This document shows positions 1 to 23,543 of a stretch of 23,543 bases of DNA, piece after piece. Under the pieces are notes generated by a model. It worked only from the letters and a program-made list of their open reading frames with translations. It did no database searches and was not told the origin of the DNA. Position numbers and translations under genes: made by a program. Origin of the DNA: Atractiella rhizophila (Eukaryota); NCBI GenBank assembly GCA_021432655.1, contig MU271272.1:62001-85543 (forward strand), read 5' to 3'. Each line of letters begins with the position of its first letter. The first letter of the stretch is position 1.

Positions 1-670
1 GGTCTGGAAAGCAAGTTTGACAGAACTCAGTGGAGGACAACGGTACGAGTTGCTACTTTTCTGACCCACGTTATTTAATTACTTGGAGTGGCGCAGTTCA
101 CTGATCGCTTTGAGCCTGATCATGGCCATGCTTCAGTTCAAACCAGCGCCGATGTACATTTTGGACGAAATAGACGCTGCCCTCGACCTCAGTCACACTC
201 AGCACATAGGTCACCTCTTCAGGACTCGTGTGTCTCTTTAATTTCGCCTTGACGAGGTTTTCATTTGTGGCGGACCTAGGATTCAAGGGGAGTCAATTTA
301 TCGTGGTTTCGTTAAAGGAGGGCCTGTGAGTTGTCTGACGAAATTATTTGATTTGCCCTGACATTCTCCCTTTCAGCTTCAACAATGCCAATGTCCGTTG
401 GCACTGCTCTGTTTTTTCCCTGCCAGACAACTGAATATCCTATAGGTCCTCTTCCGTGCTCGCTTTGTGAATGGCACTTCTGTCGTCGAAGTGTGTAGCT
501 TCACTTTGCATTTGCGACCTTGCTAAACCTGTGTCTAGCGGACTGTTCAACGAACAGCTTCAGCTGTTTATGACGATGAAAGAACAACCGATGTACCAGC
601 AGTGCCAACTGGACCTCGGCGGAGTAGGGTTGGAGGGCGAGCTGGGGGTCTCTTGAGCGTAAACGCTTGA
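1..670 (+). CDS. SMC2: Condensin subunit SMC2, 3' end (5'-truncated by the window; 5 introns)
   Basis: Spliced translation [95 protein letters not shown]...SVNA*. It shows the ABC signature LSGGQ, Walker [11 protein letters not shown] and the SMC2-typical FKPAPMY and [11 protein letters not shown] segments. Stop TGA at 668-670. Confidence 0.95.
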
Positions 671-888
671 GTAGACATGTCGAACACTAAATGCCTCGCT
701 GTCTGTCTATCATAATGTTTGAAGAAGCATGATGATCGTTCGTTTTTTCACGTCCTGTATTTTTTAATGTAAGCCTCAGGCCATTTCCTGCAATCATTTT
801 GTGAATCATGATGTATGTGAGAAATAAATCGTGGAACGAAGAGGAAGCTCAGTCCTGCGATCGACCTATCGCTGTTATGCTGGAGTTC

Positions 889-898
889 ATCACGTGAC
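889..898. promoter_or_regulatory. E-box / CDEI-like element ATCACGTGAC upstream of LIG4
   Basis: Palindromic TCACGTGA core in the SMC2-LIG4 intergenic region. It matches the RTCACRTG bHLH (Cbf1-type) consensus; function is inferred only. Confidence 0.35.
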
Positions 899-987
899 GT
901 TCGGATAAGGTGCCTCTCTGAGTTCCGCGCTCTCTTCGGACGGTGTCAACCCTGAATGTGAACGGAATCCTGGCCTGTTGTCGTTCT

Positions 988-1043
988 GTGAGTGCTGTAT
1001 ACCTTAGCCTCATCTCATCTCAGGACTGACAATTTTGTTGTAG
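988..1043 (+). other. 5'-UTR intron of LIG4
   Basis: GTGAGT donor at 988, CTGAC branch at 1026-1030, TAG acceptor at 1041-1043; 56 nt long and ending 22 nt before the ATG at 1066. Confidence 0.7.
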
Positions 1044-1065
1044 AACCCGACAACATAGAACCAAA

Positions 1066-4000
1066 ATGCCTGGCCCTCCCCATGGATCAATCGCACCAGC
1101 AGAGCCTTACGACCCTACAGATGATGATTTGGAACGCCCTGAAGCTTGTTCTCACAATAAATCTGTCCCCTTTTCAACAGTCTCAAATCTCCTGGAATTC
1201 ATGGAAGAAAAGAGGGGTGGAAAGCGTAAGGGCAAACGGGACGCGAAGAGGGAGTACCTCCATAAATTTTTTGAGGTGAGCTGCTTTGTATTCTTGGGAA
1301 GAAAGTGGGTCTGAAGACGTCTGAAAGGGTTGGAGAGCCAATGTCGGCATGAACTTGTATCCAGTCATAAGACTGCTGCTGCCAGATGTACGTAAGATGC
1401 GGCTAGTACTTTGTTCGAGCCTAATGCTCCTGCAGAAAGATCGTAGAAGGAATACTTATGGCGTCAAAGAGACTGTCCTTGCGAAGCTGTATTGTAAAGC
1501 TCTGAAACTTGACCCGGACCGAAATTCTAGCGGTCGACGACTCCTTCAGTGGAGAGCACCAACCTTTAGCAAAAGCCGTAGCCGATGGAATAAAGATAAT
1601 GAACAGAAGGTGGTCGTTTTGTTGCTTGCACGTACGACTTTGACGCAGTGCAATAGAAAATCAACGTTTCTGGAGACTTCTCACTTGTGGCATATGAAAT
1701 CATCAAAGCTAACGTGACGCCAAAGAAACGAGGTGAACTAACCGTGGATGAAGTTAATGAGTATCTGGACCTACTAGCAAGTCTTACGCCGTGAGTTCGG
1801 TTCCCCCGAAAAGCATCGTTGATCCTTGCCGTCAGGGATAAGAAACATGAAGCAATTGAAATCTTCGCTGACACGCTCACGCCGACAGAACAGAAATGGA
1901 TCATCAGGATTATCCTCAAAGGTTGGTCGTCTCCCTTTCAAGTCATCGTAATTGACAGAACGAAATAGACTTGAAAATTTCCATGAGAGAAACAACTGTT
2001 CTTGGAATTTTCCATAAAGACGCCATCGCGTATTTCAACGTATGCAGCGATATTTGCCGAGTGTGTTGGACTTTATACGACCCAAACTACACCCTTCCTC
2101 GAGAAGTATGCTGGAACTCGTTGTATTCTTCTGGAGGCTGACGAATGGTAGGATAATGTTCTCAAGCCTTTTCTGGCTTTTCGTCCCATGCTTTGCAAAA
2201 GGGTGAGGCTTTCGTTATGAGGAAACAGGCATTGAGGAGATTGCTGCGCTAGAATGAAAAGAACGTTGAATCTATCGTCAAGAAGATGAACGAGAACTCC
2301 GGCGGCAAGGACTTTATTATTGAAGAAAAAATGGACGGAGAGCGCATCCAGATGCATATGCGCGGACGAGAATTCAGATATTTTTCCCGTAAAGACAAGT
2401 ATGTTTCTCCTTGCCTCTTGAATAATTTTCAATGGTGCGCAAGGAACTATACGTATCTCTATGGCAAGGATAAGACGTCCGGCTCCCTGACCAAGTACAT
2501 GAGCAAGGCCATTCCTGAGAACGTGGAGGAGTAAGTCTTATCAGATTCCTCCCATATAAGCTGATATCAGTTGAAGGATCATCCTTGATGGGGAAATGCT
2601 TGTGTACTTGCCCGAACAGGATAAGTATCTGCCATTCGGTCACCTCAAGACTGCAGCAAAAAGTGAAAATGCAGACCTCTGGGTGTGCTGTACGTTCTCA
2701 AACTGAGAGCTATGCGTCGAAGCTCAACATACCACATCGATTAGTCAAGATATTCGACCTCCTTTGGCTCAAGTCAAAGTCAGGACCTGCTCAAAATCTG
2801 CTAACGAAAAGTCTTCATCAGCGAAAGGCAGCACTCAAAAAATTGATTAAGCCGACGCGTGGAAGGGTAGAGTTCGCTCGCGAAACTCGAGGACGGACCT
2901 CAAAAGACATCAAGGAGGAGTTGCAGAGAATTTTAGAGGAATGGTAAGGCGCTCTGACTCTTGATTGTCACTAATCATATCGGGTTTAGTGGCGAAGGGC
3001 TTGTTATCAAGAATCCGAATTCAGCCTATGAGTTAAATGGTCGAAATGAAGATTGGGTGAAGTTAAAGCCTGGTATGTACGATATTCAGCTTGATTACGG
3101 AAGACGTGAATATCAGGGTAGACTATATGGAAGGTTTTGGGGAAACTTTGGATGGGATGGTAGTAGGTGTGTGCGGCAAGGTTCTCGATTAACCCGAATT
3201 ACGGACTAAACAAGAGTTGCAGGAGCCTACCACGGAGAAGGCAGACGGGGAGGAATGTATGGATCGTTTTTGGTGGCAATTCTCAAAGACGAAGAAACTG
3301 CGACGACGGAAGATCCTGAGTTAGTCTATCACTTCTTTTTTGGGATAGGCCTAAACGAGGAAAAGATTAGTGACTGTATGCAAAGTTGGAAGCGGTTTTA
3401 GTCTAGGCGATTTTGAGACCATCATGTAAGTGTCTATAGACGTAACATGGTTTACCAATGAGCGTAACAGGGACAAAACTGCCGGCAAATGGAAAGATTA
3501 CAAGAAATCTAAACCTGACTGGCTTATCGCAAAGGATGAAGTGCCTGATGTTTGGATCCATCCTCGCGAGTGTGTTGTATCCTTACATTGTTTCTTCTAC
3601 TCATGCCACTACCCAGTTCCTTTGCAGTTACTGTGAAAGCTGCCGAGATTATCGATAATCGTACGTCAATATTCGCCGAATAGACCTCGTATTTCTTAGG
3701 CTAAAGATGGAGGCAGTCGATGGATACGGGGCTGGAAAGTGCCTTCGATTTCCGCGTGAGTTTCATTGTGGTTTAAATACATGGGCTCAACGGAAACCGT
3801 TAGGCTGCACTAATGTTCGATTTGACCCAGACATTCAAGAAATCGACAAACTGCATGGTTCGTGATCCCAAAACAAGTTCGAAACCATTCATTGTCCTGC
3901 AGACTTCTGGGATGTGGCGAACAAAAACCAAAATACCAAACGTGCACTCGGTGATGGCCTAGAGTAAGTTTCTGAGATGACCGCTATCTCGCTTATTTTG

Positions 4001-5683
4001 GTTGTTTCTAGTGGTCACAAGGTCAAGAAAAGGAGGCTTAACACGGGAAAGGCTGTGCGAGCAATTTAACTCAATTGATGATACCTCATTCTTGCGATAG
4101 AAACCTACACTGGCGGCAGCCTTTCGTGGAGCAACAGGTGATGTAACGGCCAAATCCCAATTGTTTACTGGGATGCATTTTTGTAAGTGGGCATATCAAA
4201 TGCTTACACCCGTCGGACTCACTGTTTGGTGTCAGGGGTCATTCGAGGTACCAAAGAACACAACAAAGCGGCTCTGGAGACTATGATCTTGGAGAATGGA
4301 GGAGAAGTTATACAAACGTCAAAATCAGGAGGCAAGCTTGTCAGACTAGTTTGTGACAGCTCCGGATGTGAGCGCCTTGAGACACGATGCTTTTGGATAC
4401 TGACTGTATACAAGTCGCGTTGATCGACGCTCAGATCAGGAAGAATGCGAATGATATTATTCGGCCTGCTTGGATTCTCGATTCCTTGTCCGAAGGGAAA
4501 AGGCAACCCTTTGAAGAGTAGTATAGCTGCTTCCTCTTCTCCAAAGGGAATAAGGATATACTAACCTTGCTTCTAGTTATATGCTTCATTCTGTTGACGA
4601 AGTGAAGGCGGCATCAGAAGAGGAAGTCGAGGAAGAGACGGAAGACGACGTTCGGCTGGGCAAAAGGGTCGCCATCCAGCAGAACGACGAGGACGAAAAG
4701 GCTCCCACCGATATTAGCGAGCTGAGGCAAAGTCTTCAGGATAATGATCCTTTTGGTATCAATTCCATTGCACTCGACGATCTGGACGACCCCAACAACC
4801 TGTCGGACGATGAAGCTCCACCTGGCGAATCGGATGAAGAGTCCGATAGTGAGATGAAATGGGTAATGCGAAGAGCAGCCGTAGACAGCGACACTGACGA
4901 CGAAGACGGCATCCAAGTTCAACGAAAGGTATGGCCTCTTCTTCCCTTTGTTTGAAATGGCCTGAGCCATGCACAGCGACATTCAGCTACGGCAGTGAAT
5001 GAAGACGAATCCACATCTCCCTCGTCTTCCAAACAAACATCACATGCTGTAGCCCCCGCTGTTGTCGAAGAACAACCTCTGTCGCAAACGTTGCCAGTAT
5101 CTTCCAGCGATACTGCGGCGCGTGAGCCTGAAGGCGAAAGTGAAGATGAAGATGAAGACATATTTTCTCGATTTGTGGTCTACTTCGATACGAAGGAGAA
5201 CGCCACAAAGAACGGTCTCGAGTCCGCAGCCACGGCTGAGAGCGAAACCTCAACTCGGTGAGCATTGTTGGGGAACGCATTCGTTGCTGAGAGATATTGG
5301 TAGCTTCAAACGAGCGAAGAAGTGTGTGGAGGAGAAAGGAGGTGTCGTCATCACGGATCTGAATGCAGAAGGGCTGACTCACGTCGTTCTCTCTCCAGAC
5401 GACAGCTCGCGGTTCGTTTCATTCTCGCATTCGTCCATTGTCTGAATGTGTGCGTACAGGAGAGCAGAATTAGTCAGAAAAACAATGAAGTGGGTTAACT
5501 GTTATTTCTTCACGAGGCACGACCAGTTTAAACTATTCAACAGGCCAAAACCAAAGCGACTAGTAGTGGTCAAGTGGGTTCTAGATTGTTATAATGAAGA
5601 TACCATCTTGTCAGAAACTAGTAAGCCCTGGCATTTTTTCAGGCGTCTGTCTAATGTTTTATTCAGAATACACCCCTCTGTAA
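1066..5683 (+). CDS. LIG4: DNA ligase IV (NHEJ ATP-dependent ligase with tandem BRCT domains); 29 coding introns
   Basis: The spliced product contains the DBD motif YPVIRLLLP.KDRRRNTYGVKE..LAKLY, motif I EEKMDGERIQMH, III IILDGEMLV, IIIa FKIFDLLWL, IV GEGLVIKNP, V WVKLKPDY and OB-fold LRFPR. BRCT1 (LFTGMHFWV...IIRPAWILDS) and BRCT2 (IFSRFVVYFD...THVV...KWVLDC) follow. All 29 introns are GT-AG and keep frame. Stop TAA at 5681-5683. Confidence 0.95.
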
Positions 5684-5723
5684 TTCTTGAAAGCCAATTT
5701 ATGTCTGATTCCGGTCTCCTAAA

Positions 5724-6464
5724 TTACTTCTCTGGTTCCCAAATCATTTCGTCCGCATCCAAAACCTCCATCCTAGCCTCCGGATCCGCATCACTCCTCC
5801 TCAAAACATCGACTGTTCTAAATCCAAGACTGCTATATAGCTTTTTACCTTCGGGTGTGCAGTGCAAACGAACGGATATCTCTTCACTTTTGGCGCGATC
5901 CATCCCCCAAGCCATCATCTTGCTACCAAGGCCCTTCCGCTGGTGAGAAGGAGAAATGCAAAGAAGGTTGCAGTACCAGTGAGCTGGTTGTGGTGCTGGA
6001 GGGTTTTGCGCGTTCACCCATGACCATTTCGCCAAAAGGCTCAGGCGATGCTGGGACAGAGAGCGGTCTTCGAACGTCGGTCTTGATTCAAGGTAAGTTA
6101 GTCTTGCGTTCTCTAAATTACGACGATGTTACGGCCAATCTACTTGTCAATGACAGAAATCACCTTGTTCTTCACACCAGCCTTGCTCTTTCCAGACTTG
6201 CTGACACCCTTCTCCTAAACGAATCCATTGAGAGACACCAATCACCTCCTCTCCAGATAGACAGACCATCATTTTCGCTCTTTTGTCCCGTAAGTATCCA
6301 TCAAGCTTCAACTCCCAGCTCTTCCGATAATCGTCTGGAAATTCAGCCAGATGAGGATGGAGGTAGAGTTGGAAAGGGTCGCTGTGAGCATAGCTTGAAG
6401 AAGTTAGCTCAGCAAGAGCTTACAGATCTGATAAAGAACAATCTCGTATTCTGATGTTCCTCAT
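5724..6464 (-). CDS. GNAT-family N-acetyltransferase (in-frame TAA at codon 15 unless removed by a 30/42-nt intron; possible pseudogene)
   Basis: ATG at 6464 gives MRNIRIRDCSLSDL*ALAELTSSSYAHSDPFQLYLHP...VIGVSQWIRLG. After intron 6163-6113 it continues ...WYCNLLCISPSHQRKGLGSKMM (acetyl-CoA motif A, QRxGxG) and LHCTPEGKKLYSSLGF (motif B). Confidence 0.8.
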
Positions 6465-6792
6465 TCTACTTCTCCCATGGTGAGAGAATATCGATGAAAT
6501 GGTGGCATTTATTCTCACGTGTCGGAGGGCGATCAAGGTGACTCTTGCTCGCGGCCATCAACGTGTTCAACTTCAAATTTTCAGATTGATAGACGATTTT
6601 AGACAACTAGGGAGCTTCACTTCATTACCATCAGGCTATGAGTCGTTGTTTGTCTAACAGTCTTTAGGTCGAATTGAACTCTAAATTTTCCAGGAAAGGG
6701 AATTGCCAACTATTGATCGAAGCGAACAAATCCTCCACCAAGGTCCAATACTTCATCGAGCGTACACGTGCTCGGATCATCTTTCTGGATTC

Positions 6793-8500
6793 ATGGCCTC
6801 CCCAAAACCGGTTTACTCTCAAGCGACCATCTACGCGGATGCCAATGATCGCGCAGGGAGGGCATATTGGGACTACGACAACCTTTGTGAGTGCGGCGTA
6901 TAGGCATTGGTATGTAGCTCATGACGGCTTGGAACGAAAGTAATATCATGGGGCGTGATGGAGAACTATGAAATTGTGAAGAAGGTGGGGAGAGGGAAGT
7001 ATTCGGAGGTTTTTCAGGGTGTGGACTTGGAGCATGGAAATACTTGTGTTATAAAGGTGCGCTCTCTCTTTCTCTGACTGGAAAGCGATCTGGGAGCTTG
7101 CACATGAGGCATGCGATGAATTGCAATCCTTTCAACCCCCCTATGTCATCACCACATCACCTTCTGTGGCTGTGACGAAGGGAAGCCGGGGGCAAGAACC
7201 AAAAGAACCGAACCCTGAATCATATGCAGGTCCTGAAACCCGTAAAAAAGAAAAAGATCAAACGAGAAATTAAAGTGTTGCAAAACTTACACGGCGGTCC
7301 AAACATTATCACTCTCCTGGACGTAGTCCGCGATCCCCAAGTACGTCCCTCATGTTCATTCATTTACGACTCAACAGCTAAGTGGATCGCTAGTCGAAAA
7401 CGCCTTCTATTATCTTCGAATATGTGGATAACACAGATTTCAAAGTTCTCTACCCCAAATTTACCGATTATGACGTGAATTCTCCTCTTGTTCTCGAACG
7501 GACACCTTATCAGTTGCTGCAGGTCCGGTTTTACATGTTTGAGATTCTGAAAGCTCTGGATTATGCTCACTCCAAAGGCATAATGCATCGAGATGTAAAG
7601 CCCTACAACATCATGATCGATCACAAGAAGCGGAAGGTGGAGTTTCGTTCACTTTAATCATACGTGATTGATGACCTCGTACAGTTACGTTTGATTGATT
7701 GGGGATTGGCTGAATTTTACCATCCCAACACGGAGTATAACGTTCGCGTCTCATCACGACACTATAAGGGCCCTGAGCTGCTGGTGGATTATCAACTTTA
7801 TGATTACAGTTTGGACATGTGGTCATTAGGTTGTACCTTTGCAGGAATGGTGTGTCACACTCAGTTCTTTCAGTCCATAATTTGAGGCTCTCAATCTACA
7901 GATCTTCAGGAAAGATCCTTTCTTCCATGGGCACGACAACTATGACCAATTAGCCAAAATTACGAAGGTGTTAGGGACGGATGAGCTCTACTCATACCTC
8001 GAAAAGTATGAGGTTGAACTCGATCCGCAATTCGATGACATCCTCACTCGGTTCGTACTATTCGTATTGGCGATTTGTTTTACGAGTCTCGTCATCGCAT
8101 TACAGATACCAGCGAAAGCCATGGTCACGATTCATCACAACTGAAAATCAGCGCTACATCTCCAATGAAGCCATCGACCTACTCGATAAACTGTTGAGAT
8201 ACGACCACCAAGAGAGGATCACCGCCAAGGACGCAATGGAGCATCCATTTTTTGGTTTGTGTTTGTGTCGCTGAGACTCACTCACTTAGGATTCTTTCTG
8301 TTGTATATTAGAGCCAATCAGGCAGCCGGAAAAGCGAGGTCGGCGACCTGCAGCAAAAGAGAATGACAGCTTTTCAGCTCAGTCGACGACTTCGGAAACC
8401 AGCGAGAAGGTGGAGTTGAATAATGGAGGCAACGGTAGGTCTCCCCTTCATTTAGCTACAAGCGGAAGAGAACTGACTTTGGTATGTGACTGTAGTGTGA
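6793..8500 (+). CDS. CKA1: Casein kinase II catalytic (alpha) subunit; 9 introns
   Basis: Spliced: [108 protein letters not shown]. The CK2-diagnostic KKKKIKRE and DWG motifs are present. The last exon has only 5 coding nt (TGA at 8498-8500). Paralog identity is uncertain. Confidence 0.93.
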
Positions 8501-9287
8501 AAGATACGCGCGGTAGAGAGTGTAGCGGTGTTGTGATTGTGAAAGGATAGTACGACGTTGCTCCGCGCTAGAGCAAGAGGCATTACCATTGTTCCTTTCT
8601 CATTCCCCCTCGTTCAAATATGTAGCTGTCATTCTGCAGAGTTTAGGCACATGCGCCATTGAAGTTATGTGACTTATGTCAGATGAATCGTTTTCTTCGT
8701 GAGTTGTTTCATAGCATAGAATAATTGGAACAGACGATTCAATCCACAATCCACCATTCGCACTTCGCGCTGACACCTCACAGCCAAAAGTGGTGTCGTA
8801 AATAATCTCAACAACCTCTAAGGGTGAGGGAATGGGCGACGATTCGACTTAATTGTGACCACTCCTTGTTAAGTTGCTTTACCTGGGGCTAATAGTTGCA
8901 AATAGGGAACAAGGCAGAGTCAAAGACAAAGGGTTTGTTCAACACCTCACGTGACTGTGCTGGACTTCCAGGATACCTCCACGCTCTGCACTTGTACTTG
9001 TTTATACACAGGTCTGAAATTTCTGAAAGCTCTCCACGTAGTCCATAAATCAAAGATCGAAACGGGGTGAACAGCTGCGGCGCTGGAGGAAGGATAGCTT
9101 CCTCCACGATCCTACGTGACACCAACTTTAGATACGTTTCCTAACTTTCTGCTTTGCCTGTTGCTCTTGTGGAGGTCTTCAGCTTTGATCTTCGAAAACC
9201 GACGCTTGTGCCGGCTTGTGCGGACTCGTGGGATGGACAGTGAAGCTGTAGGGATCTAGGGATCTACGGGTGATCTACCGCGTATTT

Positions 9288-9303
9288 GAATATTCGAATA
9301 TTC
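9288..9303. repeat. Perfect 16-bp palindrome GAATATTCGAATATTC, preceded by short GGGATCTA direct repeats (~9251-9277)
   Basis: Read directly in the 1.3-kb intergenic region upstream of the AA7 oxidase. Confidence 0.6.
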
Positions 9304-9729
9304 GTGCACTGGTCCTCGCTCTTGCAGATCATTTCAAAGCCCTGAACTGGACGAAGCTTTCGTCAGGCCAAGGCTTTGCAAGGGTGACGCAGTAACGGGA
9401 AGGACGGAATTTACACCTGCTTTCACAATGGAAATATATTCCTGCGAGTATTTGAAGCACGAAACAGTATTCCTTATTTGTTTGCACCGACTTCGTCACC
9501 GCAGTTAACTTCGCTATTTTCGATGGCTCTTCTTCCATGTTCCAGCGGGGCTCAAAGGGCGAAACAGCAATGGTGGGCCAGAACAAACCCCCGTCTTGTC
9601 TGTGACGGTGTGCGGTGCTTTAGCTTCCAAGTTGCTCCCCACCAATTTAGTCTGTTTCTTGCACGCCGGGCAAATCCTTACATGTGCATCCGCTTGCCTA
9701 CCACTCCGATATTACTTGCTCTTCAATGG

Positions 9730-9736
9730 TATAAAA
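9730..9736 (+). promoter_or_regulatory. TATA box of the AA7 oxidase gene
   Basis: TATAAAA about 70 nt upstream of the ATG at 9801, followed by a pyrimidine-rich leader. Confidence 0.65.
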
Positions 9737-9800
9737 GACACTGCTAGCGGCCTTCTTCCCTATTTACGACCTTTCGTCTTATCGTCATCACGTCAACGAG

Positions 9801-11835
9801 ATGGTCTCTTTCAAGTCCATCGCACTCTCTGCTTCCTTCGCTGCAGCAGTCTCTGCTGAATCTCTTGCCGACTGTTTGACAGCGGATTCCAATCTCGAGG
9901 TATTCACTCCATCCTCTGCAGATTGGGAGACCGTTATCACTCCCTTCAACAAGCGTCTCCTCAGTACGTATCCGAACCTTTCGCGTCGAGCGTGAGCTCA
10001 TGCAGCGAACAGACACCTTCATTCCTGCCGCGTTGGTGAAGCCTGCCAACGCTGAGGGTGTCTCCACCGCGGTCAAGTGTGCCGCCGCCGCTGGGGTGCA
10101 TGTTTCTCCTCGTTCGGGAGGACACAGCTACGCTGGTTCGTATTCTATCCCGTGAGAGGTGTCATATAGATCTGAAGAAATATCGCCTTGTCTGCAGCTG
10201 CTGGTCTCGGAATGAGGAATGGATCCCTTGTCGTCGATACTTCGAGGATGAACCACGTTTCCGTCGACTCTAACGGTGTCGCCACTGCTGGAACCGGTAC
10301 CCTTTTGGGTGATTATGCCCTCACTATCGGGCTTGAGGGATGGGCCATGGCACATGGCACTTGGTATGTTATTCTGCCACAGTGACATCGCAGCTTCCTG
10401 ATGAGCGAGGTCAGCCCAACAGTTGGCATTGGAGGTCACGTCGGATATGGTGGATATGGCTTGGACAGCCGATTGTGGGGCTTGGCTCTCGACCACGTTA
10501 TTGAGGTGAAGCGGCTCCTCCATACTCTAGTCCCAAGCTGATGCAGAATCGAAGGCTGAGACTGTTCTCGCTTCTGGAGAGATCGTCACAGTCAACAAGG
10601 ACACGAACCCCGACCTCTTCTGGGTTAGTAGTTCCGTTTGCGTTATGCTCGAGGTTAGGTTGACTGTACACATAGGCTATTCGTGGTTCTGCCGTCTCTT
10701 TCGGTATCACCACTCAGTACAAGTTCCAGACTCATCCTGCTCCGGAGGTAACCATCTGCTTTTGTCCTTTCAGAAGTAGAAGTAACTCGATGGTGTTCAG
10801 ACTTCCATTGAGTTTATCTACGCATACACGTGGGTCTGTCCCTTCGATCATTCATCTTACCATCTGACACTTTCGTCCGCGCTGCAGTCCTGATAACGTT
10901 GATCAATGGAACGACCTCTTCTTGAAGTATCAAGACTTCGGTATAAACTCTACCCCTTCGGAGCTCACCATCGAGGCCAACATCGGAAGGGGCGCGACCT
11001 TTAACCTCGTCGGACAGTGGATTGGCGATGCTGCCACCCTCAACGCTACCATGAAACCCTTCCTCGACGCTGCTGGACAACCAGACAGCATCACCTTCAT
11101 CGAGGATGACTGGCTTGGTATGTGGGCTTGTTCCCACTAAGGAGGTAAATAACAACGGTGTATCTGAATAGGTGTCCTCCTCTCCCTTGCCGGATCCACC
11201 AGCCTTAACACCTCCCTCATCCAGCACCCAAGTGACACGTTCTACGTCAAGTCGTTGACTATTCCTGAAGCGACGCCAATCACCCTGGAGGCATCCACCG
11301 CTTTCTACAACCACATCACTCAGGCTCCTTCTGATGAATTGGATTGGTTCACCCAATTCCAGCTTTACGGAGGAAAGGGATCCAAGATCAACACAGTAAG
11401 CTATTGGTCCCCACCTTTAATCCTGGGAGTTGACGATTTTCTGTCAAGTTCTCCACTGAGGACAGCGCCTACCCTCACCGCTCCACCCTCTGGACCGTTC
11501 AGATCTACGCTTCCAGCGCTAACTTCCTTCCTCCTTACCCTCAACAAGGATTCGAGTTCACTGCTGGTGAGGCGGCTGCTCTTGTTGATAACATCCCCAA
11601 CAACGAGATCGGGGGATACCTCAACTACATCGGTGCGTCCTCTTCCTCCCGTATTAGCTAGTCGATTGGAAGCTGATTTCCGTGCCCAGACCCCTACCTT
11701 GACAACTGGCAGGAGCTCTACTTCTCTGAGCAATACGACAGGCTTCTGTCCCTTGAAAAGATCTACGATCCCACTGGAATCTTTGTCAAGCCTCAGATCG
11801 TCGGAAATTTGACTGATGTCGCCCCTGACATCTAA
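9801..11835 (+). CDS. Secreted FAD-linked oxidoreductase, berberine-bridge-enzyme-like / CAZy AA7 oligosaccharide oxidase; 10 introns
   Basis: Signal peptide MVSFKSIALSASFAAAVSA. RSGGHSY (His-FAD) and HGTCPTVGIGGH (Cys-FAD) indicate a bicovalent flavin. Further motifs are PDLFWAIRG, TFYVKSL and C-terminal BBE GYLNYIDP...YDRLLSLEKIYDP. Stop TAA at 11833-11835. Confidence 0.92.
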
Positions 11836-12151
11836 ACGCTCTCGTCAAAGATAAAAGTCTGATATATCTTTGATGGACTCTGTTGCATCCATCGCGGTGC
11901 AGGATATGCTTGTACTTTAACCCTCGTTCCGACACATATAATACCATACATAGGTTTACTTTATTGAATCAAAGTAACGGCAATGAGAATTCCTGAGGAA
12001 GTTTGAACCGAAGGTATCCCTCCGTCTTTACTTGCCATTCTCATTCTCAAAGCACAGCTCTGTCATGGAGCTGTTTGAACTTAGCATTAAGAAGCCAGGT
12101 ACGCTCGAAGGGGAAGGTATAGACCATAAACCATATATTCCGTGGGCAAAT

Positions 12152-13021
12152 CTACTTGGTCTTCTTTTTCTTCAACTCTTCCTCCTCTTCCTTCCTAATT
12201 TTCTCCATCTCGATCTTGAATTGCTGCTTGGTATAATAATCCGCCGCCTGAAACACGAGCACGCCAGCCAAGAATAAGAGCGCAAGGAAATTACCGGCGC
12301 AAAGGACTGAGACAGTTTCCTTCCTCTCTATCTCTGAAAGAGGTTCAGTGATTGTGGCGTTCTGACCGTCGCGAGATGACTTCAGTAGGTAGTACTTAAT
12401 GGTGTTGATAATAGTGTTCTCTGGAGGTGGCATCGTCTCGTTTCGTGCGAGGTATGAGGACTCGTAAAGAAGTTTGATGTTGGGTAGAGCAACAGTTCCA
12501 TAGGCAGCAATGGCCATAATCACGAGCACTAAAGAAGCGTAAGAGGTAGGGAAGAGAGACAGGAAACGGAGCGGCGAACCAATCGACCCTCCGTCAAAAT
12601 AAAATGCGTTATCGGACCATGCTGCGAATTTGACACAGAGAGAGAGCACAAGAGCAGCAATCTACGGAACTTCTGTCTATTCCCATTCACACACGTAGTA
12701 GGAAAGAGCTCACCACGGCATGTAGGACGAGCTTTGTGACCTGAGGAGCTGTACCAACCTTTCAGACAGAGCTCAGGATACACCAGCAAGAAATTCACCA
12801 TCCCACCACATAAAGTAGAACGATTCAGCAAGGTCCACGACTTTGTCCGTTAGTGGTGGCCTGAAAAGGACGTTGACATCCACCGCAGAATTTGCCAGCG
12901 AGACACCTGCGTTCCTTCGGTCAAGAAACTTCAAACGTAAAAAAGAGATGAAATTACCCATCAGGATGCATACTGAGCTCCACACTACGACTTCCTTGAT
13001 GCCCACTTGCGAATTGTCCAT
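12152..13021 (-). CDS. SHR3: ER membrane chaperone for amino-acid permeases (Shr3/Psh3 family); 4 introns
   Basis: Spliced: SVCILMGVSLANSAVDVNVLFRPPLTDKVVDLAESFYFMWWDAPQVTKLVLHAV...FYFDGGSIVLV...VSVLCAGNFLALLFLAGVLVFQAADYY, then a charged tail ending KKKKTK. It has four TM segments and follows the yeast Shr3 pattern (FLMGV..N...D..LF; LAVIASSN..L..F.GV..LQ). Recognised from memory of the family. Confidence 0.85.
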
Positions 13022-13134
13022 CTTGGTGGATTTTTGCTGTCAACTTCTCTTCTGGAGCAAGCAAGAGTATGTCGCAGCAAACTCAATCTGAGTTAGCCAA
13101 TTTGATATTGCTGCGGCGAAACATAATGTGATGC

Positions 13135-15047
13135 ATGCTTCCTGCAAATGAAGATTCCACTGACATGAACAGCATGAAGTCTACCACTGCGCGAAAATCG
13201 ACTGGGCGACGACCCAGGCTTGCGCCACGACGAGATGTAGCCAGTTCGACTGAAAAAACGGATGAGGCTCAAGAGAGCGAAGCGCCATCTGAAGAATCCA
13301 TCCAGCTTGTAACACCCATTCGAATTCCGGATACCCCTGCTCCAGATCGAGATGAAGAAATTCAGTCGATAGTAGTTGTGAAGAAGAGGAAACGGAAGAG
13401 CGCAACGGTTGAGAATGTGGGAACTGCAGAAAAGAAAAAGAAGGAGACACCTCAAAAGGATTTGCGTGAGGAGATGACACCGAGTCGGAGGCTCAAAAAT
13501 CGTGAGTGTTCAATTTATTGTCACTTTAGTTACACCTTTATGTACATGTGGACTGAACATCAATTCGTTTACTGTTTCCTTTCCACGTCGGTTGCGTCGT
13601 AGCCTTTGTCATTGAGCTGCCTGTCTATCCATGAATCAAAGGATGGCATAAACATAGGCTAAATTCGTCAGATTCACCGCTGTAATTCAAGTAGATTCAG
13701 TTGCTCACAGATTGGGAAGCTAAACAGGTGACACAGTCACCGTCACCACAGCTCTCCCTCCTCGAATATCTTCCAAAAAGTACGATCGACGCCATCTTGA
13801 GGTCTACTCTCCACACAACAACTACATTGTCCTCGGCACTCCTGAAACACGCAAATGAAGACAGCCACACACCTTCGTACCTCTTCCAAGGGTTCGAAAC
13901 AGAAGCCCGGTCGAGAGTGGACTCGTGGGCGAATGCCTTCAACAAATGGGACGTCCTCGCCAATGGTCCATTGGCTTCGACTGACATTGTAGACTCTTTG
14001 AATGAGTTCTGTGAGGCTAATTTGTCCCCTGCGAAGAGCAAGCACGGGAGATGGGGAACGGTCATCTGCCTCTCCTTCCACTTCTCCCTATTGGACGTTC
14101 TTCCTCGCCTCCTCTTCCCTAAACAAGTAGCGCCGCTAATATCAACTCTTCAGAAAGAAATCCTGAGCGCTCTTGCGGATCTCTTTGAATGGGACTGGAC
14201 AGATGTGGATTTCTGCGGATTTGTTCAAAAGTGCTGGTTGCGGATGTGTGACCTGGGTCGGAGTCTGGAAGAGGTGTTGGCCATCGAGGCGGAACAGGAG
14301 GCTTGGGTTGAGATGGCGGACGATGTGAGGAATCGGTTAGAAGAGATTATCATGCGTTCTCCGGAGGCCAGGCGGCAGCACTATTGGTTCGCTTTTCCTC
14401 CTACTCTGTCATATTTTCGTTGAATTAATTGTTCTAACTTGGCGTTGGACAGGGTAACATCCGCTTATACGTACGAGGCGGGCACAAAGATCAGACGAGA
14501 AGCGATAGTGGGAAATTATAAATGGGCGGTGAGGCAGTACGATCGTACCTTCTTCACGAATGAGGGAGAAGCGATACCGGATTCGGAGAGGCAGGTGGAG
14601 TTAAATCTCATCACCTCTGTCCTTGAATCGTGATCCAGAGAATGTCATACATACGCGCGACAAGGAGAAAATCGAATGGATAGGCTGTCTCAGAACAAAT
14701 GTCGACTGTGCGTCCCTTCCTCCTTTTCTCCTCTCCTCTTCTATTTGCGCTCGGCAGGTACAACCATTGCTGATACTTCTTTCATCGTCACCTTTGCAGG
14801 GTTCCAAAAATCGTCCTACCTCTACTGTCATTGGAAGAACTGCAGCTTTCATGTTCCCCTCGAGCCGGAAGAGTTTTCGAACATCGCGGACCGCGATGAA
14901 ATCACACCGGAGGCGTACCTCACTGAGCACGTCTTGCAGCACGTCAACAAAGGAGGTGCGAACGTAGCCCAGCAGAGGGGTTCAACCGCACGATTGCCTT
15001 CTCATTCTAGTCCTCGTCGTGCGAAGGATGTCGTCTTCATTGACTGA
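13135..15047 (+). CDS. Uncharacterised nuclear protein: H3-tail-like TARKSTG motif, NLS-like KKRKRK, helical core, C-terminal C2H2-like zinc finger
   Basis: Exons at about 13135-13501, an uncertain small exon near 13603-13622, about 13695-14386, and three further exons joined by GT-AG introns. It ends YCHWKNC-x28-HVLQH...VFID*. The junction across 13502-13700 is not securely resolved. Confidence 0.6.
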
Positions 15048-15278
15048 AATCCTCAACGGTATTGCTGTCTTGATAGTGAGGTCATCTGCTCAACCGAGGA
15101 TTATACGGTCAGTTCCGTGTGAATGAATGGCGTATTTTGTATTATCCCGATTATAACTACTATGAACAGCCAAATTAACAGGACATGTGCATGAGATGTC
15201 ATTATACGACGTGTAAGGTGAATCACATCGATTCTTTTGGTCCTCCTCCCTCCTCCCTCCTAAATGTGCGTAGCGTGG

Positions 15279-16339
15279 TTACTGCTTCTTAACGAAGTCC
15301 CTAACGTTGCTGAGCCAATTGACATATTCCCTGTTCCCAAGAATTTAGAACCTCCTCTCTAATACGTGAAAAGATGACATACTTCTGTTCCTTCCAATCA
15401 CAGTACTCAGGTAAAGCTTGTGCAAGGGCTTCATCGATACCCCGCTCCTCAAGGTATGCGTAAAAGTGGCCTTGGAGCGCATCGTCCAGACTGTTGAATG
15501 CAGGAGCGTAGGGATCGAAGTCGACGTTACGGAGGATCTCTTTGCTCTTTCCCACAAGCACTTGCTCGATGACAAACACTCCATCTGTCATCACCGCCAC
15601 GTGTCAAGACTACTCCTGGGATGGAAAAGAAAGGAAAGGGCGAACCGGAAAGGGAGACTTTGAAGTTGAGAACCTCGCTGATACCCTTCTTCTCGATGGT
15701 AACGTCGATAGGTAAAGGATAAGGCTCCTGGCCCTCGAACTCTTCTTGCTCCTCAGGTAATACGTCCGTCTGTCCCCTCGCACCCATCTTCTTCTCGAGC
15801 GAAGCAGCGGGTTCCTCCTCAGCCGCAAGCTCGTCCTCGCTCATCTCCTCCTGTGGCACCTCGTCCTCGGGAATGGTGACGAGGAATTCAAGTGTGACGG
15901 TCTCATCCCCAATTGATCGCGTCAGCGTCACTTTTTCCGAAAGGGAGCTCTCGATGAACTACGTGTCACACCAACCACACCATCAGAACCACGTTTTCAT
16001 TTTTATGAAAGTAAGGAACGAACCTTCCAATCCTTCGCTAGTTCTTGCACCTTCTCAGGTACCTCTGCCTTCTCGCCACCCTCGCTCTCCTGCTCATGCT
16101 TGAACTCCGACTCCAGCTTTCGCAAGAGTTCAGGGTCGGCTGCACACGTATAACTCAGTCCAAAACACATGCAGACTTAAAGAAAATGAATACGCACAAC
16201 TGGCGGATCTGAAAGGCGTGGTAGCAAAAGTTCTGAGCTGGGGAACGACGAAGGACCTTGGAAGGGGAGTGGCGAGCCTGGCTGCTGCTCGGGGGACGAA
16301 GGCAGCGCGTGCAAGAGAGCGGGAAGCAGTCCTGAGCAT
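15279..16339 (-). CDS. MAM33: Mitochondrial acidic matrix protein, Mam33/p32 (C1QBP) family; 4 introns
   Basis: Arg-rich presequence MLRTASRSLARAAF...RTFATTPFRS, then DPELLRKLESEFKHE, VTLTRSIGDETVTLEF and an acidic loop. The C-terminal family motif is YAPAFNSLDDALQGHFYAYLEERGIDEALA...WKEQKEYVNWLSNVRDFVK. Confidence 0.93.
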
Positions 16340-16498
16340 TTTGAAGCGGAACAATGGAATATGCTATGAGATGAGCTGGAGCAGAGGCGAGAGTTGGTGG
16401 AATTTTTTGGGTGTTGTGGACACGGAACCTTGTTAGGTGGAGTGTCAACCCACCCAGTTGAGCAAACGACGAAATCAGGCTGTTTTTGGTGTTATGAT

Positions 16499-19400
16499 AT
16501 GAGTAACAGGGTAGCGCTAAGCCATTGGAGCGTGGATTACGAGGCTAGAGAGGGAGCATGGGTCTTGAAGGGCACATTTGAGGGGGTACGCATCTCGCGT
16601 CTATGAACCACAACTGGGCAGCAGTTGACTGAGATCGTGCACAACCAAAGGAGAGCCAGAAACACGCGTCCACTCCCATCGTCGAGAGGCTCGGAAGTCA
16701 CCTCGTAAAGTGCGAGAAGGGCCAGGAGTACGCGTTGATTGGCCATGGCACTTTTGAAACTTCTCGTCAGTCTTCCTGCAACTATTCCTTCCTCTATCCG
16801 CTAATGCACGACGTAGAACTGCACAGTTCCGTGATTGAAGGCTTTGCGGACGGCTTTCCAAACAATTGGGAGACAATATTGGCCAGCTCTCCCGTCTTCG
16901 TTCACGCTACTACATCAAAAGGAACAGAAAGGGACATCCTCCTCCCTTCCCGTCTCGTCTCCATCTCCCAATCTTACTCAGCTACCTCTCACCCACGTAC
17001 AACTCTCTCCACCGCACTCCAGAACCACCGTTCCCACCGCTTCGTCCCTTCCACTCTCGCAGGTGCACCACCGCCCCCTCCACCAAAACAACCGATCTAC
17101 ATCTCGCTCGATCTCTCGAGCGAAGAAGAGAGCGAGGTGGAAGTGGGAGTGAAGAAGTCTGCGGTTTCGGGGAAGAATAATGGGACGAGTCCGAGCGAGG
17201 AGAATGAGCATGAGACGCCAAACACTACGCCGCCTGTCGAACATGAGAAAGTGCTGGAAGAGGAAGTGAGTGTGCCTAAGCGTGGACGGGGGCGGCCGAG
17301 GGGATCAGGGAAGGGAAGGGGAAAGGGACAAAGGAAAGGGCTTCTAGGGGAGAAAGCAGCGGAAGTGGATCAGACAAATGAGGTCAAGTCTACAGTGCGC
17401 GTGCCCAGGGGAAGGGGAAGAGGGAGAGGAAGAGGAAGAGGAAGAGGAAGAGGGGGGAGGAGCGCGAGCGCCGTTGAGGCAGAAGTACAAGAGAGAGAAA
17501 CTGCTAAGGAGGCAGAAGAGACGAGCATCCAAGATCCCAACCTTCACCGTCACTCTCCTCAAACTCCACCTCCTCCGCCCCTCGAGTCCGAGTCACTGGA
17601 ACTTTCCGTTAATACGATGCAGGAAGCAGTGTCGGGTGCTCCAGAGCTGGAAGCTGAAGTTGACATGGATATCTCATCACCAACACCTGTGGCTGAGACC
17701 CTTCCAGCAAATGCGCCGCCCTCCCCACCACCACCAGAACCAACAGTACAGCAACGAGAGAGGTCGCTCAGCCCCATCCCCGCTAACGTCGCAGCCAAGG
17801 AATCCGCTCACATACAACCAACGGTGGAGAAAGAATTAGAGACGTCGCTACCCCCTGTCCCAACGCAGGAGGAAGTGGTGATGGAGACAGTCGTATCAGC
17901 TGAAGAGACTGGGACCACCGTCCCGGATGGCAATACGGATGCACCGAAAGAGATGGGCGATTCCGTTCAGGGCGAGGATGTGACAGCGCGAACAGATGAT
18001 GATGGAGAGGTGGAGCCCGTCACTAATCTCATGCCTGTGCCTGTCCCAGCGAGAAGAGCGACCCTCCACACCTGCCGATATGGAACTGACCCTCCCTTCC
18101 CCCCATCCTGAGCCTGAGCCGAGCCGGAAACACAAGACCTTACTCTCCCGGAGCTTCTTTCCGAACCTGAGACGGTTCTTGCTGCTACTGAAATGGAGGA
18201 GGGTGTCGCTACCACCACTGAAGCACTGCCGGAAACGGAGATCGTTCTTCCTTCTGCTGATCCGGAAGGCACCTCGCCTCCTAGGCCACAAGTAGAGCTT
18301 GAAGAAGAAAATGCGGTTCCAAGCAGGCGTGCAAGGAGCGCCGCCTTCGACGAGAATAACTTCCCTGGCACTCCAGCAACTACGATGACAGAAGACGATT
18401 TTAGTCCCTCTATCCTCCTCCTCAATCGCCCACAACCCGCTACCGCAGAAGTCACCTCACGGCGGGTACGCACACCGTCACCAACCCCGCACTCCATCGC
18501 CCGAAATCGCCACTCCCTTCCCTGCTTCAAAACGTTCTGTCAGGTTCGGCGGCTCCGAAATCCGTCACTTTGTCCCTCCTTCCACGGGAGGAACGACTGA
18601 TTCTCTCTCGTCACCCCTGTCTTCTCCCGGTTCGGGGAACGAGGTGCAATCTGGTTCGACAGCTGACGAGGCGGAGCAAGAGGAAGGAAGTCGAGGTGCA
18701 GATTGGACGGATGAGGTGGACATCGAGGACGCTCCAGTGCAGAATCAACATCAACGCGTGCGCCAGGGTATGAGAGCAGGAAGCGGAAGAGAGGTCAGGA
18801 GTCGCCAGCTCCACCACTCGCGACTTCGACGGCGCGTTTGAGGTCGAAGTCTCCAGCTCCCTCTGTCGCTAACAAGTCTCCGTCGTCGTCCCGCAAGCTC
18901 ACTAAATTGAGATCCAGACCACAAGAAGAAAAACTAACTTCGCCGCCGCGGCTGTCGAACAATTCACTGAAGGCGAAATCAAAGTCACCCCGCCGCAAGG
19001 CAGCAGAGCCCGGTCCCCTTACGTTGACGCTGAAGCAAACGAAAGATAGAGGGAAGTCGGTCCCCATCGGGCTTGTGCAGAGGATGAAGGAGAGATTGGA
19101 GAAGAACTTAAGGGAGGAAGAGGAGTCGGAGGTGCCGATGAGGAAGAAGCTGAGGTCGAATAAATGGACGAGCGGGATCGAAGGCGTGACAGCCGTCGAA
19201 CCTCCTCCCGTCCCTGTCGAGAAAGAGGCTATGGTTCCAACAGAGTTAGCGGCGATCCAAGCTCCTTCAAGCTCCTCACCGGCTCTATTCAGCTTAACAA
19301 ACGACCGCCCAGATCCCTCTTCACTGGAGGAAGAAAGGCTGCCAGATTCGGAGCCGGATCTCTTCGCTCCAGCTGCTGAGCCAAGTCCACATCCATCCCC

Positions 19401-21351
19401 GCGGAATGGGAACCCTATGCCGACACGAGAGGATGAAGGATTAGAAGATCCCGTTCCAGCCAGAGCTACTGGCCAGCTCCCAGAATCTGTATTACGAGAT
19501 GTCACTCCTGCCGAAGTCGCAGATGCACCTTTTCCCAACCCTCTCACAAACCTCGACCATCGCACAGAGGATCTCGACACGAATGCGCCTCTTGCTAGAA
19601 CAAGGGCTGAGGATCCTTTGGAGCAGGAGGTCAGCCTTGAAGAAGATGGAGGCATTCCCGGTGATGGCGCAGACGGAGTGGAGACCAGCTTCGATGATCA
19701 TGCTCTACCTTTGCCAGAGGTGGAGGTGGAAGAGGAGGCGCCATACCAATCGTCTGGCCAGTCAGAGGTTGAACAAATCCCATCCCTACCTGCAAGTTCT
19801 AACGCGAAGGAGATCACTGTGGAGGAGGAACTTCCAGAGCAGGATGCAGGGGCACAAGATCACATTGTGTCTGCGAACGATGCTCTGCCTCATGTCGCTA
19901 CCATACTAGCACCAGCCGTTGACGAAGAACCTGTACCGGAAGAGGATGATATGCAGACAACAGGAAAAGTTGGAGCAGTGGAGGTCTCGCCTACCGTTGT
20001 CAAGGTTCCTGCAGCTGTTGTCGAAGATGAGCAAGAGACAGAGGAAGAGCCCATTCTAAAGCCCCCGCGCGCACTGGTGAAAGGGAAAGGGAAACGCTTT
20101 TCCCTCCCCCTTCCCCAAGTTCACGAACCGGAAGCAGCGCAAACTCGAACACGCAAAAGGAAACGTTTCTCCCTTGGCGATGCACCAGCCATACCATCCG
20201 CTTCAAAAACACCTGTCAATCGCCGTTTATCTGCCTTTCAGCATTCTGGAGCAGACACTACTCCATCTCCTCTGTCAACCTCGACTCTCAAACGCCGTTT
20301 GGGCATCAACCCTGCAAACATTCTTCCACAGTCTTCATCGCAGACTCGAACAAGTGGCCGAAGGAGGGTGCAAACGGGAAATTGGTGGGAAATTGGACAG
20401 GAATGTGGAGCTAGGACAACAAAAGCTGATATTCAGAAACGGAAGCGGGACCAGGATGAGGATGATGCCGAGATCGAAAGGGAAGAGAGGGTTAAGAAGC
20501 GAAAACTGGAGCAGCGAAGGACGGCAAATGGGTCAGAGAAGAAGGCTGCGGGGTCGTCACTAAAGGCCATGGCTTCAAAACCATCCGGGCAACCTTTGGC
20601 GAAAAGGAAACCTCCACAGCGTCCAGCTGTTTCAGAAGAGGAAGATTCAGATAGTGACCGTCCCCGGCCTTCACCTCCCAAACATCCTAATTTCGCACTC
20701 TCACTTTCGCATCGGAAACGTCCACCTCCCCCTTCAAAACATCTGTCACATTCAGATGATGATAGCTCTCCACCTCCTTCCCCCGTAAAGTCGATAAGCA
20801 CGAAGACTACCTCAGCCAAAACACAGTTGAGCCAGCTAAAAACTATCTCATCTAAACCAAAAACCATTTTCACTGCGCCTCCTCTAAAATCGCAGAACAG
20901 TCATTCCGCTCGCAAGCCACCGATCCGCCGAACCTCTAGACAAACAGGCGCCTCCTCGTCAGGAGAGTCCTCGTCTTCGAAAGATCTCCTCGACTTAGCA
21001 GAAAAGAAAAGGACGCATATCAAAGTACTGAAACATTCTCGTCCATCGACCTCCAGAGGACAGGAAGATCAAGAATCAGAATCAGGGAATGAGACAGACT
21101 TGATGGATCTCCTTTCTGCTCAACGCAAAACGAGCGGCCATGACAATTCAAAGGAGAGCGAGAGTGAGAGTGAGGAACGTCAACCGGAGCTCTCAATCGA
21201 TGGAGTTATCCAGAGTGCTCATGCTTTTGCGAGAGGGAAGGCGAAAAGGGGTACGGTTATTTTACCCCGCGGGAGTGGCCCCGGTCGTGGGGCTGCAAGG
21301 GGAGGAAGGAAGGTGGCGCCTATGCCTCGAAGGCCGATTGCGTTGAGGTGA
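16499..21351 (+). CDS. Large SANTA-domain protein with AT-hook and CENP-C-like motif (putative KNL2/M18BP1 homolog); 2 N-terminal introns, 4 apparent frameshifts at ~18049, ~18120, ~18485, ~18738
   Basis: After removing introns 16586-16650 and 16766-16816: MSNRVALSHWSVDYEAREGAWVLKGTFEGESQKHASTPIVERLGSHLVKCEKGQEYALIGHGTFETSQLHSSVIEGFADGFPNNWETIL. This fits the SANTA pattern (L..W, G, S..IVER, G..Y.L.G, F..GFP.NW). PKRGRGRPRGS and RTSGRRRVQTGNWWEIG occur downstream; the rest is disordered E/P/S/K-rich sequence. Confidence 0.75.
17407..17460 (+). repeat. (AGAGGA)n-like coding microsatellite encoding an RG dipeptide tract
   Basis: aggggaaggggaagagggagaggaagaggaagaggaagaggaagaggggggagg translates to RGRGRGRGRGRGRGRGGR. 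Confidence 0.85.
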
Positions 21352-21698
21352 AGTTGTCTCGTTAGCCCTGTGGTGCGTTCCTCTGGTTTTTTTTGACAGC
21401 CGTCTGATCACCTTTGCCCAAACAGTTCTGCATCCAGAGTTTTGTTTGTCTCGTTCGAACGTCGAATCTTTGAGCCCATGTACGGTATCACTCGTTCCAG
21501 GCAATTTATGTATTCAATATGCGCGCAAATTGTCTACGAAATGCATTCCCTTGCACATCATGACCTCCATAATGACACCAAATGAGACGAGCCACAGTTC
21601 ATCATAACAAAACAACGCATCAGTCGCACACCAAGACAATGTTGTTACATTTCCTCTTCGTTCGCATTATAGCCTATCGAATCCAAGAATTAGGTTGA

Positions 21699-23543
21699 TT
21701 ATGAGGCATCCATGTCACCTCTCGGTTTCTCTTTGCCCTCCTCAACCTCCATCCTCGCACTTCTGCTCCCAAATTGTATCGCCCTCTTTCTCGCCCTGGA
21801 TGTCTCCACAAGTCCGAGCTGACTGGCCAAACACCTGAGGAGCAATTTATCGCCCAAGCCCTCCTCAAACCTCAAATCGCACTTCAACCAAATGGGCAAG
21901 GCATTGAGGTATTCGACCACACTGCCGTCGAGGAAGGGATACCGCACCTCCTTCCCGTGACAAGATATCACTCGATCATCCCTCCCAAGATTCCTCACCG
22001 AGATCCGATCCAAGTCGAGCTGCATCTCGTTGATGAGCGAACCCCAATCCCCTCCTAGTGTCAGGTGCGAGAGGTCACTGGGAGAGAAGGCGCGACGATG
22101 GCGCGAATATCCACCTAAGAGTTCATCTGCGCCAAGACCAGAGATGAGAACGCGAGCTTCTGATGTGTAAGGAGTTGAAACATCGGTCGATTCATCGTAT
22201 ATTGTTCCTTTCCCGCGCGCAGCGAAATAGAGGGCCATTGCTATGCTCTGTACCATATGTGTCATCAAGCGTTCATGGGAAGGGAGGGAAACGCACGAGA
22301 TCCATGACCGATTTACTAGGCCACATCAACTCCTTAACTTTCTCCTTCTCGGTCAAACTCTCCTCATAAGGCACATCAATCTCGACCAGCCTCCACTGCC
22401 TTCTTGGTCGCAGCCTCCTCAGCTCGTCAAGGCTCGAACGGGCGTTGAGACGGTCGGGAACGTCATACGGTACTAGGGCTGCGATTTCACCCCCTTCACC
22501 AGAGAGTTCAGGGGCAGGAGAAGCGATAGAACTTGGAGGAGCAGACTCCTCAATTTCGTCTAGTCGTTGTAGAGAGTTGCCGTTTAAATTGGATGGAGGT
22601 GGCTGGGCGGTGGGAAGAGGAAGTGGAGAAGGGATGAATCCTCTTATGAGTTCGTCGAAATCTATATCCATTGAGATGCCCTCCCCTCCTCCCAGTCCTC
22701 CATCTGCTTTACCGTTTCCTGCTCCTCCCCAACCCGCTGATCCTTGTCCTCTCCGTGCTCGCTCCTGAGCATTTGCTTTTGCAGCGAGTGCACGAGGATT
22801 CTCGAATGCGACGTTTAAAAGGTCCACCCCTTCTTCAGCGGGGAGAAATTTGTCGACGAGGAGAGCGAGGGTAGTACAATCTATGCCTCCTGAAAACAGG
22901 ACTGCAATTCGGGGCTCAGGCGGTTTGGGGCCGTTCAATCTCGGGACATCAGTCGTTCGCTTCCGTGTTGACTCCTCCAACACGCCAAGGAAGCCGGTTA
23001 ATGCCTGCTGGAGCTCGGGAGTGATGGTCACTGTAGATGCGTCGAGGAAGGGGAGGAGGATGTTTGGATTGGAGGGGAGCAGAGTGGACATTCGATCAAA
23101 GGGATAGATGAGAATATCTTGTGTCCGCCCTAGCGATTTTGGATGTCGGGAGTAGTGACCCATTCCTCTTTTTCCATCCACCTACACACACTCGTCAATC
23201 ACAAAATTGCGACAGAAAAAGTAGTAGGCATAAGAAGGCGAGAGGCACGCACAAGCCACGATTTACCCTTAAGATCGAGCAGATTGTAACAATGGACACA
23301 ATCAGCTGGTACCTCCTCCCAATCTCCCAACGCATACTCCTTCCTCGTGGCAGTGCTAGAAAACAATAAATAAGGGTTGACAGCCGTCGGCCTGTGCATC
23401 AATAGCGATCGTCGACCTAATGGATCCCGACCGTACAGAATCCTTTTATTATAGGATTGGAAGTAGACGAATGCGTACGGCCCCTCGATCGAGCGAAGGA
23501 TGGAAAAGAAATTGCCAGGACCTTCGGTTACGATGCGCTGGAA
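21699..23543 (-). CDS. ASNSD1: Asparagine synthetase domain-containing protein (ASNSD1/YML096W-like), 5'-truncated; 2 introns in window
   Basis: GATase-type segment IEGPYAFVYF..ILYGRDPLGRRSLL and PP-loop AVLFSGGIDC. Other motifs: DLLNVAFEN, YDVPDR, MDLSIAMALYFAARG, VLISGLGADELLGGYSRH, RNLGRDDRVI..HGKEVRYPFLD and KRAIQFGSRSARME, typical of the ASNSD1 subfamily. Confidence 0.92.

Follow-up and report, generated by a model that had tools for sequence, protein, structure and literature searches.

Exon structure of the locus

The window analysed here is a 23,543-nt stretch of Atractiella rhizophila DNA (assembly GCA_021432655.1, contig MU271272.1). On its + strand, at positions 16499-21351, lies a gene with three coding exons that encode about 1576 residues, most of them of low complexity. 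Exon 1 (16499-16585) provides 29 codons from the ATG at 16499, which is the first of its frame after a stop, and is followed by intron 1 (16586-16650, 65 nt, GTACGC...AAG). Exon 2 (16651-16765) encodes the middle of a SANTA domain. Intron 2 (16766-16816, 51 nt, GTCAGT..GCTAAT..TAG) is in frame and contains no stop codon. Exon 3 runs from 16817 to the TGA at 21349-21351; its start (16817-16875, last residues GFPNNWET) encodes the C-terminal end of the SANTA domain, and the remainder encodes a long Pro/Ser/Glu-rich body of low complexity with several Lys/Arg patches. Scans of the window for tRNA genes and Rfam families both returned zero hits.

The exon boundaries were compared with contigs of X1, a public run that was the only one found for the locus and that is not on record as RNA; no RNA data set was listed there. 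One X1 contig joins 16584 to 16650, skipping 65 nt with GT..AG ends, and X1 contigs join 16765 to 16820 with three letters between, which corresponds to the loss of 16766-16816 together with one base change at 16819. The two introns that the preliminary description had placed at 16586-16650 and 16766-16816 are thus borne out by joints, apart from the single base change beside the second. Within exon 3, the X1 contigs show no additional joints, and the piecewise translation is free of stops. Downstream of the stop codon, a joint in X1 contig 8 (21371 to 21425, GT..AG, cut shifted by 1) marks a 53-nt intron in the 3′ UTR (21373-21425, + strand, GTGCGT..ACAG). Spliced forms of the gene are therefore present in the contigs of this run. 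A further possible intron at 18466-18543 (GTACGC..CAG) was rejected, because removal of its 78 nt leaves the frame unchanged and an X1 contig continues through it unspliced.

Behind the SANTA domain, an AT-hook was read from the sequence at 17275-17307 (+ strand, residues 221-231), with the core Lys-Arg-Gly-Arg-Gly-Arg-Pro-Arg-Gly, which we take to be the AT-hook consensus. Pfam returned no AT-hook model. The element named in the preliminary description is present and is seldom produced by composition alone, GRGRP having arisen in 81 of 20,000 composition shuffles of the protein. An Arg-Gly dipeptide repeat follows at 17407-17457 (+ strand), encoded by a GGAAGA tandem repeat that Tandem Repeats Finder delimited at 17410-17453 (period 6, 7.3 copies).

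A neighbouring gene shares 99% identity with a protein of A. rhizophila, which places the host among the basidiomycetes, in Pucciniomycotina; a basidiomycete had been supposed from the letters alone.

Frame breaks and selection on the reading frame

The frameshifts mentioned in the preliminary description are real in the window sequence and amount to four indels, at about 18043-18049, 18116-18123, 18485, and 18756. The first pair (18043-18123, + strand) places 18050-18115 in the +1 frame, with main-frame TGA codons at 18109-18111 and 18115-18117, and the second (18485-18756, + strand) places 18488-18754 in the +1 frame, with a main-frame TGA at 18598-18600. All three X1 contigs that span the first pair lack one base at 18043-18049 and then differ by +1, -5, or -4/-1 at 18116-18123. 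At 18485, X1 has one base fewer in a CCCC run (depth 122.7 of 122.7), and behind 18756 it has one base more, as T, C, or A, at depths of 77.1, 72, and 44.9 of 193.9. Since every spanning X1 contig is without them, the four frame breaks are probably assembly consensus errors at polymorphic or homopolymer sites.

It is also conceivable that the indels are real and the window copy is a broken allele or pseudogene, the intact expressed copies in X1 being other haplotypes or paralogues. Such a reading would accommodate the three main-frame stops and the fact that at each of the four sites no X1 depth at all supports the window state. Over 17901-18397, moreover, the three listed X1 contigs differ from the window by 17 to 33 letters across stretches of 323 to 446 bases; the haplotype of the window itself is therefore not represented in X1 over this interval. 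We nevertheless consider a broken copy unlikely, because the indels form two pairs with the frame restored within each, and no stop interrupts any of the five translated pieces that the breaks delimit. The sites themselves, which comprise runs of CCC and CCCC, a GAGCC repeat, and a position with three different inserted bases in X1, are typical of consensus errors. The differences from X1 are, in addition, mostly synonymous: over the coding sequence, 27 of the 40 listed differences are synonymous and 30 lie at third codon positions (binomial tail for at least 30 of 40 at p = 1/3, 8.5e-8), while in exon 2 all four listed differences are synonymous third-position changes. Purifying selection acts on the reading frame.

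SANTA domain, CENP-C-like motif, and search for relatives

The contiguous ORF 16633-18108, scored without exon 1 and with the in-frame intron 2 kept, matched the Pfam SANTA family (PF09133) over profile positions 32-91 of 92 with 27.4 bits (E 4.7e-6), the curated cut-off of this family being 21 bits. In searches of single exons (Pfam, E up to 10), exon 2 matched profile positions 33-62 with 13.6 bits and exon 3 positions 74-91 with 16.3 bits; PF09133 was the only family returned for either, and the two matches are colinear with the profile order. The SANTA domain previously proposed for the spliced N-terminus was thus recovered above the cut-off and in two exons separately, whereas exon 1 had no Pfam match when searched singly. 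Residue 31 of the spliced product corresponds to profile position 32, and exon 1 is presumed to encode the N-terminal third of the domain solely because its length fits the absent profile positions 1-31. In the ORF, the match takes up 74 residues but only 60 profile positions, and the 17 residues encoded by intron 2 are thus in excess of the profile.

The SANTA fold consists of two small beta sheets and three helices in the human structure (PDB 9R6H). A single-sequence AlphaFold2 model of 16651-16920, without exon 1 and with intron 2 included, was poor (pLDDT 53.9), and its Foldseek comparison with the PDB (nothing at E <=0.001; best match EF-P, E 0.28) says nothing about the fold. A phmmer search of PDB chains with the SANTA piece returned no M18BP1 chain and only unrelated matches at E 0.4 or worse. 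By features, the nearest ESM Atlas clusters were SANTA clusters (0.84 and 0.77), which serves as a lead only.

The CENP-C-like motif that had been noticed earlier was found at 20347-20388 (+ strand, residues 1243-1256) as RTSGRRRVQTGNWW, with Lys/Arg patches on both sides, though it has Thr at the conserved Pro of CENP-C/CENPC-k motifs. Its Arg-x7-Trp-Trp pattern (residues 1247-1256) occurs once in the protein and takes two of the seven Trp residues, and the 80-residue flanks contain 12 and 22 Lys+Arg. The pattern R-x7-[FYW]W appeared in 225 of 20,000 composition shuffles, and a stricter pattern that also required the basic and Ser/Thr residues ahead of it in 15 of 20,000, both patterns having been set after the motif was seen. 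Phmmer of the motif piece against PDB chains gave zero matches. In the accessible text of PMC4830207, the CENP-C central-region motif is given as RxxxxPxxWW, and mutation of the motif Arg or Trp pair is described there and in parts of PMC9210943 as abolishing nucleosome binding or centromere targeting. In plants, centromere targeting needs the basic DNA-binding regions that adjoin CENPC-k, according to the available portion of PMC11879092. The CENP-C-like motif is found in many KNL2/M18BP1 members and is absent from the mammalian, betaKNL2, and deltaKNL2 forms.

An exhaustive phmmer search with 16651-16920 found the SANTA exons in no protein of a library of 1.84 billion proteins. This library was drawn from the same collection as the annotated proteins of A. 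rhizophila, and the absence of the SANTA exons from it agrees with the earlier suggestion that the gene is easily missed by annotation. Two phmmer matches to 16651-16920 were rejected as relatives: neither is a SANTA protein, because one has no Pfam family and the other has Kelch-type families. Word-indexed searches retrieved no homologue, either with ORF 16633-18108 against longer proteins or with region 7-100. Of the 95 pattern stretches matched in a metagenome scan, none was a relative, and an ESM Atlas search restricted to unnamed clusters gave nothing usable. The queries of these homologue searches came from the N-terminal part of the protein.

Candidate KNL2/M18BP1 identity and comparison with known systems

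On balance, we think it fairly likely that the gene is a KNL2/M18BP1 (Mis18-binding protein 1) family gene of A. rhizophila or a very close strain. SANTA is reported in all known KNL2 proteins (PMC11503545, in the text available) and is described as possibly unique to M18BP1 and as essential for the localization of human M18BP1 (accessible passages of PMC12953894), and for these reasons the KNL2/M18BP1 reading is preferred. The gene would accordingly be a candidate new and unannotated member of the family, with a layout closest to that of plant alphaKNL2.

Other identities were weighed against this one. It is highly improbable that the SANTA match arose by chance on a short stretch of an orphan low-complexity protein. 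Just 60 of the 92 profile positions are covered, the PDB chains gave no M18BP1 match, and the single-sequence model was poor; the score nevertheless exceeds the curated cut-off, two exons match the same family in order with no other family at E up to 10, and the clusters closest by features belong to SANTA. There is likewise very little chance that the gene is not KNL2 but the fungal CENP-C/Mif2 orthologue, a protein that is long and disordered and bears a CENP-C motif along with an AT-hook. Mif2 has an AT-hook, and an AT-hook is present here together with an Arg...Trp-Trp motif of the central-region type, but the N-terminus is a SANTA domain and neither a cupin nor a CENP-C family was found by Pfam (E up to 10) on the C-terminal 878-residue ORF (18715-21348). 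The SANTA domain could also be genuine and belong to a general chromatin or DNA-binding factor with AT-hook and RG repeats and no CENP-A licensing, the Arg...Trp-Trp motif being incidental. AT-hook and RG motifs are common to many chromatin proteins, the motif is without the conserved Pro, and the N-terminal queries retrieved no homologue by which its conservation could be gauged. We regard such a factor as rather improbable, given the rarity of the motif pattern in shuffles, its use of two of the few Trp residues, the alphaKNL2-type layout (N-terminal SANTA, basic-flanked motif close to the C-terminus), and the occurrence of SANTA in all known KNL2 and perhaps in M18BP1 only, as far as the accessible text of PMC11503545 and PMC12953894 goes.

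In animals and plants, KNL2/M18BP1 prepares centromeres so that their special histone can be reloaded. If the KNL2/M18BP1 reading holds, SANTA and the CENP-C-like motif may target the protein to chromatin that already contains CENP-A. By analogy with CENP-C and non-mammalian M18BP1, the Arg of the motif would contact the acidic patch of the nucleosome, and the Trp pair would contact the tail of CENP-A. The AT-hook and the basic patches would further anchor the protein to DNA irrespective of sequence, as has been shown for plant alphaKNL2. Once bound, the protein would attract Mis18 and the chaperone Scm3/HJURP for the deposition of new CENP-A. We advance only tentatively the wider proposal that basidiomycetes retained a licensing factor of the plant alphaKNL2 type (SANTA and CENP-C-like motif, no Myb), which would recognize CENP-A nucleosomes directly and recruit both Mis18 and Scm3. 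If it were true, KNL2 would have been present in the Dikarya ancestor, the model yeasts would have lost it independently, and not all fungi would propagate their centromeres in the yeast manner.

The value of the finding is limited by its scope of one gene in one fungus, and to our knowledge A. rhizophila is not a genetic model. The presence in a basidiomycete of a KNL2-type gene with a SANTA domain would nevertheless mean that the loss of this family was not fungus-wide within Dikarya, and the lineage could be a place in which to compare the ancestral pathway with the yeast substitutes. In the accessible text of PMC8351560, PMC7618776, and PMC5371998, KNL2/M18BP1 is described as absent from fungi or from the fission yeast model, and the route by which Mis18 reaches centromeres without KNL2/M18BP1 is treated as an open question; the preliminary description had said that S. 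pombe lacks M18BP1, and the available passages of PMC5371998 and PMC7618776 state the same. Cryptococcus, a basidiomycete, has been reported to be without CCAN (preprint 10.1101/2025.11.28.691167). Our literature search found no paper that ties KNL2, M18BP1, or SANTA to Basidiomycota, and domain databases may already list SANTA proteins from other basidiomycetes. The case also illustrates that annotation can overlook a gene of this kind when its introns are short and the assembly contains frame errors, and presence/absence tables compiled from predicted proteomes may therefore under-count KNL2.

Among known systems, plant alphaKNL2 (Arabidopsis KINETOCHORE NULL2) is similar in having an N-terminal SANTA domain and a CENP-C-like motif towards the C-terminus, as described in the accessible text of PMC9210943 and PMC11879092. 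Within the same limits, the essential Arg and Trp have the same spacing (an aromatic-Trp pair at +8 and +9 from the Arg), and basic patches, which bind DNA in the plant protein, flank the motif on both sides. Pfam searches of all pieces (E up to 10) returned no Myb/SANT domain for the fungal protein; the plant descriptions in the available part of PMC9210943 name only SANTA and CENPC-k, so Myb/SANT is not universal in KNL2, whereas animal KNL-2/M18BP1 proteins have it (PMC8351560, likewise in part). Unlike its plant counterpart, the fungal motif has Thr for Pro and Trp-Trp for Phe-Trp, and the fungal protein carries behind SANTA an AT-hook and an RG repeat. It is also much longer, with about 1576 residues, whereas the regions mapped in Arabidopsis alphaKNL2 end near residue 598 in the portions of the sources at hand.

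Vertebrate M18BP1 shares the SANTA domain, without which human cells neither recruit it to centromeres nor load CENP-A (accessible text of PMC12953894), and its non-mammalian orthologues have a CENP-C motif (PMC4830207, as far as available, for the Xenopus and chicken forms). It differs in that SANTA lies at residues 372-490 there and at the extreme N-terminus in the fungal protein, which has no detected SANT/Myb domain and no space for the pre-SANTA CCAN-binding motifs. CENP-C/Mif2 resembles the fungal protein in having a nucleosome-binding-type motif, R-x4-P-x2-[YW]-W, in a long disordered protein (PMC4830207, in the same portion), but the fungal protein has no cupin match, has Thr for Pro, and contains SANTA. 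A further comparison is offered by a one-sentence mention, in the available text of PMC9210943 and citing Kral 2016 and Sandmann 2017, of chytrid fungi whose KNL2 has a CENPC-k motif. Compared by this description only, the two would be alike as fungal KNL2-type proteins with a CENPC-k or CENP-C-like motif, and they differ in that chytrids are an early-diverging lineage whereas Atractiella belongs to Dikarya.

Gene structure and splicing of the KNL2-like gene

The KNL2-like gene (16499–21351, plus strand) consists of three coding exons (16499–16585, 16651–16765, and 16817–21351), and its ATG at 16499 on the plus strand is the earliest in its own frame after a stop. Since a divergent MAM33 (mitochondrial glycoprotein) family gene, which encodes a presequence-like N-terminus and lies head to head with it (15301–16339, minus strand), starts about 160 bp from this start codon, further exons upstream would have little space. 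The main ATG is overlapped, in a different frame, by a short ORF of two codons that begins upstream of it (ATG ATA TGA, 16494–16502).

The two introns proposed in the preliminary description, 16586–16650 (65 nt, GTACGC...AAG) and 16766–16816 (51 nt, GTCAGT..GCTAAT..TAG), carry ordinary fungal signals on the plus strand. Their spliced forms were both present in contigs of X1, a public sequencing run whose kind is not on record and the sole public run containing the window's DNA at this locus. The X1 contigs aligned to 16300–21500, which show neither strand nor transcript ends, contained three joints in all. The joint 16584>16650 skipped 65 nt with GT..AG ends, while 16765>16820, with three letters between, corresponds to the removal of 16766–16816 plus one base change. 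The joint 21371>21425 skipped 53 nt with GT..AG ends 3′ of the stop codon, and no further joints were found inside the gene in the X1 contigs, with 30 of 30 depth bins covered. The second intron is in frame and stop-free, so the long ORF 16633–18111 reads through it.

The 3′ UTR intron (21373–21425, 53 nt, GT..AG) starts 22 nt after the stop codon. The X1 contig showing it is 2807 nt long and extends about 1.5 kb further; judged by length, it would enter the convergent asparagine-synthase-domain gene (21699–23543, minus strand; Asn_synthase ORF 21699–22322), which runs past the window end. The product of this neighbor shared 99% identity with a protein of Atractiella rhizophila (record marked partial), the next match being at 63%, which bears out the assumed basidiomycete host; A. 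rhizophila belongs to the Atractiellomycetes (Basidiomycota, Pucciniomycotina). An ORF of the SHR3 ER chaperone family (12152–12658, minus strand, 57.2 bits) is consistent with a fungal host.

Coding constraint and frame breaks

The X1 contigs differed from the window at 163 bases in all. Among the best supported 40 of these 163 differences, 30 were at the third base of a codon in the proposed frame (binomial tail for at least 30 of 40 at p = 1/3, 8.5e-8), with 27 synonymous and 13 nonsynonymous changes. The proposed frame is genuinely coding, and purifying selection acts on it, also in the low-complexity body.

The ORFs 16633–18111, 18118–18600, and 18715–21351 share one common frame and are divided by TGA stops at 18109, 18115, and 18598. 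Frameshifts had been noted before, and relative to X1 the window copy indeed contained them at four sites on the plus strand. One base was missing in three variant X1 contigs at 18043–18049, and the X1 contigs differed by +1, −5, or −4/−1 at 18116–18123. In the CCCC run at 18485, X1 was one base shorter (depth 122.7 of 122.7), and behind 18756 it had an extra T, C, or A (depths 77.1, 72, and 44.9 of 193.9). With these differences, the gene reads continuously in X1. The window segments 18050–18115 and 18488–18754 are read in the +1 frame; none of the five pieces between the breaks contains a stop.

The window copy could be a real broken allele, but an error in the assembly consensus is favored, because the indels form two frame-restoring pairs, the sites are homopolymeric, short-repeat, or polymorphic, and no X1 depth at the four sites carries the window's state. 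Across 17901–18397, the window and the three listed X1 contigs disagreed in 17 to 33 letters along 323 to 446 bases, and the window's own version was not among the X1 contigs listed. Given these three variants and the three inserted bases behind 18756, the organism or sample carries several haplotypes or paralogues of the gene.

SANTA domain and CENP-C-like motif

The SANTA domain was scored on contiguous translations. The ORF 16633–18108, which is without exon 1 and carries 17 residues translated from intron 2, matched Pfam PF09133 with 27.4 bits (curated cut-off 21, E 4.7e-6), its residues 8–81 aligning to positions 32–91 of the 92-position profile. The 74 matched residues cover 60 profile positions, so the residues translated from the intron have no counterpart in the profile. 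On its own, exon 2 aligned to profile positions 33–62 (13.6 bits) and exon 3 to 74–91 (16.3 bits), SANTA being the sole Pfam family for each at E up to 10. The proposed SANTA domain was recovered above the cut-off in the ORF, and exons 2 and 3 matched it in profile order. Exon 1 alone had no Pfam match; spliced residue 31 aligns to profile position 32, so the 29 codons of this exon would fill the initial third of the domain, which is left unmatched and which exon 1 probably encodes.

The nearest ESM Atlas clusters were SANTA clusters (0.84 and 0.77 on language-model features, a lead only at such scores). The structure model of a partial SANTA piece folded poorly (pLDDT 53.9) and had no PDB match, a technical failure of the structural test. 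An exhaustive phmmer search with the SANTA exons found no carrier among 1.84 billion representative proteins, a collection that includes A. rhizophila proteins; the SANTA N-terminus is therefore absent from every gene model in it.

When each of the four breaks is read through as an X, the product has 1576 residues, rich in Pro (11.4%), Ser (11.2%), and Glu (10.9%), with 7 Trp in total. Pfam gave no domain beyond SANTA, and neither Myb/SANT nor cupin was found. By reading the sequence, the expected AT-hook-like KRGRGRPRG (17275–17307, plus strand) was located in the same protein as SANTA, along with an Arg-Gly repeat (17407–17457, plus strand) encoded by a GGAAGA tandem repeat, several Lys/Arg patches, and 39 Ser/Thr-Pro sites. 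Lys-Arg-Phe-Ser-Leu, presumably resembling a basophilic kinase site, occurs twice, at a spacing of 23 residues (20092–20106 and 20161–20175), some 65 residues N-terminal to the CENP-C-like motif.

This motif, RTSGRRRVQTGNWW, was read once (20347–20388, plus strand), with its Trp-Trp pair eight and nine residues after the Arg. The claimed likeness to CENP-C holds for the Arg/Trp-Trp spacing, but the conserved Pro is replaced by Thr. The CENP-C functional cores RxxxxPxxWW and RxxxxPxxYW have the same Arg-to-aromatic spacing (PMC4830207, Kral), as does plant CENPC-k, whose seventh Arg and Trp are required for centromere targeting (PMC9210943). R-x7-[FYW]W arose in 225 of 20000 composition-preserving shuffles; two stricter patterns set after the motif was seen, adding upstream basic and Ser/Thr residues or Ser-Gly-Arg, arose in 15 and 1 of 20000, respectively. 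The 80 residues on either side contain 12 and 22 Lys+Arg.

Proposed role and comparison with known KNL2 proteins

By analogy, the protein would be brought to chromatin that already contains CENP-A through SANTA and the CENP-C-like motif and tethered to DNA through the AT-hook and basic patches, and once bound it would recruit Mis18 and Scm3. Such direct reading of nucleosomes would make sense where the CCAN is missing, as reported in a preprint for the basidiomycete Cryptococcus (10.1101/2025.11.28.691167).

SANTA is reported in all known KNL2 proteins (PMC11503545), and recruitment of human M18BP1 depends on this domain, which may be unique to M18BP1 (PMC12953894). Fungi, or S. pombe, are reported to lack KNL-2/M18BP1 (PMC8351560, PMC7618776, PMC5371998), the latter two in agreement with the preliminary description on S. 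pombe, and KNL2 with CENPC-k is reported in chytrid fungi (PMC9210943). Among the papers listed, 40 of 537 in one search, none linked KNL2, M18BP1, or SANTA to Basidiomycota, and the gene is probably a new member of the KNL2/M18BP1 family; domain databases may already list such proteins. The protein combines an N-terminal SANTA domain with a CENP-C-like motif that lies near the C-terminus between basic flanks. It has no Myb domain, in contrast to animal M18BP1, for which one is described (PMC8351560). The closest layout is that of plant αKNL2, in which basic DNA-binding regions are needed beside CENPC-k (PMC11879092), similar to the Lys/Arg flanks of the motif here.
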